Translations under genes and position numbers: made by a program
Shown here: positions 1 to 64,000 of the stretch, one piece after another
How positions within the stretch are numbered: the first letter of the stretch is position 1
Layout: each line of letters begins with the position of its first letter
IMG/VR virus record: IMGVR_UViG_3300001528_000136
Coordinates: 122,906-186,905 of that record
Origin: a virus
Lineage: Duplodnaviria; Heunggongvirae; Uroviricota; Caudoviricetes
Reading direction: 5' to 3' (one strand)
DNA length: 64,000 bases
The notes under the pieces: generated by a model
Seen by the model: the letters and a program-made list of their open reading frames with translations, nothing else
The model's database searches: none
Told to the model about the DNA's origin: nothing

Positions 1-954
1 CTTATCAAATGTTTCAACATTTATTCCGAGAAGTTCAAATAGTGGTATCACTTGTTTTTGACTACTCCAATTGATGACACACTTAGGTTCTAAATCAAAT
101 CCATTAAATAAATCACCTTGTGTATCTATTTTGGTAAACTGATTTTTAATTACTTTTTTATAAGCATCAATTAAGCCATAAGGAGTTCTTAAATCTTCTT
201 GTGGAAATCTTTTATATCCATCTTTAAGTAATTTTTTAACTTCTGTTTCATAATCAGCAGAATATTTAGGATAATTAGTTTCTGGATATTGTATATCATA
301 ACCACTATGAGGATTCTCTTTATCCCAAGCTACTACCCAAGCATTTAATTCAGAAACAGCCTCGTCAAGTTTAGCTTGGTCTTTAGCCATCTTAGTTTTC
401 CATTTAGTTATATCTAAATGTACTCCACAATACTTAAAATAAGCTAAAGATTTAACAAACTCACATTCTAACTCTACTGCGAGCTTCATATGTTGTTTCT
501 CTACTTCAATAGCTTGTTTATTCCAAATATCTTCAATATACATAACATCACCAGCAGCATAAAGACAGACTTCGATTGTAAGACCATCATTTATAATCTT
601 ACCTCGAACAGACTTATCAATATTGATATTTAGATAATTCCAAGCAGCAGCCTTTAAACTCTTTTCTCTCATATTAGCGGGATAACCTAAATATAAGAGC
701 TGTTCTACAATCATTCCATCCAATATCTTTTTAGGATAAATATGTTGAACATACAAAAAGGTTAAATCAAATTGTAGATTCCATCCTAAAAAAGTTCTAT
801 CAGACTCCAAATAATTTTTAACCCTTTTTTTATCCTTTTTAGATATAGAAGTCCAGTCAATAACCACTTGGTTATCTCTATTACCTAATTGAATAGTTAA
901 AAGAGTTTTAGTATGACAATCTACGGTTTTGTTATCCTATATGTGATTTAACAT
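1..954 (-). CDS. DNA polymerase family A (Pol I-like), N-terminal part of the protein (3'-5' exo region and start of the pol domain). The gene continues past the left window edge. It contains an in-frame TAG at 937-939.
   Basis: Minus-strand translation in the frame of +1-3 gives ...WNLQFDLTFL (Exo II-like), ...LYAAGDVMYIEDIWNKQ (Exo III YxxxD-like), ...GDLFNGFDLEPKCVINWSSQKQVIPLFELLGINVETFDK (Pol A N-terminal-domain motif). The first ATG is at 954-952, and an in-frame TAG lies 5 codons later at 939-937. An in-frame TAA at 1044-1042 bounds the frame upstream. An alternative GTG start at 1005 would add a second in-frame TAG at 1017-1015. No ORF appears in the supplied track because of the TAG. 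Confidence 0.6.
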
Positions 955-1587
955 ATAGTTCTTATGTTTCTTGTTTACATAAGCCCAGACTATATCATCT
1001 TCCACAAATAAATGCTAGGAAGGTGGGCGCTCGTGTCTCTATTATATTCTTCTTACGAAGTTTCAAGAGTTAGTCGTTGAACCTTCCAACTTTGTTAAAG
1101 GTTGGCTTGGCTGCGAATTTGGAATCTCACCATTCTCGCAATTCACCCACTTTGCTATCCCCATTTCTGAAGATAGGGACTCTTCTCTCTTTTTAAAATA
1201 AAGACCTTTATACTTGTTACCAGTTCTTATGGATAAATATATTTTATCCCTCCGCAATATACCTCCTTTTTTATTACATCCAGTAATTACTAAATGAGGC
1301 ATAATATGGGTTTCCGACCATTCGCATAAGTCAGTCACAGATCTAAAAATGACTATAAGATTTATATTCTTATCATATACTTCAACAGAACCAAACATAT
1401 TCCGTCTATTATACAATATACTCCTTTCTTACATAAATCGTCGAAATTTTTAATTCTTATATCCATAAGTAATAAATTTATTAATTTACTTATGATTATA
1501 AGAATTATTTGTGGATACTCAAGTTAAAGTATCTAAATTTTAAAATCCGTTAAAATCCTTTAGTCTCTGTATCAAGTTGACATAAAA

Positions 1588-1633
1588 AAAGAGGCTCTAG
1601 GATGGACATAGCCTCATCCATAGTAGCCTCTTT
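1588..1633. terminator. Long near-perfect hairpin flanked by an A-run and a T-run (candidate bidirectional rho-independent terminator)
   Basis: AAAGAGGCTCTAGGATGG...CCATAGTAGCCTCTTT inverted repeat. A7 lies upstream and TTTATATTTA downstream. It sits in an intergenic gap. Confidence 0.4.
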
Positions 1634-1680
1634 ATATTTATCAGTTTTAAATAAAGATTTATTTTGACTAACTAAATATA

Positions 1681-1941
1681 TCATTGGTAACTAGTTATAT
1701 AAGTATTATTTAATATTATGTCATCATTATCTATATTTAGTTTATCTTTAACAGCTTGTTCTACTGCTTCATGTAATTCATCTTCGTTTATATTCAAGTG
1801 CCCATTTTCTAAATATTGAGGTAAAGTAATATTTACAAATGTACCTACTTCTACATTAACTTCTACTTGAATATTCCTATCTAAAGGCTGATTATAAGGA
1901 GCATTTGGGTCATTAGCAGCTCCCATAGGATAATTACACAT
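1681..1941 (-). CDS. hypothetical protein (86 aa)
   Basis: Intact same-strand ORF. No motif recognised. Confidence 0.3.
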   Translation of the reverse strand: MCNYPMGAANDPNAPYNQPLDRNIQVEVNVEVGTFVNITLPQYLENGHLNINEDELHEAVEQAVKDKLNIDNDDIILNNTYITSYQ

Positions 1942-2007
1942 TAAAATATTTCATCAATATAACTAGTATCTTCATCTGATAATGTAAATTCATCTACAAA
2001 ATTATTG

Positions 2008-2349
2008 TCAGTACAATCTTCCATTAATACGAGAAGTTAGCCATTCAAATCCATATTTATCTATAGTCTTTTGAGTTATCTTTTCAGAGTTAAGTTCTAT
2101 TCCTTCACATTGGTCTGAATACCATTGGTCATATTGTTCTTCTTCGCTATCATCTAAATCTTCATCATAATAAAAATCATTCAAATAACCATAAGAATTA
2201 ACACATTCTTCAATTAACTCATGTACATAATCTACATCATCTAAAGGGTCTTCATCAGATTCTATAACTTCGGTAATAGAAGCATCACAAGCTACAGGAT
2301 ATTCTGCTCTAACTAACCACCAATTACCAGATAATAACTCTTCTGTCAT
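2008..2349 (-). CDS. hypothetical acidic protein (113 aa, D/E-rich), possibly an anti-sigma or regulatory partner of the adjacent sigma factor
   Basis: ORF overlaps the downstream sigma gene by 4 nt. It is highly acidic (DEDLDDSEEEQYD). The function is inferred from position only. Confidence 0.3.
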   Translation of the reverse strand: MTEELLSGNWWLVRAEYPVACDASITEVIESDEDPLDDVDYVHELIEECVNSYGYLNDFYYDEDLDDSEEEQYDQWYSDQCEGIELNSEKITQKTIDKYGFEWLTSRINGRLY

Positions 2350-3185
2350 AGTAACTTAAATAAACTTTGTCCAAATCGTTTACGTAATCTCTCTAATGCC
2401 TTATCTCTTATTTGTCTTACTCGTTCCCTACCTAATCCAAATAGTTCTCCTATTTTAGTCACTTTCATTTGTGGGACTCCAATGCCATAACAAAGTAATA
2501 GAATATCATGTTCTCTAAGTGTTAATTTAGATAAATAACCATCTATCTCCTTAGAAACCATGTGTTCATTTACTTCATTCTCGACATTAACACTCTTATC
2601 AGGAATAATATCTCCTAATTGATTATGTTCTTCATCACCCCCAATATACTCATCAAAACTAGCTAGTTTATTGAAAAATTGACTAAGATAGTCTATCTGT
2701 TCAGTAGGTATATTAGTTAGTTCATGTAATTCAATAGTGTTTGGATTTCTACCATTTTCTTTAATGAACTTATTAGTAGCATCCACTATTTGAATTATTA
2801 ATACTTGTTGAGATATTGGCAGTCTAATCTCCCTAGCCTGCCAATAAATAGAAGTATAAATAGCTTGTTTAATCCACCATATTGCATAAGTAAGAAACTT
2901 TACTCCTCTCTTAATGTCAAAATAATCTATGGCTTTAATTAAACCACAATTACCAGCACTAATCAAATCAATAAGAGGAATACCTTTATTTTGAAAAGGT
3001 TTAGCTACTTTAACTACAAATCGTAAATTAGCACAAACTACTTTATCTTTAGCTGCTTTATCTCCCTTTTGAGCCCTAACTATTAAATCATTAGTAGTTT
3101 TAGTATCTAACATCTTATATTTAGCTACATCCCTAAAATATTTATTAATTAAGGAATCACTTCGGTCGATAAAGTTTTTATTCAC
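2346..3185 (-). CDS. sigma-70 family RNA polymerase sigma factor (phage-encoded)
   Basis: Region 2-like YAIWWIKQAI. Region 4 HTH LCYGIGVPQMKVTKIGELFGLGRERVRQIRDKALERLRK is typical of RpoD/SigA-type region 4.2. Confidence 0.75.
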   Translation of the reverse strand: MNKNFIDRSDSLINKYFRDVAKYKMLDTKTTNDLIVRAQKGDKAAKDKVVCANLRFVVKVAKPFQNKGIPLIDLISAGNCGLIKAIDYFDIKRGVKFLTYAIWWIKQAIYTSIYWQAREIRLPISQQVLIIQIVDATNKFIKENGRNPNTIELHELTNIPTEQIDYLSQFFNKLASFDEYIGGDEEHNQLGDIIPDKSVNVENEVNEHMVSKEIDGYLSKLTLREHDILLLCYGIGVPQMKVTKIGELFGLGRERVRQIRDKALERLRKRFGQSLFKLL

Positions 3186-3456
3186 TTATTTCTACAGGTT
3201 CTTTGTTAATTTCAGAATCTTCAAAAGTGGATAAATTTTCTTTACCAGTACCAAATTGATTATTTAAGCCAATTCTAATAGATAGAATACCTTGATAAGT
3301 CTCCATTGCTTTAAGTTGAGAAATAAGTAGGTCTTTATTCAAATTATCAATATTGGCTTTATCTACTTTATTAAGTAAGAAATCTCTTAGTTTTTCAGTT
3401 TTCTCTACAAGTTCATTAAATTCTACTACCATTCTGTTAAATGTTGCTTGTTCCAT
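3178..3456 (-). CDS. hypothetical protein (92 aa)
   Basis: Intact ORF overlapping its neighbours by 8 nt. No motif recognised. Confidence 0.3.
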   Translation of the reverse strand: MEQATFNRMVVEFNELVEKTEKLRDFLLNKVDKANIDNLNKDLLISQLKAMETYQGILSIRIGLNNQFGTGKENLSTFEDSEINKEPVEISE

Positions 3457-3482
3457 ATTTATTCCTATTTAATTATTCCTAT

Positions 3483-4220
3483 TTAATCTTGTGAGTCTAG
3501 AATCTTAAATTCTCCATTTGTATATTCTATATATGTAGGTTTATATACATGTTGATAAGCATTATTTAATATAGACACATTAACTAGTTTTGTAAGAGTT
3601 GATGACTTTTCACCTATTTCTAAATACTTATCTTTACATGTATGTAGATGTCCGCATACTACTAATTTAGGTTGTTTTAGTTCTATAGCTTTAGCCAGAC
3701 TTTCACCTCCTGCATGAATAGGTTTTTTATTCCATTGACTTGGTGGTAAAAGATCTAAATCTCCTAACTTAGGAGTGTCATGTGTAAGCCAAATATCTAC
3801 ATTATCTGGCACATTATCATATAATCCCTCTAGAAAAGCTTCATCATGCATAAATGCCCAATTACCAAACTTGTGACATTGTGGAGAGCCATATACGGTT
3901 ATTTCATCATCTGTATATCCCCTAAATGTAGCACAATCGTTAAGTAAATAAGTAAGTTTAAAGTCTGATAAATACTCTAGAGCTTTCATGATAGGATAAC
4001 AGTATTCAGCTATTCTGTCATGGTTGCCTGCTACCATAAATACTTCTTCACAAGGAAGTTCTTTAATCCAAGGTAAGAAAGTCTTAAATAACCATACAAT
4101 AGATTGTGTTCTTTCATTCTGAATGTCTAGAGGTATAATATCTCCAGCTATTAGACATAAATCACATTTATTTATTTCTGGTAATATGCCATGTAAATCA
4201 CTTATTGCTGAAATCTTCAT
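3483..4220 (-). CDS. calcineurin-like metallophosphoesterase
   Basis: ISDLHG (motif I), LIAGDI (GDxxD), VAGNHD (GNHD/E) and CGHLH near the C-terminus. Confidence 0.7.
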   Translation of the reverse strand: MKISAISDLHGILPEINKCDLCLIAGDIIPLDIQNERTQSIVWLFKTFLPWIKELPCEEVFMVAGNHDRIAEYCYPIMKALEYLSDFKLTYLLNDCATFRGYTDDEITVYGSPQCHKFGNWAFMHDEAFLEGLYDNVPDNVDIWLTHDTPKLGDLDLLPPSQWNKKPIHAGGESLAKAIELKQPKLVVCGHLHTCKDKYLEIGEKSSTLTKLVNVSILNNAYQHVYKPTYIEYTNGEFKILDSQD

Positions 4221-4719
4221 TTTTTAATATTTCAAAATAACCATGCCAAGTTAAATTACTTTTAATATCTATTATTTGATTATCTTGTGTACTCCATTGA
4301 TGAGCTTTAACTACATAATTAAGAGATTTATCATTATATAACATATCTAACATAGCTTCCCAAGTAGCTATATTTCGGGTACTAGATAATTCATCATCCT
4401 TATGTACATAGTTAAATATCCACATTATTTGCCATTTTCTAAAGAAAGTAAATATAATATATGGGTCCCATTCATGTTCTACATGTTCATACTTCCATTT
4501 CCATCCTAAAGAACTCATTCTAAAATCAAATATTTTATTATATTTGTTCTTAGATATAGGCATTCCAAAGAACCATGTTACTTTACCACAATAGAAATGA
4601 ATATAAGGGATATTGAACCACTTTCTACACTTCCACCATATATAGAATGGATTTCTGTATTCATTCCATAGTTTGGTGAAAGGTGCATCATATTTAAACC
4701 AATTAATTATTTTATTCAT
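4198..4719 (-). CDS. hypothetical Trp-rich protein (173 aa)
   Basis: Intact ORF with unusual W/F/Y content. No motif recognised. Confidence 0.3.
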   Translation of the reverse strand: MNKIINWFKYDAPFTKLWNEYRNPFYIWWKCRKWFNIPYIHFYCGKVTWFFGMPISKNKYNKIFDFRMSSLGWKWKYEHVEHEWDPYIIFTFFRKWQIMWIFNYVHKDDELSSTRNIATWEAMLDMLYNDKSLNYVVKAHQWSTQDNQIIDIKSNLTWHGYFEILKNEDFSNK

Positions 4720-6073
4720 CTTCTGTATCCATCTCTGGGTCTTTTTGTGACTTATCCAAGAATTTAAAGCATTTTAACTTCCAAGCATGACTTAAGCTGT
4801 CTTCCTTTTTAATAACTAAGCCTTCGTGTGGCACTTTATTCTTACAAGAAGGTGAATTACATTCCATATAGAAATCCTTGTCATTAGCTAATTTTTCTAG
4901 GAAGTTTTCTTGCCAATGTTGTGTTTCATCAAGGTCAGGATATAAGTCTCTAGCATATCCATAATATAATTCAGTTACTGGAGTCAAACCGACAGATTTA
5001 CAATATTGCTGAACTTCTCTAGCACTAAACTCATGTACTTCGCCATCTACATTAGTTAGAGTAATTCTATAAGGTCTTACTTTAAAATGTATTTCCGGTC
5101 TATAATCAATAGTATTTCCGTGCTTTGGTGGAACACATCCATAATCATATCCCTTTTGAATATAAGTACCTGTTGGATTGTAACCCACAATTTCAGCGTA
5201 AATAGTCATTCCTTTCTGTAAATAAGGCTTTAAATAATCATCAGCATATTTCCAAGTATCACAACCATAGAAACCCCCTGACACATTAGGATTATAATAT
5301 TGATTTTTAATTACATGCTTAGAAGCATAAATATAATCATAAATGTCAAATGGGTTTCCTGTGAGCCATTTAGCTAGTTTCTCTTTCCAAGTAAGCTTTT
5401 TATGACACTTAATATAGGCTGATATGTGACTCATACCATGAATTTTCTCTGATATACTAATTAAATCATCAGGTTGAATTACGTTAGGACATTTCTTGAT
5501 TTGAATTGTCTCATAGTGATATCTAAATTGAGAAGGGATAACCTTATCGAGTGTCTTCTTAACCTTAGGTGTTGCTTTTGAGCTTCCTCCAGGAGTTCCT
5601 TGTGTTCTTTTAACGACGTATTTCTTATTAACCCAGAATGTCTTGCCTTCATGTTCTACTGTATCAAATTCTATTCCTTCCGTAAGTTCTATCTTTTTAT
5701 TAGTCTCAGCTGTAATCCAATTAGTAAATTCTACAGCAGGCATAATAAACCCTTCTGATAATTCACCTCTTAGTTTCACAGTCTTAACTTTACCATTATC
5801 TTCAAATAGACCAGTCTTCTCTGGATTGTTATTTAATTCACTATGTCTAAATAAATTATTATATGACAATAAGTTAGGATTAATACAACAAGCTGTAGGG
5901 AAATAAATATAAAGCCCTGGTTCAGCATCTATTGAGGTAATAATATTGAATCCATCTATAGTAGCACACTTTAATTTAGTAACTTCTGGATCACTATGCT
6001 TTTTAAATATCTGAATATGAACTACTTTAGCTAAATAGTTTTCATTAGCTTTCTTGCCTTTGATTAGCTTCAT
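4712..6073 (-). CDS. RNA ligase-like nucleotidyltransferase (Rnl2-type KxHG motif I)
   Basis: ISEKIHGMSHISAY matches the Rnl2-family motif I KxHG(T/M). Downstream AEIVGY resembles motif IV. The protein is 453 aa with an N-terminal extension. Confidence 0.5.
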   Translation of the reverse strand: MKLIKGKKANENYLAKVVHIQIFKKHSDPEVTKLKCATIDGFNIITSIDAEPGLYIYFPTACCINPNLLSYNNLFRHSELNNNPEKTGLFEDNGKVKTVKLRGELSEGFIMPAVEFTNWITAETNKKIELTEGIEFDTVEHEGKTFWVNKKYVVKRTQGTPGGSSKATPKVKKTLDKVIPSQFRYHYETIQIKKCPNVIQPDDLISISEKIHGMSHISAYIKCHKKLTWKEKLAKWLTGNPFDIYDYIYASKHVIKNQYYNPNVSGGFYGCDTWKYADDYLKPYLQKGMTIYAEIVGYNPTGTYIQKGYDYGCVPPKHGNTIDYRPEIHFKVRPYRITLTNVDGEVHEFSAREVQQYCKSVGLTPVTELYYGYARDLYPDLDETQHWQENFLEKLANDKDFYMECNSPSCKNKVPHEGLVIKKEDSLSHAWKLKCFKFLDKSQKDPEMDTEDE

Positions 6074-6374
6074 TATTTAATAATTCTTGAGAGAATTTTA
6101 CATTATCTAATGATATAATCTCAGATACCCAAGGACATTTATCTAAGATTGCTAATCTAATTGCCTCTTTAACTTTAGACTCTACTTGTTCTTTAGTTAA
6201 ATTAGCATATTTAGTTTTATCTACTTTAATACACCAAGGAAGAGCTGATTCAAACCCTCCTTGGCATACTTTAATATTTGCATCAAAAGTTACAGAATAT
6301 TCTTTTAGCTTAGAAACAAACTTAACTTTTGGCTTCTTTTTTATAATAGGTGAAACTATTATCTTCTTGGACAC
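6045..6374 (-). CDS. hypothetical protein (109 aa)
   Basis: Intact ORF. No motif recognised. Confidence 0.3.
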   Translation of the reverse strand: MSKKIIVSPIIKKKPKVKFVSKLKEYSVTFDANIKVCQGGFESALPWCIKVDKTKYANLTKEQVESKVKEAIRLAILDKCPWVSEIISLDNVKFSQELLNNEANQRQES

Positions 6375-6777
6375 TTATTTTATTACTATTAATTAAACCG
6401 TCAGAATGTAGATTATCATTAACTAGAGGAACAGAATCTACTACAAGATTATAAGTTTTAGTTCCCATAAACTCTTGCATAAAGTTGGCAAATACTTGTG
6501 CTTGAGCTTCATCAGTACCTGTATTATAATACCACTGAAAGCAATGACAGACTTCGTGATATAGTGTATTAGTAATTTGTTCCTTAGTTAATTGAATTAC
6601 TTCCTTATCTATCTCAACAGATTTAGCTATTCTAATTAAATTTTTAGCGTCATTGAAGTCCCCATAAGTATTATTAGGTAGTTTATTATATATTTCTATT
6701 TTAATAGTGAATCCTGCACATTTAAAACTACTTGGGATGTAAGAATAAACACTTTCAGAGGTTGTCGAGTTCATCAA
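6322..6777 (-). CDS. putative zinc metallopeptidase-like protein (HExxH)
   Basis: LYHEVCHCFQW contains HExxH. It has the size and context of phage SprT/Wss1-like small metalloproteases. Assigned from this motif only. Confidence 0.4.
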   Translation of the reverse strand: MMNSTTSESVYSYIPSSFKCAGFTIKIEIYNKLPNNTYGDFNDAKNLIRIAKSVEIDKEVIQLTKEQITNTLYHEVCHCFQWYYNTGTDEAQAQVFANFMQEFMGTKTYNLVVDSVPLVNDNLHSDGLINSNKISVQEDNSFTYYKKEAKS

Positions 6778-7120
6778 TTACATTAATTAATTGTTCATTG
6801 GTAATCTCAGAGATATATTCTGGCAATTTAATATCTACATCTTCTGCCTTGTATACTAAATATTGTATTAAATAGGTAAGAACATAATAACAACCTTTTG
6901 GCTCATACTTATCTAATATAGAATATTCAATATCAGATATTTCTCTAGGTTCAAATTGTAATACATCAAAATCAGCATAAGGACCCCATATTTCAAGTTT
7001 CTTTAAATGAAGTTTAGCATACATATAAAGTCTATAATCATCTTCGTTTAAGAGTTCATAGTAGCATACTTTCATATTATCATCTATGTACTCAAAATCA
7101 TTAATTAAATAATGTTTCAT
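6755..7120 (-). CDS. hypothetical protein (121 aa)
   Basis: Intact ORF. No motif recognised. Confidence 0.3.
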   Translation of the reverse strand: MKHYLINDFEYIDDNMKVCYYELLNEDDYRLYMYAKLHLKKLEIWGPYADFDVLQFEPREISDIEYSILDKYEPKGCYYVLTYLIQYLVYKAEDVDIKLPEYISEITNEQLINVIDELDNL

Positions 7121-7273
7121 AATTAACCTGGATAATTTAAAGTTAGAATAGCTCCTACTTGGGCATTATTTAATCTATCCAAATCATACTTATCGAACTT
7201 ACCTATAGATTTATCCTTATAAATAACTTCATAATAACCATCACCTATCAGTTTTATTTTCATAATTATTTAT

Positions 7274-8482
7274 TTATTCGTAATCACGTATTGCAATACC
7301 TATTGGTTGTTGAGGAACTTCTGAACCTTCAACACCAGACATTTCAAAGTATTTAATAGTTAATTGCTTACCTATAAGTTCATCTATATGTTTATAGTAC
7401 CAATGTTTTTGTTCCCTATCTCCCATAGGCTTACAGTTGAACCTTTGACCACTAGGAGTTTCGAGAATAAAACACATATCCTCTTCACGTAAACCGTCTG
7501 CTATACCCACAATAGGGTACTCAGCATCTATGTAAATTTTGATTTTAATCCAATCATTAGAACGAGAGCCTGGTTTATATTTAGATTTAGCTTGTCTAAC
7601 TACAAGACCTTCCCAACCTTCTTCTACATATTTATCATGCAGTTTCTTCATATTATCAAAGCCTTTGATAGGTACCTGTGGTAAGAATTGAATATGAAGC
7701 TTATCTTCCGGTAAGTGTCGTTCTGGGTCAAATTCAGTAAGTTCAAGTTCTTTAGCCCATTCTTGCATAATCTTAAATCTATCAGTAAATGAATGTTCAA
7801 GGTCAGCAATATCGTACCAATAGAACTCTAAATCTCTACCATCATCAACAGTCTTCTGGGAACGACATATTCCGCTGATAAAATTGAGTGATAAACCATG
7901 CTTATATATCTCCCCATCGAGAATTGCATCATTATGAGCTTTGAAGAACTTTAAAACTAGCGGATGAGTAATAATATGATTAATAGCTAAGTCATAGTTA
8001 GTTGCTCCTCTAGATGCTGTTCGTACATTTTTACCATCATAAAAAATTAGGCACCTAACCCCATTGACCTTACGACTACCATACCATTCTCTATCTTCAA
8101 AGATTTTACGATTAGTTACTGCTGATTCCTGTTTAGCTAACATGGGTTTAACAGTATCTCCTCGCATTTTGACTTCACCATAAATCTCATTAAGCTCATC
8201 AAGAGTATATTCATTAGGAGATTTATCTATAATTTTATAAGCCTTATCAGTATATTCTTTAACTAAATGATTAAATTGAAGTAAAGCTTGTTCTCTATGA
8301 GTTCTTCCTGCTTTTCCTACAGTAATCCATATATCAGGGGCATGTGTAATCTTACCACCAACCTGACCATAATCTCTAGTTATAAGAAGACCTTTATGTT
8401 CTTCATCCCAATCTTCGTGAAATTCTACACATACTTGCCTTAATTTACCAGTACTAGCTCTTCCTAACAAATGCTTAATCAT
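7274..8482 (-). CDS. ATP-dependent polynucleotide (DNA) ligase with a variant motif I, KVNGVR
   Basis: Motif I SRKVNGVRC (KxNGxR instead of the canonical KxDGxR). Motif III ILDGEIY. Motif IV WEGLVVRQ. Motif V WIKIK. This is the classic covalent nucleotidyltransferase motif set. Confidence 0.75.
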   Translation of the reverse strand: MIKHLLGRASTGKLRQVCVEFHEDWDEEHKGLLITRDYGQVGGKITHAPDIWITVGKAGRTHREQALLQFNHLVKEYTDKAYKIIDKSPNEYTLDELNEIYGEVKMRGDTVKPMLAKQESAVTNRKIFEDREWYGSRKVNGVRCLIFYDGKNVRTASRGATNYDLAINHIITHPLVLKFFKAHNDAILDGEIYKHGLSLNFISGICRSQKTVDDGRDLEFYWYDIADLEHSFTDRFKIMQEWAKELELTEFDPERHLPEDKLHIQFLPQVPIKGFDNMKKLHDKYVEEGWEGLVVRQAKSKYKPGSRSNDWIKIKIYIDAEYPIVGIADGLREEDMCFILETPSGQRFNCKPMGDREQKHWYYKHIDELIGKQLTIKYFEMSGVEGSEVPQQPIGIAIRDYE

Positions 8483-8538
8483 TAATTTTAATAATTAGAT
8501 GTTTAACCATATACTTATTATATCTTATAAACTAAAAT

Positions 8539-8576
8539 AACCCTAGAAATAACTGTTCAAAGCTATAACTAGGGTT
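8539..8576 (-). terminator. candidate rho-independent terminator for minus-strand transcription
   Basis: 8-bp stem AACCCTAG/CTAGGGTT with a 22-nt loop. On the minus-strand transcript it is followed by AUUUUAGUUUAUAAG. Confidence 0.35.
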
Positions 8577-8792
8577 AATATCTAAATGTTGACATTTCGG
8601 TTATGAATATAGGACCCCCTATGCTGGTATATCCCCTCAGCCCATAAAAGAGCTATAGTATATAAGCCAACTTAATTTGTAAGTAATTACAAATTAGTTA
8701 GCTAATAAAACTAATGAAGGTTTCATACCAAACCAGAACTCCTTCCCCTTCTTAGGTACTATTTTCGTTTAAGACTCTAGGTCTTTACTAAG

Positions 8793-8937
8793 GAGTCGTC
8801 GCTACTAACCCATGTGTACACAAGGCGATGCTGGACGCGTCCGGAATTTAACCAGCACCCGTTGTCGGGGTCGGGACAGAGCGGGATTTACTCGGACAGT
8901 TAGCTTTGACAAGCGATTACACGCACGGTTCTAATGT
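8793..8937 (-). ncRNA. GC-rich island, candidate structured RNA (3'UTR element) of unknown class
   Basis: About 145 nt with far higher GC than the flanks. It contains the palindrome GGACGCGTCC, the pair GCTGG...CCAGC, the repeats GTCGGG x2 and CTGTCC x2 (minus), and the hairpin CCCG-TTGT-CGGG. It lies between the gene 9056..9370 and the terminator hairpin at 8539..8576. The strand is assumed from the transcription direction. Confidence 0.3.
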
Positions 8938-9055
8938 TTATTATGTGCTAGAACTGATTCACAAAGAAGCACTAAGATTCATATACAATATATAAACTAA
9001 ATAACTTAAAATGCCAAATATAAATATGTTAATTTATCTAATTAGTTAAAATTGA

Positions 9056-9370
9056 TTACTTACGATATTTTTTAACAATATTCCACAAGTCATCTATAGT
9101 TTCAGTAGGTATTACATTATTATTCTCGTCGTAAGCTTGATTATCGGCTTCTCCTTCAAACAATGTAGGCTTCTCATAGAGCCACCAATTAATCCAATCT
9201 ATACCATCATCATCAAATAAATTAGTATAGGTAAGTTCGGACATTCTGGCAGAAATATCTCCTAATGGTAGATTAAATAAATCAATACCGAAGTCATACC
9301 ATCTATCTAATTCCTTATTAAAATCTAATACTGTCTTAATGACTTTAATAAATTGTTCTCTAGTAATCAT
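9056..9370 (-). CDS. hypothetical protein (104 aa)
   Basis: Intact ORF. No motif recognised. Confidence 0.3.
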   Translation of the reverse strand: MITREQFIKVIKTVLDFNKELDRWYDFGIDLFNLPLGDISARMSELTYTNLFDDDGIDWINWWLYEKPTLFEGEADNQAYDENNNVIPTETIDDLWNIVKKYRK

Positions 9371-9443
9371 ATTATTCCTATTTAAATAGGTTAATTAGTT
9401 AATCTAATTAATTAGGTAATCTATTAAATAAAAATTCTGGAGT

Positions 9444-9941
9444 TTACTTGACCCCAGAATGTCCATAACCACCTTCACCTCTTTCTGTTTCGTCAAGGGA
9501 TTTTACCAACTCAAAATCAGCTTGCTCTACTTTATAAAGTAGTCCCTGACCAACTCTATCACCTGTTTCAACTGTAAATGGTTCAAATCCATTATTCTGA
9601 ATTATTAATCCTATGTCTCCAGTATAATCAGAGTCAATTACTCCATATGAATTAGCCATAGTAATACCATTCTTCAAACCTATACCACTTCTAGTTACTA
9701 CTGCAAGCATATAACCTTCTGGAATTGACATATGTAAACCAGTTGGGATAAGTGCTCTACCACCAGGACATACAATTACCTTGTTAATTGTTCCATCTTC
9801 ATTATAACTAAGTACACAATTCCAAGTAAATTTCTCTTTTACTTTAGATACATCTGCTCTAAAATCAAATCCAGCAGATTTAGTTGTTGCATACTCAGGA
9901 AGTGCATTATTAGAATTATTAACTACAGGTACTTTAATCAT
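9444..9941 (-). CDS. dut: dUTP diphosphatase (dUTPase)
   Basis: Motif 1 KSAGFDFRA. Motif 3 GVIDSDYTGDIGLIIQN. Motif 5 ERGEGGYGHSG. Typical of a trimeric dUTPase. Confidence 0.85.
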   Translation of the reverse strand: MIKVPVVNNSNNALPEYATTKSAGFDFRADVSKVKEKFTWNCVLSYNEDGTINKVIVCPGGRALIPTGLHMSIPEGYMLAVVTRSGIGLKNGITMANSYGVIDSDYTGDIGLIIQNNGFEPFTVETGDRVGQGLLYKVEQADFELVKSLDETERGEGGYGHSGVK

Positions 9942-10233
9942 TACAATAACGGTTTAAAATTTCTTTGATATTATCTACAGTACAGTCATCTGATTCACTA
10001 TAAAAAGGAATAGTATGAGTATTATCTTTAAATAAAGCAAATGGTGTCATTCTAGCACTATATCCACCTTTAAGTTTATAGGCTTTCTTCTTCTCTTTAT
10101 AATGCCATTCGTTATAGGCATGAAAGATAAGATTAGGATAATCTGTAACTAGATTAGCTATTTTGCTTCTGAAATCTTCACAATCGTCATTAAATGTAAT
10201 CTCTAAAGTAGGTTCATTCAAATTATTAGTCAT
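9934..10233 (-). CDS. hypothetical protein (99 aa)
   Basis: Intact ORF overlapping dut by 8 nt. Confidence 0.3.
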   Translation of the reverse strand: MTNNLNEPTLEITFNDDCEDFRSKIANLVTDYPNLIFHAYNEWHYKEKKKAYKLKGGYSARMTPFALFKDNTHTIPFYSESDDCTVDNIKEILNRYCND

Positions 10234-10387
10234 TCAAACTTACTAATTATATCCCAAGCGATTGTATCTGGTGATTGCTTTAAATATTTATACTTAATAA
10301 ACATTTTGGCATATTCATAATCTGATATATTGGTATTATTCTCTAAAGTCCTAACTAATAGAGTATGATGAAGTTTATCAATTACTG

Positions 10388-10876
10388 CTATTTCCAAAAC
10401 TTACTAGTTACGTCTTTAAGTTGATTATTAACTACTGAATACATTCTCTGATTAGTATTGGGATTATTTAGTGGTCCTTTTTCTTCTATATAAGCTCCAA
10501 GCTTGATATAATCAAAATTAATAAGGTCAATGTCTTTACTTAATTCTTGCCTTCCACTATACCAACCAACTTTTATATCATATAAATCTTTAACAGCTTC
10601 AGCTAGTGTATTAACATATTTTGGTCCAGAATCTCCTCCCATAAAACCAACACATGTAATACCCTCATTTTTATCTATTAAAGCATATAAAGTTTCTAAA
10701 TATAGTGGTTCACCTATATCATTAACTAAATAAGAACTGTGACATCCAGAACACTTGCATGGACAATTAGATATATTAATACAAAGTGATATTTCATCAG
10801 GAAATTCACTAAATGTCACCATTGTATCTACATATTTAAGCATCCCAAATCTCTTTAAGTTCTTCCCATATAGCAT
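10388..10876 (-). CDS. nrdG: anaerobic ribonucleotide reductase activating protein (radical SAM)
   Basis: Cys cluster CINISNCPCKCSGCHSSY resembles the NrdG radical-SAM/Fe-S motif. It is 162 aa and lies in the same operon as nrdD. Confidence 0.65.
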   Translation of the reverse strand: MLYGKNLKRFGMLKYVDTMVTFSEFPDEISLCINISNCPCKCSGCHSSYLVNDIGEPLYLETLYALIDKNEGITCVGFMGGDSGPKYVNTLAEAVKDLYDIKVGWYSGRQELSKDIDLINFDYIKLGAYIEEKGPLNNPNTNQRMYSVVNNQLKDVTSKFWK

Positions 10877-11057
10877 CTATATCTTCTGAATCTACATCAT
10901 CAGAGTCTATGTGATATTTAGTATTTAAAAATTCTCTTATGTAATAGTCTAAATTATCACCAAACTCTTCTAAAGTAATATCTGGCTCATCAGTTTTAGT
11001 ATAACTAATTAAGTCATAAATATCAATGTCAATACATTCAGTATAATGAATCAGCAT
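10836..11057 (-). CDS. hypothetical acidic protein (73 aa)
   Basis: Intact ORF. Confidence 0.25.
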   Translation of the reverse strand: MLIHYTECIDIDIYDLISYTKTDEPDITLEEFGDNLDYYIREFLNTKYHIDSDDVDSEDIDAIWEELKEIWDA

Positions 11058-11281
11058 TTATTAAAACACCTTTTAAATAATTGTGCTTCTTGACCTTCTT
11101 TGAGTGAAAGCATTTCTATTCCAAAGGTCAATTTAATATATCTTCTTAAATAAGAATGCCAATCAGAACTTACTTTACTATTAAATTCAGATTCCTTTAT
11201 AGCTGGAGAAAATAAAGAATGTAACCAATTTATTAAATCAGTTATATCAATATCTAATACAATATCACAAGTTACTGTCAT
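11051..11281 (-). CDS. hypothetical protein (76 aa)
   Basis: Intact ORF overlapping its neighbours. Confidence 0.25.
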   Translation of the reverse strand: MTVTCDIVLDIDITDLINWLHSLFSPAIKESEFNSKVSSDWHSYLRRYIKLTFGIEMLSLKEGQEAQLFKRCFNKC

Positions 11282-11982
11282 AAATATTCTTTTACTTTCT
11301 TGGTAATAGTATCAAGTATAAATGCTTTAGCACAATCTAACATAGCATAATCCTTTTTAATTACTGGAGTAGTTCTACCTCCCCAAGTATGTCCAAATAT
11401 TTGATAATACCCAGGAATATGTTCTTCACATTGATAATCCTCTAGAGAGTTCCAAATACAAGAACCATATTTAAAATGACCACCTCTAGACCATGGAACT
11501 TCTTCAAGTATTACCCAATCTTTTATATTAATATTTAATAAACTATTCATTGTGAGATCATGACCTATTAACCAATTTAATGTGACTCCTGCATGACTAA
11601 ATAGGAATTTATTAGTTGGTTCTACTGTTCTATCCCATAGTTCATAAGTAACTTGAGGATGTAAAGAGTTAATTAACTCTTTAACTTCTATCTCATTAGT
11701 TCTATCATATCTACATTTTAAATTACCCGTATAATAGGAACAATCGTGATTACCTAGTAGACATATAGTAGAGTAGGGATGTTCTAATTCTCTTTGTTTT
11801 ACAAACTCAGATAATTCTCTTAAATTAACTAGGGAATCATGCTTGTTAGGTTCTCCTTTAATTTGCTCACCATAAGGGTCATGGTAATCTCCTAGAAATA
11901 TAATAGTATCTTTCCAATTCTTACACGGCTCTTTCCAGAAATCACGCCCATGCAAATCAGGAATTATTAGTACCTTGTTCAT
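11278..11982 (-). CDS. Ser/Thr-phosphatase-like metallophosphoesterase (lambda PPase-like)
   Basis: IIPDLHGR, IFLGDYHDPYGE (GDxxDRG-like) and LLGNHD motifs in a 234-aa protein. Confidence 0.7.
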   Translation of the reverse strand: MNKVLIIPDLHGRDFWKEPCKNWKDTIIFLGDYHDPYGEQIKGEPNKHDSLVNLRELSEFVKQRELEHPYSTICLLGNHDCSYYTGNLKCRYDRTNEIEVKELINSLHPQVTYELWDRTVEPTNKFLFSHAGVTLNWLIGHDLTMNSLLNINIKDWVILEEVPWSRGGHFKYGSCIWNSLEDYQCEEHIPGYYQIFGHTWGGRTTPVIKKDYAMLDCAKAFILDTITKKVKEYL

Positions 11983-12039
11983 TTATTAAATCCCCCTAAT
12001 TACCAGCTACATTTATAAATTTCTCGTATACAAGAGACA

Positions 12040-12306
12040 TCATAAATAATGCATTAAATTACTTTCTAGATATTCTCTAATTTGACATATAATTAAAACA
12101 ATACTTTTATTATCTAAATCTGGATAATAGTCCTCTAACCAACTTTCTGCCCATATATCCAGATTATCCATAATTAAAGTAAACTTATCTTCTTTACATT
12201 CACATTTGACATCAGTATCTCTAATTATGTCTTTTAGAAATGTCATAAGTTGGTCAGTATTAATGTCAAGAGCACAATATATTTCTTTATAATAACCTAC
12301 TACCAT
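12040..12306 (-). CDS. hypothetical protein (88 aa)
   Basis: Intact ORF. Confidence 0.3.
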   Translation of the reverse strand: MVVGYYKEIYCALDINTDQLMTFLKDIIRDTDVKCECKEDKFTLIMDNLDIWAESWLEDYYPDLDNKSIVLIICQIREYLESNLMHYL

Positions 12307-12308
12307 AA

Positions 12309-12719
12309 TTAAATAAGTGATTTAAATATTTTAACTATCTCTGATTTCTCAGCTGAAGGATATTTAGTTTGAATAGTCTCAATTACATATTTAGTATCTT
12401 TAATAGTTAATTGAGTTGTCTTAACTAAATTAGCTATACATGTATGAATCTGTTCTGTTGTAGGTTGTTTAGGAAGATACATTTTAATATATGTAATCTC
12501 ATTAGCTTCTTTAAATGCTAAATCATTTCTTCCTGCATCCTCATATATTTTAACAGCTTTCTCACGTTCTTTAATCATCTTTCTAAGTACTTCTACTTCC
12601 GTAATAGGTTTCTTAGAATGTTGATTCTCAATAAAAGCTGCCTTAATTAATTGACAAATCTCTAGTTCTGTTGTATTGCCATTTTTACGAGCCTCTGTAA
12701 TTAATTTATCAATGTCCAT
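12309..12719 (-). CDS. GatB/YqeY-domain protein
   Basis: C-terminal ...YEDAGRNDLAFKEANEITYIKMYLPKQ matches the YqeY/GatB_Yqey signature (RxDLaxkExxEi...yLPxq). Confidence 0.5.
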   Translation of the reverse strand: MDIDKLITEARKNGNTTELEICQLIKAAFIENQHSKKPITEVEVLRKMIKEREKAVKIYEDAGRNDLAFKEANEITYIKMYLPKQPTTEQIHTCIANLVKTTQLTIKDTKYVIETIQTKYPSAEKSEIVKIFKSLI

Positions 12720-12742
12720 AATTAAATAGTTTAGTTAATACT

Positions 12743-12946
12743 TTAGAGTCTTTCATCATTAACAATAATTTGTGAACCTATCATCCATTCACAATCTGAT
12801 AAATGATGTCCCATAGAATCTAACCAATCTTCTACTTCTTCCCCTGTCATTTGAAGTTTAGGTAATTTATAAATCCAAACTTCACCTGTTGCATAGTCTA
12901 ATAAGATTACTTCTTCCATTGTGGACTTATATTTAGTCATAGTCAT
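12743..12946 (-). CDS. hypothetical protein (67 aa)
   Basis: Intact ORF. Confidence 0.25.
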   Translation of the reverse strand: MTMTKYKSTMEEVILLDYATGEVWIYKLPKLQMTGEEVEDWLDSMGHHLSDCEWMIGSQIIVNDERL

Positions 12947-13142
12947 AATCTAGCATAGTAGTTAAATAGTTAATTGCTTGAAGCTCACCACTATGTAAAC
13001 TAAATATTCTATCTCCTATAGTTATATCCCAACCTTCTCCATTAGACCATTCAGTAACAGTTAAATAGTCTTTATCATTAAATGTAAATCCCTTTAAGGA
13101 AATATTTAGTGACTTTAATTTCTTTTTCTCTACTAATGACAT
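12933..13142 (-). CDS. hypothetical protein (69 aa)
   Basis: Intact ORF. Confidence 0.25.
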   Translation of the reverse strand: MSLVEKKKLKSLNISLKGFTFNDKDYLTVTEWSNGEGWDITIGDRIFSLHSGELQAINYLTTMLDYDYD

Positions 13143-13188
13143 ATAGAATAGATATGAAAAAAGGAGACCTTTTCGAGCCTCCTTATAG

Positions 13189-13440
13189 TTAGTTATCTAT
13201 GTAATCTTCTAAGTTATCTTCTATATAATCTAGAACCTCTTGATATGAATAATCGTCTAATTCATTCCATCCTATTGAATCTGCATGATTATTTATCCAT
13301 TCATAAAGCCAGGTTTCACCATCTTTAGTAGATACCCAATCAATTATTTCTTCTGCAGAAGCTCCTTCTATTTCTTTAATTAGGTCAGGAATTAGAGCTT
13401 TCTCATCAATAGTTATAGAAACTAATGCATCTAAATTCAT
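13189..13440 (-). CDS. hypothetical acidic protein (83 aa)
   Basis: Intact ORF. Confidence 0.25.
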   Translation of the reverse strand: MNLDALVSITIDEKALIPDLIKEIEGASAEEIIDWVSTKDGETWLYEWINNHADSIGWNELDDYSYQEVLDYIEDNLEDYIDN

Positions 13441-13442
13441 AT

Positions 13443-13697
13443 TTATTTATTTAATAGTTCGCGAATTTTATCAGCAGGAACGGCACCAACTAGTCTACCT
13501 ATCTCTACATTATCTTTTAAATAAATAAGAGTAGGCATACTTCTAATACCATATTTAAGTGTTTCTTGTTCATCTACTTCACAATCCACCTTAACTAATT
13601 TAATATTTGGAAATTCTTCCATTACTTTAGTTAAAGTAGGTGCAAGAGCTTTACATTGTGAACACCATTCCGCCTCAAATTTTAGCAATTTTTTCAT
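13443..13697 (-). CDS. thioredoxin-like redoxin (likely the RNR reductant)
   Basis: Active-site motif EAEWCSQCK (WCxxC). It is 84 aa and lies immediately downstream of nrdD. Confidence 0.7.
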   Translation of the reverse strand: MKKLLKFEAEWCSQCKALAPTLTKVMEEFPNIKLVKVDCEVDEQETLKYGIRSMPTLIYLKDNVEIGRLVGAVPADKIRELLNK

Positions 13698-13720
13698 TTA
13701 CTTATAAAATTATATTCTAA

Positions 13721-15880
13721 TTAAATATAATGACTATATATTCTAGTTTTTTGTTCAATCTGACGTGGGGATGACCAATTCTTAATCTTAGTTAAATACC
13801 CGATAATCCTGTCATATAAACTAACTGAAGTAGAGCCACACTTAGGACATTTCTTAAATGGTTGCTTAGCTATAAAACCGCAATCATCACATTCACAATT
13901 AGGTATATTAAATGTGAAATACTGACATCCATTTTCAGCAGCATAATGCAATAGTTTTCTATATTGTTCTACTGATAAATGATGATCTAGTCCAATATGA
14001 GCTGCACTTCCACCATCTAAACAATCATTAGCAAAGTTTTTACCATGCATATATAATTTATCTAATACAGATACTGTTGGGTCATTCGGTTTAAATATAT
14101 AACTAGCATAAAGATTAGTGTCTGTAGGTACACAATAACCATCTTCTTTATCCCAATTATAATTTTTAGCTGCTAGACTCTCGCTAGGAACACATTCAGT
14201 ATTAAATGCAAGTTTATGACTATTGAAGGTACTGTTAGCCTTACTATTAGATTCTTTTATAGTGCTGAATATTAATTTACAGAACTCTTTATACTCATCA
14301 TTTTTAGTACACTTAATTCCAAGAAATTCAGCAGCTTGATTTAAACCATTAATACCTATAGTTAAATATTGTTTATTTAAGTCAATAAATCCTGCTTTAT
14401 ATACAGGAAGTAATCCCGCATCATACATATCCCATAAGAGTTCATTATATGCTGTATGGTATTTATATACTCTGCTTAAGATATTTTCAATATAAGGGAT
14501 AAATATATCATCAAATTCTAACCCAGAGTTTTTATTAACTCCACTATCTTGGATTATTCTATTAAGATTAAGAGTTATAACAGATTTACTACCAGTTTGC
14601 ACTCCCATATTACCATTAGTGAAGCTAAACTCCTTAGTAGTAATCATATTCTTTAATCGACAACAAGAACTTAAGCTATCAACAGTATCTGATATGTAAG
14701 TAAAGAAACTATGACCTCTGGCATATTCTTGTGCTATAAACTCTGCCGATTCTTTATCCTCAAATTCTCCATTTTTATATACTAATGCAAACGATTCTAC
14801 AGGAAAAGTAAGTATACATCTCAGTCTTTCTGCATTAAACCATTGCATAAAGTCTTGCTGTAGCCAAGAGAGAGATTCCCATATTGGTTGAGTACCATCT
14901 GGAAAGTAAAAGTCACCAAACATACCTTCAAAGAAGGACTTATCAAAGTAAGAAAAATTTACAAACGCACTTTGGAGTCCTCTTGCCGCCGCAGGTTGAT
15001 TAATACTATAAATTACCTGTTGAAAATGTTGATGAATTTGTTGTTTTATAGTCTTAGTTTTATTACAATGGTCACTTGTAATAATTACGTCTGATTTTTG
15101 ATAATAATTATTACCCCATTCTTTTCTAGCAAAGTAATCAAAATAAAGAAGAAATTCAGAAGTAGCAACAGCCCCTGCAAACATAGCAGATGTAGCAAAT
15201 ATGAGATTTATATACATACCACAATAACTATCTAGATTCTTAGGAGCGGCACTAAGACCTCCTATTTGTTTAATACCATGTAACAAAAATGGATACATAG
15301 TCATACTAACACAATATGGGGCAATAGCACCAGCAAACGAACTTTCATCATGCTTATATATAGTATGATGCTTTAAATCATTTAGATAATTCTTTGCGTC
15401 AAAATCAGGAAAAAGTTCTCTTAATTTAGATACTATCATTCCACGACTGATTTCTATATTGTCTTCTTTATGTATCTCGGCATTCAAAATACCTATATTT
15501 TTAGAAGCCACATTACTATTATCATCAATAGTTGCATTAGCCGTATTTGAAGCATTCTTATAATTATCTATGTAGGCTCTTTTATTTTCAACGTATTCTC
15601 TAATAGACTTATGTTTAGACCTATAAATAATATAAGTTCTTAAAACATCTAGATAATCATAATCAGTTAAAGATTCTTCAATTTCATTTTGAATATCTTC
15701 GATGGTCATATTATCCCAGAACGTTATATTAGATACTATCTCTTGAATAGTAGAAGACATATCAGGATAGCCACAAGCTTCAAATGCTTTAGTTAAAGCC
15801 CTAAATATCTTATCTGCATTAAATTCTTCTTTAGTACCGTCTCTTTTAATTACTTGCATTAAATAATAGTTAATAGTCAA
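13721..15880 (-). CDS. nrdD: anaerobic (class III) ribonucleoside-triphosphate reductase
   Basis: N-terminal ATP cone (MQVIKRDGTKEEFNADKIFRAL). C-terminal Zn-ribbon CDDCG...CPKCGS. A glycyl-radical motif DRIIGYL sits near the C-terminus. 719 aa. Confidence 0.9.
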   Translation of the reverse strand: MTINYYLMQVIKRDGTKEEFNADKIFRALTKAFEACGYPDMSSTIQEIVSNITFWDNMTIEDIQNEIEESLTDYDYLDVLRTYIIYRSKHKSIREYVENKRAYIDNYKNASNTANATIDDNSNVASKNIGILNAEIHKEDNIEISRGMIVSKLRELFPDFDAKNYLNDLKHHTIYKHDESSFAGAIAPYCVSMTMYPFLLHGIKQIGGLSAAPKNLDSYCGMYINLIFATSAMFAGAVATSEFLLYFDYFARKEWGNNYYQKSDVIITSDHCNKTKTIKQQIHQHFQQVIYSINQPAAARGLQSAFVNFSYFDKSFFEGMFGDFYFPDGTQPIWESLSWLQQDFMQWFNAERLRCILTFPVESFALVYKNGEFEDKESAEFIAQEYARGHSFFTYISDTVDSLSSCCRLKNMITTKEFSFTNGNMGVQTGSKSVITLNLNRIIQDSGVNKNSGLEFDDIFIPYIENILSRVYKYHTAYNELLWDMYDAGLLPVYKAGFIDLNKQYLTIGINGLNQAAEFLGIKCTKNDEYKEFCKLIFSTIKESNSKANSTFNSHKLAFNTECVPSESLAAKNYNWDKEDGYCVPTDTNLYASYIFKPNDPTVSVLDKLYMHGKNFANDCLDGGSAAHIGLDHHLSVEQYRKLLHYAAENGCQYFTFNIPNCECDDCGFIAKQPFKKCPKCGSTSVSLYDRIIGYLTKIKNWSSPRQIEQKTRIYSHYI

Positions 15881-15919
15881 ATAGTGTATCTAGTTAAATA
15901 GTAATCTATTAATATAAAA

Positions 15920-16168
15920 TTATAATTCTACAAACTTGAAACTAGTTATATACTCATTATTTATAAGCATTTTAACTAATGTATCAAGATTTTCAGATTT
16001 ATAACTATATCCGACAATATCTATACTTATAGAAGCTACCCATTCACATCCATTATAAATGATGAAAAATCTAGGTTTATCTCCCACATAAGCAAAGATT
16101 AGCCCAGTTGTCTCTGGACTAATCTCTTTTAGATAAATATCGTTAGTATTTAATATGATGTTTCGCAT
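15920..16168 (-). CDS. hypothetical protein (82 aa), tandem paralog of the next ORF
   Basis: Shares the pattern GLI..Y...I.Y...SI...SE.NL..L...L.N.E.I.FK with 16150..16425. Confidence 0.35.
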   Translation of the reverse strand: MRNIILNTNDIYLKEISPETTGLIFAYVGDKPRFFIIYNGCEWVASISIDIVGYSYKSENLDTLVKMLINNEYITSFKFVEL

Positions 16169-16425
16169 TCAAATTCTAATAATTTAAATCTAATTGATTC
16201 ACTATTAGTTAATAGTTTATTAATTAAATCAATTAGATTATATTCAGAATAGTAATAGCTAGTGCTGTCTATTGAATCACAGAAAAACCATGTCTGATCC
16301 CCATAGTTAATATAACCGATTAGATCCTTATCATTATAAACAATAATTAGTCCTTTAGTATTCTCATTAATATTTACCAAATCTACTGAAGTATCAGTAG
16401 TTATAGGTAATACAATATTTTTCAT
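16150..16425 (-). CDS. hypothetical protein (about 91 aa), tandem paralog of 15920..16168
   Basis: The ORF track extends the frame to 16590, overlapping the upstream gene. The likely true start is the internal MKNIVLP at about 16425. Confidence 0.3.
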   Translation of the reverse strand: MKNIVLPITTDTSVDLVNINENTKGLIIVYNDKDLIGYINYGDQTWFFCDSIDSTSYYYSEYNLIDLINKLLTNSESIRFKLLEFECETSY

Positions 16426-16435
16426 AATTAAATAG

Positions 16436-17059
16436 TTACTTAAGTGTTTCCAAGAACTCATCAACATCAGGATATTCTTCATCATAAAGAACGTCATCAA
16501 TCTTGAACTCCTTAATTTTAAAATCAGGTCTACCATTTTCATGCCAATATTTTTCCACATGTTCAGCACTACTATTAGGACTACCAACACCTAGAGCCAT
16601 TGTCATATCGAATTGATTCACTTCTCTAGAATGACCACTATAAAAATCTCTGCACTTTTTGATATTAGTTATACACAAATCAACAATGCTCTTACCTACA
16701 AGCCCATTACCAATAAGAGTTTTTAGTGGTGGAACCTTTTTATAATCCCTGTAAGCTGGTCTATCTTTAGTTGCAGGCTTATAATCATCCTCTAAACCTC
16801 CTTTAATTAAATAGTCAATAAGAGTATCAAAAGTATCATTCCAATCATCTACAACACCATAAGCAATTTTAAAAGAGTCTCTTAAATAAATGAAATTCTC
16901 TTGTGACAAATAATGTCTTCTATAAAGAGGATCTTCTTCAGAATCTTTAAAGCCGCTTGTAATTAGTTTATCTATATCTATTGATGGTTGTGCCCATCTA
17001 TACATGTCTGCTAAACATTCATGTATTGCTTTACCAAGAACATCATTTCTTGTTAACAT
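16436..17059 (-). CDS. hypothetical protein (207 aa)
   Basis: Intact ORF. No motif recognised. Confidence 0.35.
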   Translation of the reverse strand: MLTRNDVLGKAIHECLADMYRWAQPSIDIDKLITSGFKDSEEDPLYRRHYLSQENFIYLRDSFKIAYGVVDDWNDTFDTLIDYLIKGGLEDDYKPATKDRPAYRDYKKVPPLKTLIGNGLVGKSIVDLCITNIKKCRDFYSGHSREVNQFDMTMALGVGSPNSSAEHVEKYWHENGRPDFKIKEFKIDDVLYDEEYPDVDEFLETLK

Positions 17060-17091
17060 ATTTTTCTAATTAATTGGTTATTGTATTTAAT

Positions 17092-18603
17092 CTAGTTATT
17101 ACCTTTGATAGTGCCCATCATCATATTATCTTTTGTAACTACAGAATAGTTAATACTCCACTTAGTATGCCCAAAGTTAGCTACAATATAATTACTACTT
17201 CCATACATACTGCCTACAGAAATATAATCAAACTGCTTACCAGTAGTATAAGCATAATTATGTAAATCTCCCTTAACTATATAGATATGGTCATTGTGGA
17301 GATTCATTTCTGCTAAATAATTAGCAAAATATAATTCAGTCTGAGGATTAAGTGTAAGCGGGAATTGGTGAGACTGACATGAATTGTCTTTGCCGTGAGT
17401 GAAAATCCATGAGTGCTTACCAATAGTGAAATGGTCAATGGGAAAGTTGCTTATATAACTCTTAATACCTTCATTGGCTAAATATGCAGCAAGTAACTTA
17501 TTATTTAACCAGCCCCAATTACCGTCGTGATTAGACTCACCTATACATAAATAGTTAAATTCATCACTTTTCACATTAGCTTTAAGAGACTTGAAGAACT
17601 CCATCATGCATTCCACATACGTCTCACTAATTTCCTTATCATCCATAATCTCTGGAAGCTGATGCCCACCTCTGGTAGTTTCCTTATTATATCCATCTAC
17701 TGAATCTCCAAGATTAACTACATATACAGCACCATAAGACTGTCCTGCAAAAGTCTGAACAATCTTAGTTAATCGAGATTTGATTTCTTCTTTATTATAG
17801 TTGGGAAGAGGTACGAAACTACTATATTTAGCATTATAAGCCCCAATATGTAAATCAGATAGCCAAATAATTAATATAGGATATTCCGGTTTAGTACATC
17901 GAGTATTTACAGGAAGTTCTTTATAATCCTTATTAGTAGCTTTAATTATTTCAATTAGTTTTTCTTCACTAATAGAACTCTTCATTTGTTCTTTAGTTAG
18001 TTTAATAACTAATTGTTTAAGGTCTTTAACCTCATCCTTTTCTATGGCTTTTAAGAAATCATTCTCCTTCTCACGTAATTGTATTTCTTTAAGCTCTTCA
18101 GGTGTATGTTCCTCGATAAAATGAGGTGCAAAGCTGGCAGAAGCTTTTGTGATGTTAAAAGCACGTAAAATGCGCTTAAAGTCAACTAAAGAATAGTCTG
18201 GAAAGTGTCTACTAACCTGACGCTGTGTAAGACTAGCACCATAATAAGAATATAGTCTATAGATAAGATTCATTTCATCTCTAGTTAAAGCACCTACTAC
18301 AGGAGTTTTATCACGACGAAATACTTTAAATCTATAGCTAACTATCTTACCATCTTCATCTCTAACTAATTCAGTCTCTGCTCTTTCATCATTATCAATG
18401 TGTTCTACAATATTACATTGTTTAACAGAATCATATAGAGAAATTAAATCTTCTTCCTGCCCGTTATCACGAGCATATTTAATTGCATTAGCTAGATTTC
18501 CATAGTTATATTTCTTAGCAGCACATGCCGCTTTTACGCTACAGTTATTATCCTTAGCATAATTTAATACCTTCTCTATATTCTTTCTGGTTTCCTTTTT
18601 CAT
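17092..18603 (-). CDS. calcineurin-like metallophosphoesterase with Mre11/SbcD-like motifs plus an N-terminal extra domain. The gene terminates at TAG.
   Basis: DLHIGAY (motif I), NLGDSVDG (GDxxD) and GESNHDGNWG (GNHD) in a 503-aa protein. The stop codon is TAG (17094-17092). The next in-frame TAA is 13 codons further downstream. Confidence 0.5.
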   Translation of the reverse strand: MKKETRKNIEKVLNYAKDNNCSVKAACAAKKYNYGNLANAIKYARDNGQEEDLISLYDSVKQCNIVEHIDNDERAETELVRDEDGKIVSYRFKVFRRDKTPVVGALTRDEMNLIYRLYSYYGASLTQRQVSRHFPDYSLVDFKRILRAFNITKASASFAPHFIEEHTPEELKEIQLREKENDFLKAIEKDEVKDLKQLVIKLTKEQMKSSISEEKLIEIIKATNKDYKELPVNTRCTKPEYPILIIWLSDLHIGAYNAKYSSFVPLPNYNKEEIKSRLTKIVQTFAGQSYGAVYVVNLGDSVDGYNKETTRGGHQLPEIMDDKEISETYVECMMEFFKSLKANVKSDEFNYLCIGESNHDGNWGWLNNKLLAAYLANEGIKSYISNFPIDHFTIGKHSWIFTHGKDNSCQSHQFPLTLNPQTELYFANYLAEMNLHNDHIYIVKGDLHNYAYTTGKQFDYISVGSMYGSSNYIVANFGHTKWSINYSVVTKDNMMMGTIKGNN

Positions 18604-18748
18604 TGTTAAATGTTTAAATAAAGCTATTAAGCTGTTAAATTCTGTAATCTTTTCATAGGCTTAATCTATTTATTATATTTATTTAATTAGTTAAATGCCA
18701 ACATTAATTATGTCAACATTTTACAATATATGATTCTAATTTAATTAG

Positions 18749-19522
18749 TTAGATACCTAAGATGTCCTTAACTAGATAAATCTTCTCATATTTATTTACA
18801 ATATCTCTGCCTTTATCATGTGTAATGATGTCGGTAAAAGCATTGTAAGCATCAAACATACAAATATCTTCATCATCAGGTGTATAATAGTCGGATTTAT
18901 CATCAATTACTAATTTTTTATATGCATCAATAGCTGTAGATTCTGCTAGTTTTACCGTACCAAAACCTGAATTAAATTTACTACTAATACAGTTATCAAC
19001 CCAGTGTCCTAGGTTATCATAGAGTTCATTTCTCTTAATATATGTGTTAGAGAGATTTTCCAACATAGCTCTAGTGTTATCAGTAAGTTCCATAGCCTGA
19101 TTTACAAAGGTATATTCCATTGCAGTTTCAGGTTCCAACTCACGTACTTGTAATAACTCTGGTGAAAATACACACATGTTTAAGCAAGCTTGTCTTACAG
19201 TATTCTTGAATATCTTATAAATAGGTTTACGAGTATCTAATGCATATAAAAGACTAACAGATTGAGTATGACCTTCATAAGCATATTCACCAGGCAGCTC
19301 TGCTTCTACCCATACTCTATTATAGACAATATTCTCAAAATTTACTTCGCCGTCTTTAGTTAAACTAATCTGGTCAGCAGGTTTTACTTGAATAGTAAAC
19401 TTATTAGTAAATTTAGACATTCTATCTATAAAAGGAGCTACATATTGCTCTGTTGTAAAATACTCTTTGTCTCTAATTTTAGTTGCTTTTCCTAAGAGAA
19501 GCTGTTCGGTTGTGATTTCCAT
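18749..19522 (-). CDS. hypothetical protein (257 aa)
   Basis: Intact ORF. Confidence 0.35.
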   Translation of the reverse strand: MEITTEQLLLGKATKIRDKEYFTTEQYVAPFIDRMSKFTNKFTIQVKPADQISLTKDGEVNFENIVYNRVWVEAELPGEYAYEGHTQSVSLLYALDTRKPIYKIFKNTVRQACLNMCVFSPELLQVRELEPETAMEYTFVNQAMELTDNTRAMLENLSNTYIKRNELYDNLGHWVDNCISSKFNSGFGTVKLAESTAIDAYKKLVIDDKSDYYTPDDEDICMFDAYNAFTDIITHDKGRDIVNKYEKIYLVKDILGI

Positions 19523-19662
19523 TAAAATCAGTTAATTATATAGTTAGATTTATCTTACTCTAAATTATCTATCTTATTTAACTATATAAAACAAAAAAAG
19601 GTGACTATCCTCACGGATAATCACCTTCAATTATTAGAACATAAAAATTATAGTGCTTTTAA

Positions 19663-20220
19663 TTATGCAACCTCAATACCAAAGAATGTCCAAGTACCCA
19701 TTTTAGTACTCTTAGATGGAGCATACTTAGCAGTTGCAACTACTGCATTACCCTCAACTACATCCTTTGTCTTAATCAACTTAGCGTCACCCTTGAATGT
19801 GCCACTCTTATAGAGTTCCTTAATAGCATTCTTAGCATCAGTCTTATTAGTATCAACCTTAGCAACTACATTACCATTAACATCAACCCACTTGTAGAAA
19901 GACTTAAACTTACGCTTACCCTCATTCTTTACATCCTCAATCTTATATGGGCGTTGACGTGTATCAGCTACTGCAGCCTCAACAGTGATATAATAACCAG
20001 CACCAGGACAGCTCTTTACTTTCTTCTCCAAATAATCAAGCTTAAATGCCTTCTCATCTTTCTCAGTCCAAACTCCCTCATGCTTAGCCTTAGCATTTTT
20101 AAATGCCTGTGTTGCATCACCATTTACATGAAAATACTGCTCTTCTACCTGAGCAATTGCCTCTTCTTTACTTGCTGCACTAATTGTTACACTCTTAAAA
20201 TTCAAAATTGTTGTACTCAT
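19663..20220 (-). CDS. hypothetical K/A-rich protein (185 aa)
   Basis: Intact ORF. Basic and low-complexity. It could be a DNA-binding or abundant structural protein. Confidence 0.35.
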   Translation of the reverse strand: MSTTILNFKSVTISAASKEEAIAQVEEQYFHVNGDATQAFKNAKAKHEGVWTEKDEKAFKLDYLEKKVKSCPGAGYYITVEAAVADTRQRPYKIEDVKNEGKRKFKSFYKWVDVNGNVVAKVDTNKTDAKNAIKELYKSGTFKGDAKLIKTKDVVEGNAVVATAKYAPSKSTKMGTWTFFGIEVA

Positions 20221-20395
20221 AATTATTAATTCCTTTAAACATAAATCATTTTCATTTAATCTAGAACTAATTTAATCTGTAGTTAATTGCTTAACTAATG
20301 CTTACAACTATATTTGACCTTAAAAATAATGCCAAATCAAAAATTGTAAATTTTTATTAATCTAAAAATAATGAAATTATGCACCTCTAATTTAC

Positions 20396-20743
20396 TTAGA
20401 ATGGTACATAGGAATCTAATAATTTTTTGAGTTGTTTGGGCATATCCTTAACCTTCACTCCGAAGTCTGGAAAATCCTTAACTCCATACATAAAGTCTTG
20501 ACAGACAGCCCCTAATGACTTTAGAAAGGTATTTTTCTCCACCTCACCAAAGTCTTTACCCACCTTTAATAAAACATCATAACAAGTAATATCAGATTTT
20601 TTTTTCTTCAATTCATTAGTTAAATAGCAAGTAATGGCGATAACTGCTAATTTATCACCCAAATTACTATTTAGAAAATGTAAGCTAAAGAATTTCTGGT
20701 ATATTGCCAGAGTTTTATCAAAACTTATATCGCTAAGTTCCAA
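20396..20743 (-). CDS. hypothetical protein (115 aa)
   Basis: Intact ORF. Confidence 0.3.
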   Translation of the reverse strand: MELSDISFDKTLAIYQKFFSLHFLNSNLGDKLAVIAITCYLTNELKKKKSDITCYDVLLKVGKDFGEVEKNTFLKSLGAVCQDFMYGVKDFPDFGVKVKDMPKQLKKLLDSYVPF

Positions 20744-20780
20744 CTTTAATTAAAATATTTTTATTATTTTATAATCTTAA

Positions 20781-21800
20781 TTAAAGAGAATATCCATTAT
20801 AGCCAATTTGATAAGCTGCATATCGTAGAAGTGTTCTAAACTCATGCAGACCCTGAGCACACTCTTGTTTAGTCATAGCTCTTACCTTAGTATAATATTG
20901 AGGTATAGTTGACACTACTAAATAATTAGCTTTCATTGTAGGATTCTCAATTCCATACTCTTTAATTACATACAAACGTAATAGAAAGAGATATATAGCC
21001 AGTTCTCGACTGTAATGGAACCTATTAATATTACTATCTATCTCAGATACTACTTTTCCAATTGTCTTAATGTCATTAACTACTATAGTATCTGACTCTA
21101 GGTCAATAGTAAAATTATCAAGCTTAGCTTTTAAGTGTATTATAAAGGACTTACCGTTTGGACACTCAGCTTGCACATCTAATAAAAGAGCATTCTCATT
21201 AAGAGATATTGGAGCATCAATAAGTCCAGAAGGATGTAATAATTCTTGAACTTGTGGATTATTAGTTAGGGCTTCAACACAATTAAATACAGTATCTCTG
21301 CTTTTATCATCTAAATAGATAATTTCTTTATCAGAACTACTAACTAATTGTTTTCTTGCTTTCCAATATGGAATACATTGTTCATTAACTTGCTTTATTC
21401 TATCAGCATTAAGTTTTCCTTTGTAATAGTTCACCTTATTAGAAGCTTCTGTAATATCAGAAGTTCTAACTGGGTGTTGTAACCATACAGGATATAACTC
21501 ATCTGCCATAGCTCCCATCTTAGCCGTAGGTTTACCTAGCGAAGGAGCTAATTCAAAGCATTCTGGTTGCAAGCAAAGTTCATGTACGGCTGAACCTATA
21601 ATAAGGCTCGAAATAAAACCTTCATCTTTAAATCCTACAAAGAATGATTCAGGAGAACCACCTTGTCTTGGATTAAGAAGTCCTAATCTTGAATTACTTA
21701 TATATCCACCGTATTTAGGTGAGAAATACTCAACATCACTTATCTTAACTAGTTGCAGAGTGTCAAGAAGTGGTGTAAGTTTAATTTCACTAAGTTGCAT
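20781..21800 (-). CDS. hypothetical protein (339 aa)
   Basis: Intact ORF. Confidence 0.35.
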   Translation of the reverse strand: MQLSEIKLTPLLDTLQLVKISDVEYFSPKYGGYISNSRLGLLNPRQGGSPESFFVGFKDEGFISSLIIGSAVHELCLQPECFELAPSLGKPTAKMGAMADELYPVWLQHPVRTSDITEASNKVNYYKGKLNADRIKQVNEQCIPYWKARKQLVSSSDKEIIYLDDKSRDTVFNCVEALTNNPQVQELLHPSGLIDAPISLNENALLLDVQAECPNGKSFIIHLKAKLDNFTIDLESDTIVVNDIKTIGKVVSEIDSNINRFHYSRELAIYLFLLRLYVIKEYGIENPTMKANYLVVSTIPQYYTKVRAMTKQECAQGLHEFRTLLRYAAYQIGYNGYSL

Positions 21801-22314
21801 ATCCTAGAATATCTAACTCATTTAAATAGGCATCTAAAATCTCATCGTAATCTAAGTGATAAATGCGAAATTCACATTTCACATTCTGATTGTGTGGTCT
21901 ATCAATAAGAAGAGCAGGTAATCCGCTCTTTATTGCTTTAGCTACATTACTATAACTATCATCAATAAGAACATCACACCTGCCCTTAATTATGTCAGCT
22001 TTATTACCATGTTGATAATACATCTGATAAATAGGCTTTATTGGTAAACCATGTTTTAATAAAGAGTTTCGAGTATAACTCTTTGGTATAATGCGTTTAG
22101 TTGCATAGATATAAGGCTCGAAGTTAGGTTTTTCTAATAACTCTAGATTCTCCCAGAACTCTTTATCATGTTGCAACTTACGTACATTCTTAGTTATTAT
22201 GCCTTGATTGGTGAAATCACTGTTAGGAAATCTCTCTTTGTAAGCTCCCCACCAGTCTAATAGAGTGTCATCCAGGTCAAAGGCACATCTAAGATTCATA
22301 TTCCTCAAGTTCAT
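21790..22314 (-). CDS. HAD-family phosphatase, likely a 5'(3')-deoxyribonucleotidase
   Basis: N-terminal FDLDDTLLDW (DxDxT HAD motif I). 174 aa. Confidence 0.5.
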   Translation of the reverse strand: MNLRNMNLRCAFDLDDTLLDWWGAYKERFPNSDFTNQGIITKNVRKLQHDKEFWENLELLEKPNFEPYIYATKRIIPKSYTRNSLLKHGLPIKPIYQMYYQHGNKADIIKGRCDVLIDDSYSNVAKAIKSGLPALLIDRPHNQNVKCEFRIYHLDYDEILDAYLNELDILGYAT

Positions 22315-22522
22315 GTATTTCTCCTATGTAAATGCCTTTATTAGGTTCCATATATACAAGAAATTCATCATAGTCTGTGAATCCTGCAATTTCATCAGAA
22401 TCTAATTTATTGGCATAATATTCAATAATCTTATCTTGACACTCTTCTATACTATTTGCATGTATAGTTAGAATATCACACTTAGGAGAATCATCATAAT
22501 AAGGAACTAAATAAGTATTCAT
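22289..22522 (-). CDS. hypothetical protein (77 aa)
   Basis: Intact ORF. Confidence 0.25.
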   Translation of the reverse strand: MNTYLVPYYDDSPKCDILTIHANSIEECQDKIIEYYANKLDSDEIAGFTDYDEFLVYMEPNKGIYIGEIHELEEYES

Positions 22523-23055
22523 TAACTTACTTTACTAATTAATTGATAAAAGTAATCTATAGGTATAACAGCAACAGTACCAGGACTTTGTTCTCCATCC
22601 TTGCCTGCTTTCTTCCAACACATTACAAATGGTTTATCTTTTAATGAAGATTGGTCTCTAATTGTAAAATAATTAGGCATGTTCTGAGTATATTTAGCTT
22701 GTATATAACAAGGGACATCCTCATCACAAATATCCACCTTATTAGCGTCAAGGGTCTTATCTTTATTGCGACTAGTCATACAATTCGGATACCCAATCTC
22801 TCTTAACTTATGAACAATTTCTAATTCAAAGTTTGATCCCTTCTTTTTACTTTTACGAGCAGTTAAAGAGCGTCTCACAGCTGGGTCTGCCCATTGAAAT
22901 GTCATTCCATCTTTTGATTTAGCACCAGAGCCAGGTTTATTAGCTCTAGATTTAATTGAATTAACTGTTAATTTAGTCATTTCGGAAGCTTCTTCTATAG
23001 TCTGGAATGTTTGAGTTTTGCCGTTCTTATAAGTTACTGTTACTTGTGTATTCAC
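22522..23055 (-). CDS. putative DNA-binding protein (N-terminal NUMOD/IENR-like helix pattern)
   Basis: N-terminus ...YKNGKTQTFQTIEEASEMTKLTVNSI resembles homing-endonuclease-associated DNA-binding modules. No nuclease motif was seen. Confidence 0.3.
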   Translation of the reverse strand: MNTQVTVTYKNGKTQTFQTIEEASEMTKLTVNSIKSRANKPGSGAKSKDGMTFQWADPAVRRSLTARKSKKKGSNFELEIVHKLREIGYPNCMTSRNKDKTLDANKVDICDEDVPCYIQAKYTQNMPNYFTIRDQSSLKDKPFVMCWKKAGKDGEQSPGTVAVIPIDYFYQLISKVS

Positions 23056-24059
23056 CTAGGTCTTTCCCATTCTTTTATATATTTAATTGATTCTTTAATA
23101 AATTCAATAGTCTGCTTTCTACCATACTTTTTATGAAAATCACTAATATCCTTAGCACCATATCTTCTAGGTATAATACAAGGAATTAGGAAGTCATATT
23201 TCCTACGTAATATATTAGTGTAATGTACACCACATAAGTCAGCATCAAAAAGTAGTACTATTTTTTCAAATCGTTGCTTTAAATCTTCTAAGATAGTATC
23301 AGAAATAAACTGAGTTTCACTTTGAGGACTACAAGCGGGTATTCCCATACTATATAAACACATACAATCTTTTTGTGACTTAGTAATTACAAGCAATTTA
23401 CCAGACTTAGGTAATTGTCTATAACCTTGAATAGTTTTAGTTGAGATATTACCTATAAATCTATAGTCAGTCTTAGTAGGATAATAAATCTTCCATTGTT
23501 CTATATGTTCTTTCTTTCCAAAGTAATAGCCATAACTAGGACATTTTGGAGTAGATTGACTAAATATAGAACCATTTAAAAAAACTGTCTTACAACTAAA
23601 TACTCTATACTTAGTTAGGATAGATTTAGTTATGCCATATTGTTTCCACCATTCTAACTCTGCTTCTGAAAACTCCTTCTGTTCTATCTGAATAAATGTT
23701 TGTTTATCACCATCAAATTTCTCTTGTTTAATTATTTTAACAGCTGTCTTATGATTAGGATCTTTGATTAATCCAAAATCTTTAGCTATTATTTTAAGAG
23801 CTTCATGGTATTCACAATTAAATTTCTTCATTACAACATTTTCAAAAGCAAGACATTCTCCAGTGGCAAAGTCTTTGAAGTAAAGTCTCCCAGACTTGCC
23901 TCTGAAGAATGAACATGTGGTATGCTTATCTTGTCGTAACGGACTACAAAATAAGCCTTTATTTACGGGGATTCCTAGGTAATATGACATGTAGGTTTCC
24001 TCATTATTTTCACTTAGAAGAAACTCCCTAGTAACTTTAGGTTCAAAGCTAAAGTCCAT
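23052..24059 (-). CDS. DNA primase (CHC2 zinc finger + TOPRIM)
   Basis: CSPLRQDKHTTCSF matches the DnaG-type Zn finger CPFHxExTPSF. TOPRIM-like IVLLFDADLCG. Confidence 0.6.
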   Translation of the reverse strand: MDFSFEPKVTREFLLSENNEETYMSYYLGIPVNKGLFCSPLRQDKHTTCSFFRGKSGRLYFKDFATGECLAFENVVMKKFNCEYHEALKIIAKDFGLIKDPNHKTAVKIIKQEKFDGDKQTFIQIEQKEFSEAELEWWKQYGITKSILTKYRVFSCKTVFLNGSIFSQSTPKCPSYGYYFGKKEHIEQWKIYYPTKTDYRFIGNISTKTIQGYRQLPKSGKLLVITKSQKDCMCLYSMGIPACSPQSETQFISDTILEDLKQRFEKIVLLFDADLCGVHYTNILRRKYDFLIPCIIPRRYGAKDISDFHKKYGRKQTIEFIKESIKYIKEWERPR

Positions 24060-24073
24060 AGAGAATTATTTAA

Positions 24074-24763
24074 TTAAAGCAAGCTACTCAAATCTAAATC
24101 ATCTTTAGGAGCCTCATCAACTCCTGCTGTATCTTCGCTAGCCTTCTCTGGGTCAGTTGGTTTAGCCTTCAAGAATTCATCACGTTTAGTTGTTTCGTAA
24201 TCAGACCAGAAAAGCTTCTCCCCAATATAATTATCACAGATAAATGCTTCCTCCTCCTTATTAAGAGCCAAAATACGTGGAATCTGAGCTACAACCTTAC
24301 CATCACGGTTGCGACCTGTCAATTTAATCTTAATCTTTTTTCCTACTACTGGAGTAAGTACCTTAACTACCATTCCAGCAAGTTGGTCAAAGCTAGTACA
24401 TTTAGTACTTGCTTTTTGTAATGTATCAAAACCTTTTGGATTTAAAATCTGCACAGTCTGCTTGATTATTGCCATTGTATTCTCGAAAGGTGAAGCCATA
24501 TGAACTTTACCTCCATTTTGTCCATCAAACTCGGGACGAACATCATCACCGTCCTTAGGGAAGAACAAATCTACATTGAAATAACCATCTTCGTTAGCAT
24601 ACTTAAAGCTCAACAACTGATAAACCGCATTGGGGTCCTTTTTACCTTGGAATTTACGAACCTCAGCACCCTTAAACTCAACATCGTGAATTTCCCAAGG
24701 TGTAAGAGGACGAACAGTTGAACGAACAGCAGACTCAGCAGAAAGACCAAAATTAAATGACAT
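24074..24763 (-). CDS. putative single-stranded DNA-binding protein
   Basis: Acidic C-terminal tail ...DEAPKDDLDLSSLL. It sits between the primase and the ATPase/helicase genes. The OB fold is not verifiable by eye. Confidence 0.3.
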   Translation of the reverse strand: MSFNFGLSAESAVRSTVRPLTPWEIHDVEFKGAEVRKFQGKKDPNAVYQLLSFKYANEDGYFNVDLFFPKDGDDVRPEFDGQNGGKVHMASPFENTMAIIKQTVQILNPKGFDTLQKASTKCTSFDQLAGMVVKVLTPVVGKKIKIKLTGRNRDGKVVAQIPRILALNKEEEAFICDNYIGEKLFWSDYETTKRDEFLKAKPTDPEKASEDTAGVDEAPKDDLDLSSLL

Positions 24764-24845
24764 ACTTTATAAAATTTTCAGAATTTAATGTTTCATAATC
24801 TATATTATTTAGTTATCTAATAATTAGTTAATTATCTTTATTTAA

Positions 24846-25415
24846 TTAGAGAGTGAAATCTAAAGAACTAACTTCTGTAGAATCACCCTCTTCTATATTA
24901 TCCAAATCAGTTAAATCAAGTTCAGACTCAATATTAACTAATTCCTTAGGAACTTCCTTCTCTTCTGGCATTTTATCACCTATAAGCCAATATATGCCTT
25001 CTTTATCAGTTGGTTCCATCTTAAAGATAGTACCATAGCTAGCTAACTTAGTATTATTAGCTCCACTATATCTAACAGTATTCTTGGCAGTAAGTAAATT
25101 ACCTCCTTTACATTTAAATGCAGAATCAGTACCTATACAGGGCACTAGACTTTTACCCTTCTTGTCATACTTGATGTCAACACGACAATCTTCACAGACT
25201 TGTAACAAGTCCACAGCTCCTTGGGTAAGTATGAGCTTGTTAGTATCAAGTGTTACAATAGGTTCAGGATTCTCATCTTTCTTACTAGAACTCTTTTTAG
25301 ATGTAGTAGCTTTCTTAGCTGTATCTACCTTTATTTCCTCCTTACCAAGATAAGTAATTTCGCCTGTTTGTTCATTTACTTCATAGTGCATCAAAATGTC
25401 CAGCTTCATATTCAA
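24846..25415 (-). CDS. hypothetical protein (189 aa)
   Basis: Intact ORF with an acidic C-terminus. Confidence 0.3.
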   Translation of the reverse strand: MNMKLDILMHYEVNEQTGEITYLGKEEIKVDTAKKATTSKKSSSKKDENPEPIVTLDTNKLILTQGAVDLLQVCEDCRVDIKYDKKGKSLVPCIGTDSAFKCKGGNLLTAKNTVRYSGANNTKLASYGTIFKMEPTDKEGIYWLIGDKMPEEKEVPKELVNIESELDLTDLDNIEEGDSTEVSSLDFTL

Positions 25416-25440
25416 TTATTTATTTAGTTAATTAGTTAGA

Positions 25441-26163
25441 TTAATCTTCGTTCTCAAACTCGTTAATTCGGTCTATTACTGCCTTCATATTAGGCTCAAT
25501 ATATAAATCTTCGAAGCAACCGGTAGTACTTCTACAAGTGTCTTTACCCAAGGAATGTGTTCTGAACTTATAACTTACTTCATTAGTTACACTATCTATA
25601 AGTTTCTCCGCATAAAGTAAATAATTAAACATCCCATCAATATTGACACTTCTATCAAGTAACTTTCCAGTTGTAAATAACTTATAACTTGGATCTAAAT
25701 CATTACCATCATTGACAATATGTGAGATAAATACAACTACGAGGTCATCACGAAGATTCATAGCATCAATAAGTAAAGTATAATAGTGCATCGCGAATTC
25801 CGTATGCTTATCATAGCCTTTTTCAAGAGCTCTAGACATTACTTCCTGTGAAAGAAGATAATTAGCATCATCTATTACAAGCACTTTAATATTAGGCATC
25901 TTAGCATCTACTATTTTCATAATGTTTTCTACCTTAGTAAAATCATTACTATAGAACCAGTTACCTTCTATTTTAACTACTTCTTTACCTTCTTTATTTT
26001 TAACCTTAGTTTGAGTAAGTTTCTTATAATTCTTTCTAAAACCCTTAATAGATAATTGTTTTGGAGTACAGCTAATAATAAATGTCTCTTTAGGGTCTAA
26101 ATATGCTAAAGAACTACTTTTACCACTGCCTGAAAAACCACCCAATCCTATAATTTGGCTCAT
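25441..26163 (-). CDS. P-loop ATPase (Sak4/RecA-like small phage ATPase)
   Basis: Walker A GLGGFSGSGKSSS at the N-terminus. Walker B-like KVLVIDDANYL. 240 aa. Confidence 0.5.
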   Translation of the reverse strand: MSQIIGLGGFSGSGKSSSLAYLDPKETFIISCTPKQLSIKGFRKNYKKLTQTKVKNKEGKEVVKIEGNWFYSNDFTKVENIMKIVDAKMPNIKVLVIDDANYLLSQEVMSRALEKGYDKHTEFAMHYYTLLIDAMNLRDDLVVVFISHIVNDGNDLDPSYKLFTTGKLLDRSVNIDGMFNYLLYAEKLIDSVTNEVSYKFRTHSLGKDTCRSTTGCFEDLYIEPNMKAVIDRINEFENED

Positions 26164-27299
26164 AATATAAATGAATAATTAGTATTTTGATTATTATCTA
26201 CTTCTTTTACTTCATCTACATTATTTAATTCAGTATTTAACTGATTAATCTCATCTTCTAATAACCAATTAGGACTAGTATATTTCTCATAATCATAAAT
26301 ATTTTCTGGTTTAGGTAAATCTGCATAATGACTACAATCACCATAAAAACCAGTTGGAATCATCATATCTGATGCACCAAATCTACTCTTTAAGATAAAC
26401 ACTCCAATAAAACATTGTTCTAATGTCTTAATATTATATTTCTTATAAGTAGCTAATTTATATTTATGTGGACTAAATAAACCTATAACTACCATAGAAT
26501 CCTCAACAAGACTACCAGAATCTTTATAATCTTCAATAGACGGATCCTGAAGCCCTTGTTTCATTCTTTCTTGACCATTGCTATTTCTGTTAAACTGAGA
26601 AATCATTATTGGAGACACAATTTTAGTATTATTTCTGATTTGAACAGAATCTCTAGAAATTGCATCTATTTCTTCCTTTTTAGATCTCCCATTACTAGCT
26701 TTAATCAAAGTCATATGGTCAATAACAACACCAAGAATCATGTGAGGATTATTAGGTATATATTTATCTCCTTCAAATGTTCCCCACTTTTCGAGTTCCT
26801 CATTCATCTCTCTCAAATAAGTAGCTTCATTAAGACTTCCCTCAAAGAAAGATAGTCTTTCATCAAGTATCTTAATAAATTCTTTACACTTAGTTAAGAG
26901 TTCATATTCTTCATCAGTTAAACGACAATCTTTGCCTCTAGAGAATATTTGCTTGAATCGTAATTCTACTCCAAATTCATCAAATATATACATACTAACT
27001 AGTTTAGCATATACTTGACTTCTTGTCATTTCTAATGAGAACATCTTCCAATGAGGGTTCCTTTCTGGACATTCTCCTCTCATGTAAGCTCTAAGTGGAC
27101 AATAAACATACCTATAAAGTGTAAAGGTAGTCTTACCTGTACCACTAGCTCCACCTATTAAAAACGAAACACCAGGAAGATAGCCATCAGCATATAAGTC
27201 TAGTTTAGGAGAACCAGTACTAAGTCCTATATTATGTCCTTCACGTCCTTCATCTACTAGTTGAAAGAACTCCTCTAATCCACTTATTTCTTTTGACAT
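26160..27299 (-). CDS. DnaB/gp4-like replicative helicase (RecA-fold)
   Basis: Walker A FLIGGASGTGKTTFTL. 379 aa. Adjacent to the primase/ATPase block. Confidence 0.5.
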   Translation of the reverse strand: MSKEISGLEEFFQLVDEGREGHNIGLSTGSPKLDLYADGYLPGVSFLIGGASGTGKTTFTLYRYVYCPLRAYMRGECPERNPHWKMFSLEMTRSQVYAKLVSMYIFDEFGVELRFKQIFSRGKDCRLTDEEYELLTKCKEFIKILDERLSFFEGSLNEATYLREMNEELEKWGTFEGDKYIPNNPHMILGVVIDHMTLIKASNGRSKKEEIDAISRDSVQIRNNTKIVSPIMISQFNRNSNGQERMKQGLQDPSIEDYKDSGSLVEDSMVVIGLFSPHKYKLATYKKYNIKTLEQCFIGVFILKSRFGASDMMIPTGFYGDCSHYADLPKPENIYDYEKYTSPNWLLEDEINQLNTELNNVDEVKEVDNNQNTNYSFIL

Positions 27300-27310
27300 T
27301 AATTCTTTAG

Positions 27311-27916
27311 TTAGACTATTTTAACGGCATCAAAATTGACATTAACTATATTACCATTCTTTAATGCTTCTAATTCTTCCCACTTATGGTCTATTACAAA
27401 ATTAGCTAAAGTGGTATTGAGAATATTATTCTCATTAGCCCATTTAACTAGTTCCATAATGTGGTTATGAAAATCAGATTTCCATCTTATAGTCTTACCG
27501 TAGAATCTATAAAAGTCTTCTAAGCTATCAAACTTCTTAGAAACACTTCTAATACCTACAGGCATTCCACCTATAGTTGCAAATTGTGGATATATGTCGA
27601 ATAACTCTTTTCCTAGTTCAAAAGAACATTTATAAAAATCTTTTACAAGATTTCTATTTATAGGAATACTATATAAGTCTAATTTTTCTCCTTTATTAGG
27701 AATTTTATAAGACTTTAATATTACTCCTACTTCTTGTAATTTAATTAAATTGTTCAATAGGTTTCCCTTAACCTTTGATTGAAAATAAAGCTGGACAATT
27801 TCTACATCCTCATTCTCTTGTGCAAGGAGGATAATTTCTAACAACAGAAGTTGATTTGCATCAAGTTTGTATTTTTCACAAAATAATATCTGTTGTTTTA
27901 GTTCCAAATTCTTCAC
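27311..27916 (-). CDS. hypothetical protein (201 aa)
   Basis: Intact ORF. Confidence 0.3.
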   Translation of the reverse strand: MKNLELKQQILFCEKYKLDANQLLLLEIILLAQENEDVEIVQLYFQSKVKGNLLNNLIKLQEVGVILKSYKIPNKGEKLDLYSIPINRNLVKDFYKCSFELGKELFDIYPQFATIGGMPVGIRSVSKKFDSLEDFYRFYGKTIRWKSDFHNHIMELVKWANENNILNTTLANFVIDHKWEELEALKNGNIVNVNFDAVKIV

Positions 27917-28034
27917 GTATTATTAACATAATTAAATAGGTTAATCACTAGATTGGTATTACTAATTACAGTGTTATAATCTAGTTACGTGAATCATTCA
28001 TCTCTAATTTATTGCATATCTAAGCTTTCCTTAA

Positions 28035-28292
28035 CTATTCTGAAATAGTATCTGGAGCTTCTGGTATAATGCTATCAGGAGCTTCTGGTATAATGTCGTC
28101 TGGTTGAATATCTTCTGGCATTATATCCGTAGGAGTAAGTTCAAAGTCTGGCTCAAATACTACTTCTTTAGAATATTCAAGTTCTTTAATCTTCTTTTTA
28201 AGTTTTTCTACTTCTTTCTTCAACTTTTTGTTTTCACTAGTGAGAGTATTCTTCATTTTGTTATACTCTCGCTTTGTATAGTACATTTCCAT
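28035..28292 (-). CDS. hypothetical coiled-coil protein (85 aa)
   Basis: KKLKKEVEKLKKKIKELE heptad-like repeat. Confidence 0.3.
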   Translation of the reverse strand: MEMYYTKREYNKMKNTLTSENKKLKKEVEKLKKKIKELEYSKEVVFEPDFELTPTDIMPEDIQPDDIIPEAPDSIIPEAPDTISE

Positions 28293-28298
28293 AGTTAA

Positions 28299-29579
28299 TT
28301 AAAACCTAAATGTGAAATTAGTTATCTTTTTCTTGTAAGTTTCATAAGGCTCTCCTTTAAGAATATGCATTAGATTCTCTACATCAATAATTTCAATCTT
28401 TGAATCCTTTTTGGCGTTTTCCATCCATTTAGTCTCAACAGTATCGTTAATTACTAATGTAAAGAACTCAGCAGTTTTATTCTTTTGGAGGCGGACTACT
28501 CGACCAAGCGATTGACAAGCTTTTGTCTTACTACTATCAATACCAGTTTGTATCCCAACTGATAAATCTGGCACATCAAGTCCTTCAATTGCCATTTTAC
28601 AGCTATGTAATACACCAGATGGCAACCCAGAAAACTTTTCTATAGTTATTCTATTCTTTTTCTTACCATCTTTACCAGTATATACATATCCATCACCATA
28701 AGATTCAGCCATTTTAACATTAGCATTAAAAGTGACAATCTTTTTATCACTTCTGTACTTAATAATCTCCTTAGCTATCCTTATTTTCTCAGGGTGATTC
28801 TGTACAAACTTTTTACGAGCTTGCATAGAACGCATAAAGCTCATGGCATTAAAAGATACAGTCTTTAGAAAGTTCTTCTGCATTTCATAATCATTAGGAA
28901 ATCTCTTTTTACAGTAATCCCAACGATGTTTGAAACCATCTTTGCCAGCCATTGACATAGCGAGACCAAAATCCCACTCAAAGAACTCATAAGCCTTAGT
29001 GAACTCTCTGTTATATTCTTTATAAGTCTCTATGTCATCAACATCTATAATAACTACATAGTCCTTATATTTAGATACCCAACCATTAAGAAGCGCATCT
29101 TCCATAGTTATAGTATCACATACAGGAGCATATTTAGCTAATATTTCGTGTCTGCCATCAAGCCTCTCAAAAGTAGCAGTAAGTCCTAGAATCAACTTAT
29201 ACCTAGTATTAACTAGGATATTACTTAGAACTTCACTATTAATCTTATGAGCTTCATCTATAATTAATAAATCACATGACTGCTGTCTTTTAGCAGCTCC
29301 CATCATTACTTGAACCTCGGTATTGAATCCTAAACCTCTGTAGTCTAAGACTCTTTCCCATTGTTCTTTTAAATTCTGAGTAGGAACTACAACAAGTACT
29401 GATATAGTTGGATATTTACCTCGAAGCTTCTCAATTATATCACAAGACAGTTTAGTTTTGCCGAATCCAGTGGCTGCTACAATAGTTGCGTGTCCTTTAG
29501 CCTTAATCCATGCTTGCATAGCTTGAGCCTGCCTTTCATCACGAGAGACAGGTTCAAATAAATCATGCATTATTGACAT
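28299..29579 (-). CDS. superfamily 2 DEAH-box helicase
   Basis: Motif I AATGFGKTKL. Motif II LLIIDEAHKI. Motif III LTATFER. Motif VI QSLGRVVR. Confidence 0.7.
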   Translation of the reverse strand: MSIMHDLFEPVSRDERQAQAMQAWIKAKGHATIVAATGFGKTKLSCDIIEKLRGKYPTISVLVVVPTQNLKEQWERVLDYRGLGFNTEVQVMMGAAKRQQSCDLLIIDEAHKINSEVLSNILVNTRYKLILGLTATFERLDGRHEILAKYAPVCDTITMEDALLNGWVSKYKDYVVIIDVDDIETYKEYNREFTKAYEFFEWDFGLAMSMAGKDGFKHRWDYCKKRFPNDYEMQKNFLKTVSFNAMSFMRSMQARKKFVQNHPEKIRIAKEIIKYRSDKKIVTFNANVKMAESYGDGYVYTGKDGKKKNRITIEKFSGLPSGVLHSCKMAIEGLDVPDLSVGIQTGIDSSKTKACQSLGRVVRLQKNKTAEFFTLVINDTVETKWMENAKKDSKIEIIDVENLMHILKGEPYETYKKKITNFTFRF

Positions 29580-29592
29580 AATTCTTATTTAA

Positions 29593-30465
29593 TTACAAGT
29601 TTGTTTCTCTTGTAATATCCCAACCTTTCAATTCAGCTACCTTAATAATCTCTTTAGCTTTATCTTCCCATTGTTTTGCTTGTTTTTCACACTGCTCTTG
29701 GAAACGATAAAGTACTTTCTCAGATAAGAGTTTAAGCAAGTCAGAATCAAGATTTGAATATTTATCCTTACGTAACATATAAATAGTCTTGAACTCTTTA
29801 TAAGACAAACCAGTATCATTAATATACAACTTCTGATATGGCTTCAAATCAAGACGCATTTCTTCTGTTACAATTTGTAGTCTATCTTTCAATTTACCTG
29901 TATCTGGGTCTTTACGATACAAATCTTTCTGCATCTCTTGTGGGGTAAACCACAATCCCATCTTTAAGATAAAATTGAGAGTTATATGGCTAGTGTCTAC
30001 AATACCAAGTAGGTCAAGACAGGCATTCATCACAGTCTTAATCTTAACTCTTTCATATTCAGATGGAACACCTTCCATTATAGAACTAATAGGATAATTC
30101 TTAATAGTTTCTGCATCTATTTGTTCTTTATTTGTTGCTATGATATTTCGTAAATCCTCCAAGCATCTACTACGAGTATAGCCTTTCTCAGAGCCTAACC
30201 ATCTAACTAATAGTTCAGCTCTACAGCACTCGATCTGACTTTGTACGATGTCTAACAGAGTTAATCGCCCAGGATATTTGTCATTGGTATTATGCAACAT
30301 TTCTTGACAATGAAGATACCACTTGCGTAGTTGTTCATAAGTTGCATCAATGAGCTTAATCTCTTTTTGCTCTCCGTTTACTTTTGGACCTTTCCATACA
30401 AAGTTATTTACATCATTAGATTTGTTGTCTAAAGCAGCTTGAAGTTTTTCTCCTAAGATAGTCAT
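29593..30465 (-). CDS. hypothetical protein (290 aa)
   Basis: Intact ORF. Confidence 0.35.
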   Translation of the reverse strand: MTILGEKLQAALDNKSNDVNNFVWKGPKVNGEQKEIKLIDATYEQLRKWYLHCQEMLHNTNDKYPGRLTLLDIVQSQIECCRAELLVRWLGSEKGYTRSRCLEDLRNIIATNKEQIDAETIKNYPISSIMEGVPSEYERVKIKTVMNACLDLLGIVDTSHITLNFILKMGLWFTPQEMQKDLYRKDPDTGKLKDRLQIVTEEMRLDLKPYQKLYINDTGLSYKEFKTIYMLRKDKYSNLDSDLLKLLSEKVLYRFQEQCEKQAKQWEDKAKEIIKVAELKGWDITRETNL

Positions 30466-30530
30466 ATATAAATTCTCAATAATATTTTCATAGTAATCTA
30501 ATTTATGTGAATCTAACTATTATAATCTGT

Positions 30531-30857
30531 CTATTCTATTGTAATATCTGTAATATTAACCTTAGGTTTTTCTTCTATAAACTTTATAAAGATTATATTA
30601 GTATATTTATAAGGTATAAAATCTGTTCCGTCAAACCATTTATCTACTCCTTCTTCAACATATCTTATATTTAAATATCCAACATCACCTAGTTCCATTG
30701 CATTTTGATTCCAATTAGGAAAACGTACACACATTACATATTTAAAGTCAGGGTCTTGTGTTTCTAAATCTTCAAATACATAATTAGTATATCCCATAGA
30801 ATCCATACATTCAGCTAGTAGTTTAACATGTAGTGTTGTCTGTTGCATCCTCTTCAA
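30531..30857 (-). CDS. hypothetical protein (108 aa)
   Basis: Intact ORF. Confidence 0.3.
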   Translation of the reverse strand: MKRMQQTTLHVKLLAECMDSMGYTNYVFEDLETQDPDFKYVMCVRFPNWNQNAMELGDVGYLNIRYVEEGVDKWFDGTDFIPYKYTNIIFIKFIEEKPKVNITDITIE

Positions 30858-31041
30858 ATTCTGGCACTTTTCCAGACTCTATCTCCGGTTCTATTACAGG
30901 TGCCTCATAATGTTTACATCCATAGGTTGCTAAATCACATAGTAACCTATTCATACCATCTAAACAGGGATACTTTAAACAATCTTTACAGGTTCTGTTG
31001 GGAAATTTATAATAAACACCATTTATATCTCTAGTTTTCAC
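30823..31041 (-). CDS. hypothetical Cys-containing protein (72 aa)
   Basis: Intact ORF with CKDC...C...C..C pattern. Confidence 0.25.
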   Translation of the reverse strand: MKTRDINGVYYKFPNRTCKDCLKYPCLDGMNRLLCDLATYGCKHYEAPVIEPEIESGKVPEFEEDATDNTTC

Positions 31042-31451
31042 AAAAGCAAACTAAGTAAGAATAAAGCAATACTAGTAAATGACGTACCTAATAGTATCTT
31101 CTTGTCCTTTTTAAGCTGTTTAATTTGACTACCATTATTATTAATAGTCTCAATATATTTAAGCTCATTAGACTTTCTAATAGAATCAGTATGTTGCCAA
31201 ACACTATTTATCTTCTCTAAATTATTTATCCTCTCATTTAACAAGGGAACTTCTTTAGAAAATTTCTCATGCTCTAAAAATATAAGATTAGCAGTTTTTA
31301 ATTGCTTATCAGTAATAGTTACTAATTCGCTCTCGTTTACGGGAATCGACAAGTGAATGGTGTCTATCATTGTAGTTTTTGATATATTCTGAGAAAAAGA
31401 GCAAATCGGCAGAAGCATCATTATGTATAATGCAATCTTTCTTCTCTTCAT
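31038..31451 (-). CDS. hypothetical membrane-anchored protein (137 aa)
   Basis: N-terminal signal/TM (IALYIMMLLPICSF) and a C-terminal TM helix. Confidence 0.3.
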   Translation of the reverse strand: MKRRKIALYIMMLLPICSFSQNISKTTMIDTIHLSIPVNESELVTITDKQLKTANLIFLEHEKFSKEVPLLNERINNLEKINSVWQHTDSIRKSNELKYIETINNNGSQIKQLKKDKKILLGTSFTSIALFLLSLLL

Positions 31452-31633
31452 ATTCTTTATTTAAATAGATTATTTTAGTTATAATAGAATCATTAGTCTT
31501 ATATAATGTATCTCTAACTAATGAATCTCTAACTAATTCAGTAGTTATAGGCTTAGTAATAATTTGTGGTTTCCTAATTAAATAAGAACTACTAAATCCT
31601 ATAATTAAACCTATAACTACTAAACCTATGTTT

Positions 31634-32173
31634 TTAATCCACTAACGAAGAGTCATTTTTAGTTGCATTTATAAATGGTGAAACTTTATCTACAATCTTC
31701 TTGACATCAATACCTTTACTAATCATTTCAATAACAGTGTCAGTATCTTCATCACCATTATCTATATAATCACGAGATGCTTTAATCTTAGCATATTTAG
31801 CTGCATTTTCTTTATAATTAGGAATTACAGTTTCTGGATGTTTAGCAAACTCTTTAATGGCATTATCAAGAAGAGCTACTGTAACGTTCTCATTAATTAC
31901 TGAACCTATAGTAGTAAATAAGATTGGATAAGAATTATTAGCCTTCTCTAAAGCATGTTTCTTACCTACCTCCAAATCAAAGTCATCAGTAGGATTATAT
32001 ACTGCAATACCTACTTTAAATGCTCGTAGAAGAGGTACTTCTGAACCGTTAAGTCCTTTCCATTGTGCAGTCAATCCTTTCTCTACTGGCTCACTAATTG
32101 AACAAGCAATAATCAATCGCTCATTACCCTTAAAATCCTCAAATGTACCTAATTTAAAATCAATGTAATCCAT
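31634..32173 (-). CDS. hypothetical protein (about 180 aa)
   Basis: The ORF track start (32236) overlaps the upstream gene by 59 nt. The internal MDYIDFK start at about 32173 is more likely. Confidence 0.3.
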   Translation of the reverse strand: MDYIDFKLGTFEDFKGNERLIIACSISEPVEKGLTAQWKGLNGSEVPLLRAFKVGIAVYNPTDDFDLEVGKKHALEKANNSYPILFTTIGSVINENVTVALLDNAIKEFAKHPETVIPNYKENAAKYAKIKASRDYIDNGDEDTDTVIEMISKGIDVKKIVDKVSPFINATKNDSSLVD

Positions 32174-32177
32174 ACTA

Positions 32178-32453
32178 TTAACTTGTAATAATTGTGAATC
32201 CCTCTTTTTGCAACCATTCTTCTGGTGCAAATTCAAGTGTGAAGTATCTAACTAAATAGTTATCTGATTTCTTCTTCCTATTGGTTAAGTCTTTCTTTTT
32301 AAGCTTTATTGGTTTAGAACTAGCATAATACTTTTCTTCATATAATGCTATTCCACCTTTAAATACTTGATAAATGGCGTCTTCATAGATAAACTTATCA
32401 TTTACTTGCACTATTTGACCTTCCTTCTCGTAAAGAACTGGTAAAGTTTTCAT
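32178..32453 (-). CDS. hypothetical protein (91 aa)
   Basis: Intact ORF. Confidence 0.3.
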   Translation of the reverse strand: MKTLPVLYEKEGQIVQVNDKFIYEDAIYQVFKGGIALYEEKYYASSKPIKLKKKDLTNRKKKSDNYLVRYFTLEFAPEEWLQKEGFTIITS

Positions 32454-32883
32454 AAAGCAACCTAATTACATATTTGATAAATTTATTTCTAAAAACTTCA
32501 TAAGTTCTATTCCATCTGAATCTCTTATAGTATTTAAATAGATCATTAGATGATACATTTCTAAAGATAGTATATTCATCAAGGTTAAAGTCTCCCTTAT
32601 TAATTATATAATCTTCATAGTCTACGTTTAAATGAATGGCTATGTGATAACATTCTTCATCTATTTCAGAGAAATCATCAAAATCATAGTCTTCAAATAC
32701 TATTACATCAAATGGTATAGAATCTTTTTCTAAGAGCTGAGCAATACAATATGCTACATAACAACATCCTCCACTGTTAGTTAAATATAACTTATCTAAA
32801 CATTCACATATTGCATCTAAACCTCTATAAATAGTTTTGTAATTGTTAGACAGACAATTCTTTACTAATGTGCTCATATTCAT
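32398..32883 (-). CDS. hypothetical protein (161 aa)
   Basis: Intact ORF. Confidence 0.3.
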   Translation of the reverse strand: MNMSTLVKNCLSNNYKTIYRGLDAICECLDKLYLTNSGGCCYVAYCIAQLLEKDSIPFDVIVFEDYDFDDFSEIDEECYHIAIHLNVDYEDYIINKGDFNLDEYTIFRNVSSNDLFKYYKRFRWNRTYEVFRNKFIKYVIRLLYENFTSSLREGRSNSASK

Positions 32884-33106
32884 CTAGATATTCTCTCAAA
32901 GAAAGAACTTCATCTTGGTGTTCATTACTTATAGCAAATCTAATTATTCGACCTATTGCTGATTCTAAAGGCATTCCATATCCTTCAAGTTGAAATTCAT
33001 CTCTAGGATTGGTTTTGCTTTTTATACTCCTTAATAAGTATAAATCATATAAAGGAGCATTATCATTAATAGGTACTATTTTATAAAATGAACCTTCGAT
33101 TGTCAA
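32846..33106 (-). CDS. hypothetical protein (86 aa), TTG start
   Basis: Intact ORF. The start codon reads TTG at 33106-33104. Confidence 0.25.
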   Translation of the reverse strand: MTIEGSFYKIVPINDNAPLYDLYLLRSIKSKTNPRDEFQLEGYGMPLESAIGRIIRFAISNEHQDEVLSLREYLDEYEHISKELSV

Positions 33107-33361
33107 TTAAATAGTCTTATTTAAAGATTTGAAGAACTTACTAATTGGGTTAGTCCCTTTTAATCTATAACCATTACTACAAGCAACTATTAATGCACCA
33201 CCTAATATTATTACTACTGTTAAATTAATACCTGGCACACATAAAATAAGTATAGTTATAATAATGCTCCATAATGGAATAGGTTGCTTTGGTTCAAGGT
33301 CAATAAGACATAAGAACTCAATAACTGCAACCAATATACTAAATATAAATATACCTAACAT
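33107..33361 (-). CDS. small integral membrane protein (84 aa)
   Basis: 2-3 predicted hydrophobic helices. Lies upstream of the SPFH gene. Confidence 0.35.
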   Translation of the reverse strand: MLGIFIFSILVAVIEFLCLIDLEPKQPIPLWSIIITILILCVPGINLTVVIILGGALIVACSNGYRLKGTNPISKFFKSLNKTI

Positions 33362-33368
33362 AGATTAA

Positions 33369-34148
33369 TTAGTTATCAAGACCTACAAGAGTTGAAGAAT
33401 TGCCAGTAACCTTAGGCATGGCTCCATTCCATTTCTCTATCCATTGTTTCTTAACTAATAATGGAGTAAGAGAAGCATTTACAATAGAATTAGCTTTAGC
33501 TTCTGCTTCTGCTACTACTATCTTCTTTTTGGCTTCTGCTTCAGCTACTTGTACTTCATTAGCAGCCTTCTGTGCTAACTGAATAGCTCTATTCTTAGCA
33601 TCTACTGCATCTACAATAGTTTTAGGATATTGCAATCCACTAGTAAATTGGTCAAGAATAAATCCTTCTTTAGTTAAAAGAGCAGAGAGTCTCTTTTCAA
33701 TTGCTTGTTCAACCGCTTCTCTATTACTAACTATTTGGTCAGTTGTGAACTTATTAATTTCAATACGACAAGCATCTTTAACATACTTAAAGACTGGACC
33801 GTTAATTACATCTTTCAATTCTTTACGATATTTACGAAAGACTTTAGGAGCAGCACCATCTTTAATCTTGATATTGACATTTGGGTCTACTTTAAACTCT
33901 GAACCATCTTTTGCATTAATAGTAAATGGTTCATAGTCAATAGTTTGAACATAAGTAGGGTATTCATAAACCTCTTGTGTAAATGGATTGTAAACTACAC
34001 GTCCTGTTACCATAGATACATCATCCACACCTCTATCTGAGCCATAGAGATTAACTAAAATACCTTCACAGCCAGCATCAACTCTCTCACAGCTTGTGAA
34101 ACTTAATGTCATTAATAAAGCACTTGCGAAAATAAAGAATTTTTTCAT
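33369..34148 (-). CDS. SPFH/band-7 (prohibitin/HflK-like) domain lipoprotein
   Basis: Signal peptide + lipobox MKKFFIFASALLMTLSFTSC. C-terminal repeats QLAQKAANEVQVAEAEAKKKIVVAEAEAKA are typical of SPFH-domain proteins. Confidence 0.55.
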   Translation of the reverse strand: MKKFFIFASALLMTLSFTSCERVDAGCEGILVNLYGSDRGVDDVSMVTGRVVYNPFTQEVYEYPTYVQTIDYEPFTINAKDGSEFKVDPNVNIKIKDGAAPKVFRKYRKELKDVINGPVFKYVKDACRIEINKFTTDQIVSNREAVEQAIEKRLSALLTKEGFILDQFTSGLQYPKTIVDAVDAKNRAIQLAQKAANEVQVAEAEAKKKIVVAEAEAKANSIVNASLTPLLVKKQWIEKWNGAMPKVTGNSSTLVGLDN

Positions 34149-34396
34149 CCTAATTTATTTATATAATTAATAAGTTTAACTGTAATATTATATCCTATTA
34201 CAAATATAATAGTTATAGAAGTAATTAATAGACAGATACCTATCACTACTCCTATGTCACTTGGAGAATTGATAAACCCTAAAGAAGTATCAATTACCCA
34301 AATATCAATAACTAATAATAAGAAATATGCTAATGTCTTACTATAGTTACATGAGATACTTTTAATGTCCATATCTAAACCACTTTCTTTTACCAA
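34145..34396 (-). CDS. small integral membrane protein (83 aa)
   Basis: Two hydrophobic helices. Overlaps the SPFH gene by 4 nt. Confidence 0.35.
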   Translation of the reverse strand: MVKESGLDMDIKSISCNYSKTLAYFLLLVIDIWVIDTSLGFINSPSDIGVVIGICLLITSITIIFVIGYNITVKLINYINKLG

Positions 34397-34625
34397 ACCA
34401 ACTATACCAGATTATCTTATAACGTCTATCTATATTAGGTTCCATTAACATAATGGAACAACTAACTAGAACATAAATAAAGAAAAATGTGCTCATCTTG
34501 ATTTAACTGAGCCTGGTTTAGTTGTTGCCTTCTGTACACTAGCTGGTAATTTTGACCACCAATTTTGTTTTGCTTTCAAAGATTCCAACTTATGCTTGTA
34601 TTTCATTGTATATATTTAATTAGAA

Positions 34626-35057
34626 TTATAAATCTGTGAAGTGTGACGCTTCAACAGCAAGTTTATCTGCTAGATTATTAAATTCATCTGTATCATGTCC
34701 TTTTGTCCATTCAAATCTAATATCAGAACAAAAGGCTTGTGCTTTTTCATAGACCTTATCAAATAATTGCCAGAATTTCTGATTTTTCTTTCTTTTCCAA
34801 CCTTTAGTTATACAACCTAAAGCATATTGTGAATCAGAAATAATAATGACAGTTTGCATAGGAGAACTAATACCATGAAGAGCATAAATAATTGCCATAA
34901 TCTCCATTTGGTTATTAGTTACATTACTAAAATGTTTGTTAAATGTGTGAATAACTTTATTGTCATTTACAAACACTACTCCTACACCACCATCACCAGT
35001 TGATACTCGACAAGCTCCATCAGTAAAGCATGTTAGTTTAGTTAGCACATTCCCCAA
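34626..35057 (-). CDS. rnhA: ribonuclease H (RNase HI-like)
   Basis: CFTDGAC (DGxC, catalytic D). TNNQMEIMAIIYAL (E). IISDSQY (D). EWTKGHDTDEFNNLADKLA (H..N.LAD). Confidence 0.8.
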   Translation of the reverse strand: MGNVLTKLTCFTDGACRVSTGDGGVGVVFVNDNKVIHTFNKHFSNVTNNQMEIMAIIYALHGISSPMQTVIIISDSQYALGCITKGWKRKKNQKFWQLFDKVYEKAQAFCSDIRFEWTKGHDTDEFNNLADKLAVEASHFTDL

Positions 35058-35455
35058 GATTCCATTATAAAGTCTAATTCCAAGGTACCATATCCATAAA
35101 TAGCCTTAAATGGTCCTGTAGCCATGGAATAATAATTGCCTCCAGACTTAGCATATTTAATTACATCATTAAGTAATCTATCAGCTATAAATCTAAGTTC
35201 TCCTTCATTAGGAACCTTAAATTCATTGGTTCTGACATATATTTTCCAAGGTTGATAACCTACAATGATGTCAAAATCTCCTATATCAGGAGTATCTACA
35301 ACGTCCCATCTATATACAGGTTTACAAGGAGTAGCCATTATATTGGCAACAAGAGCAAAATTAAAATTTTCTAATATATCTTTCTTTTGTTCTTCTAAAG
35401 GTTTACAATCACACTGTTTTTCTAAACTAACTTGTGGCTTTTTAAACATATACAA
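35042..35455 (-). CDS. hypothetical protein (137 aa)
   Basis: Intact ORF. Confidence 0.3.
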   Translation of the reverse strand: MYMFKKPQVSLEKQCDCKPLEEQKKDILENFNFALVANIMATPCKPVYRWDVVDTPDIGDFDIIVGYQPWKIYVRTNEFKVPNEGELRFIADRLLNDVIKYAKSGGNYYSMATGPFKAIYGYGTLELDFIMESWGMC

Positions 35456-35507
35456 AAATAGCTACCCATCTAGAGTAGCCAATTAATTAGTTAAAGCAAT
35501 ATGTTGA

Positions 35508-35687
35508 CTACTTAACAAGTGAATCAACATTTACTAAATCTAAATTATTTACAGAATCTTTAGATAAGGTATCAACTACGGTAGTATCGACTCTCGCACT
35601 ATCTGAAGAGTCTACAGACCTAGAACAACCATTACCACCGCATGAAGCAAGGAAGGCAATGATTGCAAAAATAAAAAGTTTCTTCAT
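35508..35687 (-). CDS. small lipoprotein (59 aa). It terminates at TAG, and read-through would add 6 aa to the TAA at 35487.
   Basis: MKKLFIFAIIAFLASCGGNGC... has a signal peptide + LASC lipobox. Below the ORF-track size cutoff. The stop is TAG at 35510-35508. Confidence 0.4.
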   Translation of the reverse strand: MKKLFIFAIIAFLASCGGNGCSRSVDSSDSARVDTTVVDTLSKDSVNNLDLVNVDSLVK

Positions 35688-35718
35688 ATTAATTATTATT
35701 TAGTTAATAAATAAAAAT

Positions 35719-35758
35719 GAGAGCAACCTAATTAATATAATTAACTAGAATTGCTCTC
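35719..35758 (-). terminator. candidate rho-independent terminator (minus-strand transcript)
   Basis: 8-bp GC-containing stem GAGAGCAA/TTGCTCTC followed on the minus strand by AUUUUUAUUU. Confidence 0.4.
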
Positions 35759-36143
35759 ACCTATTATTGGTAAATAGGAACCTCCCTGTTTCTCATCTTG
35801 AAAAGTATAGGAATTAAAAGTCACCATATTCTTAAATATAGAAGCACCTACTGTTTAAAGTTACATAGGACAAACTATCAGATAATGTTCTAGAGTAGGT
35901 TAGTAAACGTAGTCAAAGATATAGTCTAAGACCTATCTATACTGACGAAGACGAAGATTTAGACTAAGACTAATTTCCCTTGATTTGGGATAGTTTTAGA
36001 ATTTCGTATAGATAGCCGTTTAAAATAAATAATTTCCTAATATTATTATATAGATACATATATGTATCTATCCTGATATATTCATTTTAGAAATTACTAA
36101 CCTATCTAGAACTCTACTTAATTATTCTGTCTAATTAAATAGA

Positions 36144-37040
36144 TTACTCAGAAATAAGAGCTTTGATTTCCTTATAAGTATCCATTAAAGATGAAGGAAC
36201 ATTAATTTTTAATTTACTGATACGTTCTTTTTCTGAGATTTTATATTCATTAATTTTAGCGTCTCTTTGTCTAATTGCACCATAGTATTCGCCAACCTTT
36301 TGTTCCCATTCGGCGTGTTCTTCTCTGTATTTTCTACTGGCTTCTAAAGTCTTAGCATTAATAGCTTCTTTAATTTCAGCTTTGAGACTATTTAATTCTG
36401 CATTGAGCTTACGATGTCTAGTTAATAAGTTCATATACATATCTTCTACAGATTCAGAAGGAACAGTAGGAACATATCTATATACAATAGTTTCTCTACC
36501 TTGACCTGCTACTGCTGATGGATTAGCTAGTTTATTAATTAAATCCTTTCTAGCTTTAGCTATTTTACCATTATCGTGAATATATTTACCAATAGCCGCT
36601 GCTTCTGAATTTAAAGTATAATATTTGTTTAACTTCTTAGCATCCCATTCTGACATTATTTGTTTTTCATCAAAATCATAATTCTCAATAGGTTCAAGAG
36701 GTTTCTTATACTCTTCATAAAAGTCGAGAGAAGTAACATCCATTACATCTATTTCATTCATAGCTTCTTCTTTGGCTTTAATAGCTTCTTTAAGCCAAGC
36801 ATTCAAAGCATTATATTTGCCTATTTTATCTAGAGATTTAACTATCCAACTTGTATCATCTGAACCCGATTGAGTTGCAATAAAAGCAGTTGGACTAGTT
36901 ATACTAGCTATTTCTGTACTATAAAAAGTAACAGATTGAAGTTTCTCATGTTCATTAGATATTACTTCATTAGCTACATTACAAATGTTTTGGGCTTCTG
37001 TTGAAGTCATAAACCCATTCTCAAAAAATACATTATTCAT
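36144..37040 (-). CDS. hypothetical coiled-coil protein (298 aa)
   Basis: Intact ORF. Confidence 0.35.
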   Translation of the reverse strand: MNNVFFENGFMTSTEAQNICNVANEVISNEHEKLQSVTFYSTEIASITSPTAFIATQSGSDDTSWIVKSLDKIGKYNALNAWLKEAIKAKEEAMNEIDVMDVTSLDFYEEYKKPLEPIENYDFDEKQIMSEWDAKKLNKYYTLNSEAAAIGKYIHDNGKIAKARKDLINKLANPSAVAGQGRETIVYRYVPTVPSESVEDMYMNLLTRHRKLNAELNSLKAEIKEAINAKTLEASRKYREEHAEWEQKVGEYYGAIRQRDAKINEYKISEKERISKLKINVPSSLMDTYKEIKALISE

Positions 37041-37108
37041 GTTCTTATTATATTTAATAATATTCTATTTAAATAGTTAAATTTTCCTAATTATATAATT
37101 CTAACTAA

Positions 37109-37435
37109 TTATCCAAAATTACCTCCTAAAGGCTCATCTGGTTTATCATCAGGCTCTAAAGAATCTATGATAGTGTCTTTCAACTCAAAATTTTGAGAAA
37201 GGTCTCTACCCTGATTTTCTGCTACAAATTTATATATATAAGCTAATGGAATAAACCTAGTTGTAGTTAGAATACATTCTTTATGTTCAGGGTCTGGTTC
37301 ATATTCTTCTATAAATTTCTGAATATTACTATCTTTATGTATCCTATATATTATAGTTCCATGCTTCTCATCTTTGGGAAATACTCCCGTAATATATAGA
37401 TTATAATTACCACATCTAACTTGCTGTATTATCAC
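37109..37435 (-). CDS. hypothetical protein (108 aa)
   Basis: Intact ORF. Confidence 0.3.
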   Translation of the reverse strand: MIIQQVRCGNYNLYITGVFPKDEKHGTIIYRIHKDSNIQKFIEEYEPDPEHKECILTTTRFIPLAYIYKFVAENQGRDLSQNFELKDTIIDSLEPDDKPDEPLGGNFG

Positions 37436-38063
37436 TTCTAAGTTCTTTTAATATTTTATTAGCTTTATCTACATCAAATTTATTATCATCTACAAGTATT
37501 ATTTGTTGATATATTTTTAAAAACTCTATACCACTTACTTTAGTACAAGTTAACCAACTTTTAAAGTCTCCATTAACCCCTTTGCATCTACCAAACTCAA
37601 AATTTAATACATTAGATAGTTCATTAAATTCTTCTCTAGTCCAATATCCTGCTGATTTAGTTATTATTTTATTAATTTTAGGACTTGTAGACATCTTTAA
37701 AGTGAAGTTCTTAAAATTATTTAACCTATTTAAAGTAGAAAAATCAGAATCACTTCTACAAGTATCTAATTTATTAGCTAAGTCTAAAGAATCTAATAAT
37801 TCAATTACTTTAGTTGCCCTAGCTAACATTAAAACGGGTTTCTTTTTAAAGAATAAAGCATAATAAGGACTTTCTAAAAATGGACTATATAATATTTGAA
37901 CATCAGCATCACTTTGAGAAATATGGTCAGAGTATCTTATTTTTAAACTCTTATATTTAAAATAAGTAGAAACTGTAGTGGTAGCCGCTTTAACAAGTTC
38001 AGTGCGATTAACTAAAAATGTTTCTAATTTATTCATTAATCTAAATATATAAAAATAGCCCAC
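37416..38063 (-). CDS. hypothetical protein (215 aa)
   Basis: Intact ORF. Confidence 0.3.
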   Translation of the reverse strand: MGYFYIFRLMNKLETFLVNRTELVKAATTTVSTYFKYKSLKIRYSDHISQSDADVQILYSPFLESPYYALFFKKKPVLMLARATKVIELLDSLDLANKLDTCRSDSDFSTLNRLNNFKNFTLKMSTSPKINKIITKSAGYWTREEFNELSNVLNFEFGRCKGVNGDFKSWLTCTKVSGIEFLKIYQQIILVDDNKFDVDKANKILKELRSDNTAS

Positions 38064-38109
38064 TCAAATTAATGAGCAGGCTATACGATTGTCATATAAT
38101 GTGCGTGAA

Positions 38110-38259
38110 TTACTCAAAATCTTCTTCTGAATCTTCTGTCCAACCTTTACAACCACAGTTGCATTCTGTACCTATACAATTACCAGCACAAGAACAGCCA
38201 GACATTAAAGATTCTTCAAGTTTAATAATATGAATTTCAGGAGTTAAATACTTTTTCAT
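38110..38259 (-). CDS. Cys-rich small peptide (49 aa, 6 Cys), SCIFF-like or metal-binding
   Basis: MKKYLTPEIHIIKLEESLMSGCSCAGNCIGTECNCGCKGWTEDSEEDFE. ATG at 38259, TAA at 38112-38110. The Cys spacing CxC-x3-C-x4-CxCxC recalls six-cysteine RiPP precursors. Not in the ORF track because it is under 60 aa. Confidence 0.35.
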   Translation of the reverse strand: MKKYLTPEIHIIKLEESLMSGCSCAGNCIGTECNCGCKGWTEDSEEDFE

Positions 38260-38587
38260 TAAAAACTATTGGAGAAACACATGTTTCATATACTATTTCA
38301 TTATCTGTTTTTATTATATAATAATAATCTTCAAATGTTTCTTCAATCCCTATAAATATACCTTTATAAGGTGATGTTACTTCTTTTCCTATGTTATTAA
38401 TTAAGTCTAACATCCAATCAGGTTCACTTCCATCTAAATTATATTTAGACTTAATTATTCTTTTAGTACTAAATAGGAGTGCATTTCGATATTTATCTAA
38501 TAAATCCATTAAAGATATTTTATTATCAATACTAATATTATTTACATCTATCTTTACTGGATTCTCAGTATCTATAACTAATTTCAT
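38237..38587 (-). CDS. hypothetical protein (116 aa)
   Basis: Intact ORF. Confidence 0.3.
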   Translation of the reverse strand: MKLVIDTENPVKIDVNNISIDNKISLMDLLDKYRNALLFSTKRIIKSKYNLDGSEPDWMLDLINNIGKEVTSPYKGIFIGIEETFEDYYYIIKTDNEIVYETCVSPIVFNEKVFNS

Positions 38588-38844
38588 AGTACTATTGAAA
38601 TAATAATTGCACCAATTAAAGCACCAATAACTTCTGATAAAATATACTTGTGTTTAACTCCTTTAATTACATTAAGATAAATAAATTCACATAATGTAAC
38701 GAATAATGATGTTAAGAAACCACAAGTACCTGCAACTAAACTCGTCATTCCATCAGTGGTCTTATAAAATATAACACCAGCTAACATAGTAATAGCAAAA
38801 GATAAAGTTGCTAATAAATTAGATTTACTTATTAATTTATTCAT
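38584..38844 (-). CDS. small integral membrane protein (86 aa)
   Basis: Three hydrophobic helices. Confidence 0.3.
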   Translation of the reverse strand: MNKLISKSNLLATLSFAITMLAGVIFYKTTDGMTSLVAGTCGFLTSLFVTLCEFIYLNVIKGVKHKYILSEVIGALIGAIIISIVL

Positions 38845-38869
38845 ATATTTAATTAGTTAAATAATTTAG

Positions 38870-38953
38870 TTGTCTGAGAGAGATTCGAACTCCCGAAGCT
38901 AAATAGCGGCTGATTTACAGTCAGCTGTGGTTGACCACTTCACATATCAGACA
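38870..38953 (-). tRNA. tRNA-Tyr (anticodon GUA), class II with a long variable arm
   Basis: Hand fold: acceptor TGTCTGA/TCAGACA. Anticodon stem GCTGA/TCAGC with loop CTGTAAA. Long variable arm. T-arm GGGAG-TTCGAAT-CTCTC. Confidence 0.55.
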
Positions 38954-38962
38954 ATAATTAGT

Positions 38963-39032
38963 TGCCGAGGTTGGAATTGCACCAACGTCCTCTAGCTTAT
39001 GAGGCTAGCAAGCTACTACTGCTCCACTCGGC
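38963..39032 (-). tRNA. tRNA-Met/Ile (anticodon CAU), short D-arm
   Basis: Acceptor GCCGAGT/CCTCGGC. Anticodon stem CTAGC/GCTAG with loop CTCATAA. T-stem GTTGG/CCAAC. Confidence 0.45.
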
Positions 39033-39196
39033 GATATAATATTAAAAGGAATAGTCGGCAGGGGTTTTGCTTTTAGTATCATCCTAACGTTGCTTCTTCC
39101 ATATCAAAATAACCTTCTTTAATTCATAAGGTAACGTTACCTCCCTACTACATAATCCGTGAGTTATAATGATATTGATACATACCCCCATGTTAA

Positions 39197-39270
39197 GGGC
39201 TTCCACCCAGACTCGAACTGAGAAAAACTGATTACAAATCAGTCATTTTACCGATTAAAATTACAGAAGC
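39197..39270 (-). tRNA. tRNA-Thr (anticodon UGU)
   Basis: Acceptor GCTTCTG/TGGAAGC. D-arm ATTT-TAATCGGTA-AAAT. Anticodon stem ACTGA/TCAGT with loop TTTGTAA. T-arm CTCAG-TTCGAGT-CTGGG. Confidence 0.55.
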
Positions 39271-39275
39271 ATTAG

Positions 39276-39349
39276 TGGACCACTAGAGAATCGAACTCTA
39301 CACAGAAATCTTGCAAGGATTCCTCGCCAGCCTTGGTACATGGCAGCCC
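39276..39349 (-). tRNA. tRNA-Ala (anticodon UGC) with G3:U70
   Basis: Acceptor GGGCTGC/GTGGTCC gives a G3-U70 wobble, the Ala identity element. Anticodon stem GAATC/GATTT with loop CTTGCAA. T-arm TAGAG-TTCGATT-CTCTA. The D-arm is atypical. Confidence 0.45.
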
Positions 39350-39589
39350 AAATATATAGATTTAATAAGTATGAATCATCACTCCTTACATCAGTAAGTA
39401 CCCATTTGGTACTTACTCTCAGAAATCTAATTAATTAAATAATTGGTGGCATATACAATCTACAATACTGATTTGCATACCATTCCCAAGCTTTTTTCAA
39501 GCCTTTAAGATAAGATTTCACAATTCTTTTCATACAATTAAAAAATTAATAGTTAATTTAATTAATCTAATTATATTACAGAAGGAGTG

Positions 39590-39662
39590 AGCAGGATAAG
39601 GGATTCAAACCCTCCCATTCAGCTTGGAAGGCTGACATGCTATCACTAACACCAATCCTGCA
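39590..39662 (-). tRNA. tRNA-Gly (anticodon UCC)
   Basis: Acceptor GCAGGAT/ATCCTGC. Anticodon stem TCAGC/GCTGA with loop CTTCCAA. T-arm GAGGG-TTTGAAT-CCCTT. Confidence 0.55.
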
Positions 39663-39922
39663 GGGTGAAAAACAACAACAAGAACTTTCCATAGGTAAGT
39701 CACTTTAACTCAATACCATGAATAAGTTGATTTTGAATATCACCTATATAGTCTTGGGCTTTCAGCAACTTTCCTACGGAAAGTATATTACAGTAATTTC
39801 TTAAGTGCCAAATCAAATTTTGTTAAAATTTTTTATCACATTAGAAAGCCACATTTACCTATATTATTTATGTGTAGGATAAATATTTGTAGGTGTTGTT
39901 TCACTGAAAAAATAATCTGATT

Positions 39923-40294
39923 TCATAATTTAATCTTATTTAAAAATTCTTCAAATTTAGCGTTAAATATTTGTTCAACTACAGGAATACCACTAAGTAA
40001 CCAATCAAATACATCATGTCCTCTTTCAATTCTATAAGTTTTATTTAGAGTATCATAACATAATTCAATTGCATCACAGTCATGTTCATTAATAGAAACT
40101 ATCTTAATCCAATATCTAGTATCACCATAATCAATAAATCTAAATCTGTCTTTAGCTAAAGTACTTTTATGTATAGTATCTTCAATCTCATCTCTTTCTT
40201 TAGTTAAAGATTCAATCTTAGTATTTAATTCATTAAGTTTTTCAATATCAGTCATTGCTAAATAATACTTTAAGTGACTCTTTCCAGTTGCCAT
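39923..40294 (-). CDS. hypothetical protein (123 aa)
   Basis: Intact ORF. Confidence 0.3.
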   Translation of the reverse strand: MATGKSHLKYYLAMTDIEKLNELNTKIESLTKERDEIEDTIHKSTLAKDRFRFIDYGDTRYWIKIVSINEHDCDAIELCYDTLNKTYRIERGHDVFDWLLSGIPVVEQIFNAKFEEFLNKIKL

Positions 40295-40463
40295 ATCTTA
40301 TTCCCAAATAAGCAGCTATTATAGTATTAACTATAGGACAAATAATAAGAAACCATAGTAAACAACTATCTGGAACCTTTCTTTTATCACATCTATCAAC
40401 TATGAAACAAATGCTAGCTAACCATGTTATAATAAGAAAAACCCATAATATAATACTAGTCAT
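40248..40463 (-). CDS. small membrane protein (71 aa)
   Basis: Two hydrophobic helices. Confidence 0.3.
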   Translation of the reverse strand: MTSIILWVFLIITWLASICFIVDRCDKRKVPDSCLLWFLIICPIVNTIIAAYLGIRYGNWKESLKVLFSND

Positions 40464-41631
40464 AAATAGTTCCTGCTTCTATTATATTAGAATCTTCACT
40501 CATTCCTAGATAAACATGGTCTATGGGTAAATCCCATAACATAAGACTTTTTATAAAAGCTTGCTTAAATAAGGACTTAGGTGGCAAACAATTGTTATGA
40601 ATAGGAATATTATCATCTTTGATGCAATCCCAATGTGTGACTACTATATTGAATTTAAGATTATACTTTTCATTGTAATTATCAAGTCTATGTCTATCTA
40701 TAACTCTACCAAATAGTGGAAAATCAAAAGCGCCTCTCTTAAATACTCCTTGTACTCCATCATCACTATTAGAGGGTTCATCTAAAGTAAAGTATTTAGT
40801 TAAATCACATTTGTCATTAAATTCCCATCCATTACCATGTCTAGTTAGATAGGGTCTCATAACTAAATAGACCTCCATAGGATTCTTAAAGTTAGATTCA
40901 GGAATACCATTAAGACCTGTTTTACTAGGAGTGCAATGAGGCATAAATCCACAATCCATATCTAATAAAAGACCTTGTGAACCTTCCCATATTACAGTAT
41001 CAAAATCATAACTAAGTCTTTGGTCATTAACTGGACTCCATGATACTATTTTAAATGTATCTTCTTTAGTGCGCAAAAAGTCACAAGCTTTTATAAAGAG
41101 TTCTTCTAAAGACTGGTCTTTACCAAATTTATAATATTCTCTAATATCTTCCAAATATGTTATAGGATAAGTTATAAGGTCTCGAACATTATAAAAACTC
41201 CATTCATTAGAAAGATTCTGGTATCTCTCATAAGTATTGTAAATACCTTTGCCACATGTACCATCCTTATGTATCTTTTCATTAAGAGAGTTAGCTAGGA
41301 CATCATAAGGTGAAATTATTCTACACTCACTATTAATATACAGAGGTGGAACTTCTACTCCTTCTTTAATTAGCGTTTCGTACTCATTATAGATACATAT
41401 AGGGTCTATAAATACATTCTTATTTAAATAGGTTGGAATACCAAGTAGTACACCAGAACCCCAAGAACTACAAATATGAGACTTACCACTATAAACCACC
41501 CTATGACCTGCCTGGGGACCCCCACTAAAGCGATGGACGATAGGTCTTCTACTGTTTTGGCACAGCCATTGAACAGTATTCCCTTTACCAGAGTCACCAA
41601 AGAATGCATCAATTACTACTTTGTGTTGCAT
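40456..41631 (-). CDS. adenylosuccinate synthetase family protein (PurA/PurZ-like)
   Basis: N-terminal P-loop VVIDAFFGDSGKGNTVQW (PurA QWGDEGKGK-like). GTCGKGIYNTYERY (PurA GTTxxGIGPAY-like). 391 aa. Confidence 0.65.
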   Translation of the reverse strand: MQHKVVIDAFFGDSGKGNTVQWLCQNSRRPIVHRFSGGPQAGHRVVYSGKSHICSSWGSGVLLGIPTYLNKNVFIDPICIYNEYETLIKEGVEVPPLYINSECRIISPYDVLANSLNEKIHKDGTCGKGIYNTYERYQNLSNEWSFYNVRDLITYPITYLEDIREYYKFGKDQSLEELFIKACDFLRTKEDTFKIVSWSPVNDQRLSYDFDTVIWEGSQGLLLDMDCGFMPHCTPSKTGLNGIPESNFKNPMEVYLVMRPYLTRHGNGWEFNDKCDLTKYFTLDEPSNSDDGVQGVFKRGAFDFPLFGRVIDRHRLDNYNEKYNLKFNIVVTHWDCIKDDNIPIHNNCLPPKSLFKQAFIKSLMLWDLPIDHVYLGMSEDSNIIEAGTIYD

Positions 41632-42424
41632 AACTGTTAGCTACAATACGTGAAATAGTTTTACCTACATTATCTGGACTAGATATAACTAAATTATCAC
41701 CTACATAAGGTGTCCAGCTAGGCATAATATGTCTCTTTAAGTCATACCAGCTATCATGCTCAACATGAATGTGATAAACATCCCATTTTTCAGATACTGC
41801 TTCATAAATAGTAGAAGTAGCTAAATCCTCACCACATTCATCACCAATATAGTGAGTTATCGCTTCTCTAGGTAGTACCTTATGGATTGGTTCATCACTA
41901 ATTGTGATTAAGCAGCCTTTAACACTTCTTTTATCAAAAGCATCTGTTTTAATGTGTTTGGAAGCAAAATACCAACACATATGTGGGTCTTCACCTCCGT
42001 TACCACCACCTTTACCTTCAAGATATATCTTACGAAGCCACTTCTCCATAAGTTCATCAGAGGATTCAAATTGTCCTACTTGCAATGGGGCTTCTTCATA
42101 ACAACCTTCCACATCACCAAATGCCATAAAACAGATTTGAGGATTATCAATACCTGCTTTCATAATACTCTTCATACAATCAGGCAGAGTATTATCAATG
42201 AGATATTTAGGAATTGAGCCCATAGAACCAGTCTCATCCAATGCAATAATTATAGGGAAAGACTCTGGATGCTCTTCAGAATCACAAGATTCTCTATAAT
42301 TAATATTAATTGGATTCATTTCTGAATCAATATGTTTCTTACTAAATGTTTTCTCTATAGATTGAGATTTATAACCAACACTTCTACTCTTAGCATTAAT
42401 ATAAGAATAACTTCCACCACCCAT
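41609..42424 (-). CDS. von Willebrand factor A (vWA) domain protein (TerY-like?)
   Basis: MIDAS-like IIIALDETGSMGS (DxTGSM). 271 aa. Confidence 0.45.
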   Translation of the reverse strand: MGGGSYSYINAKSRSVGYKSQSIEKTFSKKHIDSEMNPININYRESCDSEEHPESFPIIIALDETGSMGSIPKYLIDNTLPDCMKSIMKAGIDNPQICFMAFGDVEGCYEEAPLQVGQFESSDELMEKWLRKIYLEGKGGGNGGEDPHMCWYFASKHIKTDAFDKRSVKGCLITISDEPIHKVLPREAITHYIGDECGEDLATSTIYEAVSEKWDVYHIHVEHDSWYDLKRHIMPSWTPYVGDNLVISSPDNVGKTISRIVANSYATQSSN

Positions 42425-43524
42425 TACTTAGTCTCCTCTTCTTTAGGTTCAACTTTAGGAGTTAACACATTAACTAAACTAGCTAAAGTATCAGCAAGTT
42501 TATCTACTTTGGCATTGACCTTATCTAATTCAGATGATTCTTCTGGCTTAGATGAATTTTTAGTAATACTCTGATTTACACTATTATTGGTTTGACCAAA
42601 CATATTAGCAAATGGATTATTACCACCTTGCATCATTTGAGACATCATAAGCATTTCCATCATGCCTCCACCATTACCACTCTGTTTGTTCTTATCCAAC
42701 ATCCATAAGAGTGCCATATTAAAGCCACCACCTGTATTACTAAATAGATTCTTACCTTCTGGAGTCATAGATAAAGCCATAAGAGATTCAATATCAAATG
42801 AATCGCCATTAGCTAAAGCCAACACAATGGGATTAAATCCGCAACTTTCATCAAAGTTAAATGGATTGATAATTACCTTAGTAGTAGCCTGACCCATAAC
42901 AGCATCTTTGATAGCTTTCTTGTTATGAGTATAACCACTGTAAGATAATGTCTTTAAAGTACCATCATTTCCAACACCAATAACATAACTATATGAATTA
43001 GCGTTCTTAATGATTTCACCACTACGAATCTGATTAGTGGGTTTAGCAATACTAAAGATAAATGGTAATTCAATAGTCATTGCTTCTGGATAACTAGTTA
43101 AATCACCATTAGAGTCAATAGCAATCCAATCATCAGAATCTCTGCTAGGTTTTACACAGAGTGTACCACCCATAGACATTCTGACATCAGTTTCTTGTTG
43201 AGGCATAAATTGAGCAGTATATCTACTCAAAATACCACTAAACATACCATTTTTCTTACCGCTGTTTAATTCCATTTTGTTTTTATTTAAGTTATTAACT
43301 ACTAATTTATCGTTAATTGTAAGTACTGTAGCGTGAACAAATTCTGATTCTCTCTGCGATTTATTAAATACCCATCGTACTTGAAATGGTTGGTCATAAC
43401 CTTCAAGAGTTAGCATATCACCGTTCTTTATATATTGATGGTCAATAATAAAAGCATCATTATCACGACAATCAATTTCAGCTACAGATAATTTATGGTC
43501 TGTAAAAACACCTCTAATTATCAT
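42424..43524 (-). CDS. hypothetical protein with a G/M/Q-rich low-complexity C-terminal region (366 aa)
   Basis: Intact ORF. ...GGGFNMALLWML...GNGGGMMEMLMMSQMMQGGNNPF. Confidence 0.35.
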   Translation of the reverse strand: MIIRGVFTDHKLSVAEIDCRDNDAFIIDHQYIKNGDMLTLEGYDQPFQVRWVFNKSQRESEFVHATVLTINDKLVVNNLNKNKMELNSGKKNGMFSGILSRYTAQFMPQQETDVRMSMGGTLCVKPSRDSDDWIAIDSNGDLTSYPEAMTIELPFIFSIAKPTNQIRSGEIIKNANSYSYVIGVGNDGTLKTLSYSGYTHNKKAIKDAVMGQATTKVIINPFNFDESCGFNPIVLALANGDSFDIESLMALSMTPEGKNLFSNTGGGFNMALLWMLDKNKQSGNGGGMMEMLMMSQMMQGGNNPFANMFGQTNNSVNQSITKNSSKPEESSELDKVNAKVDKLADTLASLVNVLTPKVEPKEEETK

Positions 43525-43745
43525 ACTAAAATCACAGTAATTGTATCATTAATTAAATCTGTAATTACGTTTTCAACTTTATACATACTAGAACCAGCAC
43601 ATACAGTTTCTCCTATCCTAGGTACATAATTAAGTTTATCATCTTTCAGAGAGTGTGAAACGAATAATTTTCTGGTCTCTAAAATATCTCCCTTTCTATT
43701 CTTATAATAGATTTTCATAAAGCTCTTATTGTGTATTCTATACAA
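43521..43745 (-). CDS. hypothetical protein (74 aa)
   Basis: Intact ORF. Confidence 0.25.
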   Translation of the reverse strand: MYRIHNKSFMKIYYKNRKGDILETRKLFVSHSLKDDKLNYVPRIGETVCAGSSMYKVENVITDLINDTITVILV

Positions 43746-43897
43746 TCAATATCTAAGTTATAACATTTATCAGTTACAACATACTTAGCACCTTTGATTT
43801 TAATATAATCACCTTTAATTAGGTTCTCATAGTTATTATTCTTTTTAATATCAAAAGGAGCAAGTTTTGAACCACCAACATGAAATATTACACTCAT
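43715..43897 (-). CDS. hypothetical protein (60 aa)
   Basis: Intact ORF. Confidence 0.2.
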   Translation of the reverse strand: MSVIFHVGGSKLAPFDIKKNNNYENLIKGDYIKIKGAKYVVTDKCYNLDIDCIEYTIRAL

Positions 43898-44121
43898 AGT
43901 TTAATTAATTCATCTCTATAAAGTTTATTATACTTAGTACCTAAAGCTTTCATTAACTTATAAAAATCAGCTCTAGCACCACTATCACATTTAATTAATT
44001 CTTTTATTTTATTTATATAAGAATCTTCTGGAATAGCCATACTCTGATTTGTCATAAGATATTTAGTTATAATAATCTTATTAGTTAATTGAGAAGCTTT
44101 TGTTGCTGTTTCTTCTGTCAT
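43894..44121 (-). CDS. hypothetical protein (75 aa)
   Basis: Intact ORF. Confidence 0.25.
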   Translation of the reverse strand: MTEETATKASQLTNKIIITKYLMTNQSMAIPEDSYINKIKELIKCDSGARADFYKLMKALGTKYNKLYRDELIKL

Positions 44122-44336
44122 ATTAACTATCTATTACATAAAATATGTATGTCCAAATTAATATAAATGTTATCAACAATATACAAGACATTATACCTCT
44201 TTAATAGAAATGAACTTATACATAGTTTGACAATAATGACCTATGAAATTAGCTTTAACCTTTTCCATACTTATACCTGTTAATTTAATAGTACACTCTT
44301 TATTTTTACGAGCGTCATAGTATGTTACTTCAAATT

Positions 44337-44747
44337 TCATATTACTATTGATTTATTAATTAGTTTATCTAAAGCATCCTTCAACCCATTTCTATCAGTA
44401 AGAGATACAATAAGTCCTTTTTGAGATAATTCAACATCAAACTCATAAGTTTTATTAGTTAAACTCTTCCAAACAATAGCTTTTTTATCAGCTATACTTA
44501 TATTCTTCCAAGTAAATAACTTACAATGAGTACCATTAAATAAGACATCATGTTCTCCCTCTGGTATATCATAGAAATAAATAGGTAATCCTATTCCTTC
44601 TTTATAATATTGAGATACTTTATTTAAATATGTGGGATTAATTACAACTAAATCTGTATCATATCTAGATTGTAAAGCACCATGAATATAGAAATTAGGT
44701 TGAAATTCCCATGTATTGTGTCTAGCTAAACTATTGAATTCTAACAT
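44337..44747 (-). CDS. hypothetical protein (136 aa)
   Basis: Intact ORF. Confidence 0.3.
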   Translation of the reverse strand: MLEFNSLARHNTWEFQPNFYIHGALQSRYDTDLVVINPTYLNKVSQYYKEGIGLPIYFYDIPEGEHDVLFNGTHCKLFTWKNISIADKKAIVWKSLTNKTYEFDVELSQKGLIVSLTDRNGLKDALDKLINKSIVI

Positions 44748-44859
44748 TTCTTCTTTTTAAACTTACGTATGAGCCATAAATCTAGTAATAGGGCGACTAT
44801 GAAAATAATCACAATCGCCCAGATGCATTGCATAAATGTTAATACAATCATCTATGTAG

Positions 44860-47334
44860 TCAATTAACAAGTTTCTTACACCAATACCATAGTTCTCTAA
44901 TAACAGGAACTGCCGCAGTAACTCCCACTATCTTCAACCATGTCATAATGTCAAGAGGTTCTGTTCTAAATACATCACCACCAAATTGAACTATAAGTAC
45001 TTGACCTATAAATATAACTAAGCAAATACCTATAAATGCTGGATTTTTAAATAGACCATTGAATATGCTTCTATCCTGATTAAATACTCTAGCATTAAAT
45101 AGATTCCAGAATTGAAGCATTACAAAGATGGTAAAGAACTCAGTAAGTGAACAGATATTACTAATTAATAAGTATAGTAGAATACCAGTATAGATAAGTC
45201 CTACACCAAGAATCTCTGTCCACATTGGTTTAGTTATAATGAATGCTTTAGGGTCTCTAGGACTTTCTGACATTACAGCATCATTAGCTGGTTCAGTAGC
45301 TAAAGCAAGAGCCGCAAATGTATCCATAATTAGATTTACCCATAGCATCTGAGTTACAGTAAATGGTAAATCTACTCCTACAAATGGTCCTACACAAGCA
45401 ATAAGTATAGCTACAACATTGACAGTAAGCTGGAACAAGATAAAGTGTTGAATATTCTTATATAGACTTCTGCCCCACTTTACTCCTAAGATAATAGAAG
45501 GAAAAGAATTGTCTAACAAAATAACATCTGCTGCATTCTTAGCTATGTCAGTACCATTATTCATAGCTATACCTACCTCAGCTTGATTAAGAGCTGCTGA
45601 ATCATTACTACCATCTCCCACACTAGCAACAACCTCGCCCATTTGTTGGAATCGCTTAACTAATTCCTGTTTATCTTCAGGTCTAGTTCTAGCAAATACA
45701 TCTGTCTTAGCTAAGTTAGACATAGTTTGTCCAACTATATCATTTCCTAACATATAATTAGGAGTTTGAGATATATTTGCATCTTTAGCTATAGAACATG
45801 CAGTTTCTGGATTATCACCTGTTACTATCTTGACTTTGATTCCTGCGTTTCTAGCTACTTTAATTGCATCAGGTACATTAGTCCTAACAGGGTCTTCAAT
45901 AGCTACATAGCCGTCCCATATGAACTCATTAAGGGTATTTATATCTTTTGACACCTTATGAGCAAAGGCTATACAACGGCGACCTAATTTCTGTTGTTCA
46001 GCTACATTAGATATACCAATAGAATCTTTACAATATTTAGCTATAATTTCTGGGGCGCCCTTAATAAATATACGAGTTTCATTATCAAAATTAACAGCGG
46101 TAATCATATATTTATTTTTACTATTAAAGTCTACTCTATTAACTATAGAATATTCCTTTCTAATAGTATCAATGTCAGTTTCATCAAGGTCTGCCCATTT
46201 AAGACATGCTCCTTCAGTTGGATTTCCTATTGTATTACCATCTTTATCAAGACATGCAGTAGAGTTAAGAACAATATTAAAGTGTGTATTTTCATTAACT
46301 CCTTCTTGATATACTACTTTCATCTTATTCTCTGTTAGGGTTCCCGTTTTATCAGTAAGAATAAGAGTAGTAGAACCAAGTGTTTCACAAGCGTGCATCT
46401 TTCTAATTAGGTTATTAGACTTAGCCATTCTCTTCATAGAATATGCAAGAGCTAATGTTACAGCCATAGGTAAACCTTCAGGAACAGCTACTACAATAAG
46501 AGCTACAGCAATCATTAAGAATTGTAAACAATCATTTACAATACCAATTACTTCTTTACCTACATAGCCTTGTTCTATAAAGATATATCTAACTAATAGA
46601 GATATAATCAGAATAGCAGCAGCACTAAATGCTATCTTATTAATTAGACTAGCTAGACCATTTAATTGCTTATTAAGAGGAGTTTCTACATCAGTAATAG
46701 AAGAAGCTTCTCTTGCAGTCTTGCCAATCTCAGTTTCATCACCTATTGCAATCACTTCACAAGTACATGTACCTTCCGATACTATAGTACTCTTATAAAT
46801 ACAGTTAGTAGGATAAGTGCCATTAGCTTTATCATAATCATATTTAGATACTGGAACACTCTCACCTGTCAAAGAGGATTCATCTACTTTAAGATTCATA
46901 TATTCCCTAACTATGCAATCAGCAGGAATCTCTTCACCAGCACTAAGTATTACTATATCACCTACTACTAAGGCTCTTCTAGGTACTTCTAAAATATTAT
47001 CATCTCTTCTTACTTTAACTAGAGTATCATCACTACTAGTTAGGAGTAAGTCAAACTTCTTAGAAGCTGACCAAGTATTCCAGAATCCTAAACCTACTGC
47101 AATAGCTATGGCTGCTATAATACCAATAGGTTCTGAATACTCCGTTTTTATTATACCTATAACTAAAGAGATACATGCTGCTACTAACAAAATAACTATA
47201 AGAGGGTCTTTAAAACCGTCAAATAGCATTTTATACCAAGGATCTCTCTTAGGAGGTGTAAGTACATTATAACCGAAAGAAGATTGAAGAGCCTGTACTT
47301 CTGAACCACTTAATCCTTTACTTATATCTGTCAT
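44860..47334 (-). CDS. P2-type (SERCA/PMCA-like, probably Ca2+) cation-transporting P-type ATPase
   Basis: LTGESVPV (TGES actuator). PEGLPMAVTLALAYSMKRMAK (PEGLP, M4). ILTDKTGTLTENKM (DKTGTLT phosphorylation site). VGDGSNDSAALNQAEVGIAM (GDGxND). 824 aa with about 8-10 TM helices. Confidence 0.85.
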   Translation of the reverse strand: MTDISKGLSGSEVQALQSSFGYNVLTPPKRDPWYKMLFDGFKDPLIVILLVAACISLVIGIIKTEYSEPIGIIAAIAIAVGLGFWNTWSASKKFDLLLTSSDDTLVKVRRDDNILEVPRRALVVGDIVILSAGEEIPADCIVREYMNLKVDESSLTGESVPVSKYDYDKANGTYPTNCIYKSTIVSEGTCTCEVIAIGDETEIGKTAREASSITDVETPLNKQLNGLASLINKIAFSAAAILIISLLVRYIFIEQGYVGKEVIGIVNDCLQFLMIAVALIVVAVPEGLPMAVTLALAYSMKRMAKSNNLIRKMHACETLGSTTLILTDKTGTLTENKMKVVYQEGVNENTHFNIVLNSTACLDKDGNTIGNPTEGACLKWADLDETDIDTIRKEYSIVNRVDFNSKNKYMITAVNFDNETRIFIKGAPEIIAKYCKDSIGISNVAEQQKLGRRCIAFAHKVSKDINTLNEFIWDGYVAIEDPVRTNVPDAIKVARNAGIKVKIVTGDNPETACSIAKDANISQTPNYMLGNDIVGQTMSNLAKTDVFARTRPEDKQELVKRFQQMGEVVASVGDGSNDSAALNQAEVGIAMNNGTDIAKNAADVILLDNSFPSIILGVKWGRSLYKNIQHFILFQLTVNVVAILIACVGPFVGVDLPFTVTQMLWVNLIMDTFAALALATEPANDAVMSESPRDPKAFIITKPMWTEILGVGLIYTGILLYLLISNICSLTEFFTIFVMLQFWNLFNARVFNQDRSIFNGLFKNPAFIGICLVIFIGQVLIVQFGGDVFRTEPLDIMTWLKIVGVTAAVPVIRELWYWCKKLVN

Positions 47335-47353
47335 TGTAATATATCCTATTTAA

Positions 47354-47980
47354 TTAGAGAAATGCAATAGTTGGACGTTTCATTTCGTCAATAGAGTGCC
47401 ATCCGCCAAATTCACCAATAGCTTTAAATCGCCACTCTCCATCTTTCTTGTAAGCAATACCAAGAATTACAGCTTGTTTATCTGCAATCTTTGTACCTTC
47501 CTTACCATCTTCAAGATTAAACTTAGCTAAGACATTTACATTAGCTTTTGTGCTTTTCTGAACGGAATCAGCAGTATAAATACGAAGACCCATGTAAGGA
47601 ATCTTACCAAAAGATTGATGTGTAAAGTTATTGAGAATAAAAGCGAGATACTCTACTCTAGGGTCAAGTTCATTAAGATGTACTTCAATAGTCTCGTTAT
47701 CAAGACCATCATTACCATCTACATCACCAGTTCTATCATCACCAGAATGACGAATACCAGGAGCACTGAGTTTATAATAAGCCACTTCCCCAATACAGTT
47801 CTTATTACCATCATACATAAGAACAGAAGAGTCCAAATCTACTTTCTCAACGGAAGCACCGAAACCTAAGAATCCTTTACTTTGAATAGCACCCCAATTA
47901 GAACCAAAGAACAATTTCTCTAAGCCATTATTAGACTCTTTTGACAGATTAATTCTGCCACCTTTACTTAAATTAATCAT
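47354..47980 (-). CDS. TerD-domain protein (paralog 1)
   Basis: N-terminal MINLSKGGRINLSKE is typical of TerD/TerE/TerZ. Also ...HSGDDRTGDVDGNDGLDNETIEV (Ca-binding DxDxD-like). Confidence 0.65.
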   Translation of the reverse strand: MINLSKGGRINLSKESNNGLEKLFFGSNWGAIQSKGFLGFGASVEKVDLDSSVLMYDGNKNCIGEVAYYKLSAPGIRHSGDDRTGDVDGNDGLDNETIEVHLNELDPRVEYLAFILNNFTHQSFGKIPYMGLRIYTADSVQKSTKANVNVLAKFNLEDGKEGTKIADKQAVILGIAYKKDGEWRFKAIGEFGGWHSIDEMKRPTIAFL

Positions 47981-48089
47981 ATTATTTATTTAGTTAACTA
48001 ACTAGAACAAAAATGGGAGCACCTAATTAAAGGCGCTCCCTTATAGAATCATAAAACTTATTACTCAAAGATGTGATTTATCTAATTAA

Positions 48090-48686
48090 TTAGATAGATG
48101 GTTGTACATCTTGAAAACCATAGCTCTGAAGAATGTCGCAATAGAGAACATCATTGTAGCTACCCTTGTCAGTACCAAGAGCTTCAAACTTCCATTCTCC
48201 ATTGTGCTTGTACAAGCGACAGAATACAATACAACGACTCATAGAAGCATCCTCAGTAAGGTCAAACTTAGCAAGAGGTTCAGCTTGCCCTTTGGCATAG
48301 AGCTTACAATAAGCATTATTTACCATACCAAAGTTCTGTTGACGATTTCTAGCATCATGGATATTAACTAGGATAACTACTTCTTCAACACTAGTTGGAA
48401 CCTTAGTAGTATCCACAATGATTGTTTCATCATCACCTTCACCTGCACCGTCACGGTTGTCACCAGAATGCTTAATAGCATTTTTCCAATTAGGTTGGTT
48501 GTAGAAAATCAACGCATCTTGCTCTACACACTTCTTAGAAGCATTAAGAGGAATTGCAGCCACATCAAGATCAAACTGTTTACCAGCTTGAGCCGCTACA
48601 TCCCAGCCTAAACCAACTGAAAACTCAGTTACACCACTTGCTTCTTTAGTAAGATTAATCTTACCACCTTTTGATAAATTTAACAT
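48090..48686 (-). CDS. TerD-domain protein (paralog 2)
   Basis: MLNLSKGGKINLTKEASG... and HSGDNRDGAGEGDDETIIV. Similar in sequence to 47354..47980. Confidence 0.65.
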   Translation of the reverse strand: MLNLSKGGKINLTKEASGVTEFSVGLGWDVAAQAGKQFDLDVAAIPLNASKKCVEQDALIFYNQPNWKNAIKHSGDNRDGAGEGDDETIIVDTTKVPTSVEEVVILVNIHDARNRQQNFGMVNNAYCKLYAKGQAEPLAKFDLTEDASMSRCIVFCRLYKHNGEWKFEALGTDKGSYNDVLYCDILQSYGFQDVQPSI

Positions 48687-48744
48687 AATTATATGATTTA
48701 TTTAATTACTATAAGAGCTTTGTGCCCTTATTTTTAATTCCTAA

Positions 48745-48927
48745 TTAATCTTCTCTAGATAGTTCAAAGTCAGCTTCCATATCAACTGCATAATCAGCTA
48801 GTGAATTATGTAGTATCATTAAATATAACTTATCTAGAGAATCGGATATATGTTCGAGACTATCAGCTATTCTACTTAATCTATTAATTAGTTTAGCTTG
48901 ATTCTCTTTTTCTTCTATTGTAAGCAT
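48745..48927 (-). CDS. hypothetical protein (60 aa)
   Basis: Intact ORF immediately downstream of the ACP gene. Confidence 0.25.
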   Translation of the reverse strand: MLTIEEKENQAKLINRLSRIADSLEHISDSLDKLYLMILHNSLADYAVDMEADFELSRED

Positions 48928-49154
48928 TATTTAACACGTGATAATATGTAAGATTGTAGTCTATTTAAGTTATTTAATTCATCTATTTTATAATCAGGAA
49001 TATCAATATTAAATTCTTTTTCAATAGACATAATTAAATCTGTCTTATCTAGACTATCTAAACCCATATCTGAAAAATCTTCAGTAGGGTCATCTGTTGG
49101 TCCCAAGTAAGATTCAACTATTTGTCTTACCTTTTTAGTTACTTCTTTGTTCAT
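48927..49154 (-). CDS. acyl carrier protein
   Basis: DMGLDSLDKTDLIMSIEKEFNIDIP contains the phosphopantetheine-attachment DSL motif of ACPs. 75 aa. Confidence 0.7.
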   Translation of the reverse strand: MNKEVTKKVRQIVESYLGPTDDPTEDFSDMGLDSLDKTDLIMSIEKEFNIDIPDYKIDELNNLNRLQSYILSRVK

Positions 49155-49277
49155 TTATAAACTTACTAAGTTTTTCTTGTAATTGTTCAATTTCCTTTTT
49201 AAGTTCTATGAGTCCCCTCCCCCATTTCACTTATTCTGTTGTTATCATTTCGTCTAGTTTTTTATTTAAACTATTCA

Positions 49278-49670
49278 TTATTCAAGAATTTTCACTTTGA
49301 CATGTTTTATACTAATTCTCTTACTATCTTTTGGATGTATGAGAATATCAATGCGGTGCTTATGTCTTTTGTTCATAATGTCACGAACTTCATAAACACC
49401 CATACCTTCTATATACACTCTCTTTGGCTTATTTTTAGGAAAGAGATAAAGAAGATCACGAGAGATTGCACACCATTTAATATTGCCTCTTTTTAAATGA
49501 TGCAGATTAATTTTAGAACCATCAGCAGTAACTAATGGTTCATTATTACATTGACTCTTAACAGGTTGATAACAAGTAAGAGTAACATGTGTAGTTATAC
49601 TTTTAGATTGCGCTTTATTAGTCCAATTAATTAGACTAAATAAAATTGCTATAAATAATATACGCTTCAT
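49278..49670 (-). CDS. secreted 3D-domain (MltA/RlpA-like) cell-wall-binding protein
   Basis: Signal peptide MKRILFIAILFSLINWTNKAQS. ...TCYQP...TADGSKIN...WCAISRDLL...VYIEGMGVYEVRD resembles the 3D domain. Confidence 0.45.
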   Translation of the reverse strand: MKRILFIAILFSLINWTNKAQSKSITTHVTLTCYQPVKSQCNNEPLVTADGSKINLHHLKRGNIKWCAISRDLLYLFPKNKPKRVYIEGMGVYEVRDIMNKRHKHRIDILIHPKDSKRISIKHVKVKILE

Positions 49671-49965
49671 CTTAATCTTTTTTATTTAATTCTTCTAAAA
49701 TATAAGATAAATAATTACGGACAACTTGTTTTGGAACATAATTGTCAAATATTTTTACTTCATGCTGTAAATCAAATATAGCTGCTTTAGCTTTTTTAAT
49801 CCCCATAATTATTTAACTATTTTATTTATAAGATTCTTATAATTAAAATATGCTAGAGACTTATACAAAGCTCTTTTGGCATCAAGATATTCTGTAACTG
49901 AGTAAAACTTAGTATTTAAAAACTCATTTTGTATCTTATCCCATTTCTTTGCAGTTTCATTTAAT

Positions 49966-50373
49966 TTATTTATTATACCAATAAACATGAGTAAAATCAG
50001 TTCTTATTATTCCTTTAGTAATCATACTAGGAATAGCTGATAAGTCAGACTTTTTATCAGAATAGCCATAAACTCCAAAACCATCATCATCTATAAACAC
50101 ATATTGTTTACAAAACTTAACAAAACCTTTTAAAGTGAATCTATCACCACATTTATCCGACTCTGTTAAAACTATATTAGTCATTGGTCTATTTAACAAT
50201 TCTAATTCCATAAAATGCTCATACTTTTTATATTCTTTAGATTCAAATAATCTATTTCTATCTTTTAACCGAGCCTTCATTGTGGGAAATTCCTTATTCC
50301 AATGTTCTTCATAAAGAGCATCCCATGTTTCTTCTGCTTTAGCTAATTCTTTAGTTATTTCTTCGTATGACAT
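49966..50373 (-). CDS. hypothetical protein (135 aa)
   Basis: Intact ORF. Confidence 0.3.
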   Translation of the reverse strand: MSYEEITKELAKAEETWDALYEEHWNKEFPTMKARLKDRNRLFESKEYKKYEHFMELELLNRPMTNIVLTESDKCGDRFTLKGFVKFCKQYVFIDDDGFGVYGYSDKKSDLSAIPSMITKGIIRTDFTHVYWYNK

Positions 50374-50375
50374 AA

Positions 50376-50774
50376 TTATTTAGTTAAATCCCAAGGTGTT
50401 AATTTATTAGATACATCTAATAATCCACCTTGCCACCACGATTGAATATCCATACTAAACCATTTTCCTTCTTTAGTTCTTGCAAACCAGATTATATTAT
50501 CATCATATCTAGGAATATAACATCCTATAAAATAATCTGTGTAACCATTCCATATCCAATCATATCTAAGTGAATTATTAACTAGATGTATTTTCAAATG
50601 TATATTAGCTTTGTTAAATGGGATTACTTTTTTAACATAAGCCTTATACATTCTAGATGTTCTTATTTTACCATCATCAAAGAAATTATATATTCTTCCT
50701 TTCTTTGGTAACATTTCTATATTTCCCAATCTATATTTACTTTTATAGGATTTATACCATATTCCATCGCCCAA
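50376..50774 (-). CDS. hypothetical protein (132 aa)
   Basis: Intact ORF. Confidence 0.3.
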   Translation of the reverse strand: MGDGIWYKSYKSKYRLGNIEMLPKKGRIYNFFDDGKIRTSRMYKAYVKKVIPFNKANIHLKIHLVNNSLRYDWIWNGYTDYFIGCYIPRYDDNIIWFARTKEGKWFSMDIQSWWQGGLLDVSNKLTPWDLTK

Positions 50775-50882
50775 ATCTTATGGAATTTGCCATATATAAT
50801 CAAATTAAACATACCCCTTCTAAGATAAGGCATTGGTATATCCTGATTACCAAAATTTCTTTTTAAAGCTCTAATATAGTTA

Positions 50883-51122
50883 TTAACTATTATTACTTGT
50901 AGAAGATTCTTCGACTTTTTTAAACTGTGCATAAGTATGATTATAAATAATAGGTTTATTATTCTGCCAGTTTAACTCTGGTTCTCCATTTTCTTTAAGA
51001 ATTAGAATTTTACAAAAACTATTTCTAACTTCTTGGATAATACCTATCTTACCTAAGTCATCTTTATGAGTTGAAGTAATCTGAACTTTATCACCTTTAT
51101 TAAATAGTTTATAATGTTTCAC
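50883..51122 (-). CDS. hypothetical protein (79 aa)
   Basis: Intact ORF. Confidence 0.25.
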   Translation of the reverse strand: MKHYKLFNKGDKVQITSTHKDDLGKIGIIQEVRNSFCKILILKENGEPELNWQNNKPIIYNHTYAQFKKVEESSTSNNS

Positions 51123-51402
51123 TTGATTATATAATTAATTATATATTTTAGTATTAAGCATGATATATCATAGATAAAATAAAACGTGTAACTGCACCAA
51201 TAAATCCCACTAACATAATGTAAGAAAGTATTGAAGCTTCTTGTTCAACTTCTTTTATTTTTGCTTTTCATACTCTTTCCCTTGTTCTTCGCACTCTTCT
51301 AAAGTGCAATGAGTGCCTAAAAACAAGAGTGAATGCCTACCACTACTAGGCTTTGGACTATAGGCTCTATGCAAAGCAAGTATTATATTACTCATACTAA
51401 AA

Positions 51403-51618
51403 TTAATTATAATCAGAAATACTATTTAATTTAGGAACATAATTAGCAATATTATTCTGTTGTCTTTCTAAATTCTCAATAGCCACAGCTTGTTTAGTTA
51501 CTGTATTTTGTAATTTAGATAATCTAGCATTGTCACTAATTGATTTTCCTGTTAAACAACCAATAGTTATTAGTAATACTACTATAACTAATAAATAAGA
51601 GACTCTTTCTTTATTCAT
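51403..51618 (-). CDS. hypothetical membrane-anchored protein (71 aa)
   Basis: N-terminal TM helix. Confidence 0.25.
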   Translation of the reverse strand: MNKERVSYLLVIVVLLITIGCLTGKSISDNARLSKLQNTVTKQAVAIENLERQQNNIANYVPKLNSISDYN

Positions 51619-52051
51619 CTATTGTGCTTACTTTTAATTTATTGTCTTTTAACCAATTATTTAATTGACTGATAGCATTATTCCAATCTACCTCGGAGCA
51701 TATCTTATAATATTTTACAAAATCTATCTCCTTAACTCTAAGATGTGTAATTCCTGCACTTACTCCATTAGGTATAATACGAGTAACTATATATTTATAA
51801 CTAGTATCTCCTATAGATATTCTTATAATAGAATTATCACCTTTATAATATGGATTTAACTTAATAGTTGTTTCATCCAATTGATTTTGTTTATCTATTA
51901 TACTAGCTATAACATCATCTATAGTATTATCTAGTTTACTACGTTGGTTTAGAAGTCTCCCCTTGAGTTCTTCTAAATCTTGTAAAGACATATCACTATA
52001 ATTACTCATTTTTCTTATCAAGAGTTGTAGAGATTGATTCCATAAAACCAC
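51611..52051 (-). CDS. hypothetical protein (146 aa)
   Basis: Intact ORF. Confidence 0.3.
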   Translation of the reverse strand: MVLWNQSLQLLIRKMSNYSDMSLQDLEELKGRLLNQRSKLDNTIDDVIASIIDKQNQLDETTIKLNPYYKGDNSIIRISIGDTSYKYIVTRIIPNGVSAGITHLRVKEIDFVKYYKICSEVDWNNAISQLNNWLKDNKLKVSTIDE

Positions 52052-52214
52052 ATATAGTATTATTTAAACTATTTATTCTTTTATCCATAATGTCAAGAGC
52101 ATTATAAATGTTTACATAATAATCTTGACGACGAAGTTTAAAATCCAAAACTACATTAGTTATAATACATGCAGCTATAATTAAGACTACAATTGTAAAA
52201 CATGCTTCCATCAT
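52002..52214 (-). CDS. small membrane protein (70 aa)
   Basis: N-terminal TM helix. Confidence 0.25.
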   Translation of the reverse strand: MMEACFTIVVLIIAACIITNVVLDFKLRRQDYYVNIYNALDIMDKRINSLNNTICGFMESISTTLDKKNE

Positions 52215-52528
52215 TTTTTCTTATAATTAAGTAAAAAATTCATACTTTCATAAAGAGGTTCAGCACACATTAACCATTGACTATTAGAAACTGGTTCATT
52301 ATTAATGATTTTATCTTTAATTATAGATAAACCATTAATAATAATATCTAAGTTACTAATAATATTCTCTTTAGATAATTCAGAAGTCATTAATACTTTA
52401 AATTATAATGTGACCTATATAATGGATTATTAACTAAATATTCTTTAGCTCTTTCACCGTTTTTAAATTCAATTTCTTCGTAAGTTTCCATATTACTACT
52501 ACTATTTATACCTCAAAGAGGTTGTTAA

Positions 52529-52870
52529 TTAATCTGTTACTTTCCTAAATTTCTCTCTCTTAAAATCTATATATCTGTAATTGAGAGCTAATTCTTCTAA
52601 TAAGTACTTTACGTCATTAGCAACCAACTTAGCGGCTTCCTTTGATGTAATCGTAGGGTTTGCAGCCAGTCTTCCTTGGAGTGCTGCTATGGCATAATCA
52701 TGTGCAAAATTGTCTATAGTATGAACGTAATGAGCATACCCATTCTCTGTAAGTGCTTTTAAGTCACTTAACCAAATTGCAAGTTGTCTGTGTTCTAAAG
52801 CACACTCTTCACAATTTGAAAGTTCTAAGGCTTTCTGCTTGCAATGCTTTATTGCTTCATCAAGTGTCAT
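52529..52870 (-). CDS. hypothetical protein (113 aa)
   Basis: Intact ORF. Confidence 0.3.
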   Translation of the reverse strand: MTLDEAIKHCKQKALELSNCEECALEHRQLAIWLSDLKALTENGYAHYVHTIDNFAHDYAIAALQGRLAANPTITSKEAAKLVANDVKYLLEELALNYRYIDFKREKFRKVTD

Positions 52871-53277
52871 TGTTTTTCTTCATAAGTTAAACCTGCTAAA
52901 CCAAATATTCCTTCAATCCCATCCAAATCGTTAGAATCTAAATCTGGTACAGGAACGTCTGGAAATAGTTGTTTGTGTAAGGTTATGCGTCGTTTAATTC
53001 CAAAGGCTCGTTGCACTAAGTCCAGAGAAGTCTTATCGTAGATGTTATTAATAAATGATGACGGGTCAATACTACGCATTTTACTTGCAATATCTGTTGT
53101 TGTGTCATCTCCTATATCTAATTCTTGTTCAAATTTTATTTTTACAGTACGATAGTCCATGATACATTTTTCAATGTTTTGTAAAGAAGCCATACTTAGC
53201 TGCTTTAAAACAGTATCAACTCTCTGCAATTTCAATTCTGTATTGCTTTGTGCTAATTGTTGCTTTATACTTTTCAT
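52867..53277 (-). CDS. hypothetical protein (136 aa)
   Basis: Intact ORF. Confidence 0.3.
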   Translation of the reverse strand: MKSIKQQLAQSNTELKLQRVDTVLKQLSMASLQNIEKCIMDYRTVKIKFEQELDIGDDTTTDIASKMRSIDPSSFINNIYDKTSLDLVQRAFGIKRRITLHKQLFPDVPVPDLDSNDLDGIEGIFGLAGLTYEEKQ

Positions 53278-53428
53278 ATTACTACTATTTAGCCCGAAGG
53301 CTGTTAAACAATCAGCATCACTTTGTCGTTTATAACATTGATGCCTTTTATTACTTTACTATCTTGTGTGCAAACCTTTCGTTTACCTAAAGGTTTAATT
53401 AATGCTGCTAGTTGTTGTGCTGTCATAC

Positions 53429-53767
53429 CTACACCTTCATATTATTGTTAATACCTAAGCCAAAGAGAAGGTGCTGGAGTTCATGGACATACTTAATTTT
53501 TACCCAAAAATTGCCAGTATCAAACGCAAAAGCAGCAGCAACGGTGTCTAAGGAAAGTTTTCCATTTTCCCATGAGCCAAATACATGCTTTTTCCACCCA
53601 TTCTTCTCAAGAATCTCTGGAGTGAGAAGAATTGGTCGTATTTCCTCTGGTAAACCTAAGTCCAAACAATGTAAAGGTTTAATATTCCACCGTCCTTTAG
53701 AATCTCTTATCGAAACTAAATCTCCTGGTATATATTTCTGTTTCATGCTACTTTTCTTTCTTTTCAA
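53429..53767 (-). CDS. hypothetical protein (112 aa)
   Basis: Intact ORF. The plus-strand ORF 53412..53792 is its antisense shadow. Confidence 0.3.
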   Translation of the reverse strand: MKRKKSSMKQKYIPGDLVSIRDSKGRWNIKPLHCLDLGLPEEIRPILLTPEILEKNGWKKHVFGSWENGKLSLDTVAAAFAFDTGNFWVKIKYVHELQHLLFGLGINNNMKV

Positions 53768-53948
53768 CGAATATTACATTCTTACCATCTGAGCGGCAAC
53801 AACTCATGCACGTATCTTCGCAGTGGTGTGGTACTAATATACTTTCAAAAAAGCATCCTTCGCATCCACCTTTAGGAGCTTCTTTTACTTCCAAGATAAT
53901 CTGCTCACCTACCTTATATTCTTTCATCATGAAAATAATATTTTTCAA
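53748..53948 (-). CDS. small Cys-rich (putative zinc-binding) protein (66 aa)
   Basis: ...GGCEGCFFESILVPHHCEDTCMSCC... has multiple CxxC-like pairs. Confidence 0.3.
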   Translation of the reverse strand: MKNIIFMMKEYKVGEQIILEVKEAPKGGCEGCFFESILVPHHCEDTCMSCCRSDGKNVIFVEKKEK

Positions 53949-54089
53949 TTTTACGTTTAGCTATTGCTACTCTAGCATCTTGTTTCTCGGTGCAACCTTT
54001 ACATACTTCTTTCTGCCAATAAGAGACTTTCTTACGTCTGCCATCAAAGGTAAAACAAGAAGTCATTATCTTAAAAGCCAGTCTTAATC

Positions 54090-54440
54090 TCATTGCTCAC
54101 CTCCTTTCTTCTTTGGTAAGAGGTCATCTATGTAGAACCAACGAACTACCCTCACATTACTGAGATATTTGTCTTCTATATCATTTAATTCCCATTTTTT
54201 ATAGAAATAAAGGCCCTCATATACATGATTACTTGTTCCAGTTAGTTCAATGTCTGCAAGTATTAGTGTTTTATACTTAGGCTTTTCATTAGCATCATGC
54301 CACAAGTCCTTCAAGAACTCCTGTATTGCCCAATTAGCACCTGCTTGGAATGCAAATAGCTCATCCATATTATAGGAAAATCCACAATTATCTTGACTAT
54401 AATTATATGCAGCTTCTTCTATCTTCTTTTTGTCTAACAT
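54090..54440 (-). CDS. hypothetical protein (116 aa)
   Basis: Intact ORF. Confidence 0.3.
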   Translation of the reverse strand: MLDKKKIEEAAYNYSQDNCGFSYNMDELFAFQAGANWAIQEFLKDLWHDANEKPKYKTLILADIELTGTSNHVYEGLYFYKKWELNDIEDKYLSNVRVVRWFYIDDLLPKKKGGEQ

Positions 54441-54602
54441 AATTTTTAATTATTGAAAAAATAACAATCAGGTATTATAATAAATACGTTCTGTCTATTA
54501 GTTATTCCTATAGCAGCTTTATCTTGAATATAATTAGAACGGTATACAACTTCTAAATCACCGTAGTAATCAATACAAGATTGTAATTCTTTTATAAATT
54601 CA

Positions 54603-54998
54603 CTAGCTTTCATTTTCTAATATACCAAACACAGAACCGTCGGCAAATGTGTAACACTGTAACATTTCATCAAAAGTATAATCAGTAGCCCAAATAACAA
54701 TGTGTTTATTGGTTATGTTATTAATAAACATGTATTTAGATGGAACTGTTTTATCCTTAGACTTTATCCACCCAAACGGCTGATGCTTCTGCATTTCCTG
54801 CCAGCATTCCTCTGCGTTGGCAAAGGGTCTATAGGTAGGGGATGGTTTAATGCGAAATAACTCTGGATTAGTTTCAAGTGCATTTAATTCTAATTCTTTT
54901 CTATCACTCCATCCAAGAATAGTACTAACTTGTATTGTTTTTCCTTCACTGAATGCTTTGATAATAGGTAACAGCTGTTTTACTTTTTCTCTTGTCAT
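54603..54998 (-). CDS. hypothetical protein (131 aa)
   Basis: Intact ORF. Confidence 0.3.
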   Translation of the reverse strand: MTREKVKQLLPIIKAFSEGKTIQVSTILGWSDRKELELNALETNPELFRIKPSPTYRPFANAEECWQEMQKHQPFGWIKSKDKTVPSKYMFINNITNKHIVIWATDYTFDEMLQCYTFADGSVFGILENES

Positions 54999-55268
54999 TT
55001 ATTTACAATTTTATCATATAGTATTTCAGCAATATCAGCTGCTTTATCTATAGTATCATTTATAAAAGGATATGGATTATATCCATTAGCTTTAGAACCC
55101 ATTATATCAGCAGATACTAATTGGGCAGCTATTTGATATTTAATTAAATTTATTTCAGTTTGTGTCATTTAAATACTATTTTACAACCTATTAAATAAAT
55201 ATTATATATAAACTTATTCTTAGGATATTCATTACACAAACATCCCAATTCAGAAATAAAATCCTTCA

Positions 55269-55526
55269 TTATTCAAATCTATTCTTTTTCACCCTTGTAG
55301 GTGGATATATCCATAGTTTATTATTAGCACCATTTGCTTTATTATCTAAATATTCTATAAAATCATTTGTATACAATTTTCCATTCAAAGTTTCTTTACC
55401 AATAAATATGTATATAGGAATATAAAGAAGTGCTCTACATGTAAACTCTGTAAGACCTACAAATGCTGACATAAGTAAAACCATTACATAGAGTAATCTC
55501 CATAAGACATTATTAATATATCTCAT
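55269..55526 (-). CDS. small membrane protein (85 aa)
   Basis: Two hydrophobic helices. Confidence 0.25.
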   Translation of the reverse strand: MRYINNVLWRLLYVMVLLMSAFVGLTEFTCRALLYIPIYIFIGKETLNGKLYTNDFIEYLDNKANGANNKLWIYPPTRVKKNRFE

Positions 55527-55924
55527 TGATTACTTCTCCTAATTAATTTATTAATTTGAATAGGAGCAGAAGTATCATTGCCATACCAATCTTGTTTAGA
55601 TATTGACCAATATTTAATAGTATTGGTTCCTCTCATTGATGATAATACAACATGATTACAAGAATCTACTATATAGGTCGTTTTATTATTCGGATAATAA
55701 ATAGTATATTCCAGATAATAAACTTCCTTATAATATTTATCTTTTTTCTTAGTAGCGGTATCTAAAATTAATATAGTAAAACCTAATAGTATTAAATAGA
55801 ATATGGTACTAATACTAGTTTTCTTATACTTTATATAATCATATATATTGTATATAAACATTAAAAATAAGAAAACTAGTGTAAGTCCACATACCATTAT
55901 AATAAGATTATAAATACTTTCCAT
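55523..55924 (-). CDS. membrane protein (133 aa)
   Basis: Two N-terminal TM helices. Confidence 0.3.
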   Translation of the reverse strand: MESIYNLIIMVCGLTLVFLFLMFIYNIYDYIKYKKTSISTIFYLILLGFTILILDTATKKKDKYYKEVYYLEYTIYYPNNKTTYIVDSCNHVVLSSMRGTNTIKYWSISKQDWYGNDTSAPIQINKLIRRSNQ

Positions 55925-56601
55925 TATACTTTATTAAGTAAATGCTCATTACCTTCATAAGGAATACAATAAGTATATATACCTCCTATACAACAGTATT
56001 TATCTCCATATGTCATGTGGGAGAATAAATTAATTCTCCAAGGGTCATTATTAGTAGACCTAGCTAATACCTGTTGTAAAGGTTTAAGCTCTGGTTTATT
56101 GCTAACTAGTTTATAACCATCCCAATGTAATTCATTTTGATTAAGTATATTTATATGAGTTTTAACTACAGGTAATGGTGGTTCATACATATTAACTAAT
56201 TCAGAAAATTCAAATTTGCCATTCTGTGTAATATGACCACAAGAATTAATAAAATAATAGAAATATATTTTACCATCTTCTATTCTATCGAATCTTCCTG
56301 TATAAATGTTACCTACACAATCATGAAATTCATATAAACAACTACTTTTAGCATTATTATATATAAATTCCAATACTCGCCAAGAGCTCACTCTTTTGTC
56401 AGGAAACACCATTAATTCACCATCAGCATAATACTTACCATCATGATCTAACGCTATTTCATCATCATTATATTGTAGTACAAAATAATCAGGATTCTCA
56501 GACTTATCTATTCTACCTAAAGTACAGTCTCCACATAAAGGGGACCATAGCTTAGTATTAATGGGTATATATTTTTTAATTATATTTACTAACATAACCA
56601 A
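55924..56601 (-). CDS. hypothetical protein (225 aa)
   Basis: Intact ORF. Confidence 0.3.
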   Translation of the reverse strand: MVMLVNIIKKYIPINTKLWSPLCGDCTLGRIDKSENPDYFVLQYNDDEIALDHDGKYYADGELMVFPDKRVSSWRVLEFIYNNAKSSCLYEFHDCVGNIYTGRFDRIEDGKIYFYYFINSCGHITQNGKFEFSELVNMYEPPLPVVKTHINILNQNELHWDGYKLVSNKPELKPLQQVLARSTNNDPWRINLFSHMTYGDKYCCIGGIYTYCIPYEGNEHLLNKV

Positions 56602-56604
56602 TAC

Positions 56605-57225
56605 TTATTTATAAATCATATCAAGAATATCTCTGAAATTAGGATTATTTATAACATCTATAGCATTTATTTCATTATTAAATACTATGTTACCCTTATT
56701 ATACAAGTTACACTTAGTAACAAAGTACTGTTCAGAATCTGCAGAATAACTAATAAAATACTTAGATTCTTTTTTATTAGTCCAATCAGGAACCCACTCA
56801 GGAATATAATTTTGATTATAATAATTAGCTATATCCATGAGACAGGCGATGGCATAAAGCCTAGTAGTCTCTTTACCTAAAGGTATAATTAAACTACGAT
56901 TAAAAGTACAAACATCATTAAGAGTAATGTCCTTTTTCTTGAACTTAATAATACCATTAACTAAGTCACTATTCTCTTGGTCAATAATATGATCTTCTGG
57001 AATTTCTATTTTTAATTCATTCATATTTTTTATTTTAATATAATCATATAACTTTTTAAATATTAACTTTTGAGAGTGAATACATTCTGGTATAAGACTA
57101 GTTAATGTACAATCATGTTTCCAGAAAGCACAATCATGGCACTCCCAAGAATCCTCTCCTTTAACAACTCTATATACTTTATCTTCAATTGTAATTACAT
57201 CACCTTCTTTCATTGTAATAAACAT
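56605..57225 (-). CDS. hypothetical protein (206 aa)
   Basis: Intact ORF. Confidence 0.3.
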   Translation of the reverse strand: MFITMKEGDVITIEDKVYRVVKGEDSWECHDCAFWKHDCTLTSLIPECIHSQKLIFKKLYDYIKIKNMNELKIEIPEDHIIDQENSDLVNGIIKFKKKDITLNDVCTFNRSLIIPLGKETTRLYAIACLMDIANYYNQNYIPEWVPDWTNKKESKYFISYSADSEQYFVTKCNLYNKGNIVFNNEINAIDVINNPNFRDILDMIYK

Positions 57226-57392
57226 TTAATTAAATACCAACCTGAATGTTGGTAATCGAGAACTATACCTATAGATAATATAATTATGCTAAATATAACT
57301 ATAAGTTCAGGTAAATCATCTTTACACCAATTACTCATAATACCTAGGAATAGGGCACATATAAAATAGAATATTGTAATAGTTAAAGCCAT
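57210..57392 (-). CDS. small membrane protein (60 aa)
   Basis: Two hydrophobic helices. Confidence 0.25.
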   Translation of the reverse strand: MALTITIFYFICALFLGIMSNWCKDDLPELIVIFSIIILSIGIVLDYQHSGWYLIKCLLQ

Positions 57393-57706
57393 GCTTCTAT
57401 TTTGTTACAAGTTCCAGAATAAAATTGCCATAAATACTTAGGATTATTAACTAATGTCTTTTCCCCATTATGAATAAGCATAACATATTTATAATGGTCT
57501 ATAATTAAAGAGCATATAGCTTTTATTTTATTTCCTTTATATTTAACTTTCCATTCTTTGGTCATACATAAATAACTAGTATTCCAATGATTTGCTTTCC
57601 TATGACTTATTCTGCTTTTAGGAAATGCTGGAAGTACAGAATCTTGTATCCAGAAATCCAAAGCATGAATTAACAAGTCTAGATTGTCGTGATTTAATCT
57701 TATCAT
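57383..57706 (-). CDS. hypothetical protein (107 aa)
   Basis: Intact ORF. Confidence 0.3.
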   Translation of the reverse strand: MIRLNHDNLDLLIHALDFWIQDSVLPAFPKSRISHRKANHWNTSYLCMTKEWKVKYKGNKIKAICSLIIDHYKYVMLIHNGEKTLVNNPKYLWQFYSGTCNKIEAWL

Positions 57707-57736
57707 TTTAATTGTATTTTTTATTTAACCTATAAA

Positions 57737-58180
57737 TTAATCTTCTAATGAATAATCTTTGACATTAACTAAATCTCTCAATAATTTATACTTACCAGTG
57801 TAAATAATATTATTAGAAACTATTTCATCACATTCATTTATTAAATATATACTGTCTTTAGGTATTATAAACTTAGCTAGAGCTACTTTGCCCCAAGATA
57901 CATCGTAATCTACTTCTGGAATCCCCTTATGCCAATATTTATATAGATTATGTGTATATTCTATTTTATTAATACTTTTAAAAGAATGATAACCTTCATA
58001 TACACACCCTAGCACATCAGTATAGAGTGGGACTGTAAATAACTTTTTATTAGCTATATATCTAAATAAATTAACTGAAGAAAAACATTTATTATACTTA
58101 TCTATATAAACTATTTTGTAAACAAATATATCTTCTTTTGCTGTTCTCAGTATTATTTCTTTTTTAGTACTCCAACACAT
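57737..58180 (-). CDS. hypothetical protein (147 aa)
   Basis: Intact ORF. Confidence 0.3.
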   Translation of the reverse strand: MCWSTKKEIILRTAKEDIFVYKIVYIDKYNKCFSSVNLFRYIANKKLFTVPLYTDVLGCVYEGYHSFKSINKIEYTHNLYKYWHKGIPEVDYDVSWGKVALAKFIIPKDSIYLINECDEIVSNNIIYTGKYKLLRDLVNVKDYSLED

Positions 58181-58521
58181 TATAATTCTATTAAATAGTT
58201 ATAAGTATCATACATTACTCTTTCAAATTCTTTTTTATTGGAAGCTTCTACTCTATCAAGAAAAATTTGCTTATCGTGCCAATCTGACACAGTTATATCA
58301 TCATTAGGAATAACTATAATATACTTAATTTTACTTCCCAGATCTTTTACTATTTTATAATAAGCAAGATTTCTATCTTTAAAATAATATCCTACTATAT
58401 TATGAATAAGTTGTTTACTAATATTAAGTATCTCAAGTCTAACTTTTTTTAGTTCCTCTTGACATTCAGATTCTTTCTTTTTTAATTGAGTGAACTTTGT
58501 TTCTAATTCTTGTCTATTCAT
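58180..58521 (-). CDS. hypothetical protein (113 aa)
   Basis: Intact ORF. Confidence 0.3.
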   Translation of the reverse strand: MNRQELETKFTQLKKKESECQEELKKVRLEILNISKQLIHNIVGYYFKDRNLAYYKIVKDLGSKIKYIIVIPNDDITVSDWHDKQIFLDRVEASNKKEFERVMYDTYNYLIEL

Positions 58522-58914
58522 ATTTTTTTAATTATTTAAGTTAATAAATAAAATAAGGAAACACACTAAAATAGTGCATTTCCTCTTAATAAAATTCTAA
58601 CTAAATAGAGTTACTGAAACCTAGTATTTCTAGTATATCAAAGACTAATACTTCTGAGTATATCCGCAGTACTTATCACATTGTACTCTGTGATTTACCT
58701 CCTCTAATATTGACCATAAGCCAACCCTCCGAGCCAGTACATTTTTTAAGCCCACCTCCTGTCAAGATATACCCAATATCTTAATATTATTAATGTCAAA
58801 AATAAAAGGAGCCTATCTTCTCAGACAAGCTCCTCAATGCAATTAAGTGTATCTCGCTAGATACAACTCTAAACGTATTCTATAATTTTTCAACATGAAT
58901 CTTTGTTTAATTAG

Positions 58915-58987
58915 AAAGTACAACAAGACTCGAACTTGTATCTAAGGACTAAAGGTCCTTTGCTCTAACCAATTGAGCTATGTACTC
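58915..58987 (-). tRNA. tRNA-Lys-like (anticodon UUU) with an unusual anticodon loop (C at position 33, or a 6-bp stem with a 5-nt loop)
   Basis: Acceptor GAGTACA/TGTACTT. D-arm GCTC-AATTGGTTA-GAGC. Anticodon region AAGGA-CCTTTAG-TCCTT. T-arm ACAAG-TTCGAGT-CTTGT. Confidence 0.4.
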
Positions 58988-59147
58988 CACTACGAATCAC
59001 ACGTAGAAACATTCTGTCATACTGAATGTATAACCCTAGTTAGTTGATTATGTGCTACCACATACTGCCATAACGGATAGCCTCAGACAGCCTATTCCAG
59101 CGATTAAGCATCTGGACATGCTTTTATACTAGTATTGCTATATAGCC

Positions 59148-59570
59148 TTAATTATGTTTATTGGGTTTAAATAAGAATAGTTGAATTATATGAAAGAACA
59201 CAATAGAGAAAAATAATACACAATATACTCGTATATTACACTCTTCATAGGAAATATGTAATGAATGTGCAATATTAATTAAATCATTCATGCACAGAGT
59301 AAATGGGTCTTTAACTTCTCCATAGTGTTTCCAAAACATATCAGTTATACCTATATAAAAAATAAGTAAGCTGATATTTAAGGATACTCTACATCTTCCC
59401 AAAAATGTTTTAATTGTACTATATCGTAAAGATAATAAAGCACTCATAATACATATTATAGGACAAGCATAGATACATATGTAAACACTAGTCTCTTTAT
59501 AAGACCAATCAAATAGAAGCCCTATTAAATAGAGACATCCACATAAGAACATAAAAATTAATTTAAGCAT
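59148..59570 (-). CDS. integral membrane protein (140 aa, about 4 TM), possible lysis-cassette component
   Basis: Hydrophobic helices throughout. Adjacent to the TAG-rich peptidoglycan-binding gene. Confidence 0.35.
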   Translation of the reverse strand: MLKLIFMFLCGCLYLIGLLFDWSYKETSVYICIYACPIICIMSALLSLRYSTIKTFLGRCRVSLNISLLIFYIGITDMFWKHYGEVKDPFTLCMNDLINIAHSLHISYEECNIRVYCVLFFSIVFFHIIQLFLFKPNKHN

Positions 59571-59716
59571 TTTTTAAATAGATTTAATAATGAAGTAAAT
59601 ACAAGCATTACTATAAATAGAAATGCAATAACAAAAATCCATGAATAATGGATGTACTCAGGAGCACCTACATAGATATTCCCTTTCTCTAAGATTAAAT
59701 CAATTAATTGAATCAT
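59558..59716 (-). CDS. small single-TM protein (52 aa), holin-like by size and position
   Basis: MIQLIDLILEKGNIYVGAPEYIHYSWIFVIAFLFIVMLVFTSLLNLFKKCLN. ATG at 59716, immediately after the stop of the upstream gene. Assigned by size and context only. Confidence 0.3.
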   Translation of the reverse strand: MIQLIDLILEKGNIYVGAPEYIHYSWIFVIAFLFIVMLVFTSLLNLFKKCLN

Positions 59717-59719
59717 ATA

Positions 59720-61015
59720 TTAAAATTTTATTCCAGTTACAACTTTCTTAGCTCCTAACAGAGCATTTGAAGAAAATGGTCCAAAACCATAATCCCATAC
59801 ATCATATGTTTTACCATTGTTTCCATTTAAGTCTGTAATAATACTAAAATTACCATGTTGAGCATAAGGGTCTCCTCCAGATACAGAGAATATAATATGC
59901 TTACCGTCTTTTGATAACTTAACATTATCACTTTTATTTAAATTGCCAATATTTTTCTTAACATAATCTCTAGCCCAAGCTTGTTCGGCAGCTCTTGCTT
60001 TAGGGTCTGTAAATGTATAAGTAGAATCACCTTCATTAGTTACATATCCAAAATCAGTAGACCAAGTGTTATACTTCTATGGTTGATTTCCATGAAGTAA
60101 ATTCTGATCCATTCTACCTCTAATCTTAAATTGTCTGGATTTCATGTCTCTTCCTCCTGGTCCCCATTTAGGTTCTTCCTATTTAATAATATTCCACAAG
60201 CTATCTGCTGTAGTATAATTATTCTTATCATTTAAATCTAAATCAGCAAACTCCTATGAAGCTTTGCCAGCCTTAGAAGACCCTGTAATTCCTTTAACAA
60301 ATTTAGTACCAAATCCGTATATTCCTCCTATACCTACATCATTTCCATCAATCTTCACGTGTGCATTTAATCCTTTACTATCTAAAAATTTATTAACTGC
60401 CTATGTATCCTTAGAGTTATCATAACCAAAAGGAAACATATTATTTAAAGTTGATGAAACCATACCTCCTAATCCTTTAGATACTTCTCTAGGGTCAACT
60501 TTTAAATTTTTATTCTTTCCTAAATTATATAATACATTGTTGTCTATAGCATCTTGCTATGCCCTCTTCTTCTTAACTTGATAATCTTGCCAAGCTTTTT
60601 CACTTTGCTAGCCCCAATCTCCATCAACAGCTATTTTATAACCATTTTTCACTAATTCTTGTTGTTTAGCTGTAGCACCTGTTATATCATAACCTGCACC
60701 ATGTTTAGCTAACAATTTAGAGTTATAGTGCGATTGTTTCTATCTATATTGCTTAGCATCTTTATCAGCCTTAGAACTCATCTATTTAATATTACTCATT
60801 TTCTAATTAGCCCATTCCTGATTTCTTTGATTCTAACCAGTAATAGCTAATCCTAATGTACTAGATGCAAACTAATTGGATTTCTAAGGAGTTCTCTATT
60901 TAACCCTTTGTTTAGAATGTCTTATGTCATCTAAAACAATCTAAGTTCCCATACCTGCAACATCCTAAGTGTAGGCATTCTAAGCCTACAGTCTTTTTAC
61001 TAATTCACTTGCCAT
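59720..61015 (-). CDS. TAG-recoded gene (432 codons, 17 in-frame TAG). It encodes a protein with a PG_binding_1-like peptidoglycan-binding motif and is a putative late/lysis protein.
   Basis: ATG at 61015-61013. TAA at 59722-59720. Checked codon by codon on the minus strand: 17 TAG (at + 60077, 60179, 60254, 60401, 60557, 60608, 60740, 60782, 60803, 60833, 60872, 60884, 60896, 60941, 60965, 60980, 60986) and zero TAA/TGA in frame. The translated segment ...KLLAKHGAGYDITGATAKQQELVKNGYKIAVDGDWGxQSEKAWQDYQ... matches the PG-binding signature vDGxfGxxTxxAvxxFQ. Confidence 0.7.
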
Positions 61016-61155
61016 AAATAATTTATCAGTTAATAAATAAGTTATCTAATTAATTATAATCTATTAACTAATATATAAATAAAAAAAACAAATGCAACTA
61101 TTTTCTCAAACCATTACATTCTAGACTCACAATAGGATATTACAAGAATTGTAGA

Positions 61156-61220
61156 GGTCTAAGAGAGACTCGAACTCTCAGATATTCCTAACTAAATAAG
61201 ATTAGTTAATTATTTAGACC
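61156..61220 (-). ncRNA. degenerate tRNA-like element (65 nt) with acceptor and T-arm but no D-arm
   Basis: Acceptor GGTCTAA/TTAGACC. T-arm GAGAG-TTCGAGT-CTCTC. Central hairpin TAACTAA-TCTTAT-TTAGTTA with a 6-nt loop. Confidence 0.25.
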
Positions 61221-62333
61221 AACCACCTCATAGAGGATTAAAAATACTATGAATAAGAGCGTCTTCTCACACATGGCTGAAAAGTATCTTACAAATTAGA
61301 GTGTAACTAAATAGTATTAACTAAATAGATTACGTAAGATAAATTTGTGAGGCACCAACGAGTATATTTAATTAGAGTAACTTCCACCGCTCATAGTTGC
61401 TCCCGTATTAGACGAAACTCCAGATAAATAGTTATTAGCTAGCATCTATTCAATGAAATTAAAGGGTTTGAACCTCTGTTTCTCTTATTCTATACATTAT
61501 TAAATAAATACCTACTTGTATCTCAATTTATTTCATAACTAATTTAAGCACATGCTTATTTCATTATTACTTTAAATATATGATAATGTCTCTTATTAAT
61601 TCTCTTCCCTAATTAATAGAAAGGAGTGTGCACAATATATTCAGAGACTAAATTCCGCAATCTCCCATTTACAGCTGATAGAGAGATTTATAAGAACCAA
61701 ATACTTCCTTTATAAGGAAAGTGAGTAAATATTTAATAATGTATAACTAGTATTTTATGATTCTAGTATTATAAAATTCTAACAGTATTTATATATTCTA
61801 ACAGTATCTATATATTCTATTACCACTAAATAGTGGAGCTAGAGGGTACTGCCCCCTCGTCTTACATATTCGCATCAAAACATTCTTACAGCTTAGGTTT
61901 TAAAGACTATCCTTGTCTAGTAACAAATAAACCTTTAAAAATATGAATTTGCACTTTTCTGTTCCTAAGTAAGTGCTACTCGGTTTCTCAGGCTACTATA
62001 GCAACTGGAGAAACAGAAGAATTATTTACTCTTTCGCCTTTTATTGTTTTGTCGTATTTCCGACTGTCTTTGCTGTGTTTTTTATCTCCTATGCAATCAA
62101 ATGCTAGTTTAGCCCCGTATTTCTTTTATTAAATAAAACTACCTATTTTCACAAACCAGTAGTTTTTTAACATATTGTGTATTACGATGATAAAAATTAT
62201 TAATATTAAAAAGAGCATCAATCTTCACAGACTAATACTTTATAAATGTTTCAAAATAATATTCAATTTAATCACTTATCTTCACAGACTAGCAATTATA
62301 TAAACAATTTATACCAATATGGTACAGAATGAG

Positions 62334-62418
62334 TGCTCCTGACGTGATTTGAACACGCAATTCCCAAGGGACAGTGGTGTTTAAGACCACTCTGTATACC
62401 AAATTCCAGCACAGGAGC
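62334..62418 (-). tRNA. tRNA-Leu (anticodon UAA), class II
   Basis: Acceptor GCTCCTG/CAGGAGC. Anticodon stem GTGGT/ACCAC with loop CTTAAAC. Long variable arm. T-loop TTCAAAT. Confidence 0.6.
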
Positions 62419-62500
62419 TTATTTTTATAAATAAACTACTCTATCTTCACAGACTAAGTAGTTTAACCATTATGTACAAAAAACGAGTTAAATATAAGTG

Positions 62501-62575
62501 TGATTCCTATGAGATTTGAACTCATGCCCCTCAGATTAAAAATCTAATGCTCTAAACCAACTGAGCTAAGGAATC
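62501..62575 (-). tRNA. tRNA-Lys (anticodon UUU)
   Basis: Acceptor GATTCCT/AGGAATC. D-arm GCTC-AGTTGGTTTA-GAGC. Anticodon stem TTAGA/TCTGA with loop TTTTTAA. T-arm ATGAG-TTCAAAT-CTCAT. Confidence 0.6.
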
Positions 62576-62859
62576 AAGTGAGGCAGCTTCTGTTAAAGCC
62601 CTTATTAAGTCCAATTCTAGCTATTAGAATATTTGACACCTCATTTGTCTAACTATTACTAGTTAGTTCTGTCTATTTATTTTACGTGGGATTCGAGAGA
62701 CTTTTCTTATGTAACATCATCCTATTTATATAATTATAGGATTTAAAGCTATACAGCCCACAACTATTAGTAATAATACTAATTAGATGACACTAACTCA
62801 AGTGTAGTTACTTGTTTTATAGTGAACTACTAACTATTGGAAAATTTACACGCAAAAGC

Positions 62860-63225
62860 TTATAATTGTTCTAGTACTTTCTTAGCTAAATAAGATGATA
62901 TTTCTGTACTGTATTTACCAGAAGCACCATCAGACATAACTAAAATATACTTATCAGTATCTTTAGGATTCTTAGTTAATGACATTATATAATATCTATT
63001 AACTAGAAAACCTTTATCAACTTTAATAAAGTTCACCAAATACTTAGACACTTCTTTCATAGAAGATAAGAATGTAAACTTAGCACCCGAAGCTGTTTGT
63101 ATAGATACATATTTATCAGATGCTTCCACACTAATTATATCCCTAATTAAGATTTGTCTATATTCTGTTGCATTCTTAATAGCTAAGAATGTATCAGAAT
63201 CTAACATTATAGTAGATATTTCCAT
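62860..63225 (-). CDS. stand-alone LytTR-family DNA-binding protein
   Basis: ...YRQILIRDIISVEASDKYVSIQTASGAKFTFLSSMKEVSKYL..FIKVDKGFLVNRYYIMSL...YILVMSDGASGKYSTEIS matches the LytTR domain pattern (dIlyiEa...v.t....y.....l..le..L....F.rvhRs.iVN...I). Confidence 0.55.
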   Translation of the reverse strand: MEISTIMLDSDTFLAIKNATEYRQILIRDIISVEASDKYVSIQTASGAKFTFLSSMKEVSKYLVNFIKVDKGFLVNRYYIMSLTKNPKDTDKYILVMSDGASGKYSTEISSYLAKKVLEQL

Positions 63226-63361
63226 ATTTAATTAAATATCATTGAAGCTATTACTGACACTATTAATAATAATACAATCCATGCAATTGTATGACAAAAA
63301 CAAAAAGTTCCAATAAGTAACAATATGAAAAAGAATAATGTTCTAATTACAAATTCCTCCA

Positions 63362-63757
63362 TTACTCACTAATTAGTTCTTTGATATAGTCCTTAACCTC
63401 TTTAGGAAGTGGGCACATATTCTTTTCATATTCATCTACTTCATCCATCTTACCTGAGGTAATAACAGACCAGATAGCTGCTACAAATGCTTTCATACTC
63501 TTAATAGATGGTTGGACTACATTAACTTCAGCACTATCAGCTTCAGCACCAATATGTGCTAAACCATAAAGCAGTTTGTCAGCAAAAGGTATATCACCAA
63601 GTGCGTTATTAAGTCCCTTAGCTATTGAATGATTGACGACTTCTTGTATTTCTTCATCACTTTGTGCGGATGTAACTGCATCAATACTCATGTGCTCTGT
63701 TTCAATGTGAATAAGAGCAGCACCTATTAGGTACTCTGAATTGTTTCTAATGTTCAT
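63362..63757 (-). CDS. hypothetical protein (131 aa)
   Basis: Intact ORF. Confidence 0.3.
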   Translation of the reverse strand: MNIRNNSEYLIGAALIHIETEHMSIDAVTSAQSDEEIQEVVNHSIAKGLNNALGDIPFADKLLYGLAHIGAEADSAEVNVVQPSIKSMKAFVAAIWSVITSGKMDEVDEYEKNMCPLPKEVKDYIKELISE

Positions 63758-63927
63758 AATCTATTTAATTTAAAAGTTAATAATCTAGTTAATATTCTGA
63801 TTTGTAATTAATATACTATTTAACTAATTAAGTAAAATAAAACTATCTATTCTCACGAACCAATAGTCTTATATCTGCGTTTACTTGATTTTTCATAACT
63901 CTAAATATTACAAAACAGAATTGTTTG

Positions 63928-64000
63928 TGGACCAGCTAGGGCTTGAACCTAGGACCTCCAGATTATGAGTCTGTTGCTCTAACCAACTGAGCTACAAGTC
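63928..64000 (-). tRNA. tRNA-Met/Ile (anticodon CAU), truncated at the 5' end by the window edge
   Basis: T-arm CTAGG-TTCAAGC-CCTAG. Anticodon loop CTCATAA. D-arm GCTC-AGTTGGTTA-GAGC. The 5' strand of the acceptor lies beyond position 64000. Confidence 0.45.

Follow-up and report, generated by a model that had tools for sequence, protein, structure and literature searches.

The locus analysed here is probably a phage lysis module of the holin–endolysin type, in which an effector gated by TAG recoding would carry a lysin domain of orphan fold and presumed activity. It lies in a 64-kb stretch of gut-phage DNA (the window) and comprises a large recoded gene and two genes for small membrane proteins, all of which were confirmed on the minus strand where the initial annotation had placed them. 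The cassette genes overlap or lie close together, with a tRNA gene and then a terminator-like hairpin downstream of them. The features are as follows.

59720..61015, minus strand: large gene, putative endolysin, modular and wall-targeting; 431 sense codons, TAA stop at 59720-59722
60716..61015, minus strand: N-terminal region of the large protein, ~100 residues, helical at low confidence in a model of a full-length homologue
60578..60664, minus strand: PG_binding_1-like segment, residues 118-146 (...GYKIAVDGDWGqQSEKAW...), from Pfam and PHROGs
59723..60484, minus strand: C-terminal type-A domain, residues about 178-431, ~240 aa, with six helices in its first part and an alpha+beta second part
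59558..59716, minus strand: 52-aa single-TM protein, from ORF and hydropathy; TM at residues 26-44, no TAG
59148..59570, minus strand: 140-aa Cys-rich four-TM protein, candidate holin, from ORF and hydropathy; no TAG, TAA stop
58914..58987, minus strand: tRNA-Lys(UUU), next feature after the cassette, from ARAGORN and Rfam (65 bits)
58806..58835, minus strand: GC-rich, terminator-like hairpin with a T-run behind it, a pattern match from a consensus scan

The tRNA-Lys(UUU) is probably carried on the transcript of the cassette, and the hairpin, judged by its pattern, is likely to be the 3' end of the transcription unit. The DNA upstream of the large gene showed no conservation with that of loci L001 or L004, and hence no shared promoter was definable. 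A scan for sigma-70 promoters gave fewer matches than were obtained in shuffled sequence. A tRNA-like element at 61156-61235, with an 8-nt anticodon loop, was sub-threshold in default ARAGORN and in Rfam and was set aside as a probable decayed tRNA.

Gene order and the small membrane proteins

The ATG of the 52-aa ORF is located 3 nt past the TAA of the large gene. The two genes thus adjoin as had been annotated, but the earlier figure of 4 nt had been counted from the last base of the stop codon. The 52-aa protein has ~24 residues ahead of its TM segment and ~7 behind it, with an acidic N-terminus that is probably outside and a basic, KK-containing C-tail that is probably inside. Homologues with TM segments occupy the same position in L005, L011, L015 (82 aa, 2 TM) and L016 (75 aa). 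Since such a gene is absent in L019, the 52-aa gene was considered accessory, and its product is perhaps an accessory membrane protein of the lysis module, a candidate holin partner or antiholin. A lipoprotein-like 52-aa ORF was observed in the relative L008 only.

The 140-aa ORF shares a 13-nt overlap with the 52-aa ORF. Hydropathy analysis revealed four hydrophobic segments, the third of them weaker, in the 140-aa protein and one in the 52-aa protein, in agreement with the polytopic and one-TM assignments made earlier. The 140-aa protein fits the positive-inside rule for its predicted N-in/C-in topology and has a basic C-tail, and in 25 aligned sequences of the family hydropathy and charge indicated a positive TM2-TM3 loop along with a positive C-tail. 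Cysteines C10, C32, C40 and C93 are invariant, and a predicted periplasmic loop of ~35 aa is acidic and conserved. The protein has 23 homologues, and a dN/dS of ~0.12 was obtained against the closest homologous locus. A holin-type topology is plausible from these sequence features. Neither of the two small proteins, nor any of 17 members of the four-TM family, gave a significant match in Pfam, PHROGs or NCBIfam, to a holin family or any other; the sole Pfam match among the 17, of one member on Cds6_C (E=0.019), was not meaningful. The designation "holin- or spanin-like" in the initial annotation could therefore be retained for its holin part, on the topology of the four-TM protein, but not for its spanin part, as neither protein has a lipobox Cys or a periplasm-spanning domain and the 140-aa protein is polytopic.

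A member of the four-TM family follows the type-A gene in all 6 loci with visible downstream DNA, down to ~27% domain identity. A small TM gene is placed between the two in the window, L011, L015 and L016, and the four-TM gene directly adjoins the type-A gene in L005 and L019; L005 is, however, also listed with a small-TM homologue in triad order. The proposed lysis-cassette order, wall-binding gene followed by small TM gene and four-TM gene, is thus kept in distant relatives, with L019 lacking the small protein. The four-TM family is tied to type-A (possibly also type-B) proteins. Holins normally act without specificity, and so strict pairing with one membrane family is unusual; the two proteins may be partners in a more specific sense.

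Peptidoglycan hydrolase genes (GH25, TseH-like, Peptidase_C92, YkuD, glucosaminidase and SLT) were found at loci of the relatives, including GH25 in L008, TseH-like with C92 in L009 and L019, YkuD_2 with TseH-like in L011, C92 in L013 and glucosaminidase in L016. A search of the window found no homologues of the GH25, TseH-like, C92, YkuD_2, SLT or glucosaminidase genes of its relatives. Canonical hydrolases are neighbours of the type-A protein at three distant loci, so it is not necessarily "the" endolysin.

The large protein and the possible role of its C-terminal domain

The N-terminal region of the large protein lacks both a TM segment and a signal peptide; it is kept across C-terminal types A, B and C. 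Among the relatives, six or more different C-terminal domains are found joined to the N-terminal module. One of these variants is YkuD (27.7 bits against a cut-off of 23.4, in a sequence stitched across a frameshift), which was found by a profile search with the N-terminal module whose matches were mostly fragments ending at TAG. As this sibling architecture carries YkuD, the C-terminal slot is suggested to hold wall-acting domains. The Cys/His motifs of C-terminal types D and E were suggestive of CHAP/NlpC-like peptidases, but sequence searches of Pfam and PDB gave no confirmation and the assignment was dropped.

The PG-binding assignment made earlier is weak for the window protein. Residues 118-146 of the window protein scored 13.2 bits for Pfam PG_binding_1, under the cut-off of 23, whereas the homologous segments of P0025 (26.1 bits) and P0036 (25.0 bits) were above it. 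The PHROG endolysin profile phrog_2649 matched residues 66-150 (E=2e-4), and the PHROG endolysin profiles match the PG_binding_1-like segment only.

No glycosidase, lytic transglycosylase, amidase or peptidase domain was recognisable in the large protein, and the type-A domain had zero matches in Pfam, NCBIfam and PHROGs. The structure model, which is that of a homologue (the P0004 domain) and not of the window protein itself, had a pLDDT of 94.8 and no fold neighbours in PDB or BFVD; going by this model, the type-A fold is a novel, orphan one. The earlier statement that the domain in the catalytic position was unrecognisable was thus upheld, and the homologue model did not show a known virion fold such as that of a tail fibre, which had been named as evidence against a lytic role. 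The domain is rare (56 clusters among 1.84 billion proteins). Residues K238, D260, Q295, R299, R301, D303, Q313 (a TAG codon here), D337, D405, W407 and D408 are conserved family-wide, and no Glu, His, Cys or Ser is conserved across the type-A family. Such conservation of Asp, Arg, Gln, Lys and Trp appears atypical by comparison with most lysozymes, amidases and peptidases. Type-A domains found elsewhere have as their fusion partner LysM, PG_binding_1 or, in place of the wall-binding module, an N-terminal signal/anchor. In the 335-aa variant of L011, a hydrophobic N-terminal signal/anchor stands straight before the type-A domain and there is no N-terminal/PG-binding module. These fusions imply a site of action beyond the cytoplasm for type-A, at the wall or close to it. 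As the domain matched no catalytic family or fold, an enzymatic activity is something that we infer purely.

In the mechanism proposed here, the 431-aa effector would be completed only after TAG is decoded as Gln, presumably late in infection, and the block in translation should be tight because eleven TAGs fall within the first 92 codons. The finished effector would build up in the cytoplasm, where it should stay because it has no signal peptide, until the four-TM protein in its putative role of holin, possibly helped by the 52-aa protein, permeabilises the inner membrane. The freed effector would then bind murein via its PG_binding_1-like segment, and the orphan-fold domain may attack the wall, with a presumed muralytic activity and a presumed choice of bond.

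It is possible, and we put this forward tentatively, that type-A is the founder of a new structural class of phage wall-lytic enzyme, with an orphan alpha/beta fold and an Asp/Arg/Gln active site (D260, Q295, R301, D303, D337, D408) devoid of Glu, His, Cys and Ser, which co-evolves with an undescribed Cys-rich four-TM holin family as its obligate partner. The catalytic domains of endolysins belong to a small set of well-known folds. The type-A candidate is rare, is confidently modelled with no structural neighbour, and comes with three wall-targeting or export modules and a membrane partner of its own. Being unlike known families and structures, this large C-terminal domain may be a new kind of wall-attacking protein; if it is a true lysin, the catalogue of folds would gain a class, as would the set of enzybiotics for use on Bacteroidales.

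An orphan fold without conserved Glu, His, Cys or Ser, found in strict co-occurrence with one four-TM family, would also be consistent with a periplasmic lysis effector that is not an enzyme. Type-A might then switch on autolysins of the host, stop the wall from being synthesised, or stand in for spanins by destabilising the outer membrane or the envelope, and the four-TM protein would be a dedicated exporter, anchor or regulator. The canonical hydrolases beside type-A in L011, L016 and L019, where a further hydrolase would be dispensable, agree with this, and no spanin-like pair was seen within the window. However, no other hydrolase gene lies near the cassette in the window, L005 or L015, and type-A fills the position held by YkuD in the sibling architecture. 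Moreover, some lytic transglycosylases, e.g. of the MltA type, have catalytic centres built on Asp alone. We regard a non-enzymatic role as unlikely.

A virion-associated protein that degrades peptidoglycan and pierces the wall during ejection at infection, with the TAGs as the mark of a late structural gene, appears less likely still and is, in our view, improbable. Recoding is a feature typical of lysis genes and structural genes alike (bioRxiv 10.1101/2021.08.26.457843), and the long helical N-terminus is reminiscent of some internal or ejected virion proteins, as are the multi-domain, Q/N-rich relatives, which reach 938 aa (P0053). Yet structural genes are absent both from the 64 kb of the window and from the 6-10 kb around the homologues. 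What constantly adjoins the gene are small membrane proteins together with hydrolases that are soluble or exported, and the L011 variant has a Sec-type signal/anchor, which is incompatible with virion packaging. A lysis module with a lytic effector thus remains the reading that we prefer.

In-frame TAG codons of the large gene

The large gene contains 17 in-frame stops, all of them TAG (codons 10, 12, 17, 25, 40, 44, 48, 61, 71, 78, 92, 136, 153, 205, 254, 279 and 313). Eleven of these sit in the N-terminal region, and codon 136 falls inside the PG_binding_1-like segment. The remaining Gln codons are 14 CAA and 2 CAG. Translation with TAG as Gln gave a protein with no Cys, as had been noted earlier. 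By our own estimate, which takes ~6% TAA plus TGA per random codon at the local composition, a frame of 431 codons without either would arise by chance with P ~1e-12. There are 25 homologues of the large gene, and the comparison with the closest homologous locus (70% amino acid identity, dN/dS ~0.22) showed that the gene is under purifying selection. Nucleotide and protein searches of the phage collection retrieved no relatives of the large gene. A match to that collection was limited to a tRNA-Met at the edge of the window, and was to crAss-like phages.

When three homologous genes were aligned, TAG was paired with CAA or CAG in 25 of 60 pairings with a codon other than TAG. The invariant Q295 is encoded by CAA in the window gene and by TAG in L004, and Q313 is encoded by TAG in the window gene and by CAG in L004 and is Gln in 46 of 50 family members. 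Since TAG and CAA/CAG replace each other between homologous genes at aligned positions, including invariant or nearly invariant Gln positions, TAG is, by this comparison, Gln in the large gene, which substantiates the recoding proposed in the initial annotation. Homologous genes of types A, B, C, E and F that could be read as DNA carry 7-27 in-frame TAGs each, at partly different positions.

Within the window, an internal TAG is confined to the large gene; the other 68 ORFs use 418 CAA/CAG codons and zero TAG for Gln, and 8 of them terminate at TAG. Preferential recoding of stop codons in lysis genes has already been published (bioRxiv 10.1101/2021.08.26.457843), and the single recoded gene of the window matches that pattern. 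That the TAGs are true stops inactivating a pseudogene, or that the frame is a chance one, would accord with the pieces of at most 52 codons into which the standard code splits it and with the use of TAG to end those 8 ORFs, but is effectively refuted, on sequence grounds, by the uninterrupted run of 431 codons without TAA or TGA, the identity and dN/dS given above, the homologues' own TAGs that interchange with CAA/CAG, and the very confident model of the C-terminal domain (of a homologue).

No tRNA with anticodon CUA was found by ARAGORN and Rfam among the 9 tRNAs of the window, which covers 64 kb as against genomes of about 175-190 kb in the relatives; we infer a source of suppressor tRNA. 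Two "tRNA-Pyl(cta)" candidates at 4401-4486 and 9324-9417, obtained with relaxed-threshold ARAGORN, were rejected, since both are plus-strand calls within ORFs of the minus strand and Rfam gave them no support. With one heavily recoded lysis gene amid 64 kb of standard code, this gut-phage locus offers a clean test case for a code-switch timer: if the published code-switch hypothesis is right, changing the 17 TAG codons to CAG should give premature lysis.

Comparison with known lysis systems

The endolysins gp144 of phiKZ (KZ144) and gp188 of EL, from phages of Gram-negative bacteria, have an N-terminal PG_binding_1 and a C-terminal catalytic domain. The window protein is similar in having its putative wall-binding module N-terminal to the effector domain, no signal peptide and hence an expected reliance on a membrane-lesion protein, and adjoining genes for small membrane proteins. 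It differs in an extra helical region of ~100 aa before the binding module, in a binding domain below the Pfam cut-off, and in a C-terminal domain that fits no family of lytic transglycosylases, lysozymes, amidases or peptidases and no solved fold. SAR and signal-peptide endolysins are resembled by the L011 variant only, with its predicted signal/anchor before type-A, whereas the window protein has no hydrophobic signal/anchor segment.

Four-TM holins and holin-like proteins include the CidA/LrgA family and the Phage_holin_4-type holins. The 140-aa protein resembles these in its length, four hydrophobic segments, basic cytoplasmic C-tail and position next to a wall-targeting gene. In contrast to them, the 17 family members have no meaningful Pfam or holin-family match, and the family has invariant Cys, an acidic loop of ~35 aa and a specific tie to type-A.

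Recoded lysis cassettes of gut phages are known with TAG read as Gln in crAss-like phages and with TGA read as Trp in Agate and zeta crAss-like phages (bioRxiv 10.1101/2021.08.26.457843; PMC12386605). The preferentially recoded families of crAss-like phages are a lysozyme-type amidase and a spanin (bioRxiv 10.1101/2021.08.26.457843), whereas the recoded gene of the window carries a domain of no known family and its membrane proteins are not recoded. The window also differs in being an isolated recoded island in a 64-kb region of standard code, where TAG is a genuine stop as well and no suppressor tRNA is visible. It shares with the published cassettes a heavily recoded lysis effector alongside replication genes in the standard code, a low G+C genome, tRNA arrays flanking the cassette, and relatives with clusters of several lysins.

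Organisation of the putative lysis cassette

With moderate confidence we read the locus as a putative holin–endolysin-type lysis module. Its three genes and the other features considered here are as follows.

59720..61015, minus strand: large recoded gene (putative lysin), 431 sense codons, TAA stop, 17 in-frame TAG codons
59558..59716, minus strand: 52-aa ORF, starting 3 nt past the TAA of the large gene
59148..59570, minus strand: 140-aa ORF, with a 13-nt overlap with the end of the 52-aa ORF
58914..58987, minus strand: tRNA-Lys(UUU), directly after the cassette
61156..61235, minus strand: tRNA-like element, 140 nt upstream of the lysis gene
62860..63225, minus strand: stand-alone LytTR DNA-binding protein, 121 aa, upstream of the cassette (Pfam 48 bits)
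44860..47349, minus strand: P-type cation-transporting ATPase, 830 aa, with DKTGTLT motif

The window has a G+C content of 30% and nearly all of its genes lie on the minus strand. Their products belong to replication and nucleotide metabolism (anaerobic ribonucleotide reductase, ligases, helicases and a polymerase fragment), along with the P-type ATPase, an unusual auxiliary gene for a phage. The tRNA-Lys 3' of the cassette is followed by a terminator-like hairpin; its anticodon loop, CCUUUAG, carries C at position 33, where nearly all tRNAs have U. The window encodes another tRNA-Lys(UUU), of canonical form, at 62500-62575.

The tRNA-like element lies within about 1.3 kb that contain no ORF (61016-62333); relatives carry homing-endonuclease genes there. 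Its T-arm (GAGAG TTCGAGT CTCTC) is well formed and its anticodon loop has 8 nt. ARAGORN called it 'Lys|Stop (ctta)' at relaxed threshold only, and Rfam gave no match; the element is probably a tRNA that has decayed. The window contains 16 copies of the decamer TATTTAGTTA, where 1.5 would be expected, and 0 of 100 shuffles reached this count. Three of the copies are close to the lysis gene on its upstream side (61189-61198, 61304-61313 and 61318-61327), two of these forming a tandem with a 14-bp spacing, and the other 13 are elsewhere in the window. The decamer may serve the phage as a promoter or regulatory element. The LytTR gene occupies the same position in six related metagenomic loci (L001-L004, L006 and L021). 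Since LytTR regulators control the holin-like lrgAB genes in staphylococci, the LytTR protein is, by analogy, a candidate regulator of the cassette.

Domain architecture of the large protein

The PG_binding_1 match of the large protein was below the Pfam threshold (residues 118-146, 13.2 bits versus a cut-off of 23), and PHROG endolysin profiles matched residues 66-150 and nothing else. The equivalent segment exceeds the Pfam cut-off in two homologous database proteins, P0025 and P0036, and therefore the predicted wall-binding assignment holds at the family level. Comparison of 25 homologues revealed about 150 N-terminal residues in common, followed by different C-terminal domains.

C-terminal domain types found behind the common N-terminal module
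Type A: window gene, P0001-8, P0012, P0013, P0015
Type B: P0009-11, P0014
Type C: P0016
Type D: P0020, P0024
Type E: P0025
Sixth type, YkuD L,D-transpeptidase-fold domain: locus L021, via N-terminal profile search

The YkuD domain scored 27.7 bits (cut-off 23.4) on a sequence stitched across a frameshift. As the domains at the C-terminal position differ, one being YkuD, this position behaves like a site that takes up domains acting on the wall. The frameshift that splits the YkuD-type sibling (L021, 6001..7048) into two overlapping ORFs could be programmed, could mark a pseudogene or could stem from an error in sequencing; a lipoprotein with a HEFGH zinc-protease motif comes after this sibling.

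The type-A domain is rare, with 56 clusters at E<=1e-3 among 1.84 billion cluster representatives when a domain-only profile was used. It is fused to LysM in distant members (P0046, P0056) and to PG_binding_1 in four others (P0036 above the Pfam cut-off; P0047, P0053 and P0063 below), while in locus L011 an N-terminal signal/anchor sequence replaces the binding module. All these arrangements imply that the domain acts at the wall and not in the cytoplasm.

No covering match to the type-A domain was obtained in Pfam, NCBIfam, PHROG or PDB-sequence searches. At full length the model was of poor quality (pLDDT 55), and the domain-only model, built on homologue P0004, was excellent (pLDDT 94.8, pTM 0.91, 38-sequence alignment). 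The latter predicts a six-helix N-terminal part, then a sheet of four to five strands with a helix packed against it. The best Foldseek hit in BFVD had E=0.07 and TM<0.2; as modelled, the domain is a structurally orphan fold. Residues conserved family-wide are K238, D260, Q295, R299, R301, D303, Q313, D337, D405, W407 and D408, with 0 conserved Glu, His, Cys or Ser in the family alignment. The initial annotation had named a tail-fibre or virion fold as evidence against lysis; no such fold was recognised. It had also described the protein as free of Cys and its catalytic domain as not recognisable; the translation indeed has 0 Cys, and the type-A domain allows no positive catalytic assignment.

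Membrane partners and neighbouring genes

A member of the four-TM family of the 140-aa protein follows the type-A gene in every locus with visible downstream DNA (window, L005, L011, L015, L016 and L019). This linkage is kept down to about 27% domain identity, including a 938-aa type-A protein with 27 TAGs. In L005 and L019 the four-TM gene directly adjoins the type-A gene. The window, L011, L015 and L016 carry a gene for a small TM relative of the 52-aa protein between the two; L019 lacks it. In L001 a type-B gene is followed by a 236-aa polytopic protein, whose C-terminal half is probably homologous to the four-TM family (hhalign probability 69%, E=4.6e-5).

The 140-aa protein has 23 homologues. 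When 17 members were searched against Pfam no meaningful match was found, the sole one being Cds6_C for a single member (E=0.019). In the family alignment there are four hydrophobic segments, of which the third is weaker. The TM2-TM3 loop is positively charged, the TM3-TM4 loop of about 35 residues is acidic and conserved, the C-tail is basic and several cysteines are invariant. The hydrophobic segments and charge profile fit an N-in/C-in topology. The 52-aa protein has a single TM segment between an acidic N-terminus and a tail that contains KK. Since neither protein possesses a lipobox or long periplasmic domain, the spanin-like role suggested earlier is unsupported.

Between the window and its closest relative, the lysin shares 70% amino acid identity, the 52-aa protein 92% and the 140-aa protein 89%; judged by these identities, the lysin either evolves faster or has been exchanged as a module. 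The 52-aa gene of L005 (1633..1824), the closest relative, stops at TAG, as compared to TAA in the window, and under recoding would be 11 residues longer. In L011 (5001..6224) a 149-aa four-TM gene ends in a TAG in frame with a downstream TseH-like ORF; TAG as Gln would give a 407-aa product, a membrane protein fused to a hydrolase-like domain.

Canonical wall hydrolase genes neighbour the same locus in relatives: GH25 (L008), TseH-like with Peptidase_C92 (L009, L019), YkuD_2 with TseH-like (L011), C92 (L013), glucosaminidase (L016) and SLT (L019). None of these has a homologue across the 64-kb window, where the type-A gene is the sole visible candidate lysin. The main rival explanation, which we consider unlikely, treats the type-A domain as an envelope effector that has no enzymatic activity and depends on a dedicated four-TM partner; in its favour are the missing typical catalytic residues, the unusually strict type-A/four-TM pairing and the canonical hydrolases beside type-A genes in three loci. 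A virion-associated lysin is still less probable, as structural neighbours are absent and the L011 variant bears a signal.

TAG recoding and comparison with known systems

The 17 TAG codons are the sole interruptions of the large frame, 11 of them within the first 92 codons, and the remaining Gln codons are 14 CAA and 2 CAG. With TAA+TGA making up ~6% of random codons, the chance of a 431-codon frame staying open is estimated at ~1e-12. A hairpin of 7 perfect base pairs (TGTAGGC-N7-GCCTACA, 60970..60990) covers codons 9-16 and spans the first two TAGs (codons 10 and 12); it was flagged on the opposite strand by a terminator scan, and could affect early translation or be due to chance.

No other window gene has an internal TAG. 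The 68 non-overlapping standard-code ORFs use CAA/CAG 418 times for Gln and TAG 0 times, and eight of them, including an adenylosuccinate-synthase-like gene, terminate in TAG. Within one 64-kb stretch (example minus-strand sites: 10388..10876, 21790..22314 and 40456..41631) TAG has two uses, as a stop for 8 ORFs and as a sense codon 17 times in the lysis gene. In longer 'TAG-sense' frames of other ORFs, the TAGs fall before the start or at the natural end. Homologous metagenomic genes are recoded too (7-27 in-frame TAGs each).

When TAG positions of one genome were compared with another genome at the DNA level, CAA/CAG was the most frequent partner (25 of 60 non-TAG pairings). Q295, invariant in 50 of 50 family members, is CAA in the window and TAG in L004; Q313 is TAG in the window, CAG in L004 and Gln in 46 of 50 members. 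This evidence is independent of how the database proteins had been translated, and by such codon alignment TAG is Gln in the large gene. Its dN/dS of ~0.22 against L004 indicates purifying selection. A pseudogene is excluded by this value and by TAG/CAA/CAG interchange between homologues. No tRNA with a CUA anticodon was found in the window; genomes of relatives run to ~175-190 kb, and therefore a suppressor tRNA may lie elsewhere in the genome.

For the favoured lysis module, we propose that a cytoplasmic wall-targeting protein would be translated only after a TAG-to-Gln switch and released by the four-TM protein, with the 52-aa protein as accessory; the PG-binding segment would anchor the large protein and the orphan-fold domain would act.

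Both recoding of lysis genes and lysins whose PG-binding module is N-terminal are already known; what is new is the effector domain, uncharacterised and structurally orphan, together with its four-TM partner, which is conserved and unclassified. In the lysis regions of relatives, in-frame TAG is confined to lysis-related genes. The window locus fits the pattern described by Borges et al. (bioRxiv 10.1101/2021.08.26.457843), in which a lone heavily recoded lysis gene lies amid standard-code early genes, and a similar pattern, with TGA, has been reported in zeta crAss-like phages (PMC12386605).

What the first reader, a model, noticed from the sequence alone, without database searches (positions are those of the whole stretch)
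59720..61015. 432-codon gene with 17 in-frame TAG and no TAA/TGA: amber stop-codon recoding in a late/lysis-type gene
The 1.3 kb minus-strand stretch 59720..61015 has no ORF in the supplied track. Read codon by codon from the ATG at 61015, it runs 432 codons to a TAA at 59722-59720. It passes through 17 TAG codons and not a single TAA or TGA. In a genome of this AT content a random frame would hit TAA/TGA every 15-25 codons, so the frame is real and TAG must be decoded as an amino acid. The product contains a clear PG_binding_1-type peptidoglycan-binding motif (AVDGDWGxQSEKAWQDYQ, with x = TAG). The next genes downstream are small membrane proteins (59558..59716 and 59148..59570). This points to a lysis/late cassette. 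It matches the reported pattern of phages (crAss-like, Lak and others) that recode TAG, mostly to Gln, preferentially in late and lysis genes. All 17 TAGs fall in the N-terminal two thirds of the gene.
Basis: seen in the sequence. Interest (0 to 1): 0.9.

Follow-up and report, generated by a model that had tools for sequence, protein, structure and literature searches.

The report
Amber-recoded cell-wall-binding gene in crAss-like phage
This is a real phage gene whose 17 in-frame TAG "stop" codons are read as glutamine, a known trick of crAss-like gut phages that holds back late and lysis proteins until the phage's own suppressor tRNA is made, so it is a good new example and not a new phenomenon.

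Summary
On the minus strand, 61015..59720 is 432 codons with 17 TAG, no internal TAA/TGA and a TAA stop (chance about 3e-20).

It is a conserved, selected gene. Eight homologues from independent gut metagenomes carry 2-18 in-frame TAGs at partly different positions, and all end in TAA. dN/dS is 0.2-0.4.

TAG swaps mainly with CAA/CAG, and Gln is the best-fitting amino acid, so this is code 15.

The window comes from a large crAss-like phage, probably Zeta-type; relatives are 180-190 kb. This gene is the window's only recoded gene, among standard-code replication genes. Its TAG density (3.9%) matches the relatives' late block (2.9-4.1%).

No suppressor tRNA lies in the window. Eight of ten related contigs carry a Gln-type tRNA(CUA) about 11-13 kb upstream of the cassette, which would fall beyond position 64000.

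The product has a peptidoglycan-binding module and a confidently modelled C-terminal domain with no match in Pfam, PHROGs, the solved-structure or viral structure libraries. Remote relatives fuse that domain to LysM or PG_binding_1. Two conserved small membrane proteins follow the gene.

A lysis role is therefore plausible but unproven. Overall this is a known kind of system with a new member, of moderate to low interest.

The parts
59720..61015 (-). Recoded protein-coding gene: 431 aa plus a TAA stop, with 17 in-frame TAG codons read as Gln. It starts MASELVK, as in its homologues.
   Evidence: codon counts; full-length homologues at 65% identity; homologue genes also carry 2-18 TAG and all end in TAA; Gln is the best fit; dN/dS 0.19-0.43; codon usage, chance estimate.
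60566..60703 (-). Peptidoglycan-binding (PG_binding_1-like) module, roughly residues 105-150. It contains AVDGDWG[TAG]QSEKAWQDYQ.
   Evidence: Pfam E=0.11, sub-threshold; PHROG 2649 endolysin, 2.3e-4, residues 66-150; 10 of 17 family members hit PF01471, best 2.2e-5; SleB PG-binding domain, E=0.015; the profile retrieves many proteins that match this short segment of the profile in several repeated stretches.
59723..60523 (-). C-terminal domain of unknown fold and function, roughly residues 165-431. Invariant within the close family (12-sequence alignment): R299, R301, D303, Q304, D337, E344, D382-P383-Y384, H387, W407, D408. Of these, R301, D303, W407 and D408 also stay invariant across the 35-sequence alignment.
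59558..59716 (-). 52-aa protein with one TM segment (holin-like by size and position). It has no TAG and is conserved directly downstream in relatives.
   Evidence: TM prediction; orthologues in L008/L001/L011/L012; collinear at 77% nt identity. No Pfam/PHROG family.
59148..59570 (-). 140-aa Cys-rich multi-TM protein. It overlaps the previous ORF by 13 nt and is conserved downstream in relatives.
   Evidence: TM segments; orthologues in L010 1541-2011 and L012 2861-3292. No PHROG family.
58914..58987 (-). tRNA-like gene that closes the cassette. It is called tRNA-Lys(UUU) but has C33 and a loop that can close to 5 nt. Orthologues have anticodon loops of 5-6 nt. It is not a CUA suppressor.
58555..58835 (-). 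Two terminator-like hairpins with T-tails (58835-58806 and 58585-58555). They separate the cassette from the downstream standard-code genes.

Best explanation
The stretch is a functional late-type gene of a large crAss-like (probably Zeta-type) gut phage, written in genetic code 15, where UAG means glutamine.

Early in infection the host's release factor 1 would terminate translation at codon 10, so no protein is made. The 17 UAGs can only be read through once the phage's own glutamine-type suppressor tRNA(CUA) has accumulated. That tRNA is encoded outside this window; in relatives it lies about 11-13 kb upstream of the cassette. Yield scales as (read-through efficiency)^17, about 17% at 0.9 and about 1e-5 at 0.5, so the gene behaves as a sharp, late, all-or-none switch.

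The product binds peptidoglycan through a PG_binding_1-like module. It also carries a conserved C-terminal domain of unknown fold. With the two small membrane proteins encoded immediately downstream, it most likely forms a lysis (endolysin/holin-like) cassette whose premature expression is blocked by the recoding.

What is shown: a real, conserved, selected ORF; TAG equals Gln by comparative evidence; standard code in the rest of the window; a recoded late block and a Gln-type tRNA(CUA) in relatives; a peptidoglycan-binding module.

What is inferred: expression timing, competition with RF1, and lytic activity of the C-terminal domain.
For: 1. The frame and codon counts are as reported.

2. Twenty-five homologues were found. 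Every one of the six whose encoding DNA was looked up (P0002, P0011, P0004, P0008, P0015, P0012) fails to translate under code 11. Their genes hold 2-18 TAG and no TAA/TGA, and all end in TAA.

3. At conserved alignment columns 25, 36, 127, 352, 361, 387, 419 and 479, TAG alternates with CAA/CAG. The mean BLOSUM62 score of the residues aligned to TAG is highest for Q (1.54, against K 0.95 and E 0.88) and equals the self-consistency of true Q columns (1.44).

4. dN/dS is 0.19-0.43.

5. The other 95 minus-strand ORFs are intact under code 11, and 12 of them use TAG as their stop. The window encodes NrdD, a DNA ligase, DnaB, a helicase, dUTPase and PolA, which is an early/replication block.

6. 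In relatives, ORFs of 1028, 863 and 1515 codons on the opposite strand carry 42, 33 and 44 TAG. That is the same density as here.

7. A tRNA(CUA) is present in 8 of 10 related contigs (63 bits against Rfam tRNA, anticodon loop CUCUAAA). It has U1-A72 and a D-arm 18/19 identical to the phage tRNA-Gln(UUG).

8. The peptidoglycan-binding module is supported at family level. Remote relatives of the C-terminal domain are fused to LysM (E 1e-13 to 1e-14) or PG_binding_1 (E 2e-9).

9. The two downstream membrane-protein genes are conserved in relatives.

10. The literature describes the same pattern: PMC7886860, 10.1101/2021.08.26.457843, PMC9523058.
Against: - No suppressor tRNA, release factor or aminoacyl-tRNA synthetase lies in the 64-kb window. 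The tRNA(CUA) was seen only in relatives that share about 85% PolA identity.
- The two membrane proteins match no holin or spanin family.
- The gene lies at the head of the standard-code, same-strand block, not inside the main late block, so its timing is inferred only from its code.
- There is no protein-level evidence for the residue inserted at UAG.
Confidence: 0.8

Rival explanations
1. The gene is real and recoded (TAG=Gln), but the product is not a lysin. It could be a virion-associated or ejected cell-wall-binding protein, or another late protein that only anchors to peptidoglycan. The neighbouring membrane proteins would then be unrelated to lysis.
For: No known catalytic domain or fold match was found. 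The N-terminal 100 residues are a long helical, low-confidence region. Variants P0009-P0011 keep the N-terminal module but swap the C-terminal domain. The membrane proteins have no holin family assignment.
Against: The C-terminal domain is repeatedly fused to cell-wall-binding modules (LysM, PG_binding_1), as lysin catalytic domains are. Synteny with a small single-TM protein and a multi-TM protein is conserved. Lysis genes are reported as the class most biased toward recoding (10.1101/2021.08.26.457843).
Confidence: 0.3
2. TAG is decoded as an amino acid other than glutamine, for example Lys, Glu or pyrrolysine.
For: At several variable columns, and at the conserved GDWG-K position (codon 136), the homologues have Lys/Arg/Asn and not Gln. 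ARAGORN labels tRNA(CUA) as 'Pyl' by default.
Against: Q gives the best substitution score (1.54, against K 0.95 and E 0.88). At conserved columns TAG alternates almost only with CAA/CAG. The relatives' tRNA(CUA) resembles the phage tRNA-Gln in U1-A72 and D-arm. No Pyl genes were seen. Proteomics in crAss-like phages found Gln (PMC9523058).
Confidence: 0.04
3. The stretch is a decaying pseudogene or an assembly/sequencing artefact, and the TAGs are true stops.
For: Under code 11 no ORF longer than 35 aa survives in this frame.
Against: All 17 in-frame stops are TAG and none is TAA or TGA (P about 3e-20). dN/dS is 0.2-0.4. The same TAG-only pattern recurs in homologues from more than 8 independent metagenomes. 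The start and the TAA stop are conserved.
Confidence: 0.01
4. Read-through depends on a host-encoded suppressor or on near-cognate decoding by the phage tRNA-Gln(UUG), with no dedicated phage tRNA(CUA) in this particular genome.
For: No tRNA(CUA) lies in the window. Two of ten related loci lacked it, but both of those (L109, L113) are cut by the contig start just upstream of the anchor gene, where the tRNA would lie. The literature reports detectable suppressors in only about 40% of TAG-recoded genomes (10.1101/2021.08.26.457843).
Against: Seventeen UAGs need near-complete suppression. Close relatives do encode a canonical tRNA(CUA) at a position that falls outside this window.
Confidence: 0.1

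Closest known systems
Code-15 (TAG to Gln) recoding of late/lysis genes in crAss-like phages (Yutin et al. 2021, PMC7886860; Borges et al. 2021/2022, 10.1101/2021.08.26.457843; Peters et al. 2022, PMC9523058)
   Same: In-frame TAGs are confined to late-type genes. Replication genes use the standard code. TAG aligns with Gln. A phage tRNA(CUA) is present in relatives. The genome is low in GC (30%) and carries many tRNAs, and a lysis-type gene is heavily recoded.
   Different: Here a single recoded gene sits as an island at the head of the standard-code block, next to a tRNA array and away from the main late block. The suppressor itself is not in the window.
Zeta-group crAss-like phages (145-192 kb genomes, many introns/inteins and tRNAs, TAG or TGA reassignment; PMC7886860, PMC12386605)
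   Same: Related contigs are 160-190 kb. PolA is 41-50% identical to crAss PolA. A crAss001_48-family protein is present. PolA and tRNA genes are interrupted by insertions. There is a large dNTP-metabolism and replication block and a YqeY/'tRNA amidotransferase'-like gene.
   Different: No phylogeny of TerL, MCP or portal was made, so the group assignment is by resemblance only.
Modular phage endolysins with PG_binding_1 or LysM cell-wall-binding domains
   Same: There is a cell-wall-binding module plus a second conserved domain. Remote relatives exchange PG_binding_1 for LysM. Small membrane-protein genes are adjacent.
   Different: The second domain matches no known amidase, muramidase, peptidase or transglycosylase family or fold. 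The binding module is N-terminal. A long helical N-terminal extension is present.
[quoted passage not shown]
   Same: A recoded lysis-type cassette lies close to tRNA genes written in, or compatible with, the standard code.
   Different: The adjacent tRNAs here are ordinary (Leu, Lys, Met) or have defective anticodon loops. No release factor or aminoacyl-tRNA synthetase is present. The suppressor in relatives is about 11-13 kb away on the other strand.

Membership tests
Stop-codon-recoded (code 15, TAG=Gln) phage gene | Multiple in-frame TAG in an ORF that is otherwise free of TAA/TGA, beyond chance | tested here: met
   17 TAG and 0 TAA/TGA in 431 codons; P about 3e-20.
Stop-codon-recoded (code 15, TAG=Gln) phage gene | The ORF is conserved and under purifying selection, and TAG positions align with Gln codons in homologues | tested here: met
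   Homologues at 41-65% identity; TAG alternates with CAA/CAG at conserved columns; Q has the best BLOSUM fit; dN/dS 0.19-0.43.
Stop-codon-recoded (code 15, TAG=Gln) phage gene | A suppressor tRNA with anticodon CUA is encoded by the phage | tested here: inconclusive
   None among the window's 9 tRNAs. Present in 8 of 10 related contigs, about 11-13 kb upstream of the cassette, so outside this window.
Stop-codon-recoded (code 15, TAG=Gln) phage gene | Recoding is restricted to late genes, and early/replication genes use the standard code | tested here: met
   95 other ORFs are intact under code 11, and 12 of them end in TAG. The relatives' opposite-strand block has 2.9-4.1% TAG codons. Timing itself is inferred.
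Stop-codon-recoded (code 15, TAG=Gln) phage gene | Gln is incorporated at UAG in the protein | not testable with these tools
   This needs proteomics. It has been shown for other crAss-like phages (PMC9523058).
crAss-like phages (Crassvirales), Zeta-type | Replication proteins are most similar to crAss-like phages, and crAss-specific protein families are present | tested here: met
   PolA is 41-50% identical to IAS virus and PhiCrAss PolA. PF21825 crAss001_48 scores E=1e-14. NrdD best matches crAss and Lak phages.
crAss-like phages (Crassvirales), Zeta-type | Signature structural block (TerL, portal, MCP) and giant RNAP genes, with placement in a TerL phylogeny | not tested
   These genes lie outside the window. 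Only large TAG-rich ORFs were seen in relatives, and they were not identified.
crAss-like phages (Crassvirales), Zeta-type | Genome of 145-192 kb with many tRNAs and self-splicing introns | tested here: met
   Related contigs are 160-190 kb. There are 9 tRNAs in the window. PolA is interrupted by a roughly 630-nt insertion, and relatives have an intron-containing tRNA-Leu. The genome size of the window's own phage is unknown.
Phage endolysin | Cell-wall-binding domain (PG_binding_1, LysM, etc.) | tested here: met
   Sub-threshold in this protein (13.2 bits against 23) but clear for the family: 10 of 17 members, best 2.2e-5. P0059 scores 37.7 bits and P0037 25 bits, both above the cut-off. The PDB SleB domain scores E=0.015.
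Phage endolysin | A recognised peptidoglycan-cleaving catalytic domain | tested here: not met
   The C-terminal domain has no hit in Pfam, PHROGs or the PDB profile. It also has no fold match despite pLDDT of about 90.
Phage endolysin | Genomic association with holin/spanin-type membrane proteins | tested here: inconclusive
   Two conserved downstream membrane proteins (52 aa with 1 TM; 140 aa with about 3 TM) are present, but neither has a family assignment.
Phage endolysin | Muralytic activity | not testable with these tools
   This needs biochemistry.

The most novel reading that the evidence does not exclude
The conserved C-terminal domain is a previously unrecognised class of peptidoglycan-degrading enzyme. 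It is modelled at pLDDT of about 90, has no Pfam or PHROG family, and has no structural neighbour in the PDB or BFVD. It is repeatedly fused to PG_binding_1 or LysM. Its expression would be gated by one of the densest amber-codon 'locks' known (17 UAG, 52% of its Gln codons), in a stand-alone cassette detached from the late block. A weaker add-on is that the conserved tRNA-like gene with a crippled anticodon loop, which closes the cassette, has a non-decoding role such as processing punctuation or a nuclease decoy.
Probability: 0.25. Interest if true: 0.55.

Novelty: new member of a known kind. Interest (0 to 1): 0.3.

Why it matters
The finding is a clean, well-controlled example of partial genetic-code switching inside one phage genome. 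A single gene with 17 amber codons sits among about 95 standard-code genes. Comparative evidence pins UAG to Gln, and a Gln-type suppressor tRNA is present in relatives.

Practically, standard gene callers miss this gene entirely, so code-aware annotation is needed for such contigs. The gene also flags an uncharacterised protein domain, consistently attached to cell-wall-binding modules, as a candidate new lysin for gut Bacteroidota-type hosts. It does not change the current understanding of recoding.

Tried and rejected
- No nucleotide or tblastn match of the gene in the INPHARED phage collection.
- Exact-protein look-up of a window protein in public assemblies found nothing, so the window's own contig could not be extended.
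- I suspected that the tRNA-like gene downstream of the cassette (58914-58987), or its orthologue with loop CACUAA, was the suppressor. I rejected this. The anticodon loops are 5-7 nt and share no anticodon, and the body resembles a tRNA-Arg(UCU).
- I suspected an in-frame TAG near the start of PolA. I rejected this because the TAG lies in a roughly 630-nt insertion that splits the gene.
- I suspected that back-up stops after TAG-terminated early genes were enriched. Six of 12 have TAA/TGA within 3 codons against about 4 expected, which is not significant.
- The 5' clustering of TAGs as a design feature is not supported once Gln positions are accounted for.
- Rfam found no theta/HDV-like or other ribozyme near the gene or near the relatives' suppressor.
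- Walking through relatives' PolA-side and late-block loci (92 loci) found no tRNAs. The suppressor turned up only on the other side of the tRNA array.
- The first related-loci run, using the full alignment, failed for lack of conserved stretches.

Full report
OBSERVATION

Translating window 61015..59720 on the minus strand gives 432 codons. TAG occurs at codons 10, 12, 17, 25, 40, 44, 48, 61, 71, 78, 92, 136, 153, 205, 254, 279 and 313. There is no internal TAA or TGA, and the gene ends in TAA at 59722-59720. Under code 11 the region holds only fragments of 35 aa or less in this frame.

The window is 30% G+C, and nearly all of its genes are on the minus strand. Within the window's genes, TAA+TGA occur off-frame at 0.099 per codon. 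A 431-codon stretch free of both therefore has a probability of about 3e-20. Codon usage in this frame resembles the window's other genes more than any of the other five frames do.

The last TAG is at 73% of the gene, not within the first two thirds. The PG_binding_1 match of this single protein is also below Pfam's threshold (E=0.11).

IS IT A REAL GENE, AND WHAT DOES TAG ENCODE?

A search with the TAG-to-Q translation found 25 homologues. These include full-length proteins of 434 aa at 65% identity. For all six whose encoding DNA I fetched, the database product does not match a code-11 translation.

Reading the DNA shows why. The homologous genes carry 18, 13, 14, 8, 8, 2 and 18 in-frame TAGs. 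They have no internal TAA or TGA, and every one ends in TAA. They come from independent human-gut and other metagenomes, so assembly error and pseudogene decay are excluded.

In a codon-level alignment, TAG positions are only partly shared. At conserved columns 25, 36, 127, 352, 361, 387, 419 and 479, TAG in one sequence faces CAA or CAG in the others. I scored every amino acid against the residues aligned to TAG. Gln scored best, with mean BLOSUM62 of 1.54, against Lys 0.95 and Glu 0.88. The Gln value matches the self-consistency of genuine Gln columns, 1.44. Pairwise dN/dS is 0.19-0.43.

In the window gene, TAG supplies 17 of 33 Gln codons (CAA 14, CAG 2). With TAG counted as Gln the protein is 7.7% Gln, against 2.8% in the other genes. 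The 5' clustering of TAGs departs from uniform (KS p=0.002). Measured against CAA/CAG positions it is marginal here (p=0.04) and absent in five homologues, so it mainly reflects a Gln-rich N-terminal region.

GENOMIC CONTEXT

The rest of the window is a phage replication and nucleotide-metabolism block. It includes:
- NrdD, a DNA ligase, an RNA-ligase-like protein, a DnaB-like helicase and a DEAD/ResIII helicase;
- an adenylosuccinate-synthetase-like protein and a P-type ATPase;
- dUTPase, thioredoxin, RNase H, two TerD proteins, a sigma-70-like factor and a LytTR protein;
- a YqeY/GatB-like protein and a crAss001_48-family protein.

The PolA fragment at the left edge is 41-50% identical to the PolA of crAss-like phages. 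NrdD best matches crAss-like and Lak phages. Related contigs are 160-190 kb. Together with interrupted genes, this fits the large Zeta-type crAss-like phages described by Yutin et al. (PMC7886860) and in PMC12386605. I did not build the TerL phylogeny that would settle this.

Ninety-five non-overlapping minus-strand ORFs of at least 60 aa are intact under code 11. Of these, 55 end in TAA, 28 in TGA and 12 in TAG. The flagged gene is therefore the only recoded gene in the 64 kb. An apparent in-frame TAG near the PolA start lies inside a roughly 630-nt insertion (window 922-1552) that splits PolA relative to its relatives.

In relatives the gene is likewise an island, with standard-code small ORFs and tRNAs upstream and standard-code genes downstream. 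On the opposite strand beyond PolA, however, relatives have ORFs of 1028, 863 and 1515 codons with 42, 33 and 44 TAGs. Their TAG densities (2.9-4.1% of codons) bracket that of this gene (3.9%). The gene thus belongs by code to the late regulon, while sitting physically at the head of the early block.

THE SUPPRESSOR

ARAGORN and Rfam find nine tRNAs in the window: Tyr, Met, Thr, Ala, Gly, Lys, Leu, Lys and Met. None has a CUA anticodon. No release factor or aminoacyl-tRNA synthetase domain was found among 88 ORFs.

I walked through related IMG/VR contigs. The PolA side and the late block hold no tRNAs. Eight of ten contigs anchored on a small ORF upstream of the tRNA array do carry a canonical tRNA with anticodon loop CUCUAAA (63 bits against Rfam tRNA). 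It lies on the opposite strand, about 7-8 kb before the array and about 11-13 kb before the cassette. It begins with U1-A72, and its D-arm is 18/19 identical to the phage's own tRNA-Gln(UUG). That agrees with Gln decoding.

By collinearity, the equivalent position in this genome lies beyond window position 64000. The absence of a suppressor from the window is therefore expected and uninformative.

WHAT THE PROTEIN IS

Residues of about 105-150 form a PG_binding_1-like module:
- it is weak in this protein alone;
- ten of 17 family members hit PF01471, best E=2.2e-5;
- the family profile matches the SleB peptidoglycan-binding domain in the PDB at E=0.015;
- the profile retrieves over a thousand proteins, many of which match that short segment of the profile in several repeated stretches.

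PHROG matches to 'endolysin' families cover only this module.

Remote relatives of this domain are fused to LysM (E 1e-13 to 1e-14) or to PG_binding_1 (E 2e-9). That is the combinatorial pattern typical of cell-wall enzymes. Within the close family (12-sequence alignment) the invariant residues include R299, R301, D303, Q304, D337, E344, D382-P383-Y384, H387, W407 and D408. Of these, R301, D303, W407 and D408 (plus Q295) also remain invariant across the 35-sequence alignment that includes the remote relatives.

Immediately downstream lie a 52-aa single-TM protein (59558-59716) and a 140-aa Cys-rich multi-TM protein (59148-59570). Both are conserved in the same order in relatives down to 41% identity of the main gene. 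The cassette ends with a tRNA-like gene and two terminator-like hairpins. A variant sub-family (P0009-P0011) keeps the N-terminal module, swaps the C-terminal domain, and is followed by a different 236-aa membrane protein.

This architecture looks like a lysis cassette. A defining feature of endolysins, a recognised catalytic domain, was tested and not met. I therefore say the gene 'works like' a lysis gene with roughly 55-60% confidence, and I do not file it as an endolysin.

MECHANISM

What is shown:
- a selected ORF with 17 UAG;
- UAG equals Gln by comparison with homologues;
- standard-code neighbours;
- a recoded late block and a Gln-type tRNA(CUA) in relatives.

What is inferred, following the model of Borges et al. 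(10.1101/2021.08.26.457843) and Yutin et al. (PMC7886860), is the order of events. Before the suppressor accumulates, host RF1 terminates translation at codon 10. Full-length yield scales as the 17th power of per-codon read-through: 0.5 gives 8e-6, 0.9 gives 0.17 and 0.99 gives 0.84. The protein therefore appears only when suppression is nearly complete. This protects against premature expression of a cell-wall-active protein.

COMPARISON AND NOVELTY

The phenomenon is established. TAG-to-Gln reassignment in late genes of crAss-like phages was described by Yutin et al. (PMC7886860). Preferential recoding of lysis genes was described by Borges et al. Gln at UAG has been verified by metaproteomics (PMC9523058).

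This locus is a new member of that kind. Three features are mildly unusual:
- the recoded gene is isolated from the late block;
- its second domain has no known fold;
- a conserved tRNA-like gene with a defective anticodon loop closes the cassette.

I score interest at 0.3.

Noticed in passing
window 58914-58987 (-); L001 9045-9118, L005 12014-12086, L008 11150-11224, L036 about 1730-1810: A tRNA-like gene is conserved right after the cassette, and its body is 80-88% identical across relatives. Its anticodon loop is hypervariable and too short: CCUUUAG with C33 here, and UGAUAA, UGUAA or CACUAA in relatives. The window copy has compensatory changes in the anticodon stem. An invariant TCGTAGTGG lies just 5' of it. 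The body resembles a normal tRNA-Arg(UCU) found in another phage (L037). It probably does not decode; it may be a processing signal, a decoy or a relic.
   Followed up: partly
window about 61155-61225 (-), within the noncoding stretch 61016-62332: An acceptor/T-arm minihelix without a D arm (GGTCTAA...GAGAGTTCGAGTCTCTCTTAGACC) lies about 150 nt upstream of the recoded gene. The surrounding region is conserved at 75% with the region upstream of the homologue in L009 (86-295). ARAGORN and Rfam do not call it.
   Followed up: partly
window 62221-62234, 62278-62291, 62443-62456 (exact); variants at 62145, 61637, 58815 (all on the minus strand): The 14-mer TAGTCTGTGAAGAT occurs three times exactly, with further variants. 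It forms the GNRA-capped tip of hairpins followed by T-runs, clustered between the tRNA genes and after the cassette. These are probably terminator or processing hairpins.
   Followed up: partly
window 922-1552 (-), with ORF 1066-1398: PolA is split. Exon 1 (1684-1553) and the rest (from about 921) are contiguous in relatives (L031). The window has a roughly 630-nt insertion carrying a 111-aa ORF with no family match. This is likely a self-splicing intron, as reported for Zeta crAss-like phages.
   Followed up: partly
window 62629-62763 (-): A 135-nt noncoding block is 82-83% identical to the region just upstream of tRNA-Leu(UAA) in L001, L003, L004 and L008. Its function is unknown.
   Followed up: no
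window 40456-41631 (-): An adenylosuccinate-synthetase-like protein (PF00709, 1e-31) is present and ends in TAG. It could be a PurZ-type enzyme for 2-aminoadenine DNA. This was not examined.
   Followed up: no
window 44860-47334 (-): An 824-aa P-type cation-transporting ATPase with the complete domain set is encoded in a phage replication block. This is unusual cargo for a phage.
   Followed up: no
window 12312-12719 (-): A YqeY/GatB-C-terminal-like protein is present (PHROG 1460 'tRNA amidotransferase', 3e-9; a PF09424 hit among the window's ORFs, presumably this one, 2e-17). It could be linked to Gln-tRNA metabolism and so to the code switch. That link is speculative.
   Followed up: partly
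window, exact ORFs not mapped: The window also encodes two TerD-domain proteins (E=1e-58), a sigma-70-like factor (regions 2-4), an acyl-carrier-type PP-binding protein, a Band_7/SPFH protein and a SprT-like protein.
   Followed up: no
L005 9124-9762, L006 8580-9762, L007 7086-7724; L005 6231-6367 and equivalents in L006-L008; L005 1651-1754: In relatives, the tRNA-Leu(UAA) just upstream of the recoded gene carries a 552- or 1096-nt insertion in the anticodon loop, the longer one holding an HNH/NUMOD endonuclease ORF. A tRNA-Arg(UCU) carries a 62-nt insertion containing a T-arm-like hairpin. A RAGATH-1 hammerhead ribozyme (66 bits) lies about 8 kb upstream.
   Followed up: no
P0009-P0011, P0014, P0016; L005 10001-11854: There is a domain-swapped sub-family. 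It keeps the same TAG-rich N-terminal helical and PG-binding module (about 180 aa, 61-66% identical) but has an unrelated C-terminal domain. It is followed by a 236-aa multi-TM protein in place of the 52-aa and 140-aa pair.
   Followed up: partly
window, 12 ORFs, e.g. 54603-54998, 21790-22314, 10388-10876, 17092-18603: Twelve of 95 standard-code ORFs terminate with TAG, and 6 of these have TAA/TGA within 3 codons. Late in infection they would be extended by 0-22 residues. The back-up-stop enrichment is not significant.
   Followed up: yes
L008/L034 (contig IMGVR_UViG_3300045988_079570, 1126-2784): A second isolated recoded gene (548 aa, 16 TAG) lies about 7 kb upstream of the cassette in one relative, with no Pfam or PHROG match. 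Other relatives have TAG-rich ORFs on both strands around the suppressor tRNA (L111 2688-5992; L114 442-2604 and 5152-6528).
   Followed up: partly
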